The position numbers and the translations under genes were made by a program. Below, in pieces: positions 1-64,000 of a stretch of 64,000 nt of DNA; within the stretch, counting starts at the first letter, position 1, and each line of letters opens with the position of its first letter. The notes beneath the pieces are model-generated. The model was not told where the DNA came from. It did not search any database and worked only from the letters and a program-made list of their open reading frames with translations. Source of the stretch: Nitrosarchaeum sp. (GTDB taxonomy: Archaea > Thermoproteota > Nitrososphaeria > Nitrososphaerales > Nitrosopumilaceae); NCBI GenBank assembly GCA_046712755.1, contig JBKKCM010000059.1:9107-73106 (forward strand). The letters run 5' to 3'.

Positions 1-285
1 TCAAAAGAATACTATGAGGGAAAAGTAAGACAAGCATGCATATCATGTGGAACAGTAAAGATCATCTCAGAATTGTGGGAGCCAAGATGGCAATGGGATA
101 TGGAAGGCTTGTTGTGCAAAGAATGTTTTGATAAAAAAGAGGAATCTTTTGAAGTAAAGAAAAAATTTTGTGCGTTATGTGGTACAGAGATGGGATTTAT
201 CAGACACAATCCAAAAAGCAAATGGAAGATAGAAGGTCAACTCTGTAGAAAATGTTGGGATGAAAAGAAAGCAGAGGGGGGATAA
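1..285 (+). CDS. Zn-finger repeat protein, 5'-truncated by the window edge
   Basis: Frame 1 is open from base 1 (SKEYYEGKVRQACISCG...) into the 73..285 ORF; repeated CxxC...W...G.LCxxC units. Confidence 0.7.
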   Translation, partial: SKEYYEGKVRQACISCGTVKIISELWEPRWQWDMEGLLCKECFDKKEESFEVKKKFCALCGTEMGFIRHNPKSKWKIEGQLCRKCWDEKKAEGG

Positions 286-287
286 AG

Positions 288-485
288 ATGGGATTTTTTA
301 AGAAATTTACGTGTGATGTTTGTAGCAGTAAATTTTCACATCAAGAAGAACTGATGAATCACAAGCAAATTGTACACGGAAAAGATTTGCAGTATGATTG
401 TAAAGAGTGTAAGAAATATTTTTCAAATATGGAAGATATGAGAACACATTTGCAAAGAGAACACAGCTACAAAAAAGACAGGTAA
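288..485 (+). CDS. C2H2 zinc-finger protein
   Basis: Two CxxC-x12-HxxxxH motifs (CDVC...HKQIVH; CKEC...HLQREH). Confidence 0.85.
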   Translation: MGFFKKFTCDVCSSKFSHQEELMNHKQIVHGKDLQYDCKECKKYFSNMEDMRTHLQREHSYKKDR

Positions 486-683
486 CTAGATTGCCTTGAC
501 TGTTTTAACTACAGGAGGTCTTGTCTTGGTAAATACTCTGAATCCACAGATACATTTGATTTCAGGTAGTCGGGATAATTCAGTGTTTGAAACATTGGTT
601 CCGCATCTTAAACAAGAGTAAATTACATCAAATGTTTCAGTAGTTTCTTGAACACTTGAAGTTTCAAAATTTTCTTCAACCAT
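486..683 (-). CDS. rpoP: RNA polymerase subunit P (Rpo12)
   Basis: YSCLRCG...IKCICGFRVFTKTRP zinc ribbon; ATG at 683 preferred over TTG at 695. Confidence 0.85.
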   Translation of the reverse strand: MVEENFETSSVQETTETFDVIYSCLRCGTNVSNTELSRLPEIKCICGFRVFTKTRPPVVKTVKAI

Positions 684-721
684 ATTTATCATCAAAATTT
701 CTATAATTTAAGGATACCAGA

Positions 722-1030
722 TTATGTTAGGGATAATTCAATGTAAACATCATCAGGAATCTTTAGTCTCATTAATTGTCTGATTGCTTTGTCGTCGGCA
801 CTAATGTTAATAATTCTTCGATGCATTTTCATCTCCCATTTTTCATATGTTTCAGTTCCGTTGCCACATGGCGATTTTCTTGTTGCAACATGTAGTTTCT
901 TAACAGGTAATGGAGTTGGTCCTTTAACTTTAACGCCAGTTTTTTTACCAATGCCCATAATCTCACCACAAACACCATCAAGTTTAGGAAGACTGGTGCT
1001 AGTTAGTTTGACACGAGCGGTTTGAGTCAT
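722..1030 (-). CDS. rps10: 30S ribosomal protein S10
   Basis: VKGPTPLP...RKSPCGNG..TYEKWEMKMHRR; follows tuf. Confidence 0.97.
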   Translation of the reverse strand: MTQTARVKLTSTSLPKLDGVCGEIMGIGKKTGVKVKGPTPLPVKKLHVATRKSPCGNGTETYEKWEMKMHRRIINISADDKAIRQLMRLKIPDDVYIELSLT

Positions 1031-1041
1031 ACCAACTCAAC

Positions 1042-2340
1042 CTATGGTTTGAACTCTTCAGTGATTTCCTTGACAATTCCTGCTGCAATAGTTGCCCCCA
1101 TATCTCTGAGTGCAAATCTACCCATTTCAGGAAATTCTGAGAAAGTTTCTATACAAGTTGGTCTTACAGGTCTGATTTTGACAATTGCTGCATCACCAAC
1201 TTTGAGAAACTTTGGATTCTCTTCTTCAACTGCGCCAGTAGCTGGATTGATCTTTTGAAGAAATTCAGTTATAGTTGCTGCAACTTGAGCAGTATGACAG
1301 TGCATGACTGGAGTATAACCAGGTGCAATTGCTGTTGGATGATGAATAACTATGATTTGTGCTTTGAATTCTTTTGCAACCTTTGGTGGTGCATCTGGAG
1401 TTCCAAGTACATCTCCTCTTTTGATATCTTTCTTTTCAATACCTCTAAGGTTGAATCCAATGTTGTCACCTGCTTCTGCAGTTGGCATTTCTGTGTGATG
1501 AGTTTCAATTGATTTGATTTCACCTAGAGCACCAGATGGCATTACAATGATTTTTTGTCCCGCTTTCATGGTTCCGGTTTCAACTCTACCTACAGGTACA
1601 GTACCTACACCAGTAATGGTGTAAACATCTTGAATTGGAACACGTAATGGTTTACCAACTGGTTTTTCAGGTACTGTAAAGTCATCAAATGCTTGGAGGA
1701 GTGTCTTTCCAGTATACCATGTCATGGCCTCTGATTTTTTAACCAAGTTATCACCTTTCCATCCAGAAACTGGAATGAATGGGACATTTTCTAATTTGTA
1801 ACCTACAGATTTTACTAGTTTTTCGCCTTTTTCTTTTGCGGCTTTGAATGCTGCTTCTTTATAGTCAACCGAGTCCATTTTGTTAATTGCAACAATAAGT
1901 TGGCCAACACCTAGTGTTTTTAGCAAAAATGCGTGTTCTCTTGCTTGGCCACCTGCAGCAATTGCAGTATCAGTTTCACCTTCTTTTGCTGAAAGTACCA
2001 AAATAGCTGCATCTGCTTCAGATGCACCAGTAATCATGTTTTTAATAAAGTCTCTGTGACCGGGGGCATCAATTAATGTAAAAAAGTATTTTGCTGATTC
2101 AAACTTTTGGAAAGCAAGGTCAATTGTAATACCTCTTTCTCTTTCATCTTTAATGTTATCCATAACCCACGCATACTTGAAAGTATCACCTTTTCCGGTC
2201 TTCTCGGATTCGGCTCCATGTGCTGCAATAGTTCTCTCATCTACAACACCCAAATCCATTAAGAAATGACCCATAGTTGTTGATTTTCCATTATCAATAT
2301 GACCTGTAACAATCATGTTTAGATGGGGTTTAACTGCCAT
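1042..2340 (-). CDS. tuf: Translation elongation factor EF-1alpha
   Basis: GHIDNGKST, DAPGH, NKMD GTPase motifs; likely start MAVKPH at 2340, not 2445. Confidence 0.97.
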   Translation of the reverse strand: MAVKPHLNMIVTGHIDNGKSTTMGHFLMDLGVVDERTIAAHGAESEKTGKGDTFKYAWVMDNIKDERERGITIDLAFQKFESAKYFFTLIDAPGHRDFIKNMITGASEADAAILVLSAKEGETDTAIAAGGQAREHAFLLKTLGVGQLIVAINKMDSVDYKEAAFKAAKEKGEKLVKSVGYKLENVPFIPVSGWKGDNLVKKSEAMTWYTGKTLLQAFDDFTVPEKPVGKPLRVPIQDVYTITGVGTVPVGRVETGTMKAGQKIIVMPSGALGEIKSIETHHTEMPTAEAGDNIGFNLRGIEKKDIKRGDVLGTPDAPPKVAKEFKAQIIVIHHPTAIAPGYTPVMHCHTAQVAATITEFLQKINPATGAVEEENPKFLKVGDAAIVKIRPVRPTCIETFSEFPEMGRFALRDMGATIAAGIVKEITEEFKP

Positions 2341-2471
2341 ATCGAATCGATATTCGAGGGGATTTATTACTGTTATGAATTTTTGAAAAAAATATATAAT
2401 TTTTTCAAGAATTTTTAGATCAAAAAAATTTGAAAAATTACACATAAATCAAAGGGAAAAACAGAGAAGTC

Positions 2472-3608
2472 ATGAAAATTACAGTTTCAGTGATTAAAGC
2501 AGATGTAGGTGGAATTGGTGGACATACTAGACCTAGTGATGCACTAATAGAAGCAGTTAGAAAGACTGTCAAAAGTTCTGACAGTTTATTGATTGATCAT
2601 TATATCGGATATTGTGGAGATGATGTTCACATTGTCATGTCACATACACATGGAATGGACAATGATAAAATTCACAAATTAGCATGGGATGCATTTATGG
2701 CAGGAACACAAGTTGCAAAACAAGAAGGACTTTATGGAGCAGGTCAAGATCTTCTAAAGGATTCTTTTTCAGGAAATGTAAAAGGAATGGGACCTGGTGT
2801 TGCAGAGATGGAATTTGAAGAAAGACCAAACGAGGCATTCACAGTTTTTGCTGCAGACAAGACAGAGCCAGGGGCATTTAACTATCCAATTTACAGAATG
2901 TTTGTAGATAGTTTAAGCAACACAGGACTAATTGTAAATAAATCACTTGCAAGCGGCGTGATAATTAATGTCATGGACGTAGAAGAAGGCAAAATTGCAA
3001 AACTTTCATTGTGGGAAGACAAGCCAACAATTGAAGCAGCTTTAATGTATCCAGGAAGATATGTAGTTTCAACAGTTACAACAAAACAAGGAGAACCAAT
3101 TTTGGCAGCATCAACAGATAGACTGCATAACATTGCAGGGACATATGTCGGAAAAGATGATCCAATATGTCTAATCAGAACACAAAAGAATTTTCCAGCA
3201 ACAGAAGAAGTAGGTAGTGTGTTTAACAATCCACACTATGTTGCAGGAAACACACGAGGGAGTCACAATATGCCACTAATGCCAGTAAAACTAAACTCTG
3301 CAGCATCGATCAACTTTTGCATTCCAATTGTAGAGGCACTTGTATTTAGCATGCACGATGGAAAACTGACAGGTCCATTTGATGGATTTTCAACTCCAGA
3401 TTGGGATTACATACGAGAGATCGCAACAAAAAAAGCACTTGCAATGAGAAGTCAGGGATTCATTCACCCAGCTACACTTGTTCCATCAGAATTAGAATAT
3501 GCTGAAGGATATAGAGCCAGAATAGAAATACTAGAAGCCAAGATGAAACCAATAGAGGAATCTGCGGCAAAGTCACAAAAGAAAGAAAATTACGAAGATC
3601 CAGATTAG
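2472..3608 (+). CDS. fbp: Fructose-1,6-bisphosphate aldolase/phosphatase
   Basis: KADVGGIGGH, GLYGAGQDLL, YVGKDDP, RGSHNMP motifs. Confidence 0.95.
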   Translation: MKITVSVIKADVGGIGGHTRPSDALIEAVRKTVKSSDSLLIDHYIGYCGDDVHIVMSHTHGMDNDKIHKLAWDAFMAGTQVAKQEGLYGAGQDLLKDSFSGNVKGMGPGVAEMEFEERPNEAFTVFAADKTEPGAFNYPIYRMFVDSLSNTGLIVNKSLASGVIINVMDVEEGKIAKLSLWEDKPTIEAALMYPGRYVVSTVTTKQGEPILAASTDRLHNIAGTYVGKDDPICLIRTQKNFPATEEVGSVFNNPHYVAGNTRGSHNMPLMPVKLNSAASINFCIPIVEALVFSMHDGKLTGPFDGFSTPDWDYIREIATKKALAMRSQGFIHPATLVPSELEYAEGYRARIEILEAKMKPIEESAAKSQKKENYEDPD

Positions 3609-3667
3609 AGAAAACAGAACAAAATTGAGAAATAGTTAAAAGAAATTACAACATACCAAAATCACCC

Positions 3668-4078
3668 TTGCAGCGAATCTTGAAGGTTTTTGATTGGAAG
3701 ACATACATCTTTACAGCCGTTGCAGTAATTTCATTTTCGAATTTTATGGTAGTATTATTTGGGCAAACCATACCAGCGACATTTATGACATTTTTTAGAT
3801 ATGCAGGAGAGACAATAATTTTAGGGGCAGTATTTTTGTTTGCACTGTTATGGCTGTTAAAGGCAAGACCACACAATCGTCCAAAGAGCTATTCAATAGT
3901 AGTCTTTGATGTGTATGGAAGAAAAAGCGAGATAAGCGACATCCGCACTGAATTTAAGACTCATGATGTAGCTTGGAGTTTTATGAAACAGTACAAAAAA
4001 TCATATCCATTATACAATTTTGCCATGGTATCAAAACTTTCAAAATCAGACAAGCCAACTATTTTCAGATACATTTGA
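3668..4078 (+). CDS. Conserved hypothetical membrane protein
   Basis: Two N-terminal hydrophobic segments plus soluble C-terminus. Confidence 0.6.
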   Translation: MQRILKVFDWKTYIFTAVAVISFSNFMVVLFGQTIPATFMTFFRYAGETIILGAVFLFALLWLLKARPHNRPKSYSIVVFDVYGRKSEISDIRTEFKTHDVAWSFMKQYKKSYPLYNFAMVSKLSKSDKPTIFRYI

Positions 4079-4159
4079 AATAAAATCAAAGATTTTAGGA
4101 AAATAACATGTGTTAAATTTTGAAAACATGTGTAAACGATTAGTCTATTTCACAGTGAT

Positions 4160-4501
4160 TTGAAAAGAAACTACATGAAGCTGTCTTTGGGTAAGATAAT
4201 TAGTCTGTCCATAGGCGTTGTTTTTTCGATATTATTGATAGTGTCATTTGTCGTGTATCCGGAGATGGGTGAAAAGATATTGTATGGCAAACATCCACCA
4301 GTGAAGGATTTAGAACATAGTGAAACAATAATACCGACGGCAGATGTAGAAAACAAGGAGACGACAACACCAGAAGAACGCTTGGGATACAGTGCGATAA
4401 TGATATCAGGAAATGACAAGTGCATTGAATATGCAAACAGTAAATCCGATGGCGATTTAAACAAGTTTGTAGATGAATTCAATTATTGTAATTCGCAGTA
4501 A
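4160..4501 (+). CDS. Hypothetical membrane-anchored protein
   Basis: Single N-terminal TM helix; ATG at 4175 may be the start. Confidence 0.55.
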   Translation: MKRNYMKLSLGKIISLSIGVVFSILLIVSFVVYPEMGEKILYGKHPPVKDLEHSETIIPTADVENKETTTPEERLGYSAIMISGNDKCIEYANSKSDGDLNKFVDEFNYCNSQ

Positions 4502-4566
4502 GAAATATGGCATCTCTGAATAATCAAGATTCAGACTTTTATTCAGGATAATACAATAGAACTAGA

Positions 4567-6339
4567 GTGGAGTTTTCTATTCTAGCTGATGCATTTAGTA
4601 AAATGGAATCAACTACAAAGAGATTAGAGCTAACGCAACACCTTGTAGAATTATTTGAAAAGACTCCACAAGACGTGATTTCAAGAATTGTTTATCTCTT
4701 ACAAGGAAAATTAAGACCAGATTTTGAGGGAGTTGAATTAGGAGTTGCAGAAAAGCTAGCAATAAGAGCAATAGCAAAATCAGCAGGGTCTGACAATGCT
4801 GAAAAGAAAATTGAAGATGAATACAGAAAAAGCGGGGACTTGGGACATGCAGCATCCAAAATTTTAGAGCAAAAGGAGCAGACCACGTTTATGGTTCAAG
4901 ACATTACAGTTGAGCGAGTCTATGAGAACTTGTTTACAATTGCAAAACTAGAAGGCTCAAAGACTCATGACAGAAAGATGAAATACATTTCAGGGTTGCT
5001 CAACGATGCAAGTCCAGTTGAAGCTAAATTCATACTAAAGATTTTACTTGGAACATTGCGATTAGGCATTGCAGAAAATACAGTAATGGATGCACTTGCC
5101 ATTGCGTTTACAAACAATAAGGAAAACAGAAAAGTTTTGGAGCATGCATACAATGTATCAAGTGATCTAGGAAAGGTTGCAGATATCATTGCAAGCAAAG
5201 GACTGAAAGGAATAGAAGAATTTGAAATTAATTTGTTTAATCCCATACGACCAATGCTGGCAGATAGAGTAAAAAGCGAAGAAGAGGCAATTGAAAAACT
5301 AGGAAGTTACTTTGCTGCCGAATACAAACTAGACGGAGAAAGAGTTCAATTACACATCGAAGGAGAAAAGGTGGTATTATTTTCAAGAAGCTTGGAAAAC
5401 ATTACAAGCTATTATCCAGATATTGTAGAAAAAATCCCTAAAGCAATTCAAGCACAAAAAGTAATTTTAGAAGCAGAGGCAGTTGCAATCAATGAAAACA
5501 CTGGCGAGTTTTTGCCATTCCAAGAACTGATGCATCGAAGAAGAAAATACCAAGTAGAAAAAGCAGTGGCACAGTATCCAATCACTGTAAACTTTTTTGA
5601 TGTGTTGTATCATGATGGAAAAAGCTGTTTGGAATTAGGATACAAAGAAAGAAGAAGTATTTTGGAAAAAATTGTAAAAGAAGACGACTATGCAAAACAC
5701 ATACCAATGACTATCATAAACAATCAAGACGATATTGAAGAATTTTTGGAAAATAGCATCAACTCTGGATGTGAGGGAGTGATGCTAAAGATGCTAGACA
5801 AACCATATCAAGCCGGCTCCAGAGGAAGTTATTGGCTAAAACTAAAACGAGAATACAGAAATGAACTTGGGGATAGTCTTGACCTTGTAGTGATTGGTGC
5901 ATTTTTTGGAAAGGGCAGACGAACTGGAAAATATGGAACCTTGCTTTTAGCTTCATATGATTATGACACTGATATATTTACAAGCATATGCAAAGTCGGA
6001 ACAGGATTTACAGACGAAGACCTGGATCAGCTCTATCAGATTTTATCAGATAAAGTAACAATAAAGAAAAATCCAAGGATAGATAGCGAAATGGAAGCTG
6101 ACATATGGTTTGAACCAGAACTAGTAATTGAAGTGGTTGCATCTGAAATAACTCTTAGTCCTATTCACAAGGCAGCAAGAAATGAAATTAGAAAAGATAC
6201 GGGACTGGCATTGAGATTTCCAAAGTTTACTGGAAAAATAAGACTGGAAAAAGATGCAGAGGATGCATCAACTAATGAAGAGATAATGACACTATTCAAA
6301 GGGCAGAAAAAAGTAGCTCATGACAAAAATTTAATGTAG
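4567..6339 (+). CDS. lig: ATP-dependent DNA ligase
   Basis: EYKLDGER adenylation motif, EGVMLK, WLKLK, LRFP. Confidence 0.97.
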   Translation: MEFSILADAFSKMESTTKRLELTQHLVELFEKTPQDVISRIVYLLQGKLRPDFEGVELGVAEKLAIRAIAKSAGSDNAEKKIEDEYRKSGDLGHAASKILEQKEQTTFMVQDITVERVYENLFTIAKLEGSKTHDRKMKYISGLLNDASPVEAKFILKILLGTLRLGIAENTVMDALAIAFTNNKENRKVLEHAYNVSSDLGKVADIIASKGLKGIEEFEINLFNPIRPMLADRVKSEEEAIEKLGSYFAAEYKLDGERVQLHIEGEKVVLFSRSLENITSYYPDIVEKIPKAIQAQKVILEAEAVAINENTGEFLPFQELMHRRRKYQVEKAVAQYPITVNFFDVLYHDGKSCLELGYKERRSILEKIVKEDDYAKHIPMTIINNQDDIEEFLENSINSGCEGVMLKMLDKPYQAGSRGSYWLKLKREYRNELGDSLDLVVIGAFFGKGRRTGKYGTLLLASYDYDTDIFTSICKVGTGFTDEDLDQLYQILSDKVTIKKNPRIDSEMEADIWFEPELVIEVVASEITLSPIHKAARNEIRKDTGLALRFPKFTGKIRLEKDAEDASTNEEIMTLFKGQKKVAHDKNLM

Positions 6340-6407
6340 TTTATGCGCAAAAATTACAATCAATCATAGAGGATTTAAATTACCTGAGCATATTTTGAAA
6401 TCTAGAA

Positions 6408-7061
6408 ATGTATAGCGGAGAGCTTGAAGTTCAAGCAAAAAGAAAGGCTATAGCAGTTTTACAAGACGAAATCAACAGAATCTTAAACGCCGCCAGAGAA
6501 CTTGCAACACTACCAGACCTGATGATGAAAAAAGATAAGACAGGTATCAAAAATGCACTGGAGCAAATATCAACTATCGAAGAAGAAGTAGAAAATCTTA
6601 GAAGAAAAATTACTAGAGAGGTAGCTGACGTTGGAGGTTTAATCATGAACAGAGAAAATCTTCTCAACACAGCATATACAATGGATGAGATTGCAGGTTA
6701 CATCACCGGAATAGCATTCAAACTTTCTAACATCAAGATAACTACACTGAAAAGTGCAAATCTGGACGGAGATATTACAATGTTGATAGAGTTGGTAGTA
6801 GACGAAGTTTACAAGCTAAATGAAATCATACGTAGTCTAAACACCAATACTGCTAATGCAATTGAACTAGCACAAGAAACACAAAAAATAGAACGTGAAA
6901 TAGACGTCAAATACAGACAAGCAACAATCAAGCTTTTATCAGGAGTTACAAATATGAAAGAATTATTGCTGATAAAAGATGTAATTGAAGGAATTGAAGA
7001 AATGTCAGACAAATGTCAGCGTGTCTCAGATTCTTTCATACTATTAGCATTGAGTCTATAA
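6408..7061 (+). CDS. DUF47/PhoU-like helical protein
   Basis: Two helical repeats (IEEEVENLRRKI; IEREIDVKYR). Confidence 0.7.
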   Translation: MYSGELEVQAKRKAIAVLQDEINRILNAARELATLPDLMMKKDKTGIKNALEQISTIEEEVENLRRKITREVADVGGLIMNRENLLNTAYTMDEIAGYITGIAFKLSNIKITTLKSANLDGDITMLIELVVDEVYKLNEIIRSLNTNTANAIELAQETQKIEREIDVKYRQATIKLLSGVTNMKELLLIKDVIEGIEEMSDKCQRVSDSFILLALSL

Positions 7062-7292
7062 ACACCCATCTTTTTACTTTTTAAAAATTTTTATCTTATT
7101 TTACAAAAAAAACAGATGTAGTCAGTGATAGTTTGTCTCAGAAAAGTCACATTATTAATGAAAAGCATAACAGAAAAACAAGAATTAGCCAGAGAATAAT
7201 CGAAGATTGTAAAAATTATTCTGATCATACAATGAAATTATGCGCAGATTCAGAGTAGAGAATTCATATACATAGATTATTTAAAAAAATAG

Positions 7293-7829
7293 ATGAGAAC
7301 AGAACTAGTAGAAAATAGAATCATAGTATGGGATATTGAAGATTCACGCAAATTATTTAGTCATGGTTATTACGGCAAACCAATTGGGATTTCAAAACCA
7401 AAGCCTGAAGAAATCAATGTCCCATTAATTTTAGATCTGATAGAAGGACTATATTTGCTTGAAAATAAAAAAATCTCCATTTACAAATCAAATCAAAAGA
7501 TCGCAGTTGAAGAGATGATAGAAAAGTGTAAAAAAGAATATCATGATTTTGATAAAAAATATCGAGTATACAAAAACTTTCGAGACAAAGGATATGTGAT
7601 TAATCCTGGGATAAAATTTGGATGTGATTTTGCAGTGTACGAAAAAGGACCTGGCATTGATCATGCGCCATTTTTGATTCAGGTGTATAACAGAAACGAC
7701 CCAATCACATCAACAGGAATTGTTTTGGCAGGAAGACTTGCAACTACAGTAAGAAAGCAATTCATCTTGGCAATACCAAGAGGAAAAGATAAAGTTGATT
7801 TTCTTGCACTGGATTGGTGGAAAGCCTAA
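7293..7829 (+). CDS. endA: tRNA-intron (BHB) splicing endonuclease, catalytic subunit
   Basis: GIKFGCDFAVY, GIDHAP and VRKQ carry the Tyr/His/Lys triad. Confidence 0.92.
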   Translation: MRTELVENRIIVWDIEDSRKLFSHGYYGKPIGISKPKPEEINVPLILDLIEGLYLLENKKISIYKSNQKIAVEEMIEKCKKEYHDFDKKYRVYKNFRDKGYVINPGIKFGCDFAVYEKGPGIDHAPFLIQVYNRNDPITSTGIVLAGRLATTVRKQFILAIPRGKDKVDFLALDWWKA

Positions 7830-8200
7830 ACATTTTTTATGTGTCCAGCTATTCTATCATAAATTTCAAAGAGTTCTTTTGTAATGCCAAAGTCAAGGTG
7901 ATTCTTCCAATTGCTTCTAATTCTAATTGCACCGTCAGTTGGCTCTATGTAGATTGTAGCGTCATGTATTGATTGTTTTGCAATCATTTCATTTAGTGTG
8001 TTGTCTTCATTTAGTTTTCTTGTAAGACTGCCGCTGCCATCCCACACTACTTTAAGAATTGTTTTTGAGGAAAAATGTCCCTTTGTTGTAAGTTTGGTTT
8101 TGGTGGCATAGTTTACCACTTGATCAGTTTGCTTTCTAACAATAAAGTGAGCTTGGTATCTATCAAGTGCGCCCCACGACATTGGATTTGGATCTTGCAT
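7826..8200 (-). CDS. Conserved hypothetical protein
   Basis: 124-aa ORF, tandem with 8203..8448. Confidence 0.6.
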   Translation of the reverse strand: MQDPNPMSWGALDRYQAHFIVRKQTDQVVNYATKTKLTTKGHFSSKTILKVVWDGSGSLTRKLNEDNTLNEMIAKQSIHDATIYIEPTDGAIRIRSNWKNHLDFGITKELFEIYDRIAGHIKNV

Positions 8201-8202
8201 CG

Positions 8203-8448
8203 TTATCCCTTTTGAATAATTTGAATCACGTCAATATTAGAGCCAGTAACATCAAGACACCCCTTATTTGTCATCATTCTAGGGGTGTGAGAAAAATATC
8301 TACTGTAATAATCGCCTTTTTCAACATCATCAGTTCCAATTTGTTTTGATTCAGAATCAACTCCTATCTTTTTTAGCATATCAGAAAATTTCTCAGGCCA
8401 TGATTGTAAGACAAATGTGTCTAACTCGGAATCATGCATGAAAGACAA
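8203..8448 (-). CDS. Hypothetical protein
   Basis: 81-aa ORF abutting 7826..8200; may be the N-terminal partner. Confidence 0.55.
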   Translation of the reverse strand: MSFMHDSELDTFVLQSWPEKFSDMLKKIGVDSESKQIGTDDVEKGDYYSRYFSHTPRMMTNKGCLDVTGSNIDVIQIIQKG

Positions 8449-8533
8449 AAAACTATACCCACAAATAAAGATATCAAGAAATTATTTACTCGCTGAGATC
8501 AATCCAATTAAATAATACAAAAGTTTCGTAAGT

Positions 8534-10318
8534 ATGTTTATGCTAAAATTTCATGGTAAAGTTGCTCTAGTAACAGGCAGTGGAACTGGAATTGGACAAG
8601 CCATTGCCAAAAAATTTATCGAAAATGGTGCCAGTGTAATTATTCTAGGCAGAAGACGAGAGCCGTTAGAAGAAACATCAGTAATGCTAAAAGAAATAAT
8701 TTCCAAAGTAAATAGTGGCGCCACCGTAAGAATTTTCTCCGGTGTTGATGTAAGCGATGAATCTGGAATTAATGAGATGTTTGAGACACTAAAAAAAGAA
8801 AACATTACAGTAGATTACATAATTAATAATGCAGGTGTTTCAGGACCTGTCACTTGCTTTGCAAATGCGCCACTGGATGAATTCAAAAGTACAGTCGATA
8901 TTCACTTGACTGGAACATTTTGGGGTTCAGTTCAAGCACTAAAAGTAATGAAAGAAAATGGAAAGATTGTTACAATTTCGACATTTTTCACAGAAGAAAG
9001 ACCACTAGAGCAAAGACCATACCGATTTAGAAGCCCATACACTGCATCACAGGGCGCAAAAAACAGACTAGTAGAAGCAATGTCTTGGGAATTGACAGAT
9101 AAAAAAATCATATCGATTGGAACAAATCCAGGTCCAGTGCATTCAGATAGGATTTACAAGACAGTTTACCCAAAAGCTGCAGCGGAATTTTTACGAGTAA
9201 GCGGTTTTGAGGACTTGACACCAGTTCAAGTTGATGCTGCAAACAAGGAACTATTGCCATTGTTGGGCGAAGAACAAAATATAATTAAAAATGGAATTGA
9301 AAAAGCTGCACATAAACTATCAAAAGAGAATGGAAAAGACATTGCAAAACTAACTGTTACTCTTGGCAATTTATTAAATAAAATTCAAAGCATTGCAGAA
9401 AAAGTTCAAAACAACACATCACACATGATTGCAGATAAGCAGTTCCTATCACAAGGACAAGTTGCAGAATCTGTTTTGAATCTATGTGATGACCAAATTG
9501 CAAAAATTCTAAACGGCAAGATAATTCCAGGAGACAGAGTATTTTATCCAGTCAAACCACACATTGGTACCACCACACCAGGTGTACATCAACCAGACTT
9601 TACTGGAAGATCAGTTGTCTTTACAATTGATGCAACTGAAAAATCAGATGCAGAGAGAGTTGAATATCTGGCACAGCACGTTACAAAAAATGGCGGCAAA
9701 GTTGCATGTTTTATCTCTGAATCAACTCCAAAAGAACTGCAAGAATACATTGGCGGAAAATTCCATTCCCACATAGTCAATCTCAAGAATCCAGATGAAG
9801 TCCAGAGATGGCTAAATACTGCAAAGACAAATCTTGGCAGCATACTGGCAGTAATCCACATCACAGGAAAACTGCCAAACATTGCAAAACTAACAGAACT
9901 AACAAGGGCAAAATGGCAAGAACTAATTGAAAAATTCATTACAACCCCTGCAATAGTTGGACAAAGAGCATTAGAGCAGTTTGTTCCAGGCGGAGACAAG
10001 GATCCACGATTATACAAAGATGCAAAAGGTGCCATGATGATAATTGGTCCAGATTTGCCATCTGGAACCAAAGTCACAGGACTGCAAAGGGCACAAGTAG
10101 AGGTATTTCGTGGAGCACTAAGACCATTTACAACTACAGTAAACCAAGAACTAAGTGATGTGCTTGATTCAAAGATTAGGATATTCTCAATATTTCCAGG
10201 TTCAGTTACTGGAGTGGAACCAAACAATGAGAGAATTGCTCAAGCATTGAATTTCCTAGTATCAGAGAATGCTGCATCTTCATCAGAAGTCACATTTTGT
10301 GTTGATGAATCAAGATAA
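8534..10318 (+). CDS. SDR-family oxidoreductase with two Rossmann-like domains
   Basis: TGSGTGIG, NNAG, YRFRSPY, PGPVHSDR; second domain degenerate. Confidence 0.85.
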   Translation: MFMLKFHGKVALVTGSGTGIGQAIAKKFIENGASVIILGRRREPLEETSVMLKEIISKVNSGATVRIFSGVDVSDESGINEMFETLKKENITVDYIINNAGVSGPVTCFANAPLDEFKSTVDIHLTGTFWGSVQALKVMKENGKIVTISTFFTEERPLEQRPYRFRSPYTASQGAKNRLVEAMSWELTDKKIISIGTNPGPVHSDRIYKTVYPKAAAEFLRVSGFEDLTPVQVDAANKELLPLLGEEQNIIKNGIEKAAHKLSKENGKDIAKLTVTLGNLLNKIQSIAEKVQNNTSHMIADKQFLSQGQVAESVLNLCDDQIAKILNGKIIPGDRVFYPVKPHIGTTTPGVHQPDFTGRSVVFTIDATEKSDAERVEYLAQHVTKNGGKVACFISESTPKELQEYIGGKFHSHIVNLKNPDEVQRWLNTAKTNLGSILAVIHITGKLPNIAKLTELTRAKWQELIEKFITTPAIVGQRALEQFVPGGDKDPRLYKDAKGAMMIIGPDLPSGTKVTGLQRAQVEVFRGALRPFTTTVNQELSDVLDSKIRIFSIFPGSVTGVEPNNERIAQALNFLVSENAASSSEVTFCVDESR

Positions 10319-10320
10319 GG

Positions 10321-10773
10321 ATGAAAAAATTCTCAGAGTTCAAAGTAGGAGACGAATTTTTTTCCACATGCAGCATTTCAGAAAAAGAGCTTACAGAATA
10401 TATGAAATTCTCCAGAATAAAAAATGCATTTTTAGAAGATATACAAGATACAAAACAAAAACTAGTTTCAGGCAGAGCCATACTATCAAGAATGGAGGGC
10501 GAATTTACCAGACTGAGTCAGATTTATGGAAATCACATCATATTTGTCGGAACTGATGGGGATTCAGACTGGGGGAATAGAAGTGCCAGATTTCTAAAGC
10601 CATTGTACACAGATGAGGTATTGAAGATAAAATTCACCGTATCTGCAAAAGAAGACAATGATGAGGAGTTTGGGAAAATTGCAATAGATTATGAAGGGAC
10701 AAAACAAAACGGAGAGATAGTAGTTATAACAAAGAGAAACTGGTATCGAATTAAAAAAACAGTGTCTAGATAA
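10321..10773 (+). CDS. MaoC-like hot-dog fold protein (dehydratase family)
   Basis: FKVGDEF...ISEKEL; ARFLKPLYTDEVL pattern; 2 nt after the SDR stop. Confidence 0.65.
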   Translation: MKKFSEFKVGDEFFSTCSISEKELTEYMKFSRIKNAFLEDIQDTKQKLVSGRAILSRMEGEFTRLSQIYGNHIIFVGTDGDSDWGNRSARFLKPLYTDEVLKIKFTVSAKEDNDEEFGKIAIDYEGTKQNGEIVVITKRNWYRIKKTVSR

Positions 10774-10823
10774 TACTAGTGAAAACAAGAATTTTTTAAA
10801 TAATACAACATTAGAAATGCCAT

Positions 10824-11111
10824 ATGTATGAGAATATTACTAACAAAGCGCTAATCACACTAGCTGTTGAAAAGGCTCTTCTTGAAATTGGATTACCAGA
10901 GTTAGAGTTGGTCACATTTAGACTAAAACAAGACTATCAATGTGAAATTTCTGATTGCCTGAGATACCCCCAGTATCTTAAGATAATATTGTATGAACTA
11001 TTTGGGAATTCATACTCGGACATATTGCAATCAATACAGAAAACATTACAAAAAACTACCATGGAAAAACCTTTGATGTATTTTCTTACTGTTTTAGATG
11101 ATCATTCATGA
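10824..11111 (+). CDS. Small thaumarchaeal output-domain-like (NitrOD-type) protein
   Basis: AVEKALLEIG...PQYLKIILYELFGNSYSDI; paralog of 11942..12223. Confidence 0.65.
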   Translation: MYENITNKALITLAVEKALLEIGLPELELVTFRLKQDYQCEISDCLRYPQYLKIILYELFGNSYSDILQSIQKTLQKTTMEKPLMYFLTVLDDHS

Positions 11112-11908
11112 AGACACGTTTTGATGCACTGGAAAACAAAAACTATCTGTTTCTTGCATTAACTGGAGTAGTAATAATATTTCTTGTTGGAAACATAGCT
11201 AATCAAGAAGAATTTCCTATCTCTGAAAATATGTACATGACAGACTTGCTTTTCATGATAATTCCAGTCATTGTTATTGCATTTGGGTTGATGCTTGTAT
11301 TCAGATACAGATTACGTGGAAATCATGGCATATCCTGGGTCTTATTCACGCTAGCCATTGCTAGTTGGTATGTAGGAGATATGACCTACAAGTATGATTA
11401 CAGATATGATCTTGAAGACCTTTCAACATTAACAAGTGATTTTTTTTACATTATTGGATATCCCCTCTTCTTTGGATTTACAGTATTTTATCTCAAGCCT
11501 AGAAAACAAATCATTTCAAAAAAGATGATTTTGGCATCATCGCTTGTTTCAATCTTGTTTATTATTCCGACTCTTTATTTCACATTTAATGAAGAATATC
11601 AACTGGATAAACTAACGATATTTCTTTATGCAATTTATCCAATATTGGATGGAGTTATTCTAATTCCTTCAATTATTGCCACGTTTCTTTTCTTTAGAGG
11701 ACAAGTTAATCTGCTTTGGTCATTAATTCTAATTGCGACAATACTTTTCATAATAGCAGATACGTCATATCTTGTCTTTTCAATAGAAGAAACTTACTAT
11801 CCGGGGCATCCTGTGGATATACTGTATGTCTGGTCATACATCCTCTATGCATTTGGAGCATTAAGTCACATCAGACTATACAAAAAAAGAAAATCAGAAT
11901 TGGATTAA
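11108..11908 (+). CDS. Multi-TM membrane protein, stand-alone sensor-like domain
   Basis: About 7-8 hydrophobic helices; DFFYIIGYP and YPILDGVIL motifs; no kinase domain. Confidence 0.6.
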   Translation: MKTRFDALENKNYLFLALTGVVIIFLVGNIANQEEFPISENMYMTDLLFMIIPVIVIAFGLMLVFRYRLRGNHGISWVLFTLAIASWYVGDMTYKYDYRYDLEDLSTLTSDFFYIIGYPLFFGFTVFYLKPRKQIISKKMILASSLVSILFIIPTLYFTFNEEYQLDKLTIFLYAIYPILDGVILIPSIIATFLFFRGQVNLLWSLILIATILFIIADTSYLVFSIEETYYPGHPVDILYVWSYILYAFGALSHIRLYKKRKSELD

Positions 11909-11941
11909 AATGATTAACACTTTGAATTATCAGATAAGGAT

Positions 11942-12223
11942 TTAATTTTCTATAATTTGAATAAATTTTTGTATTGGTTCTTCATTGATTGATTTATCAA
12001 AAACTCTACGCATTGTATATACAATATCAGAATATGAATTTCCAAACAGATCATACAATACTGTTTTGAGATATTCAGGATGATCAAAAACATCTTCGAG
12101 GGTTATTCCAAAATTTTCTTTTAATTTTGTTTTAACCTTATCTAGCTCTGGAGGTCCCATGTCAAGAAGCGCATGCTCTACTGCAACTTGAACTAGTTCT
12201 CGATATTCTTGCTGATCATGCAT
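11942..12223 (-). CDS. Small thaumarchaeal output-domain-like (NitrOD-type) protein
   Basis: AVEHALLDMG...PEYLKTVLYDLFGNSYSDI. Confidence 0.65.
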   Translation of the reverse strand: MHDQQEYRELVQVAVEHALLDMGPPELDKVKTKLKENFGITLEDVFDHPEYLKTVLYDLFGNSYSDIVYTMRRVFDKSINEEPIQKFIQIIEN

Positions 12224-12330
12224 GATACAACATATGGTTGTGTTAACGGATAAAGTTTATGTCATGATGTATAGTGGCAATCGAATAATTTTGTAGTAAT
12301 GATTTAATGCATTAATCAGAGTAATAAGGT

Positions 12331-12420
12331 ATGAATCTTGATTGCGACTGCACTGTCAATGATTATGGGGAATTACTCCAAGAATGTGACGGACACAAAG
12401 AAGCTAATTTTATGAAATAG
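12331..12420 (+). CDS. Putative 29-aa Cys/His microprotein
   Basis: Manual translation MNLDCDCTVNDYGELLQECDGHKEANFMK*; AAGGT upstream. Confidence 0.35.
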   Translation: MNLDCDCTVNDYGELLQECDGHKEANFMK

Positions 12421-12620
12421 GATTTTCTATTTTTGATTTTATGATGCCTCTTCAAAAGCAGAGGCAAATGAAATGTGCTAACTAGTTTATGTGAGCTATT
12501 TGGCTTCCAGCTAACACCGCGAGATGTCCCTGACTCAATGAGGGCTCAATGCAAAACACAGTAATAAAAAACAGAGATAAAAAAAAGTCACCGATTGGTA
12601 AACACTATTTACAATATGCT

Positions 12621-13391
12621 TTATCCACCAATTAACAGATTCTCAGATATAGAATCAAAAAACAATTTAATTGCAGCTATAATCATTATTGCTGAAACTA
12701 GAATTTGCAGAGATCTTTCTTTTATATCCAAAGAGATACGTGCACCGATTATTCCTCCAACAAAAGCACCTGCAGATAGCAAACCTGCATGGAGAAAATC
12801 AGGATGACCAAGCATACTATGAGTAATGATTCCAGATAAAGAGGCAAAGAGCAAAATGAATTGGGATGTAGGTGCTGCCTTTTTCATAGTCATTCCAATT
12901 CCGACTACAATTAATGGCACAAAGATAATTCCGCCCCCTATTCCAAAAAACGACGAGATTATTCCAGCAAAAAAGCTTGCAGATATGACAAGGACAATCA
13001 TCTGATTTGTGAGGTGTTTTTCTTTAGTCTCAATTTTTTTTCTCAAAAAAATATAGACTGCAGATGATACAAGTACCAGTCCAAATAATATCTTGAATGT
13101 TCCAGGAGTTACATCACTGGAGAGATACGCTCCCAAGACAGTTCCAGGGATGCTTAACAGTCCAAGCTTTAATCCTAGGGAATAATCGATTCTTTTTTGA
13201 CGTGAATATGAAACTGTAGAGCCAACTGCATTACTAAAAGATACAAAAAGACTGTTACTTGCAGCTAACGTTGGCGGAAAACCAAAAAATGTCAAGACAG
13301 GTACAACAATTATTCCTCCACCAAGACCTATCATGGAGCCTAGTATTCCAGCTGCTAGTCCCAATGGGATTAACCATAATTGTTCAATCAT
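12621..13391 (-). CDS. TauE/SafE (TSUP) family permease
   Basis: Two G(L/I)GGG motifs, 8 TM helices. Confidence 0.9.
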   Translation of the reverse strand: MIEQLWLIPLGLAAGILGSMIGLGGGIIVVPVLTFFGFPPTLAASNSLFVSFSNAVGSTVSYSRQKRIDYSLGLKLGLLSIPGTVLGAYLSSDVTPGTFKILFGLVLVSSAVYIFLRKKIETKEKHLTNQMIVLVISASFFAGIISSFFGIGGGIIFVPLIVVGIGMTMKKAAPTSQFILLFASLSGIITHSMLGHPDFLHAGLLSAGAFVGGIIGARISLDIKERSLQILVSAIMIIAAIKLFFDSISENLLIGG

Positions 13392-13431
13392 GATACACTC
13401 CAGTCATACACATTGTGTGCATATATTGAAT

Positions 13432-14178
13432 TTAGTTTGATATTATGAATTTCCAAAGATATCCTTCGGTGTTTGTGGTGACTTCTAAGAGTAGTTGTTT
13501 TTGGGCAAGGCCTGTAATCTTGGAGCTGCTGGTGGTACCCGTTGCCTCCAAGTGATGAGACTTTGCAGTATCAACCCAAGTAGAGACTGACTCTAGATTG
13601 CCGGGTCTTTGATCCTGCCAACAATCACACACAAGGGATTCTACCATGACTTTATAGATTGTCTTGATATCATTCAGATTAGACATGTATGGATCTGTTT
13701 GGATTACCCCCAATACGGCATTAGGAGAAGCCAGACTGCCAACCATGTGGATATTTCCAAGAAACTTACCGTCTGAATCTTTTAGTTCTGTTGAGGTACA
13801 ATATTCAATTGAATTTTGTTTTTCACTATCGCCATAGAATATGCAGTATTTTGCAATAGCGCCCCCTGAGATTTTTAATGCACTAGACATGGAGACTCCT
13901 TTTGAGGCAAGCGAGGATTTCATAAGAGAGTTTGAATCAACATATGAAAAGTCAATTGGTGTGATTGGAATTGTAACTGCAGTGTTGTTAGTTGGAATTG
14001 CAGTTTCATTAATTGGAATTGGATCATCTCTAATTGGAATTGGTTCAGTTACTGGTTTTTCATTTATTGGTTTTTCAGTTACTGTGATTGGTTTTTGATT
14101 AATAGGAACCAGTATTGTCATGAGAATTATTGTAATAGCAATTCCAAAAATAACAGGTATGAGAATTCTCTTGTTCAT
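13432..14178 (-). CDS. Membrane-anchored hypothetical protein with Pro/Thr-rich linker
   Basis: N-terminal TM, KPITVTEKPINEKPVTEP low-complexity linker, Cys-containing C domain. Confidence 0.65.
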   Translation of the reverse strand: MNKRILIPVIFGIAITIILMTILVPINQKPITVTEKPINEKPVTEPIPIRDDPIPINETAIPTNNTAVTIPITPIDFSYVDSNSLMKSSLASKGVSMSSALKISGGAIAKYCIFYGDSEKQNSIEYCTSTELKDSDGKFLGNIHMVGSLASPNAVLGVIQTDPYMSNLNDIKTIYKVMVESLVCDCWQDQRPGNLESVSTWVDTAKSHHLEATGTTSSSKITGLAQKQLLLEVTTNTEGYLWKFIISN

Positions 14179-14220
14179 TTTATTGGTTGAATTATTATTA
14201 TAACATAAGGTTTTGCAATT

Positions 14221-14712
14221 CTAAATGGAAATTATATTGAGCTTTGAATCTTTTGTAATGTTGAATTTATCTACAAATCCAGAAGTCACTTCTAAAATGT
14301 ACAGTGCCTCACCATCAGGGGTAATGCTTTGGCAGACCATAGTTTCAAGTGCAGTCTTGCATGGTGGAATATCTTTTTCGATGTGGATGATGTTGCCGTC
14401 TTTATCAAACCAGATCATATCTAGTGGAAACTGCATGTTTAGCATCCAAAGCGAGTAAATTCCTGCTTTGTCAAAGACAAAGATCATACCTTGATTATAT
14501 GGGAGCTGATCCTGAAACATCAGACCCCGTATACGTCTTGGCTCAGTATCGGCAACTTGAACCTCCAATGGGATATCATCTATTTTGATAGTGCCTCTGG
14601 GAAATTCTACTGACTCTAGCTTACTGTCACTAGGAATTGATATTATTCCTACTATTCCGATAATTGCAGCAGCTATTGCCACAGGTATTAGAATCTGAGT
14701 TCTAGTTGCCAT
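14221..14712 (-). CDS. DUF192 family protein
   Basis: VADT...GLMF...GMIFVF...WMLNMQFPLDMIW. Confidence 0.88.
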   Translation of the reverse strand: MATRTQILIPVAIAAAIIGIVGIISIPSDSKLESVEFPRGTIKIDDIPLEVQVADTEPRRIRGLMFQDQLPYNQGMIFVFDKAGIYSLWMLNMQFPLDMIWFDKDGNIIHIEKDIPPCKTALETMVCQSITPDGEALYILEVTSGFVDKFNITKDSKLNIISI

Positions 14713-15173
14713 GAAAAGAGTGATTTTTTCCTTTTAAAATAATCTATGTATTGTATTACAAAACAGCATTAGAGAATTTTGAGGGTTTTTCTTGTCCATT
14801 TGAAAAAAGATATGTCTTAGCCGGAGTGTGCTCATGGCAAGACTAAGACTCTATGGAAGAAGGGTTACCGATGAGCAAATTACCACGGAGATATACAATC
14901 TAACTCATGGTATGGGTGGAAGACCATACCAAATGACAGCTAGAGAGACCAGAATTTCTTTGGAATTTCTTTTTTGATTTCGTCTTATTTTAGCCATTAT
15001 TTTTTTAATTTTATTGTTCATTTAATTTTAAATTTTCTTAGTTATTTTTTTCATAATTGGTTTTCGTATCTTCTGTTGTTTTTTTGATTTAAGCAAAGAT
15101 GTAAATTTAGATAGTTTTTGAGTTATTTCATATAATTCAGCTAGTTTTGATTTGCATGATTGAGAGCAAAATT

Positions 15174-15422
15174 CTATTGGGTCTTCAATTTCTTGTAAAC
15201 AGTAGATACAATGATAAACTTTGTTTGTACTTTTTCCTTTGATTCTGATTTTGTACTCTTTGGACAGTATGCATCATATCCCAAATCTCCGCAGACATAG
15301 CTTCCAGAATCAGATGGGCAGCTATACCATCTATGACAGCCGGATTGGTGAGCATAACTTGGAGTTAATGGAATTACACCTATAGATAGGGTCAAAATCA
15401 AAACAAGTGCGATTATTTTCAA
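15174..15422 (-). CDS. Secreted Cys/His-rich (YHYH-like) small protein, possibly a remnant
   Basis: Signal peptide followed by AHQSGCHRWYSCPSDSGSYVCGD. Confidence 0.5.
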   Translation of the reverse strand: MKIIALVLILTLSIGVIPLTPSYAHQSGCHRWYSCPSDSGSYVCGDLGYDAYCPKSTKSESKEKVQTKFIIVSTVYKKLKTQ

Positions 15423-15488
15423 TTAAAGATTAGATGTATAGATTACAGATAAGGTTAGTGTCGTGTTTAGAAAACAAAAGTTTAGAAT

Positions 15489-15764
15489 CTAATTATTCAA
15501 GTTAGAGATGACTCTTTCAAGATCTTGTTTTTCATATCGCAGGCTCTTTGCAGTTATACCTTCTTGTAGAGTCAGCGAGAATTTCTGCAACATTGATTTG
15601 TCTTCTTTGGAAATTTCAGATGTTAGAATAATTCCATTTAGAGTTTTAGACTGTCGAGACAGTGTTTTGATGTCTATATTGTCTATGTTTTTTGCCAAAG
15701 AAATCTGTGTGGTCAATTCACTTCCAATCTTATCTAAAATTTCAGTTAGGGGATTAAGGGACAT
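15489..15764 (-). CDS. Hypothetical protein
   Basis: 91-aa helical ORF. Confidence 0.5.
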   Translation of the reverse strand: MSLNPLTEILDKIGSELTTQISLAKNIDNIDIKTLSRQSKTLNGIILTSEISKEDKSMLQKFSLTLQEGITAKSLRYEKQDLERVISNLNN

Positions 15765-15841
15765 ACAATACTAGTTACTTGCGGGTTAATTAAGCTAGAA
15801 AACCCGAAAGTAGAGGCGTTTTCAGATATTTTCGTTTAAGG

Positions 15842-16147
15842 TTATCGTCCTTTTTGACTAAATCCAGGAATGATTTTAAAGTTAGATGCAGAAGATGTTT
15901 GAAATTTTTTACCTGCTTTTTCCTTTTTTGATTCAGTGTTTGCGTTCCCTTCAATTTTGAAAATCTTTTCTACGTGTGGTTTGACTTTATCATCCGTGTA
16001 AATGATGTTTGTTGGAGAAGTTTTTCTCTCTGCTTTTTTCTTTTTTGGTTTTTCAGTATCTGCCGGGTTTTTTTGTGTCCATTTGATGTTGCCTGCGCCT
16101 GACAAAGAAGATTGCTCAAGCATATAATCACCTAATGATTTTCCCAT
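15842..16147 (-). CDS. Lys-rich hypothetical protein
   Basis: 101-aa ORF with GGAGG upstream of the ATG. Confidence 0.55.
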   Translation of the reverse strand: MGKSLGDYMLEQSSLSGAGNIKWTQKNPADTEKPKKKKAERKTSPTNIIYTDDKVKPHVEKIFKIEGNANTESKKEKAGKKFQTSSASNFKIIPGFSQKGR

Positions 16148-16191
16148 ACTCCTCCATTCCGACTAGGAAGATAAGCGTATGGATCTAGAAC

Positions 16192-16713
16192 CTATTTCAA
16201 ATCTTTTTTCATTTTATCAAATTCTTCTTTGGTAATTTCACCTTTGGCATATCTTTCTTTTAGAATATCAAGTGGTGAATCTTTTTTTGGTTCTGTAGAT
16301 GTCTGCGGAGATTGGTAAGATGGCTGAGATATCCCATCAAAGTACGCAATAACATGTGGGCGCCACATATACCACAATACAACGACATCAAGTATTATGC
16401 TCAATATTGAAAATGGATTTCCTACTATCGATACTAGACCTATAATTAAGCTGATGATAGAAAGTACAATGACAATAATTCTCCCCCAGTGTTTGCCAGA
16501 AAACAGCGCACCTGCAATCACAAATTCAATTACTGCAAGTATACCAAATATTATCAAAAATATACCGCCAAGCGCAGCAGAAAACATACCAAAGTAACCC
16601 ATGCCGCCGCTTACACCAAGCAGTGCAGCCCCCATTGCGGCCATAACCAATGATGCTACTCCACCAATCAGGTGTAAAATTCCAAGAATGGTGATTCCCA
16701 GTGGCCTAGACAA
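16192..16713 (-). CDS. Membrane protein with C-terminal SHOCT domain
   Basis: RPLGITIL plus 4 TMs; LDILKERYAKGEITKEEFDKMKKDL. Confidence 0.85.
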   Translation of the reverse strand: MSRPLGITILGILHLIGGVASLVMAAMGAALLGVSGGMGYFGMFSAALGGIFLIIFGILAVIEFVIAGALFSGKHWGRIIVIVLSIISLIIGLVSIVGNPFSILSIILDVVVLWYMWRPHVIAYFDGISQPSYQSPQTSTEPKKDSPLDILKERYAKGEITKEEFDKMKKDLK

Positions 16714-16868
16714 TCAGTAATGATGTTTCCACAAGTAGTTAAATAGTTTACACGCGGAAAAGGGAATTTTAGATCATTCAATGATACAATCCAAAGTCAA
16801 AATAATGAAATTATGTTTTTTATCAATTATCTAAATTTTGTAATAACTTGAGGATTTAGGAAAACAAA

Positions 16869-16937
16869 CTATTTTTTCGATTTAGCATTATCACTTGTCT
16901 TTGTTCTCTTTTTTGCCTTGTTTGATGTTTTACTCAT
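16869..16937 (-). CDS. Putative 22-aa basic microprotein
   Basis: MSKTSNKAKKRTKTSDNAKSKK*, lying between two repeat copies. Confidence 0.35.
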   Translation of the reverse strand: MSKTSNKAKKRTKTSDNAKSKK

Positions 16938-17218
16938 ACCAACTTCTAAATCTTGTATTAACTTAAGTATTTAGGAAAACAAAAAGAGTGTTTTTTAAGA
17001 AAAAAGGTAGACTAGTTCAATAAATTAGCTTTTTTATGCTATCACATTCTTGAACTAAATTTCCATACTCATCGATGAAACAGTTACAGTTAACGGCAGT
17101 CATGCATTAATCCATTAATTATTACATTAATTATTACATTAAACAATTGCTTACATTCATGTCATGTTTCCATACATATTTGTCAACATACCACATTTGT
17201 TAGTATATCGACAAGTTA

Positions 17219-17542
17219 CTAGTCTGAAATAATCGATGCAAATAGTTTACCTTTCTCAGTCAAATCAATTTTGATTGTGGAATCTTTAATCTTTGATTCA
17301 ACAAGACCTTTTTTCTCTAGCCAAACAATGTGCTTTGCAAGTCTGGCATAATTTAGATTGGCATCAAATGATAAAGTGGACTTTGACTCTGGACCATGAT
17401 CTATGATAGTTTTAAGTATACGCGATAAAGTTTTTGTACGGGGCTCAAAGGTAGGGTCTAATTTTTTCTTTTTAACAATTTTGGCAATTTTAGGACCTAG
17501 TTTCTTTTTAGGAGTGGTGTGGATTTTTGATTTTATTGCCAT
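17219..17542 (-). CDS. Winged-helix DNA-binding protein (thaumarchaeal HTH family)
   Basis: SKSTLSFDANLNYARLAKHIVWLEKKGLV...LTEKG; basic N-terminal tail. Confidence 0.8.
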   Translation of the reverse strand: MAIKSKIHTTPKKKLGPKIAKIVKKKKLDPTFEPRTKTLSRILKTIIDHGPESKSTLSFDANLNYARLAKHIVWLEKKGLVESKIKDSTIKIDLTEKGKLFASIISD

Positions 17543-17667
17543 ACTGTCTATATGTCCGGGACATAATATTTACATATATTGTGATTATTATAAACGATAA
17601 TCGTAGATTCAAAGCATATTATTCTATACGTTATTTATTTTTCTAATTTTTGTATTAACCTAAGGAT

Positions 17668-18115
17668 TTAGGAAACCAGTCTTTTCATATTATAGAATTT
17701 TGATTCTTCAACATCCAAACTTTTTTGCCCATCATCTATTATTGCATCAGAGCCTATAGGACAGATCTTTTCAACATACTCTTTTGCCTTTATTCCATCA
17801 AGATTACCAATTTCTGGGCAGATACCAGTGCAAATCTAACAGATTGTCCATTACATTTATTGTATCACCATCAATAATTTTTGTGACTTTTCCCTTGAGA
17901 CATCTAGCAACGCCAGAACAATCCAGAACAGGCAATTCATGTATTGGTTCTGTTTTTGCATCAAGCTTTAGAGGGTCTTTTATAATTTCAGATATTTCAG
18001 AAACCGGTATCTGTATTGTAACTTTTTCTGTGTTTTGTGATGATTCAAAATATAAAAAAACTGCCACAACTCCAAGAATTATCATAATTACAATTCCTAT
18101 AATTACAAAATTCAA
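17668..18115 (-). pseudogene. Thermonuclease (SNase-like) pseudogene
   Basis: CSGVARC.KGKVTKIIDGDT, then two 1-nt deletions (frames resume GQSVRFALVSA and EIGNLDGIKAKEYVEKICPIGS), then truncation after DDGQ. Confidence 0.8.
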
Positions 18116-18207
18116 TGTATTTTATGTATATTCTATAAACTTAAGATATTGTATGTTCTAGTCAAACAACTTGTGACATTTAACCGTAGGAATCCTCATT
18201 GGAATCT

Positions 18208-18465
18208 TCAATCGAGGATTGATTGAAGCTTTTCTATGACGATATTATGGATTATAATTTCCATTGGAACTGATGATGTGGTTACTATTTTTTGATTATC
18301 TTTAATTGCTTTGTGTAATCGTTCTCGAATTTCTTGATCTTGTAAGATTTGCTGTCTCAATGCAAATGCGTCTTTTTGGTTTTTGACATAAATTTGGAGC
18401 CAATAATAACCTGTTTGACTATCGTCTATTCTTATTTCAGTTATCTTCATAGCATTATTTCTCAA
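18208..18465 (-). CDS. Hypothetical protein, possibly of mobile-element origin
   Basis: 85-aa orphan with LRQQILQDQEIRERL coiled segment. Confidence 0.5.
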   Translation of the reverse strand: MRNNAMKITEIRIDDSQTGYYWLQIYVKNQKDAFALRQQILQDQEIRERLHKAIKDNQKIVTTSSVPMEIIIHNIVIEKLQSILD

Positions 18466-18524
18466 ATTACTATTTTAACTATAGTTTGCTAAATCAAAAT
18501 ACCTCGAGCAATACCACATGAGGA

Positions 18525-18638
18525 CTATTCTGTTTTGAATTTCAAATTACAAGTAGGACAAAACCAAGAAACTGCTTCGCCTTGCTCTCTAAACATTATC
18601 CCAAAACATTTAGGACACTGCCCAATTTCCTCGCTCAC
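18525..18638 (-). CDS. Zinc-ribbon microprotein (37 aa, GTG start)
   Basis: MSEEIGQCPKCFGIMFREQGEAVSWFCPTCNLKFKTE*; CPxC-x15-CPxC. Confidence 0.6.
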   Translation of the reverse strand: MSEEIGQCPKCFGIMFREQGEAVSWFCPTCNLKFKTE

Positions 18639-19044
18639 AAATTTTCTAAATTTAGTGCAAACATAAGTATTTCAAAAAAGAACAGACCCAAAAAAAGTGT
18701 ACAACGAGGAAACAATGGAAATTCAAAACGAATTTTGAGTGCTTCCACCCTTTTCGTCTTTTTTCCTTACTGTCCTCCAGCTATGACAGTTCCTCGTCAG
18801 ATATCATACCACTAAATGATATTAAAGTGATTTGGCATAAATCCATTATATTTGTCAAGAAAAAGATGAGATTTTCAAATAAATGTAAATATAACACTTG
18901 ATAGTAAATATTTATAATTTTTCATATAAAATATATCAAAATTTATAATAAACAAAGATCAAGATCATAAATTTTCATATTAATTCTTAAATAGTTGAAC
19001 TTCTTATACCATACATGTCGATAAGTGTTTCGACTGAATAAACT

Positions 19045-19147
19045 GCGTGACCCTGCAGAACGAAAAAGGCAATCAGGCGTTTAACGTCCTGACCATGAGA
19101 GGAAATCTCTCTATGTTCTGCAATTAAGGGTTACGCCTTTTTGTTTT
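19045..19147 (+). ncRNA. Candidate structured non-coding RNA
   Basis: Nested 10-bp and 7-bp stems enclosing two hairpins, followed by a T-tract; strand inferred from the T-tract. Confidence 0.5.
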
Positions 19148-19445
19148 CTAGAATCAAAATCCGATCATCTTAAAACGATATAATTACACACTATATCTTG
19201 AGATTCTACAAATTGTATGTTTGTCATCCTAGCAAAAACTAGAATCTTCAAAATAATCAAAATATTTTCTTATAGACAATAGTATGGATCTGCTTTTATT
19301 CTAGAAACGCGTAGTAATGGTTGGAAAGCTGACACAATATCCTTTGTCAAATGCTGGCATCAGTTTGCTGGTCTTTGCTTACTTGCAGGGCTATGCAAAG
19401 GTTGATCCGCAAAAGTCAGCTTCCAAATTTTACTAGATCAATAAA

Positions 19446-20720
19446 CTAGAGATCAACGTCTCGAGTTTCTCGGCTTAGTAGTGTAGGAATAATTACAATT
19501 ATTGCACCAATTATAATATTGATGCCAAGTGCAACAGGTATCAATTGTTTTGGAACGCTAGACATCAAATATAATGCAATTAACGGAGACCAAGAACCAA
19601 AAATCAATCCAGCGTTATATGAAAATCCTGCAGCGCTGTTTCGTATCTGTGTTGGAAATCTTTCTGAAAAATATGCAGGGATTGGTCCTGATGCAGTTGA
19701 TATGACAAATGCAAATACTATAACATACAATACCAATCCATATACATTATCCAAGATTGCATTTGCCAAAGGAATTGAAATCAATATAGATGCAAATACA
19801 AAAATAAGCATTGATTTTTTTCGTCCAATTTTTTGCGATAGCCAACCAGTAAGAATCATCCCAACCCAAGACGATGCAGTAGCACAAATCATAATTAGTG
19901 CTATTTGCTCTTTTTGAAAATTACCAAACTGTTCTAAATATGTAGGCAAGATGCTAATTGACCCATGATACATATAGACAAGACCAGTCATTATTGCGGC
20001 ACAAAGCAAAAACTCTTTTCGATGTATTCCAAAAACAATGCTTCGCAGTGGGGTCTTTTCAAGCCCATTTTCTTTGCTCTTTTTTATCCATAATGGGGAT
20101 TCGTCCATGCTGAGTCTTACAAAAAGTGCAACAAAGCCCGGAATTATGCCTGTAAAAAAGAGGATTCGCCAACCAAACTCCTCAAAGAGATGCCCTGGAA
20201 AAATAATAGTTATGATTTGAAATGAGATTGCAGCCAAGAGAAAGCCAAATGAGAATCCGCTTTGTAAAAATCCAGACAACAAACCTCTTTTCTGTTTTGG
20301 AATGCTTTCAATTGTCAGTACAGCGCCACTGCCCCATTCACCACCAGCAAAGATTCCTTGAATTAGACGAACCATTATCAAAAGAATTGGCGCCAATACT
20401 CCAACAACTGCATACGTGGGCAACAGTCCAACGGCAAATGTTGCAACTGAAAATCCTAGTATTGTGATAACCATAGATTTTTTTCTACCAAACTTATCTC
20501 CATAAATTCCAAAAATCACAGAACCAAGTGGCCTCATTATTAGTGTGACTGTGTATGATGCAAATGTTGCAAGTATACTAAACACAGGATCCTGAGATGG
20601 GAAAAACAATTGGCTAATCGAAGGAACGACTAAAAGCATCAACACAATATCGTATCCATCCAAGGACCATCCAAGAAATGAACCGATGGCAATTTTTTTC
20701 TGAGCTACAGTTAAACTCAA
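19446..20720 (-). CDS. MFS transporter (metabolite:H+ symporter type)
   Basis: GWSLDGYD, GDKFGRK, RLIQGIFAGGEWG; 12 TM helices. Confidence 0.93.
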   Translation of the reverse strand: MSLTVAQKKIAIGSFLGWSLDGYDIVLMLLVVPSISQLFFPSQDPVFSILATFASYTVTLIMRPLGSVIFGIYGDKFGRKKSMVITILGFSVATFAVGLLPTYAVVGVLAPILLIMVRLIQGIFAGGEWGSGAVLTIESIPKQKRGLLSGFLQSGFSFGFLLAAISFQIITIIFPGHLFEEFGWRILFFTGIIPGFVALFVRLSMDESPLWIKKSKENGLEKTPLRSIVFGIHRKEFLLCAAIMTGLVYMYHGSISILPTYLEQFGNFQKEQIALIMICATASSWVGMILTGWLSQKIGRKKSMLIFVFASILISIPLANAILDNVYGLVLYVIVFAFVISTASGPIPAYFSERFPTQIRNSAAGFSYNAGLIFGSWSPLIALYLMSSVPKQLIPVALGINIIIGAIIVIIPTLLSRETRDVDL

Positions 20721-20824
20721 TAAAATATTTCCAATCTAGTTGTATATAGGCTTAGATTTTAAAATAAAAAAAGTCACATACACATGGTAGAAATAGAGAA
20801 ACAACTGATCAAATAGAATAAGGC

Positions 20825-21214
20825 ATGACAGAAATCAATGTCAAAGATTATGAAAAAAGATGCCAAGAAATACTTGAAGATGAAGAAGTGAGATTTGCAG
20901 GACTCTTAGACGAATTTGGAAAATTATTAGCTGGAGGATACAAACAAAATATCAGCCCCAGATTGACAGAAGAGCAACATGATGCAGTGAGTAAAGAAGT
21001 GGCAAGCAGAGTTGCAAAAAGAAAAAAATATGACACGGAGTTGGGACGTGTAAAGTATTCGGCATCTAGAAGAGAGCATGTTGTAATAATGAGTTTTCCA
21101 ATTTATGAAAAAGTAGTAATGATAGCGGCAGAGCCGCACGTGAACATTGACAGATTGGCATTTAGAATAATAGAGAAACTAGGAAGTCAGTGGGGGGAGT
21201 TTTTTGGAAAGTGA
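20825..21214 (+). CDS. Thaumarchaeal DUF6659-like protein
   Basis: EVRFAGLLDEFGKLLAGG...ELGRVKYS pattern. Confidence 0.65.
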   Translation: MTEINVKDYEKRCQEILEDEEVRFAGLLDEFGKLLAGGYKQNISPRLTEEQHDAVSKEVASRVAKRKKYDTELGRVKYSASRREHVVIMSFPIYEKVVMIAAEPHVNIDRLAFRIIEKLGSQWGEFFGK

Positions 21215-21297
21215 ATTTTTAGAGTTTTTTGCCTAGTATGTGGCTAGGATCAAAATATATTCAATTATACTAGATTCAAATTAGATACAAAGATACA

Positions 21298-21762
21298 TTG
21301 AAGACAAAAAATTCCAAGAGATTAGAGTCAATCAAGGCAGCTCACCAATCAGGAAGAGCAAGCTATAGTACAAGAATGGAAGATTATCTAGAGGTAATTT
21401 CAGAGCTGGTAGAATTAAAAGGGTATGCCACGACATTGGATATTTCACGATACATGAATGTAAGTGCACCAAGTGTTACAAAGATGCTGCAGAGATTAGA
21501 AGAAAACAAGTTATTAGAGTATGAAAAATATCATGGAATTAATCTGACATCCAGGGGCATGCAGATAGCTTATGAGATAAGACAAAATCACGGAATTTTG
21601 TTGGAGTTTTTTGAGATTTTAGGTGTAAATCATGAAACTGCAAATAAAGATACAGAGGGAATTGAACATCATTTGAATCCAAAAACAATAAAGCAATTAA
21701 GAAAATTCATTACATTTCTAAAATCAAACCCAAAAGTTTTAGATAATTTTAAAAATCCTTGA
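21298..21762 (+). CDS. DtxR/MntR metal-dependent regulator
   Basis: MEDYLEVI, VSAPSVTKMLQRL, EGIEHHL. Confidence 0.92.
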   Translation: MKTKNSKRLESIKAAHQSGRASYSTRMEDYLEVISELVELKGYATTLDISRYMNVSAPSVTKMLQRLEENKLLEYEKYHGINLTSRGMQIAYEIRQNHGILLEFFEILGVNHETANKDTEGIEHHLNPKTIKQLRKFITFLKSNPKVLDNFKNP

Positions 21763-23575
21763 GAAATATTTGAATGTCGCTTTGAGATGATGCAAGTTTC
21801 ATAAGAGTTCTTGAAGCCTCAGAGCGTTTAGGAATTAGTATCTCACCTTTTTTGCCAATTCTGACAGATGTCACATATTTGTCATGGATATAGATATCAG
21901 CATGCATTGAGGAATATTCTCTGCCGACAGTTAGCAATAACGCAGTTTTGGATTCTGAAAAAGTAAATGGCAGATCACCAGATGTATTGGCAGAATGAGA
22001 ATTTTTTTCAACGACATCGATGTGAATTTTGAGTAATTTTTCAATCTCGTTTATGTTGGACCCACCTTTACCAATAATGGATGACATGTATTGCTTGTCA
22101 ACTAGAACCTTCACTTTATTATCAGATAATATCTCAACTTCTACCCTAGGATCGAATTTCCTAAAGATGTCTCGTATTTTGTCTTCTGCGAGTTTCTCAA
22201 TTCCAACTTTTGGCGCTTTTTTTGAGACTGGAACTATGACATTTTCTTCACCAAAAGTATAGATCTCATGCTCAAGTACATTATCGGCAAAATTCCTAAT
22301 CTCAATTACAGGTCTTGCCAAGTCAGACTCGGTCATGCCGGTGGGAACTTTTACTACAAGCTCCAAGTCATAGATTTTACCAATGTGCCCGTCTTTGACA
22401 AAAACTACAGTATCTATAACATTTGGGATTATTCCTAGTTCAATTTTTCCAATAAAACGTTGTATTGCATCCAAAGGAGAGTTTGCATGTACAACGCCGA
22501 CCATCCCCACACCAGTAAGTCTTAGATCAGCAAATGTGCGAAAGTCTTCTCGTCTTCGCACTTCATCAAAAATGGTATAATCAGGACGAACCAATAATAA
22601 AATATCAGCACTGTTATCAAAACTTCCATCTAGTTTTGTGTATTGTGTAACTCCAGGATCCACTTGCAGATCACGCGGAGATTCAAATGTTTTTACAATC
22701 TTTCCTGTATGGTGATAAAAATTAGCCAGACTGGATGCCAGAGTACTTTTTCCAGACCCGGGAGGACCAGAGATTATAATTCCCTCTGCCCTATCAGAAA
22801 ATCTCTTCATCAACTCTGCAGATATCTCATAATCGTCTAGGGTTAATTTCACAATAGGATGAACTATTGTGATTTCAAATGCTTCAGAAAATGGGGGGTA
22901 AGTAATGGCAATTCGATAATCATTGTACTGAATTACAGATGCACCAGTCTTTGAGATCTCTACAGTGCTTGAATCAAAAGTCGTAGTCTCTAAGATTTGA
23001 GATGATATGAATTGCAAATATTCTTTGGTAAGAATTTCATCACCTAGTTTTGTCAGATTAAAAGAACCAGGCTTTCCTTTTTTTGCCATTGGAGGCATGT
23101 TTTCTTTGAGATGCACGCTCATTGTTTCAGAATCAAAAAATTTTAAAAATTCCAAAACAAGATTTTTAGAAATTGGTTTTACAAATACTGATTCCAGTCC
23201 TTCTGCCTGTGCCACTAAATGTTGGACATGATCTGAGGTGTAAAGAATAGCCTGATTTTGTTTTGCTACATCTTTAATTATTGTGTCAATCCTGCCGGCA
23301 CTTGCCATACGAATATCCTCAGAGGTAGGATGAGCACCATGGATTGTTATAACCAAACCAAAATTATTTGATATTTCTTTGAGTTTTTTTATCCCCTCTA
23401 GTCCGATAAATCCCTGTTCCTTTTTCTGAGATGCTTGAGATTGTAATTCATCAAAAACTGCCTGGGGTATTATAATTTCAGAATTTTGAATGTGTCCAGA
23501 TTCAATCTGGGCAATCAATTGTCCATTAATTATGATACTTGTATCAACAACAATCTTTGACAAATTTTCTATCAA
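21749..23575 (-). CDS. PIN-domain ATPase with KH domain (PINA-like)
   Basis: VVDTS PIN motif, GPPGSGKST, DEVR, IIGKGG KH motif. Confidence 0.92.
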   Translation of the reverse strand: MIENLSKIVVDTSIIINGQLIAQIESGHIQNSEIIIPQAVFDELQSQASQKKEQGFIGLEGIKKLKEISNNFGLVITIHGAHPTSEDIRMASAGRIDTIIKDVAKQNQAILYTSDHVQHLVAQAEGLESVFVKPISKNLVLEFLKFFDSETMSVHLKENMPPMAKKGKPGSFNLTKLGDEILTKEYLQFISSQILETTTFDSSTVEISKTGASVIQYNDYRIAITYPPFSEAFEITIVHPIVKLTLDDYEISAELMKRFSDRAEGIIISGPPGSGKSTLASSLANFYHHTGKIVKTFESPRDLQVDPGVTQYTKLDGSFDNSADILLLVRPDYTIFDEVRRREDFRTFADLRLTGVGMVGVVHANSPLDAIQRFIGKIELGIIPNVIDTVVFVKDGHIGKIYDLELVVKVPTGMTESDLARPVIEIRNFADNVLEHEIYTFGEENVIVPVSKKAPKVGIEKLAEDKIRDIFRKFDPRVEVEILSDNKVKVLVDKQYMSSIIGKGGSNINEIEKLLKIHIDVVEKNSHSANTSGDLPFTFSESKTALLLTVGREYSSMHADIYIHDKYVTSVRIGKKGEILIPKRSEASRTLMKLASSQSDIQIFLKDF

Positions 23576-23600
23576 TTTTTAAATGAATCTAGACCCTAAA

Positions 23601-24005
23601 TTACTTTGCCAAAATATTAGAAATGGCTTTCAAGACATTGTTAAAGTCAAATGGTTTTGAGATAAAAGAAGAAGCACCAGAATCCAAACATTGTTGGATT
23701 ATTTTTTGATCATCGCTGGCAGTAATCAGTATTATCTTGGCATCCGGGTTTTGCGCAATGATTTCTTTGACAACAGCAAGACCATCTTTTTTAGGCATTG
23801 CCAAATCTAAAAGTAACAAATCAGGATGTAATTGCAGAAATAGTTCCACAGCTTCTGCACCGTCTTTTGCTTCTCCTACTATAGTATGATCACCAATAGT
23901 CAAAATATCTTTTAGAACTAGTCTAATAGCATCAGAATCATCTGCAATCATAATGTTTCCCAACAAATCATCGTATGATTCCATATAATTAAAAATATGT
24001 ATCAA
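23601..24005 (-). CDS. Stand-alone response regulator receiver
   Basis: IADDS, LLDLAMP, FISKPF. Confidence 0.92.
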   Translation of the reverse strand: MIHIFNYMESYDDLLGNIMIADDSDAIRLVLKDILTIGDHTIVGEAKDGAEAVELFLQLHPDLLLLDLAMPKKDGLAVVKEIIAQNPDAKIILITASDDQKIIQQCLDSGASSFISKPFDFNNVLKAISNILAK

Positions 24006-24385
24006 GAAAGAGCAGAAGACAGGTTGGAAATCCTTTGTTTTATTTTATCCAAATTATAATCTGAACAAGTCATAGATTTTTTCATTTCATCTACTGCAAT
24101 TATTAGTAGTTCAAGTATTTCATCGGCAATAATATCATTCATGATTTTTTTTAACAGAGAGTCAAGTAAGGAGGACAGATTCCCTAAATCTTCTTTTCCC
24201 ATCATTGGGGCCAGTCCTTTAATTTTATGAGTAGATTTTTGAATTTTTGCTGCATTTGCAGACACATCAAGACTGCTCTGACAGGAATTTAGAATATTTT
24301 GAATTTCGGAGATTTCATTATTAATTTCAGCGGTTGCAACTTTGAGAAATTCATCAGACATGCAGACTAATTTAATAAAATTCAC
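24002..24385 (-). CDS. Stand-alone Hpt domain protein
   Basis: THKIKGLAPMMG. Confidence 0.85.
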   Translation of the reverse strand: MNFIKLVCMSDEFLKVATAEINNEISEIQNILNSCQSSLDVSANAAKIQKSTHKIKGLAPMMGKEDLGNLSSLLDSLLKKIMNDIIADEILELLIIAVDEMKKSMTCSDYNLDKIKQRISNLSSALS

Positions 24386-24422
24386 CCATTATTTTTATAC
24401 CCTGTGCTAGGTTTTAGATACT

Positions 24423-26306
24423 GTGAAGATTATCAATAAGACGTACCTACTAGTGGCAATTCTAATTGTAGCTGCAGTCATCAATTTGACATTACTTTAT
24501 CAGTCAGAACAAATAGATAACTCCCAATCACATTCCATCATCAAAACAGGAGATCTTAAAGTACAGACAGAATCTATTTCAGGATTAGCTGTATCTGTGG
24601 CAAACGGGCATGTGGAAGATAAAGATAATTTAGATGAAGAGATAGAAAACACAAATTCCTTTCTCATCATGTTAAAAAATGGCGGAGTAATTAAAGGACA
24701 AACAATGCAAAAAATTCCGCCTTCAATAACATCAGATTATAATAAAGTGATAACATCATGGAATGTATATAAAGAAAAAGCATTGAACGTAGAAAAAACA
24801 TCAGTTTTTGATAAAGAAGCAACAAACGCGATGAATTATGTACTACAAAAAAATAGCGAGCTAATTTTAACAACAAATTCGCTATCTAAAGAATTATCAG
24901 ATTTAGGAAGAGACTACAACAGACATAAAGAAATTGCCAACGAGTTAGAAAAGTCTGCAAAAGAAATTGGGCAATTAACCTTGTTAATTTCAATTGGTGA
25001 AGAAGAAATGGCACAAGAAAAATTGAAAAAAGAAAGAATAGCATTTGAAGTAGGCATACGAAAATTATTGGGTATATCAACAAAAGAGCTAGATGTAGAA
25101 AGTATAGGGCAAAAACATGAAGAATTAATCCAAATTCCAAGAGAAAATTCAAATGAATTACGAAAACTAGATCCATTGTGGGAAGCACTTCAACCCAAAA
25201 TTGGCATTCTTGAAGAAAGGGCATTACTATCTCCAAATTTTAATTTAGCAAAAAATGAGATGAATATTGAAAAATTAATTTTATTTTCAGAGATCGATAA
25301 TTTATTAAATTCATGGAATGCTCAAATGGCAAAAGAAGGCAATCAAAAGCAATTAATCATTCAGATTTTATTAATAATAGATATCGCGATATTCTTTGTA
25401 GTACTTTATGTCATTAGACAGTCTCTTTTACCTCTAAAATTAATCACAGATGCACTTTCAGAAATTAAAGAAGGGGCATATGGTGAAAAAATAAAATACA
25501 CAAAAGCAGATGAGGTGGGAAAATTAGCAAATACATTTAACATAATGTCAGATACAATTAAAGAAAAAGAAGAACAAGCCAAGAAAACAGAAATTGCAAA
25601 AGATGAATTTCTGGCAATGATTACTCATGAATTAAAAACTCCACTAGTTCCTATTCAAGGATATGCAGATATTTTACTGAGTGAGCATTTAGGAAAATTG
25701 ACAGACAAACAAAAAGAGAGAATAAGCATAATAAAATCCAGTTCAGAAACATTACTGGCATTAATATCAGATTTACTTGATGCTCAAAAATTAGAATTAG
25801 GTCAGCTTAAAATTAGAAAAGAAAATGCTAACATAAAAGACACAGTTACAAATACAATAGAATTATTTTTGCCACAAGCACAGAAAAACAAAATAGAGAT
25901 CATTTCAAACGTACATGATCTTTCAATAGAACATGATCCAGAGAGAATAAAACAAGTGATAACAAACCTAATCAAGAATAGTTTGATGGTAATAGAGCCA
26001 GAAAAAGGAAAAATAGAGATATCAATGAAAGATCTTCCACAAGAGATTCAAATTAGCGTAAAAGATAATGGGATTGGCATTCCAATAGACAAACAAGGTA
26101 ATCTGTTCAAGAAATTTTATCAGGTGGATGCAACGCTAACAAGAGAAAAAGGTGGAAGCGGCTTGGGATTATCAATATGTAAAGGAATAATTGAAAATCA
26201 CGGGGGGGCAATTACTGTAAAGAGCATACCAAAAATAGAAACAATATTTACTTTTACACTGCCAAAAAAAGCAGAGTCAGGAAAATCCCCAATTGGACTT
26301 GCTTAA
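24423..26306 (+). CDS. Membrane sensor histidine kinase (HAMP-HisKA-HATPase)
   Basis: THELKTPL, NLIKNS, DNGIGI, GSGLGL. Confidence 0.95.
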   Translation: MKIINKTYLLVAILIVAAVINLTLLYQSEQIDNSQSHSIIKTGDLKVQTESISGLAVSVANGHVEDKDNLDEEIENTNSFLIMLKNGGVIKGQTMQKIPPSITSDYNKVITSWNVYKEKALNVEKTSVFDKEATNAMNYVLQKNSELILTTNSLSKELSDLGRDYNRHKEIANELEKSAKEIGQLTLLISIGEEEMAQEKLKKERIAFEVGIRKLLGISTKELDVESIGQKHEELIQIPRENSNELRKLDPLWEALQPKIGILEERALLSPNFNLAKNEMNIEKLILFSEIDNLLNSWNAQMAKEGNQKQLIIQILLIIDIAIFFVVLYVIRQSLLPLKLITDALSEIKEGAYGEKIKYTKADEVGKLANTFNIMSDTIKEKEEQAKKTEIAKDEFLAMITHELKTPLVPIQGYADILLSEHLGKLTDKQKERISIIKSSSETLLALISDLLDAQKLELGQLKIRKENANIKDTVTNTIELFLPQAQKNKIEIISNVHDLSIEHDPERIKQVITNLIKNSLMVIEPEKGKIEISMKDLPQEIQISVKDNGIGIPIDKQGNLFKKFYQVDATLTREKGGSGLGLSICKGIIENHGGAITVKSIPKIETIFTFTLPKKAESGKSPIGLA

Positions 26307-26375
26307 AGAAAACAAACTTTTTTAACTAAAATCACTCACACTCTTGAAAAAATGGATTTTTTGCAATGATCATTA

Positions 26376-26516
26376 ATGAGTCAAGAAAATGATAAAAATA
26401 CAGAGTTTTACGCAAACTGTGCTACATATTTTGAATTCCTGCGTAAAAAAGGATACAGTGACTATAATTTTGAGGATGAATACTACTTTACCATGCCTGC
26501 AATATCAAATCAGTAA
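26376..26516 (+). CDS. 46-aa small protein below the ORF-track cutoff
   Basis: MSQENDKNTEFYANCATYFEFLRKKGYSDYNFEDEYYFTMPAISNQ*. Confidence 0.55.
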   Translation: MSQENDKNTEFYANCATYFEFLRKKGYSDYNFEDEYYFTMPAISNQ

Positions 26517-26578
26517 AGCAAACAAAAGACTTACGAACCATCAATTAGAGAAAATACAATAGCAGTGTAAATGAAAAC

Positions 26579-27172
26579 ATGGATTCTGAATTAGAAACAA
26601 CAAGACAAAAGATAATAGAATGCACCAAGTGTGAACTTTCCAAGACTAGAACAAATGCAGTTCCAGGTAAAGGAAATTTTCAATCTGATGTGATTTTTGT
26701 CGGAGAAGCACCTGGTAGAAATGAGGATAAAAATGGAGAGCCGTTTGTGGGAATTGCTGGACAAAGACTTAGCCTTGCATTAGAAAATGCAGGAGTGTCA
26801 AGAGAATCAATATACATTACAAATGTTGTAAAGTGTAGACCGCCAAACAACAGAGTTCCAACAATTTCTGAGAGAAACACATGCCAAGATTATCTTCAAA
26901 AAGAAATTTCCATAATAAAACCAAAAATAATATGCATTTTGGGAAATACGGCATTTAATTCAATTTTAGGTGGATCCGAAATTACAAAATACAGAGGTAA
27001 AATTGTAAAAAAAGACAAGCAGTTTTATTTTTTGACAGTCCATCCAGCGGCTACAATTTACAATCAAGAATTAATCACAGTTCTAAAAGAAGATATTGCC
27101 AAATTATTTGATTTGATCAGAGAGTTAAAAAATGGCAAACAAATTTCAGCAGACATTGACTATTCTGCCTAG
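26579..27172 (+). CDS. udg: Uracil-DNA glycosylase family 4
   Basis: CTKC Fe-S motif, GEAPG, TNVVKCRPP, HPAA. Confidence 0.93.
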   Translation: MDSELETTRQKIIECTKCELSKTRTNAVPGKGNFQSDVIFVGEAPGRNEDKNGEPFVGIAGQRLSLALENAGVSRESIYITNVVKCRPPNNRVPTISERNTCQDYLQKEISIIKPKIICILGNTAFNSILGGSEITKYRGKIVKKDKQFYFLTVHPAATIYNQELITVLKEDIAKLFDLIRELKNGKQISADIDYSA

Positions 27173-27725
27173 AACGTTTTATTCACGTGACACTGTTACA
27201 GTTGCAAAAAGTCTACTAGGAAAAAAAATAGTACGAAAGATAGGCAAACATGAGATTTCAGGAATAATCATAGAGACAGAAGCATACAGACATAAAGATG
27301 ATCCAGCAAGTCACGCATTTAGAAAAATTACTGAGCGAAACAAAGTAATGTTTGACGAAGTAGGAAAAGCATATGTCTATTTTACATATGGAATGCATTA
27401 TTGCTTTAATGTAGTTGCAAGAAATTCAAAGTTTGAGGCAGGTGCAGTTTTAATTCGTGCAATCATACCTGAAAAAGGAATAGAGGTAATGGTGAAAAAC
27501 AGAGGCACAAAGGACAGGAAAAAACTTACTGATGGTCCTGCTAAGTTAACGCAGGCATTGGGGATTACAAAAGAACACTATGGAGTAGACTTGACTACAG
27601 ATTCAAAATTATTCATTATCGAAGGAGTAAAAAAACAGGGAAAGATAATTGCAGGCCCCAGAATCGGAATAAAAAATGCGACAGACAGATTGTGGAATTT
27701 TAAGATGTCAATAAAAGAAAACTAA
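27132..27725 (+). CDS. mpg: DNA-3-methyladenine glycosylase (MPG)
   Basis: IIETEAY, YVYFTYGMHYCFN, GAVLIRA, GPAKL. Confidence 0.92.
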   Translation: MANKFQQTLTILPRTFYSRDTVTVAKSLLGKKIVRKIGKHEISGIIIETEAYRHKDDPASHAFRKITERNKVMFDEVGKAYVYFTYGMHYCFNVVARNSKFEAGAVLIRAIIPEKGIEVMVKNRGTKDRKKLTDGPAKLTQALGITKEHYGVDLTTDSKLFIIEGVKKQGKIIAGPRIGIKNATDRLWNFKMSIKEN

Positions 27726-27727
27726 AT

Positions 27728-28360
27728 CTATTTGTCATTGTTTTCATCTAATGTCCATGGTGCAAATCTTCCTAAGATTCTTTGCCAATCTAATCTTAAA
27801 AGCAAAATAATGATAGCAGTCATCATCGCACCAAAGATTATGATTCCAACATACACAGTAGTTACATCAGTTACATTTTCAAGAAATGGCTCTACCAAAG
27901 AGAGACCAAGATTATGAGAGATAAGAACAATGGAATAACTAAGAACAATTTTGCCAGTAAGTGTAGCAATGAAAAATCTTTTTGGGTTATATTTTGCCAG
28001 TCCTAGTGGGATGTAGATTAAATCATCCGGAATTGGTGTTGCGGCAGCAACAAATGCAGCAGCTGCACCATATCGTTTTACTAATCTTTCAAATGGTCGC
28101 ATTCTCTTTCTAGTTTTTTCATTTAGAATATGCCGTCCTTCATAACTCACATAAAAAATAATTTGTTTTGCAACAGTTGCAGTTAATGCAGAGAGTAATG
28201 CCAGAACATGTAGATTAAATTGATCACCTACAGACATCGAAGCAAGTAAAATAAAACCAGGTAATGGAATAAATGGAATTAAAGAACCAAAAAAATTAAC
28301 AAGACCTAAACCAAGATATCCCACTTCTGGAGCAAATGGAAACAATGCAGAAAAATCCAC
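27728..28360 (-). CDS. VTT/DedA (SNARE-associated) membrane protein
   Basis: TPIPDDLIYIPLGL; multiple TM helices. Confidence 0.8.
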   Translation of the reverse strand: MDFSALFPFAPEVGYLGLGLVNFFGSLIPFIPLPGFILLASMSVGDQFNLHVLALLSALTATVAKQIIFYVSYEGRHILNEKTRKRMRPFERLVKRYGAAAAFVAAATPIPDDLIYIPLGLAKYNPKRFFIATLTGKIVLSYSIVLISHNLGLSLVEPFLENVTDVTTVYVGIIIFGAMMTAIIILLLRLDWQRILGRFAPWTLDENNDK

Positions 28361-28472
28361 AAATCACCCAGCCATCAAGCATTATTTAACAAAAGCGAAC
28401 ACGATACAGGATGATTTGGCAAAAGATTATCTTCATAATCATTAAAATATCATCTTTTTACAACCAAAACAG

Positions 28473-28853
28473 ATGATCAAAAAAGAATACCCAAAAATTT
28501 GTGATGGAATAACAGGAATTAGCCCATATATCAGATTTGTAGGGATAATTGGACAGGGAGGAGAACTTTTAGCATACAAAAGAAGGCCAGATTTAAACCC
28601 ACTTTTGAATGCAAAAAATACGCAGTACCAATTTTCACATATTGCCATAAAAACAGATCTCGAGGGATTCTTTGATAAGAGTCTTGGGGAAATTGAATTT
28701 GTTTGGGAAGAAAGAAAGAAAGTTCAAACAATATCATTTGCAATTAAAAAAGTTCGTGTTTGGATATCAATTGATAAAAAAGTAATTCGCTCAGAAATGC
28801 TAAGAATAATTGATTCTTGCTTACCAATTGTAAAAAAATACGCTCAGGCATAA
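28473..28853 (+). CDS. Thaumarchaeal DUF6659-like protein
   Basis: YIRFVGIIGQGGELLAYKRR...SLGEIEF; distant paralog of 20825..21214. Confidence 0.6.
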   Translation: MIKKEYPKICDGITGISPYIRFVGIIGQGGELLAYKRRPDLNPLLNAKNTQYQFSHIAIKTDLEGFFDKSLGEIEFVWEERKKVQTISFAIKKVRVWISIDKKVIRSEMLRIIDSCLPIVKKYAQA

Positions 28854-28931
28854 ATGGATTAAAATATATTTCATAATATAAAAAATCAGAGCAATCCTTA
28901 ACTTTTTTAAAACAATTACTCTAAGAGAATC

Positions 28932-29231
28932 ATGGAAGAGATGGAGGAAATTCAGAATTTTGTTGATATGATAAACACAAGATATTCTAATTCAAAAGAG
29001 TATCAAAAAATGAAAATTGAAGAACTAAGTACAGAGATTAGAGAAGCTATAAAATTTCAACAAGAATCATTTCAAAGGATTGAAGAATTTGAAGTAAAAG
29101 AAGGACAACAGGACTTTATAAAATATGCAAAGATAATTTGTAAAAATACTACAGAAAGAGAAATATTAAAAATTCAAGAAGTTTATCTAAAAAAAATTGA
29201 AAAAGAATATCTCAAATCAAATAAAAAATAA
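28932..29231 (+). CDS. Hypothetical helical protein
   Basis: 99-aa Glu/Lys-rich ORF. Confidence 0.55.
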   Translation: MEEMEEIQNFVDMINTRYSNSKEYQKMKIEELSTEIREAIKFQQESFQRIEEFEVKEGQQDFIKYAKIICKNTTEREILKIQEVYLKKIEKEYLKSNKK

Positions 29232-29232
29232 A

Positions 29233-30165
29233 CTACAGATTGTCATACAACCAACATCGAACATATCCAGTTTTAGTTTTAAATTTCGGTGGGACTGTTT
29301 TGCATTTTTCTATTGCAAGTGGACATCTTTCAATGAAACGACATCGAGTTGGAGATTCTAAAAGACTAGGAGGTACACCTTTGATGTATTTAGGAGCATT
29401 TCCTTTTAATTTTGGGATTGACTCTAAGAGTCCTTGGGTGTAAGGATGTTTTGGGTTTTGGTAAATTTCATGAGAAGAACCAAATTCAACCATATGTCCA
29501 CCATACATTATTCCAATTTTATCAGCAATTTCAGATAAAACTGCTAGATCATGGGTAATTAGCATAAAGGACATGCCATCTTTTTTGAGTTTTTTTAAGA
29601 GATTGATAATTTGAGCCTGGATTAAAACATCAAGGGCAGTTGTAGGCTCATCTGCAATAACAAATTTTGGCTTTAGTAATAATGCCATAGCAATTATCAC
29701 TCTTTGTTTCATTCCGCCACTGAGCTCGTGAGGATATTTCTTTAAAACAACATCATTCAAACTTACAGAATGAATTGCATTTACAATTGTCTCATCTAAA
29801 TTACCATTGAAGTGGTGTTGCTTTAGAATTTCAATGAATTGTTCTTTTATGGTAAATACAGGATCAAGAGAATTCATCGCTCCCTGAAATATCATTGCGA
29901 TTTTTTTCCATCGAAATCTCTCAGTAAATTCTGATTCTGAAATACTCAGTAGTGAATTACCATCAAAAAGGATCTCTCCATTTATTGTACCTCCCAAAAG
30001 CATCCTAATAATAGAAAGACCCAAAGTGCTTTTACCACATGCACTTTCTCCTGCAATACCTATTGATTCGCCATCGACCAAATCAAAGTCTACATCATCT
30101 ACTGCATATACCGAACCCTTTGATGTATGGTATTGAGCAGAAAGCCCATTTACAATTAAGACCAT
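29233..30165 (-). CDS. Oligopeptide/dipeptide ABC transporter ATPase (DppD-like)
   Basis: GESACGKST, YPHELSGGMKQR, ADEPTT, HPYT. Confidence 0.93.
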   Translation of the reverse strand: MVLIVNGLSAQYHTSKGSVYAVDDVDFDLVDGESIGIAGESACGKSTLGLSIIRMLLGGTINGEILFDGNSLLSISESEFTERFRWKKIAMIFQGAMNSLDPVFTIKEQFIEILKQHHFNGNLDETIVNAIHSVSLNDVVLKKYPHELSGGMKQRVIIAMALLLKPKFVIADEPTTALDVLIQAQIINLLKKLKKDGMSFMLITHDLAVLSEIADKIGIMYGGHMVEFGSSHEIYQNPKHPYTQGLLESIPKLKGNAPKYIKGVPPSLLESPTRCRFIERCPLAIEKCKTVPPKFKTKTGYVRCWLYDNL

Positions 30166-30192
30166 GTATACAGTAGAACCAAACTAGGATTT

Positions 30193-30744
30193 TTGTTTTG
30201 CACTAGGGATATAAACAATTTGACAGAATGTAAAAAATTGATTCAAATGAAACTGCCAATATGTAATTTTGATGCAAAAAATACGGTACTTTATCCAAAG
30301 TGTGAGAGCAAGGTAGAATCAGGAAACATTGCAAAGGCAGACATTGATGCATCACCCAAACTAGCACAATTGGCCAAGTCAAATCAAATAATTGACAAAT
30401 TTATACTCTATTCATGTAAAGAATTTAATGGAAACTTTGTGTTGTCTTTAGCTAAAAATGACATTATGATAATTAAGCAAAGTCGTGTACTATACAGATT
30501 ACTTCAAGATCAATTTCAAGGTAAAATATGGCTAGCAGAAGCTGACGAAAACGATAAGAAATTCATAGAAGATTTATTCTTTCCAACAAAAATTTTGCCA
30601 ATTAATTTGGTCTGGGCTCCAGTACAAAAAACAAAGGCGGTTGTATCTGGAAAATGTACGCCTAGATTCCCAATTGACACAAACAAGGTCACTCAAATTG
30701 TCAAAAATGCCCGAAACCTTGACATTGAGATAGAATTTGAGTGA
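30193..30744 (+). CDS. Archaeal NusA-like/KH protein
   Basis: MKLPICNFDAK... family upstream of aspS; true start probably the internal ATG. Confidence 0.55.
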   Translation: MFCTRDINNLTECKKLIQMKLPICNFDAKNTVLYPKCESKVESGNIAKADIDASPKLAQLAKSNQIIDKFILYSCKEFNGNFVLSLAKNDIMIIKQSRVLYRLLQDQFQGKIWLAEADENDKKFIEDLFFPTKILPINLVWAPVQKTKAVVSGKCTPRFPIDTNKVTQIVKNARNLDIEIEFE

Positions 30745-32050
30745 AAAAGAGCGTGAAAATGGATTGGGATTTGTCAAAACTCACAATATTGCAGAATTAA
30801 ACGCAGACATTATTGGAAAAGAGGTTGTATTAGGAGGGTGGATTGAAGATCTCAGAAAATTAGGAAAGATGACATTTATCACATTACGTGACGCTTCAGG
30901 AATTTCTCAAATAATAGTAAAAGGGGAGTTAAATGACAATCTAGGAGAAATAAACCGTCAAAGTGTAATTAGTGTAAGAGGTATTGTACAAGAAACAAAA
31001 GCACGAGATTTTGATTTTGAGATAAAAGCAGATGAAATAGAGGTGTTAGCAAAGGCAGTACATCCATTACCAATTGATCCAATTGGAAGAGTAGAAAGCA
31101 ATATCGATACAAGATTAAATCACCGTGCATTAGATATGCGAAACCAGAAAACTGCATCAATTTTCAAATTACGACATTATGTATTAGAAACATTACGTAA
31201 AACATTGGCATCAAAAAAATTTATCGAGATTACAACACCAAAAATAATTGGTAGTGCAAGTGAAGGAGGAGCAAATCTATTTTCATTAGATTATTTTGGC
31301 AAGACTGCATATCTTGCTCAAAGTCCACAATTATACAAAGAACAAATGACAATAGGACTTGAGAGAGTTTATGAAATTTCTAATTTCTATAGAGCAGAGA
31401 ATTCACATACAGGTCGTCATCTTAGTGAATTTACTAGCATAGATATCGAAGCTGCATTTATGGACTATAATGATGTAATGAATATTTTAGAATCACTAGT
31501 AGTAGAAGTTTACAAAGATACATCAGAAAAGTGTAAGAAAGAACAAGAAAATATAGGTCATATAATTGAAATTCCAATATCTCCTTTTGAAAGAATAACA
31601 TACACCCAAGTAATTGATGAGCTAAAAAAAGTGGGTGAAAAAATAGAATTTGGAGATGACTTGCTTGATTCACATTTAAGAATAATTGGAAAGAACCATC
31701 CTGGATTTTATTTCCTCACTGACTGGCCAATGAAATTAAAACCATTTTACATAAGAGAAAAAGATGAAGACCCAAAATTATCACGCTCATTTGATCTTCA
31801 ATTTGGATATCTAGAGCTGGCATCTGGAGGAACTAGATTGCATAACCCAGAGATGTTAAAAGCCAGACTCAAAGAACAGGGTTTGGATCCAACACAATTT
31901 GCAGACCATCTTCAGACATTTGATTGGGGAATGCCACCTCACTCTGGTTGGGGAATGGGATTAGACAGACTAATGACTACGCTTATTGGAATAGACAATG
32001 TAAGGGAAGTTGTACTTTATCCAAGAGATCCCGATAGATTAAGTCCATAA
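30737..32050 (+). CDS. aspS: Aspartate-tRNA(Asp/Asn) ligase
   Basis: OB-fold N-terminus, YLAQSPQLYK, FYRAE, GMPPHSGWGMG. Confidence 0.96.
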   Translation: MSEKERENGLGFVKTHNIAELNADIIGKEVVLGGWIEDLRKLGKMTFITLRDASGISQIIVKGELNDNLGEINRQSVISVRGIVQETKARDFDFEIKADEIEVLAKAVHPLPIDPIGRVESNIDTRLNHRALDMRNQKTASIFKLRHYVLETLRKTLASKKFIEITTPKIIGSASEGGANLFSLDYFGKTAYLAQSPQLYKEQMTIGLERVYEISNFYRAENSHTGRHLSEFTSIDIEAAFMDYNDVMNILESLVVEVYKDTSEKCKKEQENIGHIIEIPISPFERITYTQVIDELKKVGEKIEFGDDLLDSHLRIIGKNHPGFYFLTDWPMKLKPFYIREKDEDPKLSRSFDLQFGYLELASGGTRLHNPEMLKARLKEQGLDPTQFADHLQTFDWGMPPHSGWGMGLDRLMTTLIGIDNVREVVLYPRDPDRLSP

Positions 32051-32090
32051 TCAATTCAGATTTTTATTGCAAAGGAAATAACAACATTAC

Positions 32091-32339
32091 ATGATAGAAC
32101 AAACAGATGCAAAAAAAGTAGTAGAAGTAATAGGAAACAATCTGATTGGGGTATCACATGATTCCAATAGCTTTCAAAAGTTACCAGATTCTTTTTGGGG
32201 GTATTTTGCAAGAGGGCATGACAAAAAAGGGACATTTGGCGTAATAGTCACTTATTCGGAAAGTGGAAATGATGTAGATGAACTAATCAAAATGTATGAA
32301 GAGTGGGCAAATAAAAATAAAAGTAAAGAATCAAAATAA
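32091..32339 (+). CDS. Hypothetical protein
   Basis: 82-aa ORF. Confidence 0.55.
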   Translation: MIEQTDAKKVVEVIGNNLIGVSHDSNSFQKLPDSFWGYFARGHDKKGTFGVIVTYSESGNDVDELIKMYEEWANKNKSKESK

Positions 32340-32340
32340 C

Positions 32341-32472
32341 CTACTTGGTTTCTTTTAAGAGTTTTCTATATTCGTGGCATTCCTTACAAATGGGCTTTCC
32401 CTTGTATTTTGGATTACCGTCTGTAATTTTTAATGTACTCTGATTTATTTTACAAATGCTACAAACAACCAT
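32341..32472 (-). CDS. 43-aa zinc-finger microprotein
   Basis: MVVCSICKINQSTLKITDGNPKYKGKPICKECHEYRKLLKETK*. Confidence 0.65.
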   Translation of the reverse strand: MVVCSICKINQSTLKITDGNPKYKGKPICKECHEYRKLLKETK

Positions 32473-32782
32473 AAGTAGACTCTAGAATGTACAATTTATA
32501 AAAATTGGTAATTTCTTCTAAAATGGGTAAATTCAGAGACATGACAATTAGGTTATTTTTATTAAATTATCATTTAGAGACAAGACAGGTAAAAAAACTA
32601 CGCCTAAATCAAACGAGTATTTTAAAAAAAATGCCAACCATATGATCAAATTATTTACACATTTGAGAGGATAATTAAAAATGCAATTATGTTCCATGGA
32701 TGAAAACTATCAGGCATTTTTGTGGATGGTAAAAACACAAAAAAGAATCCATGAAGAATACATTGAAAGAATTTCTTAATTT

Positions 32783-33796
32783 TTAGAGCCTATCGGTAAT
32801 TTCTTGAGTAAATTCAGATGTGGATTTGTCTCCGCCAATGTCTTTAGTTTTGACACCCCTTTTTACCAAATCAAAAATTGTAGATTCCAGTTTTTGACCA
32901 ACTGCAATACATTTTGAATCATTATGTTTTGCTCCAAGCCAGTCAAGCATCATTTTGATGGATAAGAGAAAGGATGAAGGATTTGCAATGTTTTTTCCTG
33001 CAATATCAAATGCGGCACCATGAACTGGTTCAAACAATGCAAAATTATCACCAATATTAGCAGCTGGTGCCATACCTAATCCACCTACAACTTGAGAGGA
33101 TTCATCAGATAAAATATCACCAAACAAATTGGTAGTTACTATGACATCAAATTGTTCTGGTTGGCGAATAAGATTCATAGCACATGCATCAACATACATT
33201 TGTTCAAATAAAATATCAGGATAGTTTTTTGCTACTTCACTACAAGATTTTGCAAATAATCCATCAGTAAGTCGCATTACATTGGATTTATGAACACATG
33301 TAACTTTTTTCATAGAGTTACGTTGTTTTGCAGTTTCAAATGCATATTTTGCAATTCTCTTTGAAGCATATTCTGAAATTATTCTCAATGCAACAGCCGA
33401 GTCCCCCAAGCTGAATTCTTTACCAGTGTAAAGATCCTCAGTATTCTCTCTAACAATTACCATGTCAATATCATCTCTTAATGCAGGCATGTGAGGGTAT
33501 GATTTTGCGGGGCGAATATTGGCATAAAGATCAAGAATACGTCTTAATACAACAATTACATCAGCTGCGCTTTCACCAACTGGTGCCTTTAAACAAGCAT
33601 CAGATTTTTTAATTGTGAATATAGTTTCATCAGGTAGTGCTTTTCCAGTTTCTTTTAATGCAGCATCGCCTGCATGTAATTTTGTAATATCAAATTTTAA
33701 ATCAAGTTTATCATGAATTGTACTCAATACAGATACCGCAGAATTAGAGAGTTCAGGTCCGATTCCATCACCAGTGATTAATGAGATTTTATACAT
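32783..33796 (-). CDS. leuB: 3-isopropylmalate dehydrogenase
   Basis: MYKISLITGDGIGPE, VRENTEDLY, NLFGDILSD, FEPVHG; start at 33796, not 33913. Confidence 0.9.
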   Translation of the reverse strand: MYKISLITGDGIGPELSNSAVSVLSTIHDKLDLKFDITKLHAGDAALKETGKALPDETIFTIKKSDACLKAPVGESAADVIVVLRRILDLYANIRPAKSYPHMPALRDDIDMVIVRENTEDLYTGKEFSLGDSAVALRIISEYASKRIAKYAFETAKQRNSMKKVTCVHKSNVMRLTDGLFAKSCSEVAKNYPDILFEQMYVDACAMNLIRQPEQFDVIVTTNLFGDILSDESSQVVGGLGMAPAANIGDNFALFEPVHGAAFDIAGKNIANPSSFLLSIKMMLDWLGAKHNDSKCIAVGQKLESTIFDLVKRGVKTKDIGGDKSTSEFTQEITDRL

Positions 33797-33894
33797 AATC
33801 AAAAATAATGTAAATGGGAATTTTAAATGATTGCTTAAAAAATATAGTGCAAAGTCAGGAAGGTTTATGTTTTGTGGATAAAAAGCGGTAAAAG

Positions 33895-34227
33895 ATGTTA
33901 AAAATAGAAGCAATAGTTAGGAGTTCAATGTTGCAAGATATTCAAGTAATATTAGCAAAAAATGGAATACCAACTTTTTCAGTGTATCAAGTACAGATAA
34001 CAGGAGTGCATAAAGCACATAAAAGTTTGAGAAATAAAACAAGTGATTTTATTCCAAAATCAAAGCTGGAGATTCTGTGTCCAGATAATACAGGAGATGA
34101 AATAGTCAAAATAATTCAAGATACCGCCAGAACAGGTGAAAAAGGAGACGGAATTGTATATGTTTACAAAATAAACAAATTAGTGAAAATCAGAAATGGA
34201 GATATAGATGAAAAGGCGTTATCATAA
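33895..34227 (+). CDS. Divergent P-II family protein
   Basis: KIEAIVR, DFIPKSKLE, ARTGEKGDG, KIRNG. Confidence 0.8.
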   Translation: MLKIEAIVRSSMLQDIQVILAKNGIPTFSVYQVQITGVHKAHKSLRNKTSDFIPKSKLEILCPDNTGDEIVKIIQDTARTGEKGDGIVYVYKINKLVKIRNGDIDEKALS

Positions 34228-34233
34228 TAAAAT

Positions 34234-35751
34234 TTAGTGCCCAATTTGTTTTTCATTAAACATTTTTTTGAGCATTATTCTGTTAATGCCGTCAATCACT
34301 GCTTGAACGCTGGTAGTAACAATGTCTTCACCGATAGATTTTGCAGAGACACTATTTCCTTGCGCATCTTCAACTCTGATTGTTACTTCACATAATGCAG
34401 TAGAACCGCCAGATATTGATGCCAAGCCATAGTCTTTGATTCTAAGTTCAGATATTTGTCCGGTGATTTTTTGAATGGCATTTAAGGCAGCATCTACTGG
34501 ACCAACACCATAATCAGTTCCTATAAAGTCCTTGCCATCAATGTTCAATTTAACAAATGCATAAGGCATTGTTCCAATTCCAGTAGATACTGAAAATCCA
34601 GTCAATTGGACAATTCGTTTGATTCCTTTTTCTCCTAGAATATTACTTGCAATAGAAAGTAGCTCAACATCTGTAATTTGTTTTCCTTGGTCACCAATAA
34701 TTTTTATTTTATCAAGAATTTGTTTTGCCTGATCATCTGTTGGGTGTATACCATATTCAGCAAGCATTGCGTTCATACCATGAATTCCTGCATGTTTTCC
34801 AACTTGAAGCCATCTCTTTCGCCCAACTAATTCAGGACTTATTGGCTCATAGGTTAATGGATTATTCAATATGCCATGGGTATGTATTCCAGACTCATGA
34901 CCAAATGCATTATCTCCAACAATTGCCTTGTTTGGTTGAACTTGAACACCTACAGTTTTTGAGATAAACCTAGATGTCTCATAGAGTAATTCAGATTTAA
35001 TTCCAGTTTCATATTTTTGATCATAAGGTAAGCACTTCAAGGCCATAACAAATTCTTCTAATGATGCATTGCCTGCTCTTTCACCAATTCCATTAATTGT
35101 GACATGAGCACATTGAGCACCTGCTCTTATTCCAGATAATGCATTGGCTACAGCCAACCCAAAGTCATTATGACAATGAACACTGATTGGAAGTTTTGTA
35201 GCTTCAATTGCATCTTTAGTGATTTCTGCCATAAATTCAGGAGTTGCATAACCAACAGTATCAGGAATGTCGATTCTGTCAGCACCCGCTTTTGCAACTT
35301 CACCAAATACATGTTTAAGAAAATTTCTGTCAGTTCTTGTTGCATCTTCTGCAGAAAACTCCACTTGTAGTCCTCGAGATTTACTGTATTCTACTGCATC
35401 TATTGCTTTTTCAAGTGCTTGTTCTCGTGTCATTTTGAGTTTATACTCTAAATGAATATCAGAAGTTGCAATAAAGGTGTGAATGTAGTTTAATCCTGCA
35501 TCAACTACAGCATCAATGTCTTTTTTATTAGTTCTAGCCAAACCACAGATATCAGAAGACAAACCTTCACTTGCAATCATCTTTACAGCTTTGAATTCAC
35601 CTTCAGAGATTACTGGAAATCCAGCTTCAATTGCATCAACACCAAGGATGTCGAGTTTTTTTGCAATGGCAAGTTTTTGATCTGGAGATAGTGAAATACC
35701 AGGTGTTTGCTCGCCATCTCTTAATGTTGTATCAAAAATTCTAATTCTCAT
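34234..35751 (-). CDS. leuA: 2-isopropylmalate synthase (LeuA/CimA family)
   Basis: DTTLRDGEQ, HCHND, HESGIH, GVGPVDA. Confidence 0.93.
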   Translation of the reverse strand: MRIRIFDTTLRDGEQTPGISLSPDQKLAIAKKLDILGVDAIEAGFPVISEGEFKAVKMIASEGLSSDICGLARTNKKDIDAVVDAGLNYIHTFIATSDIHLEYKLKMTREQALEKAIDAVEYSKSRGLQVEFSAEDATRTDRNFLKHVFGEVAKAGADRIDIPDTVGYATPEFMAEITKDAIEATKLPISVHCHNDFGLAVANALSGIRAGAQCAHVTINGIGERAGNASLEEFVMALKCLPYDQKYETGIKSELLYETSRFISKTVGVQVQPNKAIVGDNAFGHESGIHTHGILNNPLTYEPISPELVGRKRWLQVGKHAGIHGMNAMLAEYGIHPTDDQAKQILDKIKIIGDQGKQITDVELLSIASNILGEKGIKRIVQLTGFSVSTGIGTMPYAFVKLNIDGKDFIGTDYGVGPVDAALNAIQKITGQISELRIKDYGLASISGGSTALCEVTIRVEDAQGNSVSAKSIGEDIVTTSVQAVIDGINRIMLKKMFNEKQIGH

Positions 35752-36239
35752 GCTCCGCTCCTCTGCAAAGCCGCAACCCCTGTTCTTGCAACTTCAAGGA
35801 TTCCAAATGGTTTTGCCAATTCCTCAAAGGCTCTAATTTGATCAGGAGTGGCAGTCAACTCTACCATTATTGAATCCTTTCGTACATCATGTATTTTTCC
35901 GCCATATGCATTTGCTAATTTATTTACCTCCATGCTATCATTAGCATTACTTAGCTTAATCTTAAAAATACTTAGTTCTCGATATACTGTTTTGTGTTCA
36001 TCCAAGTGCTTTACTTCTATGGTATCAATCATTTTATCAAGTTGCTTTACTATTTGTTCAACTTGTTTTTCATCACCATATGTTGTAATAGTCATCCTTG
36101 AGTATTCGGGATTGTCAGTTACGCCCACAGAAATGCTATCAATATTAAAATTTCTGGATCTGAAAAGATGAGTAACCTTAAACAATATTCCAGGTTTATT
36201 TTCAACTAAAAGAGTAAGAATAGCCCACATGATAATCAC
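35748..36239 (-). CDS. ilvH: Acetolactate synthase small subunit
   Basis: ENKPGIL...RNFNIDSISVG ACT domain. Confidence 0.95.
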   Translation of the reverse strand: MIIMWAILTLLVENKPGILFKVTHLFRSRNFNIDSISVGVTDNPEYSRMTITTYGDEKQVEQIVKQLDKMIDTIEVKHLDEHKTVYRELSIFKIKLSNANDSMEVNKLANAYGGKIHDVRKDSIMVELTATPDQIRAFEELAKPFGILEVARTGVAALQRSGA

Positions 36240-37936
36240 TATGAAGGTAAAATCATATCCGCAAGAGAAGTTCCTGGTGCTACAAATGGCAATACATCTT
36301 CTTCAGGATCAATTGGAATATCAATTACTGTTGCAACATCACTTTTCAATGCTGTTTTGATGGCCTTATCAAGTTCATCCATTGACTGTGCACGTATTCC
36401 TTGAGCTCCATATGATTCAGCTAGTTTTACATAATCAGGACATTTTCCTTGATCAACTCCTATCATTCTTCTATTATAGAAAGTTCGTTGCCATTGTGCA
36501 ACCATTCCCAACGTAAAATTATTTAAGAGAAATACAATCACCGGGATATCTTCCAGTACTGCAGTTGCAAGAGAGTTTTCTGTCATGCTAAAACTACCAT
36601 CTCCTGCAATGTCCACTACAGGAACATCAGGTTTGGCTACTTTGGCACCAATGGCTGCAGGAAATCCCCACCCCATAGTTCCAAGTCCAGTAGAACTAAA
36701 GAAAGTGCCAGGTTGTATTACATCATAAAAAAGGGATGCCCACATTTGATGTTGGCCTACTTCAGTAGTTACAATAGATTCATGAGGCAATACTTCTCTG
36801 AGCTTTCTCAAGATTTTTGCGGCGCCCATTTCACCTGGATGTAGTTTCAAATTTTCTTTCCAATACTCTTTGGTTTCTTTTACATGTTTAATCCAAGTAT
36901 TTTCTTCAGTTCTTTTGATTGCTTTTTGCATAAGCATCTTTACCATAATTCTAAGTGATGCACGGACATCACCAACTACTGCAACTGATGTAGTTTGATT
37001 TTTACCAATTTCAGCTGGATCTACATCCATATGAATAATTTTCAGTCTCTTTTCAAATGCTTCAAAGGTTCCAACAGATCTATCAGAAAATCTTGTACCT
37101 ATTGCCAATACACAATCAGCTTCAATCATCATTTTGTTTGCCTCTGCGTGACCATGCATTCCAATTGGTCCCAATGATAATGGGTGATTTTCTGGAAATG
37201 CACCTTTTCCTTTGAAAGTAGTAACTACTGGAATCATAAGTAATTCAGCTATAGATTGAAGTTCTGCAAAGGCAGATGAGATGATTGTTCCCCCACCAGC
37301 TAAGATAATGGGTCTTTCTGCACTAAGTAACATCTCAAGTGCTCTTTCAACATTTGCAATATCAGGATTAGTCCATGGATGATAACCGCGAATTTTGAAT
37401 TCATCGGGAAAAGTCATAGATGCTTCTTTTTGTTGTACATCTTTTGGAATATCAATAAGAACAGGTCCAGGTCTACCAGTTTCTGCAATGTAAAATCCTT
37501 TTCTAACTACCATGGGAATTTCATCAGGAGATCTAGGTTGAAATGCATATTTTACAGCAGGATTTGCCATTCCGATAATATCACTTTCCTGAAATGCATC
37601 TTTTCCAATCATTGCCACTGGAACTTGACCAGTAACTGCAATCATAGGAGAAGAGTCAGCTTGCGCAGTAGCAATTCCAGTTAGAATGTTGGTGGCACCA
37701 GGTCCAGATGTAGCAAAACATACGCCAGGTTTTCTGCTAACTCGTCCAAATCCATCTGCCATATGTGCTGCAGATTGCTCATGTCTAACCAAGATATGTC
37801 GAATGTTACATCTAGCAAATTCATCATACATTGGAAGGTTTGCACCTCCGGGTAAGCCAAATACTTCTTTGACACCTTCTTTTTCCATAGCAACCATCAA
37901 TGCTCTTGCACCTGTCATAGTTTCCATTTTATTCAA
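36239..37936 (-). CDS. ilvB: Acetolactate synthase large subunit
   Basis: RHEQ, TSGPGATN, GDGSF TPP motif. Confidence 0.96.
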   Translation of the reverse strand: MNKMETMTGARALMVAMEKEGVKEVFGLPGGANLPMYDEFARCNIRHILVRHEQSAAHMADGFGRVSRKPGVCFATSGPGATNILTGIATAQADSSPMIAVTGQVPVAMIGKDAFQESDIIGMANPAVKYAFQPRSPDEIPMVVRKGFYIAETGRPGPVLIDIPKDVQQKEASMTFPDEFKIRGYHPWTNPDIANVERALEMLLSAERPIILAGGGTIISSAFAELQSIAELLMIPVVTTFKGKGAFPENHPLSLGPIGMHGHAEANKMMIEADCVLAIGTRFSDRSVGTFEAFEKRLKIIHMDVDPAEIGKNQTTSVAVVGDVRASLRIMVKMLMQKAIKRTEENTWIKHVKETKEYWKENLKLHPGEMGAAKILRKLREVLPHESIVTTEVGQHQMWASLFYDVIQPGTFFSSTGLGTMGWGFPAAIGAKVAKPDVPVVDIAGDGSFSMTENSLATAVLEDIPVIVFLLNNFTLGMVAQWQRTFYNRRMIGVDQGKCPDYVKLAESYGAQGIRAQSMDELDKAIKTALKSDVATVIDIPIDPEEDVLPFVAPGTSLADMILPS

Positions 37937-37946
37937 TCAAATCTAT

Positions 37947-38042
37947 CTCCATAATTTTAAGTGTTAAAACTCGGAGCACTTTTTACAGTACTAGATCAAC
38001 TAGTAATAAGACATCCAATTTACTAGTTATCGTTGTGCTCAT
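37947..38042 (-). promoter_or_regulatory. Attenuator-like leader with mutually exclusive hairpins
   Basis: GAGCAC/GUGCUC pairing competes with a hairpin in which CUCC pairs with the GGAG SD-like site of ilvB. Confidence 0.55.
37983..38042 (-). CDS. Putative ilv/leu leader peptide (19 aa)
   Basis: MSTTITSKLDVLLLVDLVL*; 6 Leu, 3 Val, 1 Ile; ends 46 nt before the ilvB TTG. Confidence 0.7.
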   Translation of the reverse strand: MSTTITSKLDVLLLVDLVL

Positions 38043-38165
38043 TGAAATTCAAATGTAATATACAACTGATAATTAATAAAGATTCTCAGAAAATTACTAG
38101 TGTTTTTTGACGTGCTTAGTCCAGAAGACTTAAACTGATAATTTTTCATATTTTGAATAACGATT

Positions 38166-38570
38166 TTGTCTGAAAATGAGGAAATTATTAGGATAATTGA
38201 AACACTGTTTGAATCAGGAAAGACAAAGGATTTTTCATCACTTAGAGACATTCATCTCAATGATTCTAGATTTTCAAGTTTCAGTGATTTACCACCATAC
38301 GATCTAAAAGATTTTCAAACTACCGTTGAATTAGAGGAATTAAAATTCATAAGTATTTCTGATTATGACTATCAAATTAAAAATCCAAAAATAAGTGTAT
38401 TTGGAAATGCAGCTGTTGTAGCTTTGGAATTAAATCAAAAAGGAATGTTAGTAGATAACAAAGCATACACAGGTGAACATATTTCAATTGAAGGTAGAGC
38501 AACTTTTGTGTTAGTTAAACAACCAACATGGAAAATTGTACACATCCATCTATCTAAAATAAAAAACTAA
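38166..38570 (+). CDS. SnoaL/NTF2-like protein
   Basis: VFGNAAVV...RATFVLVKQPTWKIVHIHLS. Confidence 0.8.
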   Translation: MSENEEIIRIIETLFESGKTKDFSSLRDIHLNDSRFSSFSDLPPYDLKDFQTTVELEELKFISISDYDYQIKNPKISVFGNAAVVALELNQKGMLVDNKAYTGEHISIEGRATFVLVKQPTWKIVHIHLSKIKN

Positions 38571-38573
38571 AAG

Positions 38574-39599
38574 TTATTTTTTATTTCCCACTGGTTTGGT
38601 TTGTGGTTTAGGGTGGTGTGTTTTAGTTTGAGGTTTGGTTTGTGGTTTAGGGTGGTGTGTTTTAGTTTGAGGTTTGGTTTGTTGTGGTTTAGTTTGAGGT
38701 TTGGTTTGTTGTGGTTTAGTTTGAGTAGATTGGTTTGATTGATGTTGTGGTTTAGTTTGAGTAGGTTGGTTTGATTGATGTTGTGGTTTAGTTTGAGGTT
38801 TGGTTTGTGGTAGCTTTTCATTACGTAGTGTTTGGTATAATTTGAATGCCTGATCAACAGTTGCATTTCCATGAACAATAGATCTAACAGCCCTGATCAT
38901 TGCTACTGGATTTTCAGATTGCCAGATGTTTCTACCCATATCAACACCTACTGCACCACCTTTGATTGAATTGTATGTTAATTGTAATGCATCTAGCTCT
39001 GGAATCTTTTTTCCACCTGCAACAATTATTGGAACAGGGCAAGATTGAACGACTTTATCAAAATTATCGCAATAATAGGTCTTAACAATATGAGCACCTT
39101 GTTCAGCAGCTATTCTGCATGCTAATGAAAGATATCGAGCATCTTTTCCAAGTTCTTTACCAACTGCAGTTACTGCAAGTACTGGAATTCCATATTCTTC
39201 TGCCTCATTAACTAATTTTCCGAGATTTACAATAGTTTGATGTTCATATTTTGAGCCAACAAAAATAGACATTGCAAGTGCGCTGGCATTTAGTCTAATT
39301 GCATCTTTGATACTAACAGTAATTTCTTCTCGCGATAAATCTTCGCCGATAATACTTGAACCTCCAGATACTCGTAAAACCATAGGTACATTAGTAAAAG
39401 TTGGAACCGAGGTTCTTTGTACACCTCGTGTAAGCATCAAAGAATCACAGTACTTCAATAATGGTGCAATTACTTTTTTTGGATTTTCTAATTTTTCAGT
39501 AGGGCCTAAAAAATATCCATGATCAATTGCTAACATTAATGCACGATTATTTTGCGGTTTGATAATTTGTGATAGTCTATTTTTTAATCCCCAATCCAT
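38574..39599 (-). CDS. Class I aldolase/thiolase, LsrF-like, with repetitive C-terminal tail
   Basis: LAIDHG, GAHIVKTY, IVAGG, VDMGRNIWQ. Confidence 0.88.
   Translation of the reverse strand: MDWGLKNRLSQIIKPQNNRALMLAIDHGYFLGPTEKLENPKKVIAPLLKYCDSLMLTRGVQRTSVPTFTNVPMVLRVSGGSSIIGEDLSREEITVSIKDAIRLNASALAMSIFVGSKYEHQTIVNLGKLVNEAEEYGIPVLAVTAVGKELGKDARYLSLACRIAAEQGAHIVKTYYCDNFDKVVQSCPVPIIVAGGKKIPELDALQLTYNSIKGGAVGVDMGRNIWQSENPVAMIRAVRSIVHGNATVDQAFKLYQTLRNEKLPQTKPQTKPQHQSNQPTQTKPQHQSNQSTQTKPQQTKPQTKPQQTKPQTKTHHPKPQTKPQTKTHHPKPQTKPVGNKK
38590..38812 (-). repeat. Coding tandem repeats (TKPQ-based) in the aldolase tail
   Basis: 10 KPQ units; duplicated HQSNQ(P/S)TQ, QTKPQ and TKTHHPKPQ blocks. Confidence 0.9.
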
Positions 39600-39645
39600 A
39601 TCTCTTCGATTTTGAAATAATAGAGATACCTTTCTTAAGCCTTTC

Positions 39646-40674
39646 TTATTTTGTAATAATTATTTTCATTGCATTATCACCACTTCTAGCATGATCAAAT
39701 GCTTTTTGAGAGTCTTGAATAGGATATGTATGAGTCACTAATTGTTTAACATCTATTTGAGAGAATTCAATCAATCTAAGAGCTTCTTTGGTATCATTGT
39801 CAGATGCAGCATAACTGGTCACCAATGTAATTTCTTTAGAATATATTTTGCTCATATTCAAAACAATTTTTGCATCCTTTGAAGGAACACCAAACATCAT
39901 GACAGCCCCACCTTTTCGTACCATATCAATTGCATCTTCTAATGCGTTGAGATTGCTTGTTGCAACTATTGCCACATCTACTCCTTTTCCTTCAGTGTGA
40001 TCCAAAATTCTTTGTTTTCTGTTTTCATCTAAAGAATTAATAGAATCTGTAATGTTAAATTTTTTTGCAAACCCTAATCTAAAGTCATTTACATCAAAAC
40101 AGAAAATCTTTGAGAATTTTTTAGATTGCGCAAGCATTACATGCATCATGCCAGTAGGACCAACACCAAAAATTGCAACCGAATCTCCTTCTTGATAAGA
40201 GTATTTTGTCCATGCTCTAACACAACATGCTAAGGGTTCAATCATTGCAGCTTCTTCAAAACTCATAGAATCAGGAATCTTAAGCACCCCTCCATGATCT
40301 ACACTCCATTTCGGTACAATATATTCTTCAGATAGACCACATGGGGAAAGATTTGTTTCATGATATTTTGGACACATTGTTTCATTACCATGCTTACACA
40401 AGTGACAAGAATAACATGGAACGTGATGATGAGTAAATACTCTATCACCTTTTTTAAATGCAGTTACACCAGAGCTAACATCAATAATTACTCCGGCAGG
40501 TTCATGACCTAATCGCATCGAAGGTTGTCCATATTCTCCAAATACTTTTTCCAAATCAGACCCACATATACCACATGCATACATTTGTACCAAAATATCT
40601 CCAGAACTCAACGTCGGGTTTTCTGTTTCGCTAATTGAGATAATAGATGGTTCTTTGACAGATGCGGCCTTCAT
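39646..40674 (-). CDS. Zn-dependent alcohol dehydrogenase (MDR family)
   Basis: CGICGSD, GHEPAG, CxxCxxC structural Zn site, GVGPTG. Confidence 0.93.
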   Translation of the reverse strand: MKAASVKEPSIISISETENPTLSSGDILVQMYACGICGSDLEKVFGEYGQPSMRLGHEPAGVIIDVSSGVTAFKKGDRVFTHHHVPCYSCHLCKHGNETMCPKYHETNLSPCGLSEEYIVPKWSVDHGGVLKIPDSMSFEEAAMIEPLACCVRAWTKYSYQEGDSVAIFGVGPTGMMHVMLAQSKKFSKIFCFDVNDFRLGFAKKFNITDSINSLDENRKQRILDHTEGKGVDVAIVATSNLNALEDAIDMVRKGGAVMMFGVPSKDAKIVLNMSKIYSKEITLVTSYAASDNDTKEALRLIEFSQIDVKQLVTHTYPIQDSQKAFDHARSGDNAMKIIITK

Positions 40675-40711
40675 ATCAAAACTTTAGAAGATTGAATATA
40701 AGTAGATTAAA

Positions 40712-41005
40712 TTATACACCAAGGATCTTTTTGAGCATCAATCTATAATCAACCTCAGATTTTTCACTCCCCACTGAAGGTAATGCAAAAACCAGAGTAG
40801 ATTTTGCTGCTCGAAGTGCAGTTAGATCATCACTAATAGATTCAGTCATATCATCACTTACCAAAATTAATCCAACCTCAGAATCATCAGTTAGTTTCTT
40901 AATTTCATCTAATGTTTTTTTAGGTGTATCTGAGATTATTCCATGCACTCCTGCTAATTGGAAGCTTGTAACAAAGGATTTGCTTCCTACGGTGAATATT
41001 TTCAC
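40712..41005 (-). CDS. atpF: A/V-type ATP synthase subunit F
   Basis: FVTSFQLAG, VGLILV. Confidence 0.8.
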   Translation of the reverse strand: MKIFTVGSKSFVTSFQLAGVHGIISDTPKKTLDEIKKLTDDSEVGLILVSDDMTESISDDLTALRAAKSTLVFALPSVGSEKSEVDYRLMLKKILGV

Positions 41006-41094
41006 AGATCAAAATTTTGTTTATTCTAATTTAACCCTTTTTGGAGGGATTAGATCAGGAAAGATTGATTTAGTTTAAGATATCAAAGTAAATT

Positions 41095-41394
41095 ATGGTA
41101 AAAATTGACAGTCAAAAAAATGTCTACCTATTCACGCATGGAAGAATGGATCTACAAGAAAAAGCAGTAAGTATCCTAGTCTCAAAAGGATTCTCAAAGG
41201 AGAAAATCGTCATGGCATTACCAAGTAAAGTTGGAAATGTTGGCGATTATATGGCAATGCTTTGGATGCCACCTACCCCAGATCACATAAAAATTCAGCA
41301 CATAACCAAAGTTGAAGAAGTAAAACCAGAAGGAATGACTGGACTTTGGAAAGGTGTTTCAAAAGAGGACATTGAAACTATTCCGTTAGGATAG
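41095..41394 (+). CDS. Conserved hypothetical protein
   Basis: 99-aa ORF. Confidence 0.6.
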   Translation: MVKIDSQKNVYLFTHGRMDLQEKAVSILVSKGFSKEKIVMALPSKVGNVGDYMAMLWMPPTPDHIKIQHITKVEEVKPEGMTGLWKGVSKEDIETIPLG

Positions 41395-41396
41395 AA

Positions 41397-41648
41397 CTAG
41401 CTGAATCCAGCACCAAACTCATCACCCTTTTGAAGAGGGTCACCAGAATCTAAATTTTTTAATTTTAAGTAAAGCAATGATTCATAGATTAACTTTGTTG
41501 TGTCCTCATCGTTGAGATTGGAGTTAGATTTTACTTGGTCTGTATATTTTTGTAATTTCTGAGTATTTTGTTCATCAACAGACAATCCATCTTTTTCCAT
41601 CATTGTTGCAATTTTTTCAATTAGGGAATTGTATTGATTTTCATCCAC
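41397..41648 (-). CDS. Hypothetical protein
   Basis: 83-aa ORF. Confidence 0.55.
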   Translation of the reverse strand: MDENQYNSLIEKIATMMEKDGLSVDEQNTQKLQKYTDQVKSNSNLNDEDTTKLIYESLLYLKLKNLDSGDPLQKGDEFGAGFS

Positions 41649-41697
41649 AATAATTTTGTATTATTTCTAGTTATTAACAAGTTCTAATAATAGAATT

Positions 41698-42000
41698 TTA
41701 TAAATCTGAAATTAATCCTGCAAGAAAATCACCGTATTCTTCATCAGAAAATCTAATTGTTTCTATTTTATTTTCTTTTTTTGCCAAGTATGCAGATTCT
41801 AAATGATAGCAGATTGTTTTTCCATTTAATCTACCAAAATAATATCCAGGACAAGAACAATATTCAGCATCAGGATCTAACCAGTGCTCTTTACCTTTTC
41901 CAACTACAGTCCAAATTTTTTTTTGACTGGGTTCAAAAAGATGTAATTTAACGCGTTTTTCAGAAACTACAGATTCGATTCTTTCAGAATCTTTGTTCAC
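41698..42000 (-). CDS. SWIM zinc-finger protein
   Basis: YCSCPGY...ICYHL. Confidence 0.75.
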   Translation of the reverse strand: MNKDSERIESVVSEKRVKLHLFEPSQKKIWTVVGKGKEHWLDPDAEYCSCPGYYFGRLNGKTICYHLESAYLAKKENKIETIRFSDEEYGDFLAGLISDL

Positions 42001-42031
42001 AAGAATTTAATCCATTGTCTATTGTATATCT

Positions 42032-42784
42032 TTGATGCTCAAAACAAGAATAATTCCATCAAAACCAATAATGGTCTTAGAGGGAGAAAAAAAGAGCCTC
42101 ATAGTTACAGACATTCATATCGGATTTGAAAGTACACTTGCATCAAATGAAATCTTTATTGGAAAAAATACGTCAATTAATGAAACAATAGAAGAATTAT
42201 CAAATGTTATTGATTCAGAAAAACCAGACTCGCTCATTTTATTAGGAGACATAAAATCTAGCATCAAAAACATCTCAAAAAGTGAATGGGATGAAGTTCC
42301 ATTATTTTTTAATAGAATTAAACAAAAATGCGATATAATATTAATTCCTGGAAATCATGATGCAAACATACAGAGACTAGTTCCAGAAAATATCTCAATG
42401 ATTAGTTCAATTGGAATGGTGGAAGAAAATATCTTGCTTACACATGGACATACAATGCCTTCAGAAAATTTTTCCCATGTAGATAAAATCATCATGGGTC
42501 ATGTACATCCTGTATTTTTTCAAGAAGATTCAGTACTAAATGGACAAAGAGTATGGATTTCAATAAAGACAGAAAAACAAAATATTTTCCCAAATAAATC
42601 AGGAGATATGGAAATAACTATTATGCCATCATTTAATAGGTATTTTTATGCAACACACAAAAAAAAATATAAAAAATCAATTTCCCCAATAATAGAAAAA
42701 ATCAAACAAGTATCATCTGCTAGAATAATTACATTAGATGGAACAATTATTGGAGATGAATCAATAATTGATCAAGTGTTATAG
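42032..42784 (+). CDS. Metallophosphoesterase
   Basis: TDIHIG, LGD, PGNHD, THGH, GHVHP. Confidence 0.9.
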   Translation: MMLKTRIIPSKPIMVLEGEKKSLIVTDIHIGFESTLASNEIFIGKNTSINETIEELSNVIDSEKPDSLILLGDIKSSIKNISKSEWDEVPLFFNRIKQKCDIILIPGNHDANIQRLVPENISMISSIGMVEENILLTHGHTMPSENFSHVDKIIMGHVHPVFFQEDSVLNGQRVWISIKTEKQNIFPNKSGDMEITIMPSFNRYFYATHKKKYKKSISPIIEKIKQVSSARIITLDGTIIGDESIIDQVL

Positions 42785-42865
42785 TAGAATTCAAATCAAT
42801 AATAATTTTTGTAACAAATGTTTATGTTTTTTAAAAATGGTACTTAGGATTACAGTGAGGAGACA

Positions 42866-45800
42866 TTATTCTATTTTATCATAGGGGTCAATAGGGTCTT
42901 TTGTTGTTTTATTGTCTTTGAGCCATTCCAGAGTCTTTACAAAAGAATCGGCTAGTTCAATAGTTGTAAGAACAGGAATTCCCAATTCAATGGATTTTCT
43001 TCTAATTTGATATTCATCATCAAGCATTCCAACATATTTTTCAAGTGTTGATGTGCTGGGAATATTTATGATAAAGTCTATCTTTCGTTCATAGAGTAAA
43101 TCTGCAATGTTAGGTTTTCGTGTAGGTTCCGAAATTTTGTGAACTACTTCAATATCACCAATCTTTTCTTCAAAAAATTCTGCAGTATGCTCAGTCGCAA
43201 GTATTTTAAATCCAAGACTTTTCAATCGTGCGATTGGTTGCAATAACTTTTCTTTATTTTGAGATCCACCTACGGTAACAAGTGCTGTACCTGTACTTGG
43301 GAGAGTGTATCCTGCAGAAGTAAGCCCTTTAGCTAACGCATCGTAAAAGCTTGTGCCAAAGCATGCAACTTCGCCAGTAGATTGCATTTCCACTCCTAGC
43401 CTAATATCTGCCCCCTCTAGTTGCATAAATGAGAATTGGGGTACCTTGATTCCAAAATTGTGAATTTTTTGCCATTTGTTTTCAGGTAATTTAGGTAGAG
43501 GTTTACCCAAGATTGCCTTTGCTGCTAGGGAGATAAGATTTGTCTTAACAAGTTTTGATACAAAAGGCATGGAACGAGATGCCCTAATATTTAATTCAAT
43601 TACATAGACATGATCATCATGGATCAAAAATTGAAGATTAAAGGGTCCTTTAACATTAAACGTTTTTGCAATCTTTGTAGAGTATTCAGTTATAGTTTCA
43701 ATAGTTTTGTTGTTGAGTCGCCATGGTGGAATACACATCATAGCGTCACCAGAGTGAACACCTGCACTTTCAATGTGTTCAACTATGGCTCCAATTATAA
43801 CATCAGTTCCATTACTAACACCATCAACATCAACTTCTAGTGAATTTAGCATGAATTTTGAGATAACAACAGGGTGATCAGGAGATACGTCTGTTGCTTC
43901 TTTAACATATTTTTTTAATTCATCTTGAGACCATACAACTTTCATTGCAGCACCAGATAACACATATGAGGGCCTAACAATTACTGGGAACCCCACATCT
44001 TGTGCAAAACTTTTTGCCTCAGTAATATTTGAAAATGCTTGCCATCGAGGCTGTTGAATATGCAATTTATCTAATTCAGCACTGAATTTGGAACGGTCTT
44101 CTGCTCTATCAACATCATCTGCCGCAGTACCCATTATGTTAATACCATTTTTTGCAAGACTTAATGTCAAATTATTTGCGGTTTGACCTCCAACACAAGT
44201 AACTATGCCTTTTGGATTTTCAAATTCTGCAATATCTAAAATCCTTTCCAAAGTTAATTCTTCAAAGTATAGTCTGCTACAAATATCATAATCAGTAGAA
44301 ACAGTTTCAGGATTACAGTTTACAACTGAAACATTTTTTTCGCCATTTTCTTGCAAACCCCAAACCATGTTTACAGTACCCCAATCAAATTCCACGCTAC
44401 TGCCAATACGATAAGGACCTGCACCAAGTACAATGATCCCTTTTTCATCAGATGTAATTTCAATATCATTTTGATTACCACCATATGTTAGATAGAGATA
44501 ATTGGTAACTGCAGGCCATTCAGCTGCCAAAGTATCAATTTGCTTTACAGAAGGCAAAACACCTGCTTTTTTACGTATTTCACGTATTTCTTCAGCAGAT
44601 TTATCTTTTGCACGAGCGATTTGCTTATCAGAAAATCCCATCTTTTTTGACTCCCAAAGTAAAGAAGTGGTAAGTTGTTCTTGTTTTAATTTGGATTCAA
44701 CATCAACAATATTTTTGATCTTTTCAATAAACCAAGGATCAATTGCAGAAAGTTTATAGATTTTCTCAACTGAGATTCCCATCTTAAGAGCAGCAGCCAC
44801 AAAATATAAAATCAAATCATCAGGGTGAGAAAGGTGGTCTTCTATTTGCTCTTCGTTATATGATTCCATATTTGCTCGATTTAGAACAAGACCGTCATTT
44901 CCAATATCAAGCATACGTATTGATTTTTGTAATGATTCCTCAAAACTTCTTCCAATTGCCATAACTTCACCAACTGATTTCATTGTAGGACCAAGTTTTC
45001 GCTTTACAAGATCAAATTTTGCAAAATCCCATCTAGGATGCTTACATACAATATAATCCAAAGAAGGCTCAAAACAAGCAGTGGTAGTTTTTGTAATTCT
45101 GTTTTCTAATTCCGGTAAGGTATATCCCAATCCAATTTTTGCAGACATGTATGCAAGTGGATAACCAGTTGCTTTGCTTGCAAGTGCAGAAGAACGTGAT
45201 AGTCTAGGATTGATTTCGATTGCAACGTATCTATCAGAATCAGGATCTAATCCATATTGTATATTACATTCGCCTACAATTCCAACATGTTTTGTTGCAC
45301 GTAAAGCTGCAGAGCGAAGCATGTGATATTCATGATTATCAATTGTTTGAGAAGGGGCAACAACAATATTATCACCAGTATGAACTTTCATTGAAAGAAC
45401 ATTTTCCATATTACAAACAATCACATTGTTTCCATCATAATCTTGCATTACTTCATATTCTATTTGCTTCCAATGTCCAATGTATTCCTCAATTAAGACT
45501 TGCCCTACAAGACTTGCCCTTAGTCCTCGTTCAACAATTTCATGTAATTCAATTTCATTGTAAGCAACTCCACCACCCTTACCGCCAAGTGTATACGCTA
45601 CTCGAATAATTACAGGATATCCTAATTCTTGAGCAATTTCTTTTGCGTCTATAAAATTTGTAACGGTTCTACTTTTTAGAATTGGAACATTACATTGATC
45701 CATAGAATCTTTGAAGAGTTGTCGATCCTCAGTTCTTTGAATTCCAGAAATTTGTGTGCCTAAAACACGTACGCCATACTTTTCAAGTATGCCTGCCTGT

Positions 45801-46129
45801 GCAAGATTAACACCGCAGTTCAAAGCAGTTTGACCTCCATATGCTAGCATTATACCATCAGGTCTCTCCTTTTCGATAATAGATTCTACATACTCTACAT
45901 TCACAGGCAACAAATACACTTTATTTGCAAATCTAGTATCTGTCTGAATTGTTGCAATGTTTGGATTGATTAAGATACTTTTCAGTCCATCTTCGTGTAT
46001 TGCTTTGAGGCATTGGCTTCCGGAGTAGTCAAATTGACGGTCGTTTTAGCGACTTTCGCCGGCTTCTCCGATTTTTATTGCCCCACTACCAAGTACAAGA
46101 ATTTTTTTTATCGACTCATCCTTCGGCAG
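42866..46129 (-). CDS. carB: Carbamoyl-phosphate synthase large subunit; two exons 46129-46055 and 46033-42866, 1080 aa after splicing
   Basis: Exon 1 (CTG start, GGAGG upstream) LPKDESIKKILVLGSGAIKIGEAGE; exon 2 FDYSGSQCLKA...; two ATP-grasp domains and an MGS domain. Confidence 0.93.
46034..46054 (-). other. Putative BHB-type mRNA intron (21 nt) in carB
   Basis: AGUCGCUAAAACGACCGUCAA; in-frame UAA; 4-bp central helix with bulges at both junctions. Confidence 0.85.
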
Positions 46130-47198
46130 ATTTACCTTCCTCCATAAGGTGTTTGAGTTCTTCAAAGACGAATTTACAATCATAAGGTCCTGGTGCAGCT
46201 TCGGGATGAAACTGGACAGCAATACAATTTTGTTTTTTGTGTTTTATTCCTTCGACTGTTTTATCGTCTGCGTTTGTAAACCATAAATTAAATTCAGATG
46301 CATTCAAAGATTCAGGAGTTATTCCATAACCATGATTCTGACTTGTAACATAAACTTGATTATTTTCTAAATTAACACATGGTTTGTTTTGTCCTCTATG
46401 ACCATACTTTAATTTGTAAGTTTGAGTGTTCCCAGCAAGACCAATGATTTGCGCACCTAAACAAATTCCAAGTGTTGGGATATTATTTTTAATTAGTTTT
46501 CGTGCAGTTTCAATAGTATCAGGACATTTTTGAGGATCACCAGGACCATTGCTAATTACAACGCCTTTTGGATGATATGACATAATTTTTTCAAAAGATG
46601 TGTTCCAAGGTAATTTTATTACTTTGTACCCAAGATCACGAATGTTTCTTAGTATTGCATTTTTTGTACCAGTATCAATTACAACAACGGATTTTTCTTC
46701 AGACCCATACATCACTGCTTCTTTGGTAGATACTGTATCCATAAATTGTTCAGAGTTGTAATTAGGAGCAGATGCAAGTTGTTTTTTTATTTCATCTACA
46801 TTAATTTCAGTGTCAGATACTACTAAAGCAGCCATCATCACTCCTCCGGTACGAAGATTTTTTGTTAGTGCTCTTGTATCAATTCCGGAAATTCCAGGGA
46901 TTTTTTCATTATATAACCACTCATCCAGAGTCATAGAGAGATTCCAATGACTGGCAGTTAGAGACAGTTCATGAACAACTAGTCCTCTTAGTTGAATTTT
47001 GTTAGATTCAAAGAACTTTGAGATTCCATCTTGATCTTTAATGGATGGATCCGGCACACCATAGTTTCCTACAAGAGGATAGGTAAGTGTAAGAATTTGT
47101 CCACTATACGATGGATCAGTAAGAGTTTCAGGATAACCCACCATCCCAGTATTAAAAACAAGTTCACCAAAAACGGTTGTAGAATAACCAAATCCCAT
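46116..47198 (-). CDS. carA: Carbamoyl-phosphate synthase small subunit; reading frame continues upstream to 47306 with no ATG/GTG/TTG
   Basis: GELVFNTGMVGY, SNGPGDP, GICLG, QFHPE; upstream in-frame KFGKLILDDGTVLDG. Confidence 0.93.
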   Translation of the reverse strand: MGFGYSTTVFGELVFNTGMVGYPETLTDPSYSGQILTLTYPLVGNYGVPDPSIKDQDGISKFFESNKIQLRGLVVHELSLTASHWNLSMTLDEWLYNEKIPGISGIDTRALTKNLRTGGVMMAALVVSDTEINVDEIKKQLASAPNYNSEQFMDTVSTKEAVMYGSEEKSVVVIDTGTKNAILRNIRDLGYKVIKLPWNTSFEKIMSYHPKGVVISNGPGDPQKCPDTIETARKLIKNNIPTLGICLGAQIIGLAGNTQTYKLKYGHRGQNKPCVNLENNQVYVTSQNHGYGITPESLNASEFNLWFTNADDKTVEGIKHKKQNCIAVQFHPEAAPGPYDCKFVFEELKHLMEEGKSAEG

Positions 47199-47350
47199 CC
47201 CGTCAAGGACAGTGCCATCATCAAGAATCAGCTTCCCAAACTTGTTTGCGTGGATTGATTTCTTTGTAGTAATTGTGACCCTCGACGAGTACTTTTGATT
47301 ATAAATTTAAGTTTTTTGAAAGTTGATCGCAAAATGAAATTGAAAATTTC

Positions 47351-48544
47351 TCATAGTGCCCGGAATTCTTCGCTCCACTTGTGATATGCACGGATCATTT
47401 CAAGTGAAACGCTTGGTTTTCTTCTTTCCATGATTGTCTTAAAATCAGATGTGGTAAGTTCACGTGGTTGTATTGGGGATTCACCAGATACTGGTTCATG
47501 ATAATCAGGGGCATTGAAAATTTCATGAACTGCCTTAATTTGTGCTGCTTGGCAAACGTCTTTGATATCACTTGCACTATAGCCATCAAATAATTTTGCA
47601 AGTTCTGTTATGTTAACTCGAATATCTTTTTTTAAGGGAGCAGTATATTGCTCAAATAATTTCTCTCTTGCTTCTTGCGTTGGAAGTGAAACATAAATTC
47701 TTTTTTGGAATCTTCTAAGAAAAGGCCAATCAAGACTCCATGGCTTGTTAGTAGCACCAATAACATAAAGCATCAAATCTTTACCTTTACCATTAACACC
47801 ATCCATTTCTGTCAAGAATTGATTTTTTGTTCTTACCTCTCCTCCAACTTCACTATTTCTAGAACCTAAAAGAGAATCAACCTCATCTACAAAAAGAATG
47901 ACAGGCTTTCCTTCTTTTTCAGCATATTTTCTTGCCATGGCAAATAATTTTGAAACATTTTTTTCAGCCTCACCTAACCATTTACTCATCATGGATGCGG
48001 CATCCACGTTGATAAAATATCCATCCATTTCATTTGCAGTAGCAGCTGCCAACATAGTTTTTCCAGTTCCTGGTGGACCATAAAGTAACATTCCTTTTGG
48101 CCAACCCAAAGGAAACAGATCAGGTCTTTTGGTAGGATAAACTATTGATTCACGTAATGCGTTCTTTGCATCATCTAATCCAATTACTTCACTCCAACTG
48201 ATATTGGGTTTTTCTTTCATTACAAGGTCTTCAAAATCATTTTCATCAGTTTGTCTTTGTACAGAAGCTTGTTGTTCTTTAGGAGAGGCGTTTGGATCCA
48301 CTGCAGGTTCCACTCCGCGTGATTCTTGAAGTGCAGTTATTCTGTTATGATAAGAATTGCATCGGTCTTTGTAAATAGGATTAAGTTTGCTTGTTGGATA
48401 AAGTTGTAATAGTTTTACAAGTGAATCAATTGCACGCTGATAATGTGTGATGGCCATACCTCGCGCTCCTTGAGAATCAAACTTGATTGCTTCTGAAGCA
48501 TACTTGCTTGCATTATTTTCTAATTCTTGCGGTGCTAAACTCAT
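47351..48544 (-). CDS. cdvC: Vps4-like AAA+ ATPase (CdvC)
   Basis: N-terminal MIT domain, GPPGTGKT, FVDEVD, LRRFQKR. Confidence 0.9.
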   Translation of the reverse strand: MSLAPQELENNASKYASEAIKFDSQGARGMAITHYQRAIDSLVKLLQLYPTSKLNPIYKDRCNSYHNRITALQESRGVEPAVDPNASPKEQQASVQRQTDENDFEDLVMKEKPNISWSEVIGLDDAKNALRESIVYPTKRPDLFPLGWPKGMLLYGPPGTGKTMLAAATANEMDGYFINVDAASMMSKWLGEAEKNVSKLFAMARKYAEKEGKPVILFVDEVDSLLGSRNSEVGGEVRTKNQFLTEMDGVNGKGKDLMLYVIGATNKPWSLDWPFLRRFQKRIYVSLPTQEAREKLFEQYTAPLKKDIRVNITELAKLFDGYSASDIKDVCQAAQIKAVHEIFNAPDYHEPVSGESPIQPRELTTSDFKTIMERRKPSVSLEMIRAYHKWSEEFRAL

Positions 48545-49051
48545 CTATATCACTTGTACAGTACTCCCTTGAGAATTTTGTTGGTATTCAGAGGGGTTAA
48601 CCGCTGTAGTAAAATTGGTTAAATTAATTGAACCAGTTTTAGGTTCATTGTCAGTAGAGTCATCTAGATATGATTTTTCAAGGTCAGATTTTTCTGAAAT
48701 TTTTGAGTGCATGTTTTTGACTTTATTAATAGAATCCTCAGCAGACAGAATTAATTCAGATATTTCATCGTCAATGCATTCTATTGATTGGGCAGATTCT
48801 GTGATAATCGAAACAAAATGTTGTAAAATCAAACGGGTCTCTTTTTTATCTTCGTATTTAAAGAGCATAAAATTAGCCAATCCTACAATTTTATTTATGT
48901 CCTGTAATTCCTCCAGAGATAATTTATCAATTTTAACATCTGGGGCATTAGAGGCAGATAGTTTTTTTTCAATTTTTGCAGATAAAGATTGGATATGATC
49001 TATATCTTTTGAAAAATCACGTTTGGAGTTAATAAAATTCAAGTATTGCAT
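48545..49051 (-). CDS. Hypothetical helical protein in the cdvC cluster
   Basis: 168-aa ORF abutting cdvC. Confidence 0.6.
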   Translation of the reverse strand: MQYLNFINSKRDFSKDIDHIQSLSAKIEKKLSASNAPDVKIDKLSLEELQDINKIVGLANFMLFKYEDKKETRLILQHFVSIITESAQSIECIDDEISELILSAEDSINKVKNMHSKISEKSDLEKSYLDDSTDNEPKTGSINLTNFTTAVNPSEYQQNSQGSTVQVI

Positions 49052-49596
49052 GCTTTAGAAAAATCAAGATTAGGGTACTGCTTACTTATTTTAGAGTCTA
49101 CCATCAATTTTACTTCATTTAGTACTGATGATGACTCAATGTTGGATTGACTAAAATCAAATCTAGCCTCAGTAAGAATTGCAGAATCTAAGATAATACT
49201 GCCTAAATGTACGGATAACTCAGAAAGGCTTTGACTGCAAGTAGGAAGTAAGTTAAAAAGCTGAGCACTCACCGTTCTGATCATAGGAATTGTCAAAGGT
49301 AAGAGTTTGGTGATACTGTTTATTCCAGAGATGGAATTAATTCTCTTTTGAATTTTAGAGAGAATTTCTAATGAAAATGCAATTGTTCTCTCAAAATCAA
49401 GTGTTTTTACATAAGTATGATCATCATCATCTAGTTCTAAGAAATTGCGGTTTAGTTTTTTTAGTTCAATTTTTTTTTGTTTTAATATATCCACGATATT
49501 GTTTAGTAAATCGTTTGAATATTCAAGTCTTGGAACAATAGTGACGGTTTGAGATACGTTGACACATTCTATTCTGACCAAATTTGAGTTACACAT
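49039..49596 (-). CDS. Divergent ESCRT-III/Snf7-like protein (CdvB paralog)
   Basis: Helical pattern resembling the Snf7 core (LSKIQKRINSI...LLPTCSQSLSEL...VLNEVKLMV...KQYP); position upstream of cdvC. Confidence 0.55.
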   Translation of the reverse strand: MCNSNLVRIECVNVSQTVTIVPRLEYSNDLLNNIVDILKQKKIELKKLNRNFLELDDDDHTYVKTLDFERTIAFSLEILSKIQKRINSISGINSITKLLPLTIPMIRTVSAQLFNLLPTCSQSLSELSVHLGSIILDSAILTEARFDFSQSNIESSSVLNEVKLMVDSKISKQYPNLDFSKACNT

Positions 49597-49758
49597 AATG
49601 CCAATTTATCAGCAGAGATTTGATATTTCAGGACAGTGTCACAATTTTATCAGTAACTGCAGTAACACCTCACCAGAGTGACAATTTTAAATTTTTTTGA
49701 GTATTTGTATAAAGGAATTTAGCTCTCAGTGTTACCTAATCATGTGTGAATTAGAATC

Positions 49759-50919
49759 ATGGTAAACGAGTATGCACTAACTGTTAGTCTTGAAGAATTT
49801 GGCTTGAGCAAATATGAGGCTCAGGCATATGTAGCCCTTATATCAAAAGGAACAATATCTGCAGGTGAACTTGCATATTATTCAGATCTTCCAAGAACCA
49901 AAATATATCCCACATTATTAAAGCTGGAAAACAAGAAATTGGCAATAATTTCAAAAAGCAAGCCAATCATGTGCACGGCAATTGCACCTGAAGATGCCTT
50001 TGACTCAGTTATTCATGAACAAATTAACAAAGTAAATGCAATGAACACCTTGGTTTCAAATCTAAAAAAAGCAAGTGAAGAGAGCAGAAAGTCCAGAGGT
50101 TCAGAAGAAAAAAGGTATTTTCATGTTAGTGCAAATAATGTTCTAGAACAGCTAAGAACAATGATTGAATGTTCAAAATCTTCAATCAATATTATGGCAG
50201 ATCAATGGGGGTTGGGGTTATTAGAAGAATGTAAAGAGCAGTTACTATCAGTACTTCGTAGGAATTTAGAAGTTAAATTATTGTTACCATCAACACAAAT
50301 TTGTTCAGAATCATACAGAGCAATTCCAAATGAGGTAAAAATCAGAATCTCAGACATAATACAAAATTGTTTTGTTTTTGATGAAACAGAAGTATTGATG
50401 ATAAACAATGAAAACGGTAAGGGAGCAATATTCTCATCAACAGATGTGTTAGGAGTAAATCAAAATAAGATATTTGCAGACATATGGAGAAATTCAATTA
50501 AAACAGAATCATTTGCAGACATGACAAAAAATGAAGCCCAAGAAGTTTACAAAATTATTCGCATCATTAATGAAAATGGATTAACGCATATTCTAAATTC
50601 AACAATGGTTTCAAAAAAACCTGAGTTGGATATGCTCAAATTACTTGAAAAGAATGGAATTAATTTGAAAAATAAATCACTTGATGAAATAATTGAGATC
50701 ATGGATGCCGTACTACAAATCATGTGTTCTGGTCATGTGAATTTTGACGCTAACACTAAAAACATAACAATAGAATCAAAATTGAATAGCGGCCATTCAT
50801 TACCATGGGTATCCATTTTAGATGGATGTTTACAAAAACAAGGGTACAAAACAAGAACAGTATATCAAAACAATTCAAGTAAAGGCGAAAAAGTCCTCAT
50901 CAAAATAAGTAAAAACTAA
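49759..50919 (+). CDS. TrmB family transcriptional regulator
   Basis: FGLSKYEAQAY...LPRTKIYPTL. Confidence 0.9.
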   Translation: MVNEYALTVSLEEFGLSKYEAQAYVALISKGTISAGELAYYSDLPRTKIYPTLLKLENKKLAIISKSKPIMCTAIAPEDAFDSVIHEQINKVNAMNTLVSNLKKASEESRKSRGSEEKRYFHVSANNVLEQLRTMIECSKSSINIMADQWGLGLLEECKEQLLSVLRRNLEVKLLLPSTQICSESYRAIPNEVKIRISDIIQNCFVFDETEVLMINNENGKGAIFSSTDVLGVNQNKIFADIWRNSIKTESFADMTKNEAQEVYKIIRIINENGLTHILNSTMVSKKPELDMLKLLEKNGINLKNKSLDEIIEIMDAVLQIMCSGHVNFDANTKNITIESKLNSGHSLPWVSILDGCLQKQGYKTRTVYQNNSSKGEKVLIKISKN

Positions 50920-50944
50920 AATCAGATGGCAGATACCCTCAATC

Positions 50945-51400
50945 GTGATTGAAGAAAAAATAAAATTAATTGGAATTAAACTACCCACTCCACCAAATCC
51001 TGCTGGATCTTATATTCCAGTAGTAAAATCAAGTAATTTACTATATGTTTCAGGTCAAATCCCAATGGAAGACGGTAAAGTGGCATTTACTGGAAAAGTT
51101 TCAGATGCAAATATTGAAACGGCACAAAAATCAGCAAGAATTTGTGCAATTAACATACTTGCTCAACTCAAAAAAGAATTAGGAGATTTAGAAAAGATTT
51201 CTAAAATTGTTAGATTGTCTGGGTTTGTAAATTCTGATCCTGAATTTACACAGCAGCCAAAAGTAATCAATGCAGCATCAGATTTGTTTTATGAAATATT
51301 TGGAGAGTGTGGAAAACACTCCAGAATTGCAGTAGGAGTATCAAGTTTGCCGTTAAATTCAATGACAGAAATTGATGCCATAGTAGAAATAAGATTGTGA
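50945..51400 (+). CDS. RidA/YjgF family protein
   Basis: LYVSGQIP, INAASD, HSRIAVGV. Confidence 0.9.
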   Translation: MIEEKIKLIGIKLPTPPNPAGSYIPVVKSSNLLYVSGQIPMEDGKVAFTGKVSDANIETAQKSARICAINILAQLKKELGDLEKISKIVRLSGFVNSDPEFTQQPKVINAASDLFYEIFGECGKHSRIAVGVSSLPLNSMTEIDAIVEIRL

Positions 51401-51420
51401 AATACCAATTTTGAATTTAT

Positions 51421-52476
51421 TTAATTTAATTTTTTATTAAATTCTTTAAGGAATGTTTGAATTTTTGGTTTTGGGATAACAGCCCCACATGCTTTATCAT
51501 GTCCACCACCGGAGCCACCAAGTTCAGTTGCAAGAATATTAACAATTTTACCCAAATGGATTTTACAAGATTTTGATCCTCTGACAGATACAGCATAGAT
51601 ACCATGATCAACTCTTTCTTTGTAGGCAACACCTACATCTTTTCCAGACAATCCTAAAACAAAATTAACTGCACCGCTTGCTCCAGAATCTAGAATTTCC
51701 ATATATCCAATGTTTTTCATAGTCTTCATGCCTTTTTTGACTTTGGCAATCATTAGTGCAAGTTTCTCAACTTGAATTTGTGCAAATTCAAATGTATTTG
51801 GAATTTCGTGTGGGAATTTTGAATCAGCCAATTCTTCTACTAAATACAATAAATAGTCAGGATCTTTTTGATGTCCAACTATATTGTAAGTAAGAACAGT
51901 TGCATTAATCAAAGCAAATTGTCTATCGTAGATTTGTAGTAATTTAGAACCAATTGGTCTATCCTCCATATAATCAGTAATAGCAGCACATGCTGCAATG
52001 AAGGGAGCATGATCAGAAAGTTTTGATTTGAAGGCATTATAGACCTGAACAGTTGTGCATTCGTTGATATCATGAATCATTTTAACTTTAATTTTTTCTA
52101 ATTCTTTGGTAATTTTTGGATCAATATCATGATGATCAATGTATGTTACTAAAACATGATTCTTTTTTAAAATTCTCAAAAGATCAACAAATTCATCTTG
52201 ATTCTTTTTACTAAGACCCAAATCGCAAATATATAATGACTTTAATTTTTCATCTGCACATACTTTCTGTATAGCTTCCATCTGTCCTGGATAATCAACC
52301 AGTATAGAATCACCACCAAACGCCTGTCTGATCAAAGCTGCAGAGCTTACACCGTCAGCATCTTCTTTATGTGAAATACAAACAATTTTAGTTCTTTGTT
52401 GTTGAGGTGTATTTGGTTTTGTTATAGTTTTTTTCTTAACAGTCTTTGTTGTTTTCTTTATTTTAGATGCGACCAT
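51421..52476 (-). CDS. DHH family phosphoesterase
   Basis: DADG, YIDHHD, GGGHDKACG. Confidence 0.9.
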   Translation of the reverse strand: MVASKIKKTTKTVKKKTITKPNTPQQQRTKIVCISHKEDADGVSSAALIRQAFGGDSILVDYPGQMEAIQKVCADEKLKSLYICDLGLSKKNQDEFVDLLRILKKNHVLVTYIDHHDIDPKITKELEKIKVKMIHDINECTTVQVYNAFKSKLSDHAPFIAACAAITDYMEDRPIGSKLLQIYDRQFALINATVLTYNIVGHQKDPDYLLYLVEELADSKFPHEIPNTFEFAQIQVEKLALMIAKVKKGMKTMKNIGYMEILDSGASGAVNFVLGLSGKDVGVAYKERVDHGIYAVSVRGSKSCKIHLGKIVNILATELGGSGGGHDKACGAVIPKPKIQTFLKEFNKKLN

Positions 52477-52520
52477 TATTGTCGATTCACTTGCATACCC
52501 TCATTTAAATCAAGAATGAG

Positions 52521-52718
52521 TTATTGTTTTGATTTCTGAGATTCTTGTTTTGTGCTTTGATTTATCAAAGATGTGGAATTTACAAACGCATCATAAAATG
52601 ACAATCCATTCATCTGAGTTTGAATATCAATTTCTTGAATTTTGCGTAACTTATCTCCAGACGCAGTTAAGACCAGATTATCAAGTTTTTCTAAAAGTTG
52701 TCGTTCAGCTGGAGTCAT
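52521..52718 (-). CDS. Hypothetical protein
   Basis: 65-aa ORF. Confidence 0.5.
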   Translation of the reverse strand: MTPAERQLLEKLDNLVLTASGDKLRKIQEIDIQTQMNGLSFYDAFVNSTSLINQSTKQESQKSKQ

Positions 52719-52831
52719 TTAATTTTTAAGTAAAAATAATCATTTATGAGCCAGAGTTGACATATTAGACTAATTACTAAACTTCACAGACATGATTTCT
52801 TGCGAAAATATAATAAAAGATTTCTCAAAGG

Positions 52832-54001
52832 ATGTGCGTGGAGACAAAAAACACAGGTTTGCGTGGGATTCAGGTTGCAGATACAAGAATCTCAAATATT
52901 GATGGAGAAAAAGGCAAGCTGATTTATCGTGGTTATGACATCTTAGAACTTACAAAAAAATCAAACTATGAAGAAACAGCATATTTGTTATTACATGATG
53001 AATTACCAACCAAAGAACAACTATCAGAGTTCAAATCCAAACTAAATGAGGCAAGATGGATTCCAAAAAGAATGCAAATCAACATGGGAAATTGGAGAAA
53101 AGATGCAGATCCAATGGACATGCTACAAGCATTTGTTGCAGCACTAGCAGGATATTATGATGAAGAATTTGCAACCAAAGAAGCAAGCTATGATAAAGCA
53201 ATTAACCTAATCGCCAAAGTACCTACAATAATTGCAAGTTGGCAAAGAGTCAGAGATGGGTTAGAAATAGTAGATCCTGACCCAAATTTAGATCATGCGG
53301 CAAATTTTCTCTACATGATGTTTGGAGAAAAACCAGATAAAGAAATTGAAAAGATTTTTGATACATGTTTAATTCTTCATGCCGAACACACATTTAACGC
53401 ATCTACATTTGTTGCAAGACAAGTTGCATCAACTAGAGCACATATGTATTCAGCAACAAGTGCAGCAATTGGTGCATTAAGTGGAGAACTACATGGGGGA
53501 GCAAACACAGAGGTAATGAAGATGCTTTTAGACATAGGTACGATAGACAATGTTGTTCCATGGATTAAGGAAAAAATGAGCAAGGGTGAGAGAATCATGG
53601 GAATGGGTCATGCGGTGTATAAAACATATGATCCTAGAGCACAAGTTTTAAAAGAATTATCAAGAAAACTTGCCGCAAAAACAGGTGAACCATGGTATGA
53701 TATTACAGAAAAGGTAGAAACAACTACAATTGCAGAAATAAAAATGCAAAAAGGAAAAGAGATCTATCCAAATGTCGATTTGTACAGTGCTTCAATTTAC
53801 TATATGCTAAAAATTCCAATGGATCTTAATACACCAATTTTTGCAATATCAAGGGTTGCCGGATGGGCAGCACACATAATTGAAGAAAAATTTGCAGAAG
53901 CAGCACCAAAGCCTGCATTGTACAGACCAGAAGCAGTCTATGTTGGAAAATATTGTGGACCAGAAGGTTGTGAATACAAAGGTCTAGACTTGAGAAAATA
54001 A
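52832..54001 (+). CDS. gltA: Citrate synthase
   Basis: GKLIYRGY, HAEH, LHGGAN, GMGHAVYK, NVD. Confidence 0.95.
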   Translation: MCVETKNTGLRGIQVADTRISNIDGEKGKLIYRGYDILELTKKSNYEETAYLLLHDELPTKEQLSEFKSKLNEARWIPKRMQINMGNWRKDADPMDMLQAFVAALAGYYDEEFATKEASYDKAINLIAKVPTIIASWQRVRDGLEIVDPDPNLDHAANFLYMMFGEKPDKEIEKIFDTCLILHAEHTFNASTFVARQVASTRAHMYSATSAAIGALSGELHGGANTEVMKMLLDIGTIDNVVPWIKEKMSKGERIMGMGHAVYKTYDPRAQVLKELSRKLAAKTGEPWYDITEKVETTTIAEIKMQKGKEIYPNVDLYSASIYYMLKIPMDLNTPIFAISRVAGWAAHIIEEKFAEAAPKPALYRPEAVYVGKYCGPEGCEYKGLDLRK

Positions 54002-54004
54002 TTT

Positions 54005-54265
54005 TTAATTTCTTGTGTTAAGCCACTCTTTAGCTTTAGAGTTTACGTCATGTTTGTACAATACTTCAAAAACCATATCATAAAATGTGATACCTTTTTT
54101 TTGTGCCTGATCATCTAGCCAACGAATTCCATCAGCCAATTCAGGATCATATTCTGAAAATTCTACGAGTTCATCGACCATTTTTGAAAAGAATGTTTGT
54201 GACTCTAGCATATGTTGCTCTTTTAATCTTTGATCATAAGGGCGGGATTCAAAATATATAGACAA
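54005..54265 (-). CDS. Conserved hypothetical protein
   Basis: 86-aa ORF. Confidence 0.6.
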   Translation of the reverse strand: MSIYFESRPYDQRLKEQHMLESQTFFSKMVDELVEFSEYDPELADGIRWLDDQAQKKGITFYDMVFEVLYKHDVNSKAKEWLNTRN

Positions 54266-54287
54266 AAAACCGCTTTTTGGTTGACAA

Positions 54288-54668
54288 TTGGAGCATGTTT
54301 TATTTTTTGATGGAAATACAAAGAGAATATCTTGGGTAATTCAAACAAACAGTTCAGTTATAGAGCAAAAAAGAGAACATGTCGATATTTACTTAGATAA
54401 AGTAACGAATCAACAATCAAAATACATCGGATTACATGTTGGGTTGTTTTGGTGTATTGGCACATTTATCATAAAAAACCAAGATATTGTAAAAGTAGCA
54501 ATAGATGATAATTCAATGTTTAAGCATCTATCAACAAACCAAAAAAGCCATGACGAATTTATTGAAAAAAGAACTTGTTTTATCAAACAGTTAATTGAAC
54601 AAAGAAAATTAAAAGTTCATTATGAATTGATAACAGCAGACAAAAACTTGGCTACTAAAAAAATATAA
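54288..54668 (+). CDS. RNase HI-like fold protein (degenerate)
   Basis: FFDG, TNQQSKYIGL, NLA; pattern of the RNase HI family. Confidence 0.55.
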   Translation: MEHVLFFDGNTKRISWVIQTNSSVIEQKREHVDIYLDKVTNQQSKYIGLHVGLFWCIGTFIIKNQDIVKVAIDDNSMFKHLSTNQKSHDEFIEKRTCFIKQLIEQRKLKVHYELITADKNLATKKI

Positions 54669-55005
54669 TGCAAAGGTGCTTAAGACCAAAAACAAGAGTT
54701 ACTTGGTGACAGCCCCGATGCATTTTGTAATTGTACTAGAAAAATGAATCATAAAAGAAAGAGTTGTTCAACATGATTGACCATAGTTCAAATCAATTAA
54801 AGCGATCATGTGAGATTTTCAACAGTTTTTTTAGATTTGTGTAAATTTTTGAAGAAAATCAGAAATTACACATATAGCCAAATTTCAAATTGAGATGCAG
54901 AGATTCAGATAGGACATAATTTTCTAAATTTTCCAATTATTTTAAATTGTGAACGTAATAGTAAAGATTAGATTTATTTAGCTTGAGGAAATCTTTGGAT
55001 TAATT

Positions 55006-55578
55006 ATGACAAGTATAGATAAAGCAGCAATTGCATTTTCTATTGCAATCGTAGCTGTTGGCGTAGGATTTGCAGCTTATGCTGGTAGCGTTCAAGAGAA
55101 TGCTCCAGCTGTTTCTGCTCCAGTAATGACAAAAACAGTGGAGTCAAAAACACAAGCAGACCCATTTGCAGACATAGCAGATAAGGTAAGGCAAGACGCA
55201 GAATCTACAACACAAGAAATGAAAGAAGGGGTAATGGTTGAAGAATCAACTGCACCAGTTGAAGAATCATCTAAACCAAAAACAGTTAGTGTGAAAATTC
55301 CAAAAGGAACTGCATCTCCAGGCTGTGAAACATCTAATGCATGTTTTTCACCAGCATCACTTACAATCAATGTAGGTGATACTGTAGAATGGATAAATGT
55401 AGACACAGCTGCACACACAGTAACAGGTGGCAGTCCAGCTAATGGCCCATCCGGTGTATTTGATAGTAGTTTAGTCATGGGAGGCGCATCATTTGAAAAC
55501 ACATTTGATGAAGCAGGAAGCTATGATTACTTCTGCATGGTACATCCATGGATGGTTGGAGACATTCAAGTGAACTAA
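55006..55578 (+). CDS. Membrane-anchored blue copper (cupredoxin) protein
   Basis: HTVT...YFCMVHPWM type-1 Cu ligands. Confidence 0.93.
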   Translation: MTSIDKAAIAFSIAIVAVGVGFAAYAGSVQENAPAVSAPVMTKTVESKTQADPFADIADKVRQDAESTTQEMKEGVMVEESTAPVEESSKPKTVSVKIPKGTASPGCETSNACFSPASLTINVGDTVEWINVDTAAHTVTGGSPANGPSGVFDSSLVMGGASFENTFDEAGSYDYFCMVHPWMVGDIQVN

Positions 55579-55599
55579 CTAAAATTTTTCTCTTTTTTA

Positions 55600-57186
55600 T
55601 TATTTTATTTGATTTTTACGTATTGTTCTATTGTATGTCACCCCAAATTTATGAGTCTCATCTCTAGCATATTGTAAAATTTTCAATGAAGATCTATCTT
55701 TTGAAATTACAATGGAATTTTTTTGGTTAGGAACAAATATCTCCTCATTTTCTTTAGCAAGTGAAATACAATCAAGATGCAATCCAAGTGATTGTAATGA
55801 TTTTAGTGCAGCGTTCAGCTGCCCTTTTCCACCATCAATCAATATCAAATCAGGTAACTGGGAATTTTCTTCCAATAATCTAAGATATCTTCGTTTGATG
55901 ATCTCGCTGATCATTGCAAAGTCATCTCTACCAGAAACTGTTTTAATTTTGAATTTTCGATATCCAGATTTGTTTGGTTTACCATCTACAAATCTAGACA
56001 TCGACCCAACTGCAAAATCATCCCCATGGTTAGAAATATCAAAACATTCAATGATGTTAGGAATTGCAGAGAGATGGAATATCTCTTTTAGTTCTATCAA
56101 ACCAAGGTTACCGCCCTTGGAATGAATCAATGAGATATTCTTCAAAATCAAATTAATTATATCCATTCTTTTACCACGTTGTGGACAAATAATTTCAACT
56201 GAGAAGCCTGCCTGTTCAGAAAGTAGGGATTCTAAAAGTATTTTATTTTCAGGAAGTTCACTAACAAAGATAAATTTTGGGATTTTGTGGCTAGTGTAAT
56301 ACTGAAAAAGAAAATTTGAAAAATTATTATCCCCAACAAGATCAAAAAAGAATTTGTCGCTGTCCCGCATTACACCATTAATCATTCTGAAATTCATTAC
56401 AGTTACAGTTTGATCTTTATCCTTAATTCCAAAGTATTCCTCATCAGAATTTTTAATATATTCCATTTTTTGTTTTGTTTGAAGACTACCCAATCGAATC
56501 AAAGTATCACGAATATCCTTTGCACGTTCAAATTGTTGTGATTCTGCAGCTTGTGCCATTTCTTCTTTTAATTTTTTTGTAAAAATTTGGGTCTGATTTT
56601 TTCCTTTTAGTACTTCTTCTAAGGCAGATACATGTTGCACGTATTTGTCTTGAGCATCTTTGAATTCGCATGGACCTTCACAGTTCCCCAAATGGTATTC
56701 CAGGCATACTTTTTTTGGTAATTGTTTACAGATTCTAATTTGAAATGCTTTTCGTAGAGTTCCGATTGTAAGTAGCTTTGAGCTACCTTGCATAAATGGG
56801 CCAAAAATTTTTCCGCCACCTAGAAACTTTCCATCGTGTGTTCGTCTTGCAACAAGTAGTCTAGGATATTTCTCGTTTGATATTCTAAGATAGGTATAAC
56901 GTTGTTGATCTTTTAATTCTATGTTAAATTTTGGCCTATGTTTTTTTATCATATTGGATTCTAAAAGAAATGCTTCGCTTTCATTATCAGTTAAAACAAA
57001 TTCAATATCAGAAATGTGTTCTACAAGCTTTTGTGTTTTGTAATTTTGGTTTTTTAAAAAATATGACCTTACTCTATTTTTTAGATTCTTTGCCTTACCA
57101 ATATAGATAATTTTTTTATCAGAATCCTTCATCAAATAGATACCAGGATTTGATGGGATGTTGGTTTTCGAGATATCAAAAGTCAT
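55600..57186 (-). CDS. uvrC: Excinuclease ABC subunit C
   Basis: GIY-YIG (GIYLM...YIGKA), CFDISN, LIDGG; ends without the HhH tail. Confidence 0.93.
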   Translation of the reverse strand: MTFDISKTNIPSNPGIYLMKDSDKKIIYIGKAKNLKNRVRSYFLKNQNYKTQKLVEHISDIEFVLTDNESEAFLLESNMIKKHRPKFNIELKDQQRYTYLRISNEKYPRLLVARRTHDGKFLGGGKIFGPFMQGSSKLLTIGTLRKAFQIRICKQLPKKVCLEYHLGNCEGPCEFKDAQDKYVQHVSALEEVLKGKNQTQIFTKKLKEEMAQAAESQQFERAKDIRDTLIRLGSLQTKQKMEYIKNSDEEYFGIKDKDQTVTVMNFRMINGVMRDSDKFFFDLVGDNNFSNFLFQYYTSHKIPKFIFVSELPENKILLESLLSEQAGFSVEIICPQRGKRMDIINLILKNISLIHSKGGNLGLIELKEIFHLSAIPNIIECFDISNHGDDFAVGSMSRFVDGKPNKSGYRKFKIKTVSGRDDFAMISEIIKRRYLRLLEENSQLPDLILIDGGKGQLNAALKSLQSLGLHLDCISLAKENEEIFVPNQKNSIVISKDRSSLKILQYARDETHKFGVTYNRTIRKNQIK

Positions 57187-60002
57187 TGTTTTAGTAATTT
57201 TTTGAGATATTTTCCAGTATAGCTTCCAGGTGCTTTGGCAACTTGATCAGGTGTGCCTACAGCAACTATTTTGCCACCCTCATCACCGCCCTCAGGTCCC
57301 AAATCAATTAACCAATCAGAGTTTTTGATTACATCCATGTTGTGCTCAATTACCAATACGGTATTTCCTAGATTCACCAGTCTGTTTAGCACATCAAGAA
57401 GTTTTTGAACATCTGCAAAATGCAACCCCGTAGTAGGTTCATCAAGAATGTAAAAGGTTTTTCCTGTTCCTCTTTTGGATAATTCAGATGCAAGTTTTAC
57501 TCTTTGTGCTTCTCCACCAGACAAAGTAGTAGATGATTGCCCTAGCTTGATGTATCCCAATCCAACATCAAAAACGGTTTGTAATTTTCTTCTAATTGAA
57601 GGGATGTTTTCAAAAAATTGTAGTGCCTCATAAACAGTCATATCCAATACATCTGAAATATTTTTTCCTTTATATAAAACTGAAAGAGTTTCAGAGTTGT
57701 ATCGTTTTCCTTTGCATTCATCACACTTTACATAAACATCAGATAAAAATTGCATCTCAATTTGTTTTACACCGTCACCTTCACAAGCAAAACATCTTCC
57801 ATTAGCTACATTAAAGGAAAATTGTCCTAGGGAATAGCCTCTTTCTTTTGATAATTCTGTGTTTGCATATAATTCTCGTATAGGAGTAAATGCGCCAATG
57901 TATGTTGTAGGATTAGAGCGTGGGGTTCGTCCAATTGGCGATTGATCAATTGCAATCACCTTATCAATATTTTCAAGACCTAAAATTTCACTGTGACTTC
58001 CAGATTTCACATTAGACTTGTAAAAATGATTTTCAAGAGATTTTAATAAAATACCATTTATCAAAGTAGATTTTCCAGAACCAGACACACCCGTTACAGA
58101 GACAAAAAGACCTAATGGAATTTCCACATCAATGTTTTTTAGATTATTTTCAGACGCTCCTTTGATAATTAAGGAACCAGAGCGATTACGTATCTTCTCG
58201 TCAAGTTTTATCAATGAATTATTTTTCAAATAATTTCCAGTCACAGATTTATGGCCATTAAGAATTTGGTTGACGGTTCCTTCAAAGACTATATTTCCTC
58301 CATGTACTCCTGCACCCGGACCCAAATCCACAATCCAGTCTGAATTTCGTATAACTTCTTCGTCATGCTCCACTACAATTACTGTATTTCCAAGATCTCG
58401 CAGCTTTGTTAGCGTTTTAATGAGACGCTCATTATCACGTTGATGTAAGCCAATTGTAGGCTCATCAAGAACATACAAAACCCCAGTAAGATTAGAGCCA
58501 ATCTGAGTTGCTAATCTAATTCTTTGAGATTCACCGCCAGATAAAGTAGAGCTTAATCTATTCAGAGTAAGATAGTTTAATCCCACATTCATTAAAAATT
58601 CTAATCTTGCTTTAATTTCTTTAAGGACGTCTCGTGCAATGTATTGTTCATTTTCAGTTAACTTTAAGGTGGAAAAAAAATCATAGCAATGATCAATTGA
58701 CAAATCACAAACATCCATAATTCCCTTATCGTTAACTTTGACTGCCAATGATTCTGGTTTTAATTTCTTTCCATTACATACAGTACATGGGGTATCTCGC
58801 ATGAATTGTTTTAGCCATTCACGTTTTGATTCGGAATCAGTTTCCATAAAAGAGCGTTGAAGGTTAACTAACACTCCTTCAAATGCATTAGTATATTGCC
58901 AAGATGAATCACCAGATTTAGAACGATATTTAAAATCAATCAAGTCATCAGACCCATGTAAAATAATTCGAAGATGTTTGGGTAATATTTTTTCAATAGG
59001 TGTCATCAAATCAAAACCAAACTTTTTCCCAACAGCCCTTAATGCTTGTTTTCTAAATGCAGAAAATCTTCCACTCCATGGAACAATCGCACCATCTAAA
59101 ATTGATTTACTCTTATCAGGAATTACAAGTTCTGCATCAAATTCCATCTTTACACCCAATCCATTACATGCCTTACACATTCCAAATGGAGAATTAAATG
59201 AGAAAGTCCTAGGCTCTAGCTCACCAATTGTCAATCCACAGTAAGGGCATGCATTGTTTTGTGAAAAAATTTTTTCTAATTTTTCAGACGAAATCATGAC
59301 GTCTCCTTTTGATGCCTTGATTGCAGTTTGTATTGCCTCAAATAATCGAGATCTTTCAGATTTTTCTGTCTGTATTCTATCTACTACAATCTCAATATTG
59401 TGCCATTTCTGTCTGTCAAGTGTCGGAAACTGTTCATCTAGGCTCAAAATCTCCCCATTTAGGCGTATTCTAGAGTATCCATCTTTTTTTATCTGTTCAA
59501 ATAATTTCTCGTATGTTCCTTTTTTTCTCTGAATAATTGGAGATAAAATTAGGATTTTTTGGCCAGCAAAGTCCTTGAGAATAGAATCACAAATAGTTTC
59601 AACTGATTGAGTAGATATTTTTCTAGCACAATTTGTACAGTAAGGAATTCCGATTCTTGCATAAAGTAATCTCATGTAATCATAGATTTCAGTAGTTGTT
59701 CCAACAGTAGAACGGGGATTTTTATTTGTAGTTTTTTGTTGAATAGATATTGCAGGAGAAAGTCCTTCTATAGAGTCAACGTCAGGTTTGTCCATTAATT
59801 CAAGGAACTGTCTTGCATAAGCAGAAAGTGATTCCACGTAACGTCTCTGTCCTTCAGCATAAATTGTATCAAAAGCTAAAGTGGATTTTCCAGAGCCGGA
59901 TAGTCCACTAATCACAACTAGTTTATTTTTTGGAATATCAACATCAATATTTTTTAGATTGTGATGTCGGGCACCACGAATTTTTAATTTATTTTCTGCC
60001 AT
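57183..60002 (-). CDS. uvrA: Excinuclease ABC subunit A
   Basis: Two ABC domains ([21 protein letters not shown]). Confidence 0.97.
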
Positions 60003-61941
60003 CTTTGAATTTAATCTCCTTTTCCAGTCTTTTTATTCTATCTCGGCATTCAATTGCATGCTCAAAATCTAATTCTTCTGAATATGTTTTCATCTGAGAT
60101 TCTAGTTCAATAATATCAGTAGCAAGATCGTGTATTGATTTTAGTTTAGATTCATCTAATGTTGTAACTTGCTCGGGAACTGATTTTATAATTGTCTGTG
60201 GAGTTATGTTATGCTCTTTGTTGTACTGTATTTGTTTTTCTTTACGTCTTTTTGTTTCATCTATGGCATGAGACATTGATTTTGTAATGTTATCGGCATA
60301 CATAATTACAGAACCGTTTACATTTCTTGCAGCTCTTCCAAATGTTTGAATCAAGCTAGTAAAGTTTCTCAGAAATCCTTCCTTGTCTGCATCTAAAATT
60401 GCAACTAGTGAAACTTCAGGAATATCCAAGCCCTCCCTTAACAAATTGATTCCAACTAGAACATCAAATTCTCCTAATCGTAATTGTCGAATTAATTCTG
60501 TTCTTTGCAATCCTTCTATTTCAGAGTGCATGTATCTCACCTTCACCTGTTTTTTTGAGAGATATTCAGCAAGATCTTCAGCCATCCGCTTTGTCAGAGT
60601 GGTGACTAAAACACGCTCATTTTTGGCTGCTCTTTTGGCAATTTCTTGAATTAAATCATCCATTTGGTTCTTTGTGGACCTAATCTCTACTGCTGGATCA
60701 AGTAATCCTGTAGGTCTTACTAGTTGCTCTGCTATTTGAGAGGATATTTTTTTCTCATATTCACTTGGAGTTGCAGATACAAAAATTGTGTTTTTCAGAT
60801 AACCTTCAAATTCTTCAAATTTTAATGGTCTGTTATCATATGTACTTGGCAGACGAAAACCATATGTCACTAGTTCCTTTTTTCTTGAATAGTCACCCTT
60901 GTACATTCCATGTAGTTGTGGCAAAGTAACATGTGATTCATCAATTACAAGTAGATAATCATCTCCAAAAAAATCCATCAAACAAAATGCTTTCTCACCT
61001 GGTTGTCTTCCATCAAAATGCCTTGAATAATTTTCAATTCCTGAGCAATAACCCAACTCTTCTATCATCTCCAGATCATATTTTGTTCTCATTTCCAGTC
61101 TTTGTTTTTCTAATTCATTTAGTTCTGGTAGTCGTTTTTCCAGCTCGTCTTTAATTGAAAGTACAGCCTTTTCTCTAACATCTTTTGCAATCAAATAGTG
61201 TTTTGCAGGAAAAATTTTCATCTGAGTGACTTTACGTTTTTCTTTAAGCGAGATATTATCAAGTAATGTAATTTTTTCTACATCATCGCCAAACATTGAA
61301 ATTCGCACAATATCTTCAGAATATGCCGGTATGATATCTATCGTATCACCCCTTACTCTGAAATTACCAGGAGATACTTCAGTGTCATTTCTTTCATATC
61401 TTGCATCAATGAATTTTTTTATTAGTTCATTTCTTTTTATTACATCACCAGCATTAATTGTAATTGCCAAATTGTCCCAATCCTGAGGATTGCCAAGTGA
61501 ATAGATGCAAGATACTGTTGAGATAATAATCGTTGGATCTCCAGACAGTAGCATTGCAGTTGCCTCTAATCGTAATTTTTCAATTTTTTCATTGATTTGA
61601 GTGTCTTTTTCAATATAGGTATCTGTTTGAGGCATATAGCTTTCAGGCTGATAATAATCATAGTATGATACAAAATAGCCTACATTATTTTTTGGAAAAA
61701 ACTGCTTTAATTCAGAATATAGTTGGGCAGCCAAAGTTTTGTTATGAGATATGACCAGCGTGTTTTTTCCAGTTCTTGCAATAACATTTGCAATAGAAAA
61801 TGTTTTTCCACTGCCAGTTACGCCAAGTAATGTTTGAATTGTTTTCTTTTTTACACCTTCAACTAGGGCATCAATTGCTTGGGGCTGATCACCAGTAGGT
61901 TCAAACTCGGACACTAGTTCAAATTTATGAATTTGTTGCAA
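59989..61941 (-). CDS. uvrB: Excinuclease ABC subunit B
   Basis: GVTGSGKT, YYDYYQPE, DESH, GRAARN. Confidence 0.97.
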   Translation of the reverse strand: MQQIHKFELVSEFEPTGDQPQAIDALVEGVKKKTIQTLLGVTGSGKTFSIANVIARTGKNTLVISHNKTLAAQLYSELKQFFPKNNVGYFVSYYDYYQPESYMPQTDTYIEKDTQINEKIEKLRLEATAMLLSGDPTIIISTVSCIYSLGNPQDWDNLAITINAGDVIKRNELIKKFIDARYERNDTEVSPGNFRVRGDTIDIIPAYSEDIVRISMFGDDVEKITLLDNISLKEKRKVTQMKIFPAKHYLIAKDVREKAVLSIKDELEKRLPELNELEKQRLEMRTKYDLEMIEELGYCSGIENYSRHFDGRQPGEKAFCLMDFFGDDYLLVIDESHVTLPQLHGMYKGDYSRKKELVTYGFRLPSTYDNRPLKFEEFEGYLKNTIFVSATPSEYEKKISSQIAEQLVRPTGLLDPAVEIRSTKNQMDDLIQEIAKRAAKNERVLVTTLTKRMAEDLAEYLSKKQVKVRYMHSEIEGLQRTELIRQLRLGEFDVLVGINLLREGLDIPEVSLVAILDADKEGFLRNFTSLIQTFGRAARNVNGSVIMYADNITKSMSHAIDETKRRKEKQIQYNKEHNITPQTIIKSVPEQVTTLDESKLKSIHDLATDIIELESQMKTYSEELDFEHAIECRDRIKRLEKEIKFKDGRK

Positions 61942-62040
61942 CAGTTACAATAATTTAAAACTGAACTTATAGCTAACGATTGTTGAGTAAAAAACCTTAG
62001 GTGAACAGAAAATTAATCTAAGCAATGAGGATATCAGAAG

Positions 62041-62691
62041 TTACCATACTGGTTCATCAACCATTTGTAATCCGTTTTCAGTTATCTCAAATCCCATAAT
62101 TTTCAAAGTTTCTTGGGCAGTAGAAGAATTTCTCTTCAATATTTTTTCTGCCAAATCCATTCTACTTTCTGTACGCATGTGTTGTCCAATTTTGTATTTT
62201 CCATGAAGTGTGTCAGGAATGACTTTGATTATTGCAACACTATCTAAAACTCTCATAGTAGATTGGATTGGATCATATCCTCCCTCGGGCTGATACTTTT
62301 TCATAAGACCATTTAGTGCAAGTGTTTTTTCTTCTCTATCTATCACTAGTGATGCGTTGCCCTTGATTACAATACTGATGTATAATGTATCTGCAAGTGA
62401 TGCATCTTTTGGATCCTCAAAGTAGGAAGGCAGAAACTCTAGTTCTCTATCAACTTCAAAACCGACTTTGTTATTTCGATTGATATTATCAATTTTTTCA
62501 CCTTTGGTATGAGAATGCATGTATATGGAACCATTTAGAAAAACAAAATTCATCGGGATTATCTGAGGGTATCCATTCTCATCAATACTGGAAATTCGTC
62601 CAATGTGCTCTTGGTTCAAAAATTCTTGAATTTTTTGAGATGACTTGATTTGTAAAATTCCAACTAGTTGCAACAAGGTTATTTTCATCAA
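62041..62691 (-). CDS. Pyridoxamine 5'-phosphate oxidase-like flavin-binding protein
   Basis: GYPQIIPMNF, HSHTKGEK, VGFEVD. Confidence 0.85.
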   Translation of the reverse strand: MMKITLLQLVGILQIKSSQKIQEFLNQEHIGRISSIDENGYPQIIPMNFVFLNGSIYMHSHTKGEKIDNINRNNKVGFEVDRELEFLPSYFEDPKDASLADTLYISIVIKGNASLVIDREEKTLALNGLMKKYQPEGGYDPIQSTMRVLDSVAIIKVIPDTLHGKYKIGQHMRTESRMDLAEKILKRNSSTAQETLKIMGFEITENGLQMVDEPVW

Positions 62692-62748
62692 TAATATTAT
62701 AAATCCAGATCCTAAATCTCTAAAATACGGGTTGGTTAAAGAAAAATC

Positions 62749-62979
62749 ATGGATGATCCTTATCTAAACGACCTAAAAAACGAGTTCAGAAAATATTCAA
62801 CAGAACTAAAAATATTAAAGAAAAATCTCTTAAAATCAAATTCATCTGAAGAACAATCAAAAATTATAAAAAAAATAGACAGTATCGCAAAAGATATGGA
62901 AAAAAATCAAAGACAGTTAGTCAAAGTAACAAAATCAAGATTAAAAGAAAAGAGCAAATCGAAAAAGACTTTCCAATAG
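62749..62979 (+). CDS. Conserved coiled-coil small protein
   Basis: 76-aa ORF. Confidence 0.6.
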   Translation: MDDPYLNDLKNEFRKYSTELKILKKNLLKSNSSEEQSKIIKKIDSIAKDMEKNQRQLVKVTKSRLKEKSKSKKTFQ

Positions 62980-63023
62980 TAACCAAAACTCCTAAAATAT
63001 AGGATAAATGTAGAGCAAGAGAG

Positions 63024-63449
63024 TTGGACGAAAGAGAAGAAGCACGATCAAGGGCAACAAATTTGGCACTTAAAGTTCTAGAAGAATGGGGAACTAGTTC
63101 AAGATTCATTTGGTTTAGAGAATTACATAGAATTACAGATATTGACAAAGGATTACTAAGAAATATTCTTAATGATTTGAAAAAATCAAAAGAAGTCAAA
63201 GAGATGCACGGTACAAATAACAGAATATTTTTTTGCCTAAGAAAATACTATACAAAATGTCACGATATAGAATTTAGATTTAAAGGAAAACCGATAATGC
63301 TCAGAGACGGAAGCAAAGTCAAAGTAATACAAGGCGAAACCAACTCTACAGCACGTACAAGAAAAAGATTAGAAAAACAACAAAAAAGACGACAAGTAAA
63401 ATCATACACTAGAATGAAAAGCAGAAACAGACGACCACATAAATCATAA
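63024..63449 (+). CDS. Hypothetical winged-helix-like protein with Arg/Lys-rich tail
   Basis: FRELHRITDIDKGLLRNILNDL...EVKE; basic C-terminus. Confidence 0.5.
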   Translation: MDEREEARSRATNLALKVLEEWGTSSRFIWFRELHRITDIDKGLLRNILNDLKKSKEVKEMHGTNNRIFFCLRKYYTKCHDIEFRFKGKPIMLRDGSKVKVIQGETNSTARTRKRLEKQQKRRQVKSYTRMKSRNRRPHKS

Positions 63450-63460
63450 ATTAATCGGGA

Positions 63461-63694
63461 TCATGGATCTACTTTTCTACGCATAAGACTAAATTCGGCG
63501 CGTTTTAGTTTTGCAGATTCTGCTACGTCATCAGTCATATCATATAGATCATGGAGCTCCAAACCAGAAGATATTTCATCCTCTTTTTGGTCTTCCAAGT
63601 CCAACTCAACATTAGATAAAATATCGATATTTTCTTCTAGAATTTTTAGGCATTTTTTTATTGCTTCAGGAAGTTCATCATCCATTGATATCAT
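63461..63694 (-). CDS. Acidic hypothetical protein
   Basis: 77-aa Asp/Glu-rich ORF. Confidence 0.5.
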   Translation of the reverse strand: MISMDDELPEAIKKCLKILEENIDILSNVELDLEDQKEDEISSGLELHDLYDMTDDVAESAKLKRAEFSLMRRKVDP

Positions 63695-63736
63695 CTAGAA
63701 TTAGCATAGTAAATGATTTTCGATGTACAAACCGAC

Positions 63737-64000
63737 TTATTTTTGTAGTTTTTCTCGCAGATAAGGCATGACATGGCTTGCAAATTTGTCAATGGAGCCA
63801 AAGTAGTTTTTACCCCAGAATCTAATTACAAAGTGATTTACACCAGCTTTCATGAATCGCTCAAATGTTGGAATAATATCATCTGGCGTACCAACAGCAG
63901 TTGATGAACGAGCAATTTTATCAGGAATTTTTGTTGCTGCCTCTCTCATTTTGACAATCCAAGATTGATCAGACATTGAATATTCTGTAAAGTATTTTAC
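63737..64000 (-). CDS. LLM-class flavin oxidoreductase, C-terminal part (runs off the window)
   Basis: AVGTPDDII...AGVNHFVIRF. Confidence 0.75.
   Translation of the reverse strand, partial: VKYFTEYSMSDQSWIVKMREAATKIPDKIARSSTAVGTPDDIIPTFERFMKAGVNHFVIRFWGKNYFGSIDKFASHVMPYLREKLQK

What the first reader, a model, noticed from the sequence alone, without database searches (positions are those of the whole stretch)
8534..10773. SDR didomain with malonyl-CoA-reductase-like motifs, coupled to a MaoC protein
Seen in the sequence: the 594-aa SDR has ISTFF...PYRFRSPY, i.e. a YxxRxxY motif, followed by PGPVHSDRI. The canonical YxxxK is altered to YTASQ(GAK). A second degenerate Rossmann domain follows, and a hot-dog-fold gene starts 2 nt downstream. 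Recalled knowledge: Chloroflexus-type malonyl-CoA reductase is built of tandem SDR domains with YxxRxxY and PGP(I/V)ExDR motifs. To my knowledge the acyl-CoA reductase steps of the thaumarchaeal 3-hydroxypropionate/4-hydroxybutyrate cycle lack a firmly assigned gene. Inference: a candidate malonyl-/succinyl-CoA reductase, or a reductase-dehydratase pair for acyl-CoA or PHA metabolism.
Basis: partly seen in the sequence, partly recalled or inferred. Interest (0 to 1): 0.6.

Follow-up and report, generated by a model that had tools for sequence, protein, structure and literature searches.

The report
Candidate archaeal malonyl-CoA reductase gene
Almost every ammonia-oxidising archaeon carries one copy of this gene, which encodes a stand-alone relative of half of the bacterial malonyl-CoA reductase with a rebuilt active site, making it a strong but unproven candidate for a CO2-fixation step whose gene has not been identified in these abundant microbes.

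Summary
Observation confirmed, in a Nitrosarchaeum-like genome. The 594-aa protein folds like one half of Chloroflexus-type malonyl-CoA reductase (MCR): catalytic SDR, 101-residue lid, pseudo-SDR. MCR-C scores Z 37 over 525 residues, MCR-N Z 34, ordinary SDRs at most 29.7. The malonate-binding residues (T150, Y163, R166, Y169, R206) are kept. The catalytic Lys is Gln and the tetrad Asn is His in all relatives. The gene occurs in 184 of 186 genomes of amoA-bearing families and in none of 65 other Nitrososphaeria searched. It is neither MCR-N nor MCR-C but a third clade, whose bacterial members are fused to propionyl-CoA-synthase domains and to a second SDR half. That places it between malonyl-CoA and 3-hydroxypropionate. 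Best reading: the unassigned malonyl-CoA (perhaps also succinyl-CoA) reductase of the thaumarchaeal HP/HB cycle (0.5). Main rival: a semialdehyde reductase (0.22). The hot-dog neighbour is MaoC-fold but has no conserved His, is often missing, unlinked or broken, and does not track PHA synthase, so a reductase-dehydratase or PHA pair is not supported. A probable orthologue was tentatively flagged in 2006; I found no assay. This scan found the gene before in other genomes.

The parts
8508..8514 (+). Conserved TATA-like box (TTAAATA) about 25 nt before the second ATG; suggests a leaderless transcript (inferred)
   Evidence: The same or a closely similar AT-rich box lies upstream in 18 Nitrosopumilaceae loci, read by eye; not tested for function
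8534..10318 (+). MCR-half-like double SDR, 594 aa (592 aa from the conserved ATG at 8540)
8543..9559 (+). Catalytic SDR domain, residues 4-342, interrupted by the lid. Gly-rich loop at 14-21; R40/R41 point to NADP(H)
   Evidence: Pfam adh_short E 2.8e-39; ordinary SDR structures align to residues 3-340; R40 aligns with the conserved Arg of MCR, which binds the 2'-phosphate in MCR-N
8903..9151 (+). Active-site segment: H124 (Asn site), T150, Y163, R166, Y169, Q173 (Lys site), K176, R206
   Evidence: H124 invariant in the 61-row alignment; the others invariant in 208 homologues except one gap at R206; column mapping to MCR-N and MCR-C
9152..9451 (+). Helical lid (extra domain), about 101 residues; 45 in MCR-N, 157-160 in MCR-C, 35 in a plain SDR
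9596..10315 (+). Non-catalytic pseudo-SDR domain, residues about 355-594
   Evidence: Aligns to MCR SDR4/SDR2; less conserved than the catalytic core, 0.70 against 0.82
10321..10773 (+). MaoC-fold hot-dog protein, 150 aa, without a conserved His; optional neighbour, probably co-transcribed
   Evidence: Fold Z 15.3 to 1q6w and 13.8 to PhaJ 1iq6; alignment; distribution

Best explanation
The gene encodes the NADPH-dependent acyl-CoA reductase of the thaumarchaeal 3-hydroxypropionate/4-hydroxybutyrate cycle. It reduces malonyl-CoA to malonic semialdehyde and may also reduce succinyl-CoA. Mechanism by analogy with MCR-C (inferred): NADPH binds the first SDR domain; Y163, R166 and R206 hold the malonyl carboxylate; T150 and Y169 form the oxyanion hole; hydride attack gives a hemithioacetal that collapses with Arg assistance and releases CoA; the lid closes over the site, anchored on the pseudo-SDR. 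The usual Asn-Lys proton relay is replaced by H124, Q173 and K176, which is tolerable if Arg rather than Tyr-Lys supplies the proton. The iron-type alcohol dehydrogenase then reduces the semialdehyde. Shown: homology, predicted fold, residue conservation, distribution, fusions of relatives. Inferred: substrate, direction, cofactor, chemistry. The hot-dog protein is an optional neighbour.
For: Best structural match is MCR-C: Z 37.2, 525 residues, rmsd 3.0, against 34.4 and 492 for MCR-N and at most 29.7 for others (Foldseek agrees). Four of the five malonate-binding residues of C. aurantiacus MCR-C are identical (Tyr731, Arg734, Tyr737, Arg773) and Ser719 is Thr (bioRxiv 10.1101/2023.03.21.533589; mapping). 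Long pre-Tyr loop and long lid as in MCR-C. Present, nearly always as one match, in 184 of 186 genomes of the four amoA-bearing families, 0 of 65 other class members and 0 of 257 other phylum genomes. Bacterial members of the same clade sit in polyproteins with PCS-type ligase, hydratase and/or enoyl reductase domains plus a Lys-type SDR half. In 6 of 8 such pairs exactly one half has a long lid, and in the two nearest relatives it is the Gln-type half. The semialdehyde step already has a candidate iron-type ADH in 175 of 175 f1 and f3 genomes. The malonyl-CoA reductase activity was measured in extracts without a gene (PMC6038301; PMC4510362).
Against: No assay. The Lys that is essential in both MCR halves is Gln. 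The tree groups the clade weakly with MCR-N (81/56); grouping with MCR-C is neither shown nor rejected, p-AU 0.29. T150 and the segment after R206 resemble MCR-N, and the MCR-C hairpin loop is absent. The CoA-binding Arg799 and Arg1164 of Roseiflexus MCR have no clear equivalent in the sequence alignment. In four bacterial pairs the Gln-type half has the short lid. Identity to MCR is only about 20%. Presence in all AOA is one clade event shared by many genes. No other cycle gene was recognised among the conserved neighbours.
Confidence: 0.5

Rival explanations
1. It is an MCR-N-like semialdehyde reductase (malonic semialdehyde to 3-hydroxypropionate and/or succinic semialdehyde to 4-hydroxybutyrate) and does not act on thioesters.
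For: Weak tree grouping with MCR-N; Thr150; bacterial Gln-type halves are usually the N-terminal half and score better against MCR-N than MCR-C; families f2 and f5 lack the iron-type ADH (0/7, 0/3) but keep this gene; PMC5797428 proposed SDRs about 30% identical to Caur_2614 for this step.
Against: Kept with an invariant site in 173 of 175 genomes that also have the iron-type ADH; long lid and long loop; loss of the Tyr-Lys relay should hurt alcohol formation most (inference).
Confidence: 0.22
2. One active site performs both reductions, malonyl-CoA to 3-hydroxypropionate, using two NADPH.
For: Mixed MCR-N and MCR-C features in one site; it would fill the gap in f2 and f5, which lack the iron-type ADH.
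Against: Bacterial relatives usually keep a second catalytic half, which implies one step per half; most AOA keep the iron-type ADH.
Confidence: 0.08
3. It is specific for succinyl-CoA, and malonyl-CoA reduction is done by another protein such as the aspartate-semialdehyde dehydrogenase homologue.
For: That step is also unassigned; a remodelled site could take a longer acid; PMC5797428 lists asd and gabD among possible cycle genes.
Against: Fusion partners are C3 propionyl-CoA-synthase domains; the malonate-binding set is intact. The genome has only two semialdehyde-dehydrogenase-family matches, expected for amino-acid synthesis (own knowledge), and one GabD-like aldehyde dehydrogenase.
Confidence: 0.08
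4. It is an enoyl-thioester (acryloyl-CoA) reductase, reading Y169...K176 as the Tyr-x6-Lys of FabI-type enzymes.
For: The spacing is there, and acryloyl-CoA reductase is also unassigned.
Against: Ungapped alignment puts Q173, not K176, in the canonical Lys column; bacterial polyproteins already carry a separate enoyl reductase domain.
Confidence: 0.04
5. The SDR and the hot-dog protein form a PhaB/PhaJ-like reductase-dehydratase pair that supplies PHA synthesis.
For: Adjacent genes in most Nitrosopumilaceae; MaoC fold; this genome has phaC.
Against: The SDR is kept in single-contig genomes without phaC (G016, G084, G134, G175). The hot-dog gene is found in 117/145 f1, 11/30 f3, 0/7 f2 and 0/3 f5 genomes, is unlinked in f3 and is in pieces in several genomes. 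It has no conserved His.
Confidence: 0.03

Closest known systems
C-terminal half (SDR3-lid-SDR4) of bifunctional malonyl-CoA reductase of Chloroflexus aurantiacus, Roseiflexus castenholzii and Porphyrobacter dokdonensis (PDB 8A30, 8J2B, 8HI5, 6K8S)
   Same: Catalytic SDR, long helical lid, pseudo-SDR; long loop before the Tyr-x-x-Arg-x-x-Tyr motif; Arg after the PGP motif; NADP-type Arg.
   Different: Stand-alone gene; about 20% identity; Lys to Gln, Asn to His, Ser to Thr; lid 101 against about 158 residues; no hairpin loop; separate clade in trees.
N-terminal half (SDR1-SDR2) of the same MCR, malonic semialdehyde reductase (PDB 8AEW, 8HI6, 6K8V)
   Same: Two-SDR layout; Thr at the Ser site; same Tyr and Arg set; similar segment after the PGP motif.
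   Different: MCR-N has a short loop, a 45-residue lid and the canonical Lys.
Unnamed bacterial MCR-like modules in polyproteins of uncultured bacteria (records labelled Deltaproteobacteria, Ca. Deferrimicrobium and Chlamydiae; P0137, P0138, P0184, P0196, P0290)
   Same: Same His-Thr-Tyr-Arg-Tyr-Gln-Lys-Arg signature; up to 36% identity over the whole length; one clade at 100/99 support.
   Different: Fused to PCS-type domains and to a Lys-type half; none was found characterised.
MaoC/PhaJ (R)-specific enoyl-CoA hydratases (PDB 1IQ6, 5CPG, 1Q6W), for the second gene
   Same: Hot-dog fold, Z 13.8-15.3.
   Different: No conserved His; other invariant residues (E59, D79, D81, R52, R64); below the Pfam threshold.

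Membership tests
Bifunctional MCR (Chloroflexus type) | Four tandem SDR domains, two catalytic, about 1,200 aa | tested here: not met
   594 aa with two domains; one match per genome in nearly all AOA
MCR-C (acyl-CoA-reducing half) | Catalytic SDR + long lid + pseudo-SDR | tested here: met
   Z 37, 525 aligned; lid 101 residues
MCR-C (acyl-CoA-reducing half) | Malonate-binding Ser719, Tyr731, Arg734, Tyr737, Arg773 | tested here: met
   T150 (Thr for Ser), Y163, R166, Y169, R206; the same set is also in MCR-N
MCR-C (acyl-CoA-reducing half) | Catalytic Lys of Tyr-x3-Lys | tested here: not met
   Gln in 208 of 208
MCR-C (acyl-CoA-reducing half) | CoA-binding Arg799 (lid) and Arg1164 (SDR4), Roseiflexus numbering | tested here: inconclusive
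MCR-C (acyl-CoA-reducing half) | Falls within or beside the MCR-C clade | tested here: inconclusive
   Not inside it; sister position not rejected, p-AU 0.29
MCR-C (acyl-CoA-reducing half) | [quoted passage not shown] | not testable with these tools
   Needs an assay
MCR-N (semialdehyde-reducing half) | Thr-Tyr-Lys triad, short loop, short lid | tested here: not met
   Thr and Tyr present; Lys absent; loop and lid long
Classical SDR (FabG/PhaB type) | Single domain of about 250 aa with Asn-Ser-Tyr-Lys tetrad | tested here: not met
   His-Thr-Tyr-Gln and two domains; below every NCBIfam cut-off shown
Divergent SDR (FabI-type enoyl reductase) | Lys kept in the canonical column with the Tyr shifted upstream (definition from own knowledge) | tested here: not met
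   Y169 is in the canonical Tyr column and Q173 in the Lys column
MaoC/PhaJ hydratase (second gene) | Hot-dog fold of the MaoC type | tested here: met
MaoC/PhaJ hydratase (second gene) | Catalytic Asp-x4-His dyad (definition from own knowledge) | tested here: not met
   No His among the conserved columns of 41 homologues; the expected positions are I33 and L38, with the register taken from the recalled motif

The most novel reading that the evidence does not exclude
This one protein supplies both missing acyl-CoA reductions of the AOA cycle (malonyl-CoA and succinyl-CoA), or both reductions from malonyl-CoA to 3-hydroxypropionate, through a lysine-less His/Gln/Lys SDR site. It would be the founding member of a third MCR lineage shared with polyproteins of uncultured bacteria.
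Probability: 0.25. Interest if true: 0.8.

Novelty: new variant of a known kind. Interest (0 to 1): 0.64.

Why it matters
AOA are major CO2 fixers in the dark ocean and in soils. Malonyl-CoA and succinyl-CoA reductase activities were measured in extracts, yet papers from 2015 to 2020 list their genes as unidentified, and a 2026 preprint still calls the step lacking or replaced. A single cloning-and-assay experiment would test this candidate. A positive result would close a gap in the most energy-efficient aerobic fixation cycle, give a clade-specific marker gene, suggest a bacterial link for this step, and add a compact enzyme for 3-hydroxypropionate pathways. The Lys-to-Gln and Asn-to-His site is also an unusual SDR chemistry.

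Tried and rejected
Complex prediction of the SDR with the hot-dog protein gave no answer (score 0.00); it is not evidence either way. Sequence searches for the hot-dog protein found only weak MaoC hits, so the dyad register could not be read from a tool alignment. Sigma-70 promoter and terminator scans were at chance level and do not suit archaea. Conserved neighbours are DNA ligase, tRNA-splicing-endonuclease-like and transporter-like genes by eye; no cycle operon was seen. A paper search for the locus tag Nmar_1043, recalled from memory as a proposed candidate, found nothing. Könneke 2014, Otte 2015 and Walker 2010 could not be opened, so an earlier explicit proposal or a negative assay there cannot be excluded. 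The first homologue search listed only AOA sequences of at least 82% identity. The roughly 550-aa domain before the Gln-type module in P0290 and P0153 stayed unidentified. Rejected readings: FabI-type Tyr-x6-Lys; dead enzyme or frameshift (site invariant across all AOA families); ordinary FabG; PHA pair. Caveats: the bacterial Gln-type group was picked by its Gln and Lys, so only H124 (11/11) and the tree are independent support. The 89-row tree was the quick version; near-duplicate rows were left out of both trees. Family names for f2, f3 and f5, and the identity of the iron-type ADH with Nmar_1110, are inferred.

Full report
Observation. The window holds a 594-aa ORF at 8534-10318 and a 150-aa ORF at 10321-10773, 2 nt apart on the + strand. 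Close relatives are named Nitrosarchaeum and the genome has amoA, so this is an ammonia-oxidising archaeon (AOA). Relatives keep the second ATG (8540), about 25 nt after a conserved TATA-like box, so the protein is probably 592 aa. The motif pair occurs in 1 of 1,269 long open frames of the genome. Five other SDRs of the genome that I checked have the ordinary Tyr-x3-Lys.

Anatomy. The two best PDB sequence hits are the full-length MCRs of Chloroflexus and Roseiflexus, followed by MCR-C constructs. All ten hits among proteins over 1,040 aa are MCR-sized, and four are named MCR. The AlphaFold model (pLDDT 91) has an SDR domain with a helical insertion, then a Rossmann domain without a Gly loop. 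It superposes on MCR-C at Z 37.2 over 525 residues, on MCR-N at Z 34.4 over 492, and on other SDRs at 29.7 or less over about 250 (Foldseek). Profile comparisons cover 502 columns of MCR-C and 442 of MCR-N. The lid is 101 residues, against 45 in MCR-N and about 158 in MCR-C.

Active site. In C. aurantiacus MCR-C, malonate is bound by Ser719, Tyr731, Arg734, Tyr737 and Arg773. Arg734 is proposed as acid/base and Lys741 binds the NADP ribose (bioRxiv 10.1101/2023.03.21.533589). The equivalents here are T150, Y163, R166, Y169 and R206, conserved in 208 homologues. MCR-N uses the same set (PMC10470521), so the set indicates a malonyl-type substrate but not which step. The Lys column holds Gln (208/208), the tetrad Asn column holds His, and a new Lys sits three residues on. 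The register is ungapped, so this is not the FabI pattern. Such invariance argues for a working, remodelled site, not decay.

Distribution. Of 251 Nitrososphaeria genomes, the SDR was found in f1 145/146 (with this genome), f2 7/7, f3 29/30 and f5 3/3, and in none of 65 genomes from ten other families. amoA shows the same family pattern. The five discordant genomes are fragmented assemblies of 95-97% completeness. None of 257 other genomes of the phylum matched. This is one clade, so it shows a core AOA gene and not a specific pathway. An iron-type ADH, inferred to be the Nmar_1110 family, is in all f1 and f3 genomes and in no f2 or f5 genome. That agrees with its reported absence from Nitrosocaldus (PMC5797428). 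The SDR is kept in genomes without PHA synthase.

Relatives outside archaea. A search of 1.84 billion representatives found full-length matches far better than MCR inside giant proteins: P0137 (36% identity, E 1e-91) and P0138 (31%, E 4e-87), plus further modules. Named members of these clusters are bacterial; P0137 and P0138 carry no taxon label. They share the His, Thr, Tyr, Arg, Tyr, Gln, Lys, Arg signature and form one clade with the AOA proteins (100/99), apart from MCR-N and MCR-C. P0184 carries an acyl-CoA ligase, an enoyl reductase and an enoyl-CoA hydratase. P0137 and P0196 carry a ligase and a hydratase, and P0290 a reductase and a hydratase. For P0290 and P0137 the best PDB hit is propionyl-CoA synthase 6EQO. 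Most also carry a Lys-type SDR half. I infer that the two halves are the two redox steps between malonyl-CoA and 3-hydroxypropionate, in either direction. This is the strongest functional evidence, and it argues against enoyl reduction or PHA supply.

Which step? For thioester reduction: the long lid, the long loop and the structural score. In 6 of 8 bacterial pairs only one half has a long lid, and in the nearest relatives (P0137, P0138) it is the Gln-type half. The semialdehyde step also has another enzyme in most AOA. For semialdehyde reduction: weak tree grouping with MCR-N (81/56; the alternative is not rejected, p 0.29), Thr150, short-lid Gln-type halves in other bacteria, better bacterial profile scores to MCR-N, and no iron-type ADH in f2 and f5. 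Two pairs have only short lids, so the lid is not a strict marker. I put malonyl-CoA reductase (with or without succinyl-CoA) at 0.5, semialdehyde reductase at 0.22, both steps in one site at 0.08, succinyl-CoA only at 0.08, and the rest at about 0.12.

Second gene. The model (pLDDT 89) is a MaoC-type hot-dog fold. No His is conserved in 41 homologues, so the PhaJ dyad is missing. It lies within -4 to +9 nt of the SDR in nearly every Nitrosopumilaceae locus that has it. It was not found in 28 of 145 f1 genomes or in f2 and f5, lies elsewhere in f3, and is in pieces in G028, G104, G138 and G244. It is an accessory gene. Its invariant acidic and basic residues suggest acyl-CoA binding or thioesterase-like activity (inference).

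Prior work and verdict. The reductase genes are described as unidentified (PMC6038301; PMC6964070; PMC4510362). The idea is not wholly new. In 2006 a Cenarchaeum protein with an N-terminal domain 32% identical to MCR and a further domain was tentatively proposed (PMC1403158); it is probably the orthologue, which I did not verify. In 2018 unspecified SDRs were proposed for the semialdehyde step. I found no assay, but three key papers were unavailable. Earlier notes of this scan reached a similar reading on other genomes; they are not independent support. The protein works like an MCR half but fails membership of MCR-N and MCR-C on the catalytic Lys and on the tree: a new variant of a known kind, interest 0.64.

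Noticed in passing
P0137, P0184, P0196 (4,553-6,910 aa): Giant proteins stringing together a 3-hydroxyisobutyryl-CoA-hydrolase-like domain, an acyl-CoA ligase, a hydratase (plus an enoyl reductase in P0184) and two MCR-like halves, close to a whole propionate-to-malonyl-CoA route in one chain. P0184 is labelled Chlamydiae bacterium.
   Followed up: partly
P0290 residues 905-1450; P0153 residues 1-548; L121:10001-17740: A conserved domain of about 550 aa with no Pfam or Atlas match lies before the Gln-type module; an AMP-binding ligase gene follows on the opposite strand in L121.
   Followed up: partly
P0154, P0157, P0168: Four-SDR proteins of 1,105-1,137 aa with a Gln-type then a Lys-type half; both lids are short in P0154 and P0157.
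   Followed up: partly
L113, L115, L116, L118, L120: In family f3 the hot-dog homologue lies divergently beside genes that look by eye like an acyl-CoA dehydrogenase and a class III aminotransferase; these copies keep a His in the hydratase segment.
   Followed up: no
window 12621-13391 (-): A TauE/SafE-like membrane protein (by eye) lies downstream on the opposite strand in 22 of 30 diverse AOA loci, an old linkage with the SDR gene.
   Followed up: partly
window 10824-12223: A 266-aa membrane protein flanked by two similar small proteins of 93-95 aa is inserted after the hot-dog gene here and is absent from the related loci compared.
   Followed up: no
families f2 and f5: Ten amoA-bearing genomes lack the iron-type ADH with this query, so their semialdehyde reductase is also an open question.
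   Followed up: partly

What the first reader, a model, noticed from the sequence alone, without database searches (positions are those of the whole stretch)
37947..38042. Leu/Val/Ile-rich leader peptide with a hairpin switch ahead of ilvB-ilvH-leuA
Seen in the sequence: the minus-strand ORF 38042-37983 encodes MSTTITSKLDVLLLVDLVL*. Ten of 19 residues are branched-chain, nine of them in the last 11 codons, including a TTA-TTA-CTA Leu run. It sits 46 nt before ilvB, with an AT-rich TATA-like tract about 30 nt upstream. Structure A pairs GAGCAC (38040-38035) with GUGCUC (37979-37974) around an inner 9-bp stem, AACUAGUAA/UUACUAGUU. Structure B is the hairpin CUCC-G-AGUUUUAA-CAC-UUAAAAUU-AU-GGAG (37976-37947), which buries the GGAG lying 10 nt before the ilvB TTG. 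A and B compete for the same bases. Established knowledge: bacterial ilv/leu operons are controlled by leader peptides rich in the cognate amino acids. Inference: this is ribosome-stalling attenuation, probably at the translational level, in an archaeon, where such control is poorly documented.
Basis: partly seen in the sequence, partly recalled or inferred. Interest (0 to 1): 0.85.

Follow-up and report, generated by a model that had tools for sequence, protein, structure and literature searches.

The report
Archaeal branched-chain amino-acid leader peptide
A 19-codon mini-gene ending in a run of Leu/Val codons, with competing RNA helices, sits in front of the branched-chain amino-acid operon of this ammonia-oxidising archaeon and most of its relatives; it looks like a bacterial-style ribosome-read amino-acid sensor, which I could not find described for Archaea.

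Summary
The minus-strand sORF 38042..37983 encodes MSTTITSKLDVLLLVDLVL*. It lies behind a TATA box and ahead of ilvB-ilvH-leuA-leuB in a Nitrosarchaeum genome.

It is far beyond chance:
- Only 2 of 839 upstream regions in this genome carry such an sORF.
- 56 of 89 distinct ilvB upstream regions across Nitrososphaerales carry one, against 1-2% in controls.
- The peptides differ, but all end in Leu/Ile/Val.
- Variation is codon-periodic (NUN), and indels inside the ORF are multiples of three.
- The last codon is almost always the rare CUG.

Helix A pairs the start-codon region with the post-stop segment and covaries (GAGCAC/GUGCUC, GGGCGC/GCGCCC, GACCACA/UGUGGUC, GACUGA/UCAGUC). Hairpin B masks the ilvB Shine-Dalgarno sequence. 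A and B share three bases. The ilvB initiation region is among the most structured in the genome (1.8th percentile).

No bacterial-type terminator is present, and simple ribosome-masking folds did not reproduce the switch. How stalling is read out is therefore unresolved.

Best reading: a Leu/Val/Ile-sensing leader peptide acting mainly on translation. I found no published archaeal precedent.

The parts
38072..38079 (-). TATA box (TTTATTAA) of promoter P1. Its first T is 37 nt before the sORF ATG. It sits inside the conserved block AGAATCTTTATTAATTATC.
   Evidence: Sequence. The block is conserved across genera. TTTATTA is 5.1x enriched at the TATA position of genes in this genome, where the motif peaks at -32..-29 of start codons. 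The TATA-to-sORF-ATG distance is 30-38 nt in most lineages. The sORF therefore starts about 0-8 nt from the predicted 5' end.
37983..38042 (-). Leader sORF, 19 codons plus stop: MSTTITSKLDVLLLVDLVL*. L/I/V codons are at positions 5, 9, 11-15 and 17-19. The last sense codon is the rare CUG.
   Evidence: sequence and translation; rarity; orthologous sORFs; codon-periodic variation; CUG last in 36 of 43 sequences; CUG is 5.5% of Leu codons; in-ORF indel of 6 nt, against 1-2 nt outside.
38035..38040 (-). Helix A, 5' arm (GAGCAC). It begins with the G of the sORF start codon.
   Evidence: Other genera carry GGGCGC, GACCACA, GACUGA or UUGAGUG here, each with the matching 3' arm.
37974..37979 (-). 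Helix A, 3' arm (GUGCUC), the 'switch segment' 4-9 nt after the stop. It is also the 3' arm of hairpin S and overlaps the 5' arm of B.
   Evidence: duplex energy within species -7.1 vs -5.4 kcal/mol across species; 0 of 10000 permutations; overlap of 2-3 nt with B in six lineages.
37989..38005 (-). In-ORF hairpin '2:3': UACUAG (38005-38000), loop UUGAU, CUAGUA (37994-37989). It is formed by codons 13-18.
   Evidence: one compensatory pair U-A/C-G within the genus. (83% paired in 43 family sequences vs 20-39% for most slid controls and 62% at +3; variants CUAG/CUAG, CCAG/CUGG, CAAG/CUUG). The hairpin may partly be a by-product of Leu-Val codon repeats.
38020..38028 (-). Segment 1 (AACUAGUAA).
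   Evidence: Helix 1 is 77% paired in the genus. It has a compensatory variant in L008 (CUGGUG/UGCCAG) and is lost in several species.
37976..37991 (-). Stop-spanning hairpin S: GUACU (37991-37987), a loop that contains the UAA stop, AGUGC (37980-37976). It occupies the position of the stop-adjacent hairpin H1 of other lineages.
   Evidence: MFE; 81% paired in the genus. Stop-adjacent hairpins recur across the order: GCUGUAA..ACAGC in Nitrosotalea and Nitrosotenuis, and GC-rich stems with z-scores of -2 to -3.7 in other families.
37947..37976 (-). Hairpin B: CUCC-G-AGUUUUAA-CAC-UUAAAAUU-AU-GGAG. Its 3' arm holds the ilvB Shine-Dalgarno sequence.
   Evidence: 96% paired in the genus, mostly invariant. 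(outer stem covaries: CUCC/GGAG, GUCCAU/AUGGAC, CCCU/GGGG; p about 0.03). (initiation-region accessibility 0.236, 1.8th percentile of 218 SD-led genes).
37947..37950 (-). Shine-Dalgarno GGAG of ilvB.
   Evidence: Its first G is 14 nt before TTG 37936. SD-like motifs in this genome peak at -14..-11. Orthologues carry GGUGA, GGGGUG, GGGUGA or GAGGAG at this place.
37929..37952 (-). Second mini-ORF, ATG 37952 .. TAA 37931-37929 (MEIDLIE*). It ends 1 nt before ATG 37927 and overlaps TTG 37936. In Nitrosopumilus the same ATG is in frame with ilvB.
   Evidence: Sequence. A comparison of L052/L131 with L001 shows a 1-nt difference. Open frames are 573-575 aa in genus g35 against 565 aa in Nitrosarchaeum. 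Function is unknown.
36239..37936 (-). ilvB, the acetolactate synthase large subunit. The probable start is TTG 37936; the alternative is ATG 37927.
   Evidence: Pfam TPP_enzyme_N/M/C. SD spacing favours TTG 37936. In L024 an in-frame TAA precedes the ATG.
32783..36239 (-). Rest of the operon: ilvH (35748-36239), leuA (34234-35751) and a leuB-like Iso_dh gene (32783-33913).
   Evidence: Pfam. The ORF junctions overlap or abut.

Best explanation
The sORF is a leader peptide that lets the ribosome report the supply of charged Leu, Val and Ile tRNAs to the ilvB-ilvH-leuA-leuB operon.

**Proposed arrangement.** Transcription starts a few nucleotides before the sORF ATG, so the sORF is the first, nearly leaderless cistron. 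ilvB is a second, SD-led cistron.

**Two folds of similar energy.** The leader RNA can adopt either of two folds.
- OFF: segment 1:2, the stop-spanning hairpin S and hairpin B. B buries the ilvB Shine-Dalgarno sequence.
- ON: helix A plus the in-ORF hairpin 2:3. A pairs the 5' end and start codon with the post-stop segment. This takes away three bases of B and frees the SD.

**How supply is read.** How long ribosomes dwell on the Leu/Val/Ile codons at the 3' end of the sORF, above all the rare final CUG next to the stop, decides which fold prevails. That in turn sets how often ilvB is initiated. Control is therefore mainly translational.

**What is shown and what is inferred.**
- Shown: the sORF, its conservation and coding-type evolution, covariation of A and of the outer stem of B, their mutual exclusivity, and the unusually closed ilvB initiation region.
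- Inferred: co-transcription, translation of the sORF, stalling, and the direction and route of the switch.
For: 1. The sORF is rare in the genome (2 of 839 upstream regions) yet present before ilvB in 56 of 89 distinct upstream regions of the order, against 1-2% in controls.
2. The peptides share no motif across families except L/I/V richness at the C terminus. This is expected of a codon sensor, not of a folded protein.
3. Coding signatures: entropy at codon position 2 (0.70) < position 1 (1.12) < position 3 (1.42) over the last 10 codons of 43 sequences. The only indel inside the ORF is 6 nt, while indels outside it are 1-2 nt.
4. The last sense codon is the rare CUG in 36 of 43 sequences.
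5. A TATA box lies 30-38 nt before the sORF ATG, which is close to this genome's leaderless geometry. In Nitrosotalea, Nitrosotenuis and related lineages the sORF stop is only about 30 nt from the ilvB ATG. No promoter fits there, so ilvB must be read from the sORF promoter.
6. Helix A covaries: 0 of 10000 permutations reach the observed within-species pairing energy.
7. The outer stem of B covaries (p about 0.03).
8. A and B overlap, and their forced-fold energies lie within 0.8-4 kcal/mol in 4 of 6 lineages.
9. The ilvB initiation region is at the 1.8th percentile of accessibility among 218 SD-led genes.
10. GGAG sits at the canonical SD distance from TTG 37936.
11. No intrinsic-terminator-like site is present.
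12. A working bacterial analogue exists: leaderless poly-Cys sORFs, where stalled ribosomes block structures that sequester the downstream RBS (bioRxiv 10.1101/834739).
Against:
- In partition-function folds with a 30-nt ribosome mask, parking the ribosome on any of the last nine sense codons did not raise SD/start accessibility in this species or consistently in 22 others. Only a ribosome with the stop codon in its A site did so here (0.29 to 0.46). That result fits plain translational coupling as well as sensing does.
- Helix A would have to form around or behind ribosomes.
- Within the genus the helices are nearly invariant, so covariation there is not significant.
- In other families the stop-adjacent hairpin does not include the SD, so SD masking cannot be the universal read-out.
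- The in-ORF hairpin may be a by-product of CUN-GUN codon repeats.
- The sequences compared are phylogenetically related, so counts overstate independent events.
Confidence: 0.55

Rival explanations
1. Transcription attenuation. The stop-adjacent hairpin (S here, H1 elsewhere) and the U run after it (GAGUUUUAAC here, U4-U6 in relatives) stop or pause the archaeal RNA polymerase. A ribosome stalled on the last Leu/Val codons covers the 5' arm of the hairpin, or hairpin 2:3 or helix A competes with S. The polymerase then reads on into ilvB.
For: A hairpin starts within about 10 nt of the sORF stop in nearly all lineages; it spans the stop in Nitrosotalea, Nitrosotenuis and related genera and abuts it in several other families. 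In Nitrosopumilaceae it is usually followed by U4-U6. Segments 1:2, 2:3 and 3:4 form the classical set of alternatives. An unchecked earlier scan note reports a premature transcript end after the equivalent hairpin in Haloferax.
Against: No terminator-like site passes even a lenient scan at this locus. S has only 5 pairs, and the U run is only 4 long and lies inside hairpin B. T runs after genes in this genome are barely enriched over A runs. Many families have no U run after their hairpin. Archaeal intrinsic termination is generally held to depend on oligo-U, not on hairpins (own knowledge). There is also a problem with the sign of control: a ribosome starved at the first Leu codons (9, 12-14) would leave S free, which would terminate transcription under starvation.
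Confidence: 0.15
2. The sORF is translated but is not an amino-acid sensor. It would serve as a constitutive loading and coupling device. Ribosomes that start on the nearly leaderless 5' end open hairpin B when they terminate and then re-initiate on ilvB, or they protect the mRNA 5' end. Hydrophobic NUN codons would then be incidental, for example a result of U-rich sequence.
For: In the fold simulation only the terminating ribosome opens B. Leader genes have been proposed to raise translation of downstream genes by re-initiation (PMC4833913, listed; abstract only read). The second mini-ORF, which ends 1 nt before ATG 37927, also looks like a coupling device.
Against: This reading does not explain why the sORF is found before ilvB and not before other operons of this genome. 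It does not explain why C-terminal L/I/V richness is kept across families with unrelated peptide sequences and GC contents, nor why the rare CUG is fixed as the last codon.
Confidence: 0.12
3. The region is not read by ribosomes. The conserved elements would be DNA or RNA sites for a regulator, or a second promoter. The dyad AATTTTAA-CACA-TTAAAATT would be an operator, for example for an Lrp/AsnC-type factor. Alternatively TTAAAATTAT would be the TATA box of a leaderless ilvB transcript starting near ATG 37927.
For: TTAAAATTATGG is invariant even in lineages that have lost the sORF (L028, L054). Its first T lies 33 nt before ATG 37927, near the leaderless TATA peak. TTAAAAT is 2.3x enriched at TATA positions. 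The whole 60 nt is more conserved than synonymous sites in ilvB.
Against: The 3-nt periodicity, the preserved frame and the in-frame indel indicate translation. The G-U pair in AGUUUUAA/UUAAAAUU of six species fits RNA, not a DNA dyad. TTAAAAT is a weaker TATA word than TTTATTA (2.3x vs 5.1x). The SD at -14 of TTG argues for an internal, SD-led start. Lineages with a 30-nt gap have no room for a second promoter.
Confidence: 0.08
4. The sORF encodes a small hydrophobic protein that functions in trans and merely shares an operon with ilvB.
For: The C-terminal motif (L/V)LLV(D/E)L(V/L)L is conserved within Nitrosopumilaceae, including an acidic residue at position -4. A leader peptide with a function in trans is known in Sinorhizobium (peTrpL; PMC7298713, listed).
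Against: No motif is shared between families; only composition is. Lengths run from 14 to 37 residues, with only 8-10 hydrophobic residues at the C terminus, too few for a membrane helix (own knowledge). Leu-to-Pro, Leu-to-Gln and Leu-to-Ser changes are tolerated where they keep RNA pairing.
Confidence: 0.05

Closest known systems
Enterobacterial leader-peptide transcription attenuators of ilvBN (ivbL), ilvGMEDA (ilvL) and leu (leuL)
   Same: A short ORF in the leader of a branched-chain amino-acid operon is rich in the cognate codons. leuL uses rare Leu codons, and the fixed final codon here is the rare CUG. Several mutually exclusive helices are present (1:2, 2:3, 3:4). Basis: own knowledge of the family.
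   Different: No GC-rich terminator with a U run is present. The stop codon lies between segments 3 and 4, not after segment 1. The sORF has almost no 5' UTR and no SD. The final helix masks a ribosome-binding site. The host is an archaeon, whose polymerase is not known to use hairpin terminators.
Mycobacterial leaderless poly-Cys sORF attenuators (Ms5788A type; Canestrari et al., bioRxiv 10.1101/834739)
   Same: A leaderless first cistron is rich in the end-product amino acid, lies upstream of the biosynthetic genes, and works with an RNA duplex that sequesters the RBS of the next gene. Control is translational.
   Different: That system is bacterial and senses Cys, not Leu/Val/Ile. There the stalled ribosome directly blocks the sequestering duplex. 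Here the sensing codons end 7-10 nt short of the 5' arm of B, and a long-range helix A to the 5' end is an extra player.
Corynebacterium glutamicum ilvBNC attenuator with a leader peptide made without a ribosome-binding site
   Same: An ilvB operon is preceded by a branched-chain-rich leader peptide that is translated without an RBS, together with a multi-hairpin leader (PMC11857589 abstract; Morbach et al. 2000, as cited in PMC13158618).
   Different: That system is described as transcription attenuation with a terminator hairpin. It is bacterial.
Translational attenuation of cat/erm resistance genes
   Same: A ribosome paused on a short leader ORF remodels a hairpin that hides the RBS of the downstream gene (own knowledge; PMC5118997 abstract).
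   Different: Stalling there depends on a drug and the nascent peptide, not on tRNA charging, and no 5'-end helix is involved.

Membership tests
Classical leader-peptide transcription attenuator (trp/his/leu/ilv type) | Short ORF in the leader, enriched in codons of the pathway's end-product amino acids | tested here: met
   10 of 19 codons are L/I/V, 9 of them among the last 11. The feature is conserved in 56 of 89 orthologous leaders against 1-2% in controls.
Classical leader-peptide transcription attenuator (trp/his/leu/ilv type) | Leader ORF and structural genes lie on one transcript | tested here: inconclusive
   A TATA box lies 37 nt before the sORF ATG. Related lineages with a 30-nt gap have no room for another promoter. 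No TSS or RNA-seq data were available, and a weak TATA-like word precedes ilvB here.
Classical leader-peptide transcription attenuator (trp/his/leu/ilv type) | Mutually exclusive alternative RNA helices | tested here: met
   A and B share 2-3 nt in six lineages and have similar energies in four of them. A covaries, as does the outer stem of B.
Classical leader-peptide transcription attenuator (trp/his/leu/ilv type) | Intrinsic terminator (GC-rich hairpin followed by a U run) between the leader ORF and the first gene | tested here: not met
   Zero terminator-like sites in 37700-38400. S has 5 pairs and is followed by CCGAGUUUUAAC.
Classical leader-peptide transcription attenuator (trp/his/leu/ilv type) | Expression rises when the cognate tRNAs are uncharged | not testable with these tools
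   Needs physiology, Ribo-seq or a reporter.
Translational attenuation by a leaderless sensory sORF (mycobacterial Cys type) | The sORF starts at or next to the transcript's 5' end | tested here: inconclusive
   TATA spacing predicts a 5' UTR of about 5-7 nt here and 0-8 nt in relatives. No TSS has been mapped.
Translational attenuation by a leaderless sensory sORF (mycobacterial Cys type) | An RNA structure sequesters the RBS of the downstream gene | tested here: met
   Hairpin B pairs CUCC with the SD GGAG. Initiation-region accessibility is at the 1.8th percentile. The outer stem covaries.
Translational attenuation by a leaderless sensory sORF (mycobacterial Cys type) | A ribosome stalled on the sensing codons physically prevents the sequestering structure | tested here: not met
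   With a -17/+12 footprint, only a ribosome with the stop codon in its A site reaches CUCC. Stalls on the last nine sense codons left accessibility at 0.29-0.34. This is a thermodynamic model only.

The most novel reading that the evidence does not exclude
Ribosome-mediated amino-acid sensing by leader peptides exists in Archaea. In ammonia oxidisers it would work by a route not described in bacteria. The extreme 5' end of a nearly leaderless mRNA, including the leader's own start codon, and the Shine-Dalgarno sequence of ilvB would compete for one short post-stop segment. The transcript would then toggle between 'leader open / ilvB closed' and 'leader closed / ilvB open'. Ribosomes queued on rare Leu/Val codons would set the balance. 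The same principle, a Leu/Ile/Val-rich sORF abutted at its stop by a hairpin, would be ancestral to the whole order Nitrososphaerales. If the unchecked earlier notes of this scan hold, it would recur in other archaeal phyla.
Probability: 0.3. Interest if true: 0.92.

Novelty: new variant of a known kind. Interest (0 to 1): 0.8.

Why it matters
Leader-peptide attenuation is a textbook bacterial mechanism. It depends on ribosomes reading the mRNA while, or soon after, it is made. In eight full-text searches I found no documented archaeal case.

A conserved Leu/Val/Ile leader in front of ilvB across the ammonia-oxidising archaea would have three consequences:
- It would show that Archaea also use the ribosome as an amino-acid sensor.
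- It would give a concrete, small and mutable element for studying translation-coupled control, leaderless initiation and re-initiation in a globally abundant group that has almost no known gene-regulation mechanisms.
- It would add an unannotated but conserved gene to hundreds of genomes.

The locus also makes the question directly testable, because specific codons, helix A and hairpin B can each be mutated and restored.

Tried and rejected
- **Rfam.** No family matched; only sub-threshold snoRNA noise appeared.
- **Bacterial-type terminator.** None was found.
- **Ribosome-masking partition-function folds in 23 lineages.** Stalled ribosomes did not consistently open the ilvB initiation region. 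The script stopped on a missing key before the families outside Nitrosopumilaceae were reached.
- **Leaders for other amino acids in this genome** (His, Trp, Phe, Thr and others). The top sORFs lie before unrelated genes, so this is not a genome-wide system here.
- **Second promoter from TTAAAATTAT.** It is possible but only weakly supported.
- **U run as terminator.** T4 is unremarkable in this AT-rich genome.
- **Genus-only covariation test.** There is too little variation for it to be informative.
- **The 70-aa ORF 38039-38251 that overlaps the sORF ATG.** It has no Pfam hit and lies antisense to the SnoaL-like gene and the promoter region. I treated it as spurious.
- **ilvB upstream regions outside the order** (about 24 other Thermoproteota families, Methanosarcina, bacteria). 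A comparable sORF was found only in family f37; the other families sampled have none.
They are not held.
Full report
**1. What is in the sequence**

Read on the minus strand, the 229-nt spacer lies between a divergent SnoaL-like gene (38166-38570, +) and ilvB. It contains these elements in order:
- a conserved block AGAATCTTTATTAATTATC with the TATA box TTTATTAA (38079-38072);
- the sORF ATG 38042 .. TAA 37983, which translates to MSTTITSKLDVLLLVDLVL*;
- the segment AAAGUGCUCC;
- the AU-rich dyad AGUUUUAA-CAC-UUAAAAUU;
- AUGGAG;
- GAUUUGAUUGAAUAAAAUGG, which carries the ilvB start.

Pfam identifies the downstream genes as ilvB, ilvH, leuA and an isopropylmalate/isocitrate dehydrogenase family gene. 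Rfam has no family here.

**2. Organism and relatives**

The ilvB protein is 96% identical to that of Nitrosarchaeum sp. LAS73. The window therefore comes from a Nitrosarchaeum (Nitrosopumilaceae, ammonia-oxidising archaea). I collected ilvB upstream regions from:
- 20 species of the genus;
- 25 further genera of the family;
- 18 further families of the order;
- about 24 other families of the phylum;
- Methanosarcinales and bacteria.

**3. The sORF is real and not chance**

- In the window's own genome, only 2 of 839 gene-upstream regions hold an ATG-sORF of 10-45 codons with at least 8 of its last 10 residues L/I/V.
- Among 89 distinct ilvB upstream regions of the order, 56 hold one with at least 7/10. 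The reverse complements give 2.2% and shuffles 1.1%.
- Examples: MSTITNNILPVLLLVELVL, MSTTTAGALDVLLPVVLVL (same genus); MNTKLIGAFDKDLLVVILL (Nitrosopumilus); MNMTIYSSTALAVLLPVELVL (Nitrosotenuis); MTKVDSTSISSILLQVELVL (Nitrosotalea devanaterra). Other families carry endings such as ...SLILVIILLL...TVLPLVVLL...EVLLVILI and ...GLLLLVVLLD.
- Between families nothing is shared but the C-terminal Leu/Ile/Val run. This is what a codon sensor predicts and a folded peptide does not.
- Outside the order I found such an sORF in only one further family, f37. The other Thermoproteota families sampled, Methanosarcina and the bacteria lack it.

**4. Signs of translation**

- Over the last ten codons of 43 distinct family sequences, variation is codon-periodic: position 2 (0.70 bits) < position 1 (1.12) < position 3 (1.42). 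U is almost fixed at position 2.
- In the genus alignment the one indel inside the ORF is 6 nt, whereas indels before and after it are 1-2 nt.
- The last sense codon is CUG in 36 of 43 sequences. CUG makes up only 5.5% of Leu codons in this genome. This recalls the rare Leu codons of the E. coli leu leader (own knowledge).
- The TATA box lies 30-38 nt before the sORF ATG in most lineages.
- In this genome TATA-like words peak at -32..-29 of gene starts, the leaderless arrangement. SD-like words peak at -14..-11.
- The sORF, with its TATA at -37, should therefore have a 5' UTR of only about 5-7 nt and no SD. ilvB has GGAG at -14 of TTG 37936, as genes internal to a transcript do.
- In Nitrosotalea, Nitrosotenuis and several other genera the sORF stop is only 29-36 nt from the ilvB ATG and no TATA-like word lies between them. 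There ilvB must be transcribed through the sORF.

**5. RNA structures**

*Helix A.* It pairs the start-codon region with the post-stop segment. RNAalifold predicts it for the genus, and it changes sequence between genera while keeping complementarity:
- GAGCAC/GUGCUC (Nitrosarchaeum, Nitrosopumilus L134; UGAGCA/UGCUCA in L131);
- GGGCGC/GCGCCC (g38);
- GACCACA/UGUGGUC (g3);
- GACUGA/UCAGUC (g48);
- UUGAGUG/CACUCAA (g4).

Matched 5' and 3' windows pair better than mismatched ones from other species: -7.1 vs -5.4 kcal/mol over 32 representatives, with 0 of 10000 permutations reaching the observed value. At order level the same test is marginal (p = 0.047).

*Hairpin B.* Its AU-rich inner stem is invariant. 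Its outer stem pairs the post-stop segment with the SD and also covaries: CUCC/GGAG, GUCCAU/AUGGAC, CCCU/GGGG (p about 0.03 over 9 representatives).

*A against B.* They use overlapping bases in all six lineages examined. Forced-fold energies differ by 0.8-4 kcal/mol in four of these. The fold with B also contains segment 1:2 and the stop-spanning hairpin S. The fold with A contains the in-ORF hairpin 2:3.

*Hairpin 2:3.* It is 83% paired over the family, against 20-39% for most slid controls (62% at +3). Its variants CUAG/CUAG, CCAG/CUGG and CAAG/CUUG turn Leu into Pro or Gln while keeping the pair. It may also partly reflect Leu-Val codon repeats.

*Genus-level test.* Within the genus the structures are 86% paired against 34-54% for slid controls. 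There is too little variation for significant covariation.

*ilvB initiation region.* It is at the 1.8th percentile of predicted accessibility among 218 SD-led genes of this genome.

**6. Two architectures**

- Basal genera of the family have a stop-spanning hairpin (GCUGUAA..ACAGC), then a weak AU hairpin with the SD in its loop, then the ATG.
- Nitrosarchaeum, Nitrosopumilus and allies have S, helix A and the extended hairpin B, with a 55-nt gap.
- Families outside Nitrosopumilaceae have strong GC-rich hairpins that begin 0-3 nt after the stop (z-scores of -2 to -3.7). The SD lies 3-16 nt beyond them.
- The feature common to the whole order is therefore a Leu/Ile/Val run that ends at a stop codon abutting a hairpin.

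**7. Mechanism**

No bacterial-type terminator is present. The U run is only 4 long and lies inside B. T runs after genes are hardly enriched in this genome. A transcriptional model also has a problem with the sign of control: a ribosome starved at the first Leu codons leaves S free.

My ribosome-masking folds did not reproduce a stall-dependent opening, however. Only a ribosome at the stop codon opens B (0.29 to 0.46). The link from stalling to the switch is thus inferred. Three routes are possible:
- long dwell on the terminal rare CUG;
- loss of stacking between S and B;
- ribosome queues that leave the extreme 5' end free to form A but too short for a new initiation.

A constitutive coupling role, a weak second promoter (TTAAAAT is 2.3x enriched at TATA positions against 5.1x for TTTATTA) and an operator reading of the dyad remain as rivals.

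**8. Comparison with what is known, and novelty**

The closest working analogues are bacterial:
- the enterobacterial ilv/leu leaders;
- the C. glutamicum ilvBNC leader, translated without an RBS;
- above all the mycobacterial leaderless poly-Cys sORFs, which act by blocking RBS-sequestering structures.

Eight full-text searches found no archaeal leader-peptide attenuator. One tool paper lists Archaea generically among organisms with regulatory uORFs, without giving an example.

Earlier unchecked notes of this scan report the same class of element in another Nitrosopumilaceae genome, Nitrososphaera viennensis, haloarchaea, Methanomassiliicoccales, Archaeoglobus, Bathyarchaeia and an Asgard archaeon. 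I treat these as leads. My own survey confirms the Nitrososphaerales part only.

**9. Verdict**

I class it as a new variant of a known kind, leader-peptide attenuation, in a new domain and with a different anatomy.

Noticed in passing
window 37929-37952 (-): A second mini-ORF, ATG GAG ATA GAT TTG ATT GAA TAA (MEIDLIE*), starts inside hairpin B and ends 1 nt before ATG 37927. It is invariant in about 20 Nitrosarchaeum species. In Nitrosopumilus the same ATG is in frame with ilvB because of a 1-nt difference. This suggests either termination-reinitiation coupling or a shifted ilvB start.
   Followed up: partly
loci L174, L177, L181, L185, L187, L189, L193, L195 (ilvB upstream regions of other Thermoproteota families): These lineages lack the sORF but share a different small conserved hairpin 60-130 nt before ilvB: GAGGGAU-N3-8-(A/U)CCCUCCAAG, for example GATGAGGGATGGTACCCTCCAAGTATAG. 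It may be another cis-regulatory element of branched-chain amino-acid genes.
   Followed up: no
loci L069, L072, L073, L076 (Methanosarcina ilvB upstream): A conserved, apparently structured stretch, TTCTGATGAACACAC..CTTACTGG...CCAGT(T/A)AA, lies about 60-110 nt before ilvB. No Leu/Val-rich sORF is present.
   Followed up: no
window 38039-38251 (-): A 70-codon ORF ends in TGA overlapping the sORF ATG (ATGA). It has no Pfam hit, runs through the promoter region and lies antisense to the start of the SnoaL-like gene. It is probably spurious.
   Followed up: partly
own genome, contig C19 about 22470-22600 (outside the window): This is the only other upstream region in the genome with an sORF that has 8/10 C-terminal L/I/V (MSLIHNFCIICNYNILLIILLV). 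It precedes a 103-aa ORF whose sequence looks like a small winged-helix regulator (my reading of the sequence; no family search was run).
   Followed up: no
own genome, contig C50 about 31040-31075 (outside the window): A Trp-rich 11-codon sORF (MNLVTWWHSWP) lies upstream of a 159-aa ORF with a hydrophobic N-terminal stretch (not annotated here; no Trp-pathway enzyme is recognisable in its sequence). It is probably chance.
   Followed up: partly
window 32783-37936 (-): The operon joins ilvB-ilvH with leuA and a leuB-like gene but has no ilvC, ilvD or leuCD. This matches earlier first-reader notes on related genomes.
   Followed up: partly
loci L028, L149 (g2), L157, L158 (g34), L054, L147, L160, L030, L153: Some genera of the family, several of them GC-rich or with very small genomes, have lost the sORF. 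Several of them (L028, L054, L147) still keep a TTAAAATTA-type word before ilvB. The two elements can therefore be uncoupled.
   Followed up: partly

What the first reader, a model, noticed from the sequence alone, without database searches (positions are those of the whole stretch)
46022..46069. A bulge-helix-bulge-type intron interrupts the carB mRNA and carries an in-frame stop
Seen in the sequence: the carB frame starts at CTG 46129 (GGAGG 9 nt upstream) and reads LPKDESIKKILVLGSGAIKIGEAGE. It then has 21 extra nt (AGUCGCUAAAACGACCGUCAA = S-R-stop-N-D-R-Q) before resuming FDYSGSQCLKA. Removing 46054-46034 gives GEAGE|FDYSG, matching the conserved CarB G(Q/E)AxEFDYSG motif, and a 1080-aa protein. 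The RNA folds as: inner helix GUCG/CGAC (loop CUAAAA); 3-nt bulge AA^A; 4-bp central helix GGCG/CGUC; bulge AA^UUU; outer helix CGGAGAAGCC/GACUACUCCG (8 pairs, 2 mismatches). Established knowledge: archaeal EndA cuts after the second nucleotide of each bulge. Applied here, that rule gives exactly GAA|intron|UUU, with both cuts on codon boundaries. The 3' bulge is relaxed (5 nt). EndA-type introns in archaeal protein genes are best known from crenarchaeal cbf5. Inference: this ammonia oxidiser must splice a core nitrogen-metabolism mRNA with its tRNA-splicing machinery (endA at 7293..7829), so splicing could gate carbamoyl-phosphate synthesis. The ORF track misses exon 1 and starts carB at 45919. 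I cannot check whether this intron has already been reported.
Basis: partly seen in the sequence, partly recalled or inferred. Interest (0 to 1): 0.95.

Follow-up and report, generated by a model that had tools for sequence, protein, structure and literature searches.

The report
Spliced mini-intron in thaumarchaeal carB
The gene for an essential enzyme (carbamoyl-phosphate synthase) of this ammonia-oxidising archaeon is broken by a 21-base tRNA-type intron. The messenger RNA almost certainly has to be cut and rejoined by the tRNA-splicing enzymes, which is very rare for an archaeal protein gene, and I found no published report of it.

Summary
On the minus strand, carB is interrupted between the codons for GEAGE and FDYSG by 21 nt (46054..46034) that hold an in-frame UAA.

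- **Not decay or an assembly error.** An insert of 17-30 nt sits at exactly this codon boundary in 231 of 401 sampled Nitrososphaeria genomes (45 of 81 genera).
- **Cannot be read through.** Of 83 distinct versions, 45 have lengths that are not multiples of three. All 38 that are multiples of three carry an in-frame stop.
- **One shared fold.** Every version forms the same bulge-helix-bulge shape: a 4-bp helix, 3-nt bulges and an inner hairpin, with many compensatory changes.
- **Predicted product.** Cutting after the second nucleotide of each bulge joins GAR|UUY. This gives a 1080-aa CarB, the same length as intron-less homologues, with an unbroken pre-ATP-grasp domain.
- **Exon constraint.** The synonymous exon sites that form the outer helix are fixed only in intron-bearing alleles.
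- **Machinery.** The genome encodes a catalytic and a structural EndA subunit and RtcB.
- **History.** Relatives show repeated precise loss. No homing endonuclease lies between carA and carB.

No RNA data could be examined, so splicing itself is inferred. The "gating" idea is untested. The closest known case is the crenarchaeal cbf5 intron.

The parts
46055..46129 (-). carB exon 1 (25 codons, LPKDESIKKILVLGSGAIKIGEAGE). The start codon is CTG 46129..46127, which aligns with TTG/ATG starts in other genera.
   Evidence: The amino-acid sequence is conserved in all intron-bearing relatives.
46034..46054 (-). 21-nt bulge-helix-bulge intron AGUCGCUAAAACGACCGUCAA, with an in-frame UAA at 46048..46046
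   Evidence: (unique in the genome)
42866..46033 (-). carB exon 2 (FDYSG... to the stop). Joined to exon 1 it gives a 1080-aa CarB.
   Evidence: intron-less homologues are 1080 aa; CPSase_L_D1 positions 2-117 of 118 matched without a break across the junction
46057..46060 (-). Central helix H, 5' strand GGCG (exon 1, Gly codon plus the G of Glu)
   Evidence: pairs 7-40, 8-39, 9-38 and 10-37. CG changes to UA in two lineages, through a synonymous GGC to GGU change.
46036..46039 (-). Central helix H, 3' strand CGUC (in the intron)
46054..46056 (-). 5' bulge AAA. The predicted cut is between 46055 and 46054.
   Evidence: A[A/G][A/U] in all versions. The cut-after-second-nucleotide rule follows from PMC4090602.
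46033..46035 (-). 3' bulge AAU. The predicted cut is between 46034 and 46033. It is followed by unpaired UU(GA), so the bulge is relaxed.
46040..46053 (-). Inner hairpin h': GUCG / loop CUAAAA / CGAC
   Evidence: 20, 12 and 8 compensatory cells at three pairs; all 83 versions have at least 3 bp
46063..46070 (-). Outer helix h, 5' strand CGGAGAAG (exon 1 codons Ile-Gly-Glu-Ala)
   Evidence: Third-position entropy is about 0 only in intron-bearing alleles.
46021..46028 (-). Outer helix h, 3' strand CUACUCCG (exon 2 codons Asp-Tyr-Ser-Gly)
46116..47198 (-). carA (small subunit). Its stop overlaps the start of carB, so there is no room for another gene between them.
7293..7829 (+). Catalytic (alpha) subunit of the RNA-splicing endonuclease EndA, the presumed enzyme that cuts the intron
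   Evidence: A second, His-less paralogue lies on contig C58.

Best explanation
The 21 nt at 46054..46034 are an archaeal bulge-helix-bulge intron inside the carB coding sequence.

**Structure (shown).** In the pre-mRNA the two exon ends pair with each other (outer helix). Exon 1 pairs with the 3' part of the intron (4-bp central helix). The rest of the intron forms a small hairpin. This leaves two bulges on opposite strands.

**Mechanism (inferred).** The heteromeric (alpha-beta)2 splicing endonuclease cuts after the second nucleotide of each bulge, that is after A46055 and after A46034. RtcB then joins GAA to UUU. The product is an uninterrupted mRNA for a normal 1080-aa CarB.

**Fate of unspliced RNA (shown from sequence).** It can only give a 27-residue peptide, because of the in-frame UAA. 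In relatives the block is a frameshift instead.

**History (inferred).** The intron is old, being shared across most families of Nitrososphaerales. It is inherited vertically and has been lost precisely several times.

**Shown versus inferred.** Shown here: the structure, its covariation, its distribution, the restored reading frame and the presence of the enzymes. Inferred: the cleavage and ligation themselves.
For: 1. **Same site, many genomes.** An insert of 10-60 nt lies between GAR and TTY in 231 of 401 class genomes and 45 of 81 genera. These include closed chromosomes and named organisms such as Nitrosarchaeum spp., Ca. Nitrosopumilus salarius BD31, Nitrosotenuis and Nitrosomaritimum.
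2. **Read-through is impossible.** Of 83 distinct inserts, 45 have a length that is not a multiple of three (17, 20, 22, 23 or 26 nt). All 38 multiples of three have an in-frame stop, against 1 and 10 in the other two frames and a shuffle mean of 10.8 with a maximum of 20.
3. **Covariation.** 93.8% of cells are paired. There are 52 double-change cells against 16.7 in shuffles (0 of 500 reach the observed value). Sliding the 3' partners by 1-3 columns in either direction lowers pairing to 23-67%. RNAalifold finds the same helices without being told. In most homologues the minimum-free-energy fold already contains the central helix, bulge and inner helix.
4. **Geometry.** The layout is that of tRNA introns: the bulges lie 3' of each strand of a 4-bp helix (PMC4090602). 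The standard cut rule lands on codon boundaries.
5. **Product.** The spliced protein is 1080 aa, as in intron-less homologues. Pfam CPSase_L_D1 is matched without a break across the junction, whereas the 1017-aa ORF lacks that domain.
6. **Exon constraint.** All 69 intron-bearing alleles have at least 5 of 6 helix-forming synonymous states. All 39 intron-less alleles have 4 or fewer, and 20 of them have none (entropies).
7. **Enzymes.** EndA alpha, a second paralogue without the catalytic His and RtcB are present. [quoted passage not shown]
Against: - No near-identical junction-spanning protein fragment or cDNA-like contig exists in the collections searched.
- **The 3' side is not canonical.** The 3-nt bulge is followed by 2-4 unpaired nucleotides. 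In 8 of 44 versions the outermost pair of the central helix is G.A. RNAalifold prefers a 3-bp central helix with G pairing to the third base of the Phe codon.
- **Weak single-sequence signal.** This sequence alone does not fold better than shuffles.
- **Non-independent counts.** The covariation counts include related sequences. The phylogeny-aware test of exon constraint has only 3 well-supported independent pairs (3 of 3 in the expected direction, p = 0.25).
Confidence: 0.88

Rival explanations
1. carB here is a pseudogene, or the 21 nt are an assembly or sequencing artefact.
For: There is an in-frame stop in an essential gene. Gene callers start the ORF downstream at 45919.
Against: The insert is at the same site in 231 of 401 independently assembled genomes, including complete chromosomes. 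The exon 1 peptide is perfectly conserved. The insert shows structured covariation. No second full-length carB is present in the genome (one search lists only this locus and its internal duplicate half).
Confidence: 0.02
2. The ribosome skips the insert (programmed translational bypass, as in phage T4 gene 60), or reads through or frameshifts across it. No RNA splicing is involved.
For: A hairpin with a nearby stop codon inside a coding gap resembles the gene 60 gap. The insert is short.
Against: The take-off codon is GAR. The last triplet of the gap is CAA, UAA, AAA, CAG, AAG or CAU, never GAR, so there is no matching landing codon. The codon after take-off is AGU/AGC, not a stop. Gap lengths of 17-30 nt in all three phases would need a different event in each lineage. 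The covarying 4-bp helix with two 3-nt bulges, and the exon-exon outer helix, are what EndA needs, not what a bypassing ribosome needs.
Confidence: 0.03
3. The gene is expressed in two pieces or from the internal GTG at 45919, so exon 1 is not joined to the rest.
For: A 1017-aa ORF exists from 45919.
Against: That ORF lacks the first pre-ATP-grasp domain (CPSase_L_D1), which the joined sequence restores without a break. Residues 26-63, from FDYSG to the GTG, are as conserved as the rest but would be untranslated. Intron-less relatives encode one continuous 1080-aa chain.
Confidence: 0.03
4. The insert is removed from the RNA, but by something other than EndA and RtcB, such as another nuclease/ligase pair or self-cleavage.
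For: The 3' bulge is relaxed, and no cleavage assay exists for a thaumarchaeal EndA on this substrate.
Against: At 17-30 nt the insert is far too small for a ribozyme, and it gives no Rfam hit. The conserved features are exactly the EndA recognition elements. Relaxed motifs are known substrates of (alpha-beta)2 enzymes.
Confidence: 0.04

Closest known systems
cbf5 (pseudouridine synthase) pre-mRNA intron of Crenarchaeota (Watanabe 2002; Yoshinari 2006; Yokobori 2009, PMC2738675)
   Same: It is a short intron inside an archaeal protein-coding sequence, bounded by a bulge-helix-bulge motif that is often relaxed. The hosts have a hetero-oligomeric splicing endonuclease. Its distribution is patchy and has been read as gain and loss. 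Gene predictors miss it.
   Different: The gene (carB) and the lineage (Nitrososphaeria) are different. For cbf5, splicing, the protein product and in vitro cleavage were shown experimentally; here nothing has been shown at the RNA level. Here every version whose length is a multiple of three keeps an in-frame stop. Yokobori 2009 lists Nitrosopumilus and Cenarchaeum cbf5 as intron-free.
Non-canonical tRNA introns with relaxed motifs (HBh', hBH) in Crenarchaeota and Thaumarchaeota
   Same: The recognition structure and presumably the enzymes are the same. On the 5' side the central helix, 3-nt bulge and inner helix are strict, and the other bulge is loosened.
   Different: The substrate is an mRNA. 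The exon parts of the helices are built from codons, so the structure is maintained through synonymous sites.
HAC1 / XBP1 unconventional mRNA splicing in eukaryotes (Ire1 plus tRNA ligase or RtcB)
   Same: It works in a similar way. A protein endonuclease cuts an mRNA at two structured sites, a tRNA-type ligase joins the exons, and the full-length protein can only be made from the spliced form.
   Different: The nuclease is Ire1 and the sites are twin stem-loops, not a bulge-helix-bulge. That event is a regulated stress switch, whereas no regulation is shown here. This is not a family member.
Phage T4 gene 60 translational bypass
   Same: It is a short untranslated gap with a hairpin and a stop inside an essential gene.
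   Different: There are no matching take-off and landing codons, and the stop is not adjacent to the take-off codon. The conserved features are those of a splicing substrate.

Membership tests
Archaeal bulge-helix-bulge (EndA/RtcB-spliced) intron | A 4-bp central helix flanked by two 3-nt bulges on opposite strands, each bulge 3' of its helix strand | tested here: met
   GGCG/CGUC with AAA and AAU. The same layout holds in all 50 distinct versions parsed. The central helix is 95.5% paired. Caveat: the 3' bulge is followed by 2-4 unpaired nucleotides (relaxed), and the outermost pair is G.A in 8 of 44 versions.
Archaeal bulge-helix-bulge (EndA/RtcB-spliced) intron | Flanking helices: outer (exon-exon) and inner (within the intron) | tested here: met
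   The inner helix has at least 3 bp in all 83 versions. The outer helix CGGAG.AG/CU.CUCCG is predicted by RNAalifold and kept in 18-20 of 20 sequences at each of those pairs.
Archaeal bulge-helix-bulge (EndA/RtcB-spliced) intron | Structure, rather than sequence, is conserved (compensatory changes) | tested here: met
   5 pairs show double changes, with 52 such cells against 16.7 in shuffles (0 of 500). There are 12 distinct inner-stem combinations.
Archaeal bulge-helix-bulge (EndA/RtcB-spliced) intron | Cutting after the second nucleotide of each bulge gives a functional product | tested here: met
   The junction is GAA|UUU in phase 0. The protein is 1080 aa, the same as intron-less homologues. 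The Pfam CPSase_L_D1 match is unbroken.
Archaeal bulge-helix-bulge (EndA/RtcB-spliced) intron | The host encodes a splicing endonuclease of a type that accepts relaxed motifs, and an RtcB ligase | tested here: met
   The alpha subunit is in the window (a Tyr, His and Lys that I read as the catalytic triad are visible in the ORF). A second paralogue lacks the His. RtcB is present. Substrate range is taken from the literature, not assayed.
Archaeal bulge-helix-bulge (EndA/RtcB-spliced) intron | Spliced RNA or enzymatic cleavage has been demonstrated | not testable with these tools
No transcript-derived sequence turned up in the collections.
cbf5 pre-mRNA intron family | The intron lies in the cbf5 gene of Desulfurococcales or Sulfolobales | tested here: not met
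   The host gene is carB of a Nitrosarchaeum-like genome. This is the same kind of intron, not a member of that family.
Free-standing homing endonuclease plus mini-intron cassette (proposed in earlier notes of this scan for DPANN carB) | A homing-endonuclease gene lies directly beside the interrupted gene | tested here: not met
   In the window carA overlaps the start of carB, and the downstream neighbour is a metallophosphoesterase. In 9 other intron-bearing lineages the ORF abutting carB upstream has carA-like sequence (read by eye from motifs such as GEVVFNTGMVGY) and no other long ORF lies between them. Only the upstream side was checked outside the window.
Programmed translational bypass (T4 gene 60 type) | Matching take-off and landing codons, with a stop directly after take-off | tested here: not met
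   Take-off is GAR. The last gap triplet is CAA, UAA, AAA, CAG, AAG or CAU. The next codon is AGY.
Self-splicing group I / II introns | A catalytic RNA core of hundreds of nucleotides | tested here: not met
   The insert is 17-30 nt and gives no Rfam match at E <= 1.

The most novel reading that the evidence does not exclude
The intron is kept by selection as a post-transcriptional checkpoint. Only spliced carB mRNA can be translated; every version blocks the unspliced form by a stop or a frameshift. The supply of carbamoyl phosphate for arginine and pyrimidine synthesis would then be tied to the activity of the tRNA-splicing endonuclease/RtcB system, or to conditions that change the fold. This would be an archaeal counterpart of HAC1/XBP1-type regulated mRNA splicing.
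Probability: 0.1. Interest if true: 0.85.

Novelty: new member of a known kind. Interest (0 to 1): 0.74.

Why it matters
- **A rare kind of intron.** In the literature I could search, the crenarchaeal cbf5 gene is the only archaeal protein-coding gene with confirmed EndA-type splicing (PMC2738675). None of six full-text searches found a carB intron.
- **A large and important host group.** A second case, in a core metabolic gene, is conserved across most ammonia-oxidising archaea. These are among the most abundant microbes in soils and oceans, and some strains are culturable. This gives an accessible system for studying mRNA splicing by the tRNA machinery.
- **Codons under RNA-structure selection.** It shows that codon choice can be shaped by an RNA structure needed for splicing.
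- **Annotation.** Gene callers that use conventional start codons would start carB downstream, as the ORF list does here, or could call it broken in intron-bearing genomes. That could wrongly suggest arginine or pyrimidine auxotrophy in metabolic reconstructions.
- **Intron evolution.** The many precise losses make it a natural series for studying how such introns are lost.

Tried and rejected
2. **Spliced cDNA in JGI metagenome/metatranscriptome contigs.** I searched for the exon-exon junction with intron-type codons. The 10 hits are unrelated organisms (53-62% identity) that happen to share these codons. This is a null result.
3. **Spliced products in the 5.8-billion-protein collection.**
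   - With the full-length query, the best hits are ordinary intron-less Nitrosopumilus CarB (91-96% identity).
   - With a 121-aa query for fragments, no hit exceeded 91% identity.
   - Both are null results.
4. **Rfam on 45500..46600.** No match.
5. **The 21-mer elsewhere in the genome.** It is unique, so it is not a repeat or a mobile micro-element.
6. **Homing-endonuclease neighbour** (a lead from earlier notes). None lies between carA and carB here or in 9 other lineages.
7. **Genome-wide scan for other ORFs interrupted by a bulge-helix-bulge motif** (intron 12-80 nt).
   - It gave 14,659 structural hits, and 236 passed an ORF-fusion filter.
   - Only 3 also had stable helices. carB ranks first; the other two are a false hit inside a normal ORF that I read as hemB-like and a stretch with no long open frame that may be rRNA.
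   - carB therefore looks like the only such case in this genome under these limits.
8. **ARAGORN as an internal control for the cut rule.** It found only 23 tRNAs, one with an intron whose boundaries were unclear. I dropped this and took the rule from PMC4090602 instead.
9. **Phylum-wide pattern scan.** There are no AGE|FDYSG inserts outside Nitrososphaeria. The few hits are other frames or other genes. The pattern would miss GQAxE-type motifs.

Full report
**Observation.**
- From CTG 46129 the frame gives LPKDESIKKILVLGSGAIKIGEAGE, then SR*NDRQ, then FDYSGSQCLKA.
- The extra 21 nt, AGTCGCTAAAACGACCGTCAA, occupy 46054..46034.
- The longest conventional ORF starts at GTG 45919 (1017 aa).
- Deleting the 21 nt gives a 1080-aa protein.
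- carA (46116..47198) overlaps the start of carB. The ORF at 7293..7829 is a tRNA-intron endonuclease.
- Folded alone, the 61-nt region is unremarkable (z = -1.1). The proposed structure is 0.7 kcal/mol above the minimum free energy. The single sequence therefore proves little.

**Relatives settle whether it is real.**
- A six-frame search of 60 relatives showed the same interruption in many of them.
- Reading the loci showed three things.
  - About half of the same-genus genomes have 22 nt, with one more A in the loop, which shifts the frame.
  - Other genera and families have 17, 20, 21, 22, 26 or 30 nt at exactly the same GAR|TTY boundary.
  - Some relatives have no insert and read GEAGEFDYSG without a break.
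- A pattern scan of 401 genomes of the class found the exon motif in 326. It found an insert of 10-60 nt in 231, covering 45 of 81 genera.
  - Nearly all Nitrososphaeraceae-like genomes (f15) carry it.
  - Most Nitrosopumilaceae genera carry it.
  - One genome of another order (G106) carries it.
- Named records place the window in Nitrosarchaeum. They show the insert in Ca. Nitrosopumilus salarius BD31, Nitrosopumilus sp. b1, Nitrosotenuis and Nitrosomaritimum.
- Outside the class, 340 Thermoproteota genomes gave no true insert with this motif.

**Structure.**
- I parsed every distinct version as exon 1, bulge, hairpin, helix strand, bulge, exon 2. Each parse gives the same anatomy:
  - central helix GG[C/U]G with C[G/A][C/U]N
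  - 5' bulge A[A/G][A/U]
  - an inner stem of 3-6 bp that always begins with G-C
  - a loop of 3-13 nt
  - 3' bulge A[A/G/U]U
- On a 44-sequence alignment, 93.8% of cells are paired. There are 52 double-change cells against 16.7 in shuffles (0 of 500). Sliding the 3' partners by 1-3 columns in either direction lowers pairing to 23-67%.
- Three inner pairs switch between U-A/C-G, C-G/U-A and G-C/A-U/U-A with 0, 0 and 1 unpaired cell.
- The central pair C-G becomes U-A in two families, through a synonymous GGC to GGU change in the Gly codon.
- RNAalifold on 20 diverse 110-nt stretches finds the same helices, the exon-exon outer helix and a possible distal helix.
- In most homologues the unconstrained minimum-free-energy fold already contains the central helix, 3-nt bulge and inner helix.
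- The layout, with each bulge 3' of its strand of the 4-bp helix, is that of tRNA introns. In those, the first two anticodon bases lie in the central helix and the splice sites lie in the adjacent bulges (PMC4090602).
- Cutting after the second bulge nucleotide gives GAR|UUY, which falls on codon boundaries.

**It must be removed.**
- Of 83 distinct inserts, 45 have lengths that are not multiples of three.
- All 38 that are multiples of three contain an in-frame stop. The other two frames have 1 and 10, and shuffles have a mean of 10.8 and a maximum of 20.
- Where the usual UAA at the third codon of the insert is missing, a UGA sits at that codon (or at the sixth in the 30-nt version), or the last triplet of the insert is UAA.
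- The joined protein has the same length as intron-less homologues (1080 aa).
- It matches Pfam CPSase_L_D1 positions 2-117 of 118 without a break. The 1017-aa ORF lacks that domain at its N-terminus.

**Exons are shaped by the structure.**
- In intron-bearing alleles, the third codon positions that pair in the outer and central helices are essentially invariant. These are Ile ATC, Gly GGA, Gly GGC, Asp GAC, Tyr TAC and Ser TCC.
- In intron-less alleles the same sites are variable, and most are usually T.
- All 69 intron-bearing rows have at least 5 of 6 pairing states. All 39 intron-less rows have 4 or fewer.
- The phylogeny-aware version of this test is underpowered: 3 of 3 supported pairs go the expected way, p = 0.25.
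- Some intron-less alleles close to intron-bearing ones keep 4 of 6 states (L125). This fits recent precise loss followed by drift.

**Machinery.**
- The genome has two endonuclease paralogues.
  - The one in the window has a Tyr, a His and a Lys that I read as the catalytic triad.
  - The other lacks the His.
- This is what an (alpha-beta)2 enzyme would look like. The literature assigns that type to Thaumarchaeota and says it cuts relaxed motifs.
- RtcB is present.

**History.**
- A carB tree built without the structured region needs at least 8 changes of intron state. Three of them are forced by well-supported branches.
- The site and the sequence family are shared across families, and intron variants follow lineages. 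I therefore read this as ancient presence with repeated precise loss, mostly within Nitrosopumilus. Lateral replacement of alleles is not excluded.
- Earlier notes of this scan report introns at the same carB site in DPANN archaea, next to LAGLIDADG endonuclease genes. I treat those notes as leads, not evidence.
- I tested the neighbourhood here. carA abuts carB in the window. In 9 other intron-bearing lineages the ORF abutting carB upstream has carA-like sequence. No endonuclease gene lies between them.

**Rivals.** I give the four rivals together about 12% probability.
- Pseudogene or artefact is excluded by conservation and covariation.
- Translational bypass lacks matching take-off and landing codons. 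It would also need a different event for each insert length.
- Expression from the internal GTG would drop a conserved domain.
- A nuclease other than EndA is possible but unmotivated.

**What is missing.**
- No RNA evidence could be obtained.
- Searches for spliced sequences in metagenome contigs and protein collections found only intron-less species or unrelated organisms.
- The regulatory "gate" idea remains speculation. Repeated loss shows the intron is dispensable.

**Novelty.**
- Six full-text searches found no report of a carB intron.
- Yokobori 2009 states that only cbf5 splicing had been confirmed.
- A restricted genome-wide scan found no other convincing ORF interrupted by a bulge-helix-bulge motif in this genome.
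- I class this as a new member of a known kind.

Noticed in passing
window 46127..46129 (minus strand): carB appears to start at CTG, with GGAGG 9 nt upstream. No ATG, GTG or TTG lies in frame before the conserved GSGAIKIG. The CTG is conserved across Nitrosarchaeum and several other intron-bearing genera, and it aligns with TTG or ATG starts elsewhere.
   Followed up: partly
whole genome G000: ARAGORN finds only 23 tRNA genes, one with an intron, in a genome rated 99.97% complete. Many tRNA genes are probably hidden by non-canonical or multiple introns, as is known for Thaumarchaeota. This implies a heavy load on the same splicing machinery.
   Followed up: no
G000 C24:26776-27747 and C50:5-625: RtcB matches in two pieces at contig ends, with overlapping profile ranges (1-316 and 226-426). 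This could be a contig break, a duplication or an insertion (for example an intein) in rtcB.
   Followed up: no
window 46079..46084 with 46007..46012 (minus strand): There is a possible distal helix GGGGCA/UGCCUC, 8 nt outside the outer helix on each side. RNAalifold keeps 4 of its pairs in 20 of 20 sequences, with G-C to G-U changes only. Synonymous sites there are also unusually invariant in intron-bearing alleles. It could extend the splicing substrate.
   Followed up: partly
all intron versions: Every insert whose length is a multiple of three keeps an in-frame stop (38 of 38). This suggests selection against translating unspliced mRNA into a CarB with an insertion in its glycine-rich loop. 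Alternatively it may be a by-product of a favoured UAAA loop.
   Followed up: partly
G005 C35:579-624: One same-genus assembly carries a second, more divergent carB (81% identity) with a 20-nt intron on a separate contig. This is probably a second organism binned into the genome.
   Followed up: no
G000 C21, minus strand, around position 19435 of the reverse complement: A 43-nt motif resembling a bulge-helix-bulge, with G+C-rich helices, lies in a stretch with no long open frame. It may be rRNA, perhaps a processing stem or an rRNA intron.
   Followed up: no
L053 1162..1818 (G000 C58): The second EndA paralogue (about 190-218 aa) has GAKF where the catalytic subunit has DHAPF, so it lacks the catalytic histidine. 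It is presumably the structural beta subunit.
   Followed up: partly
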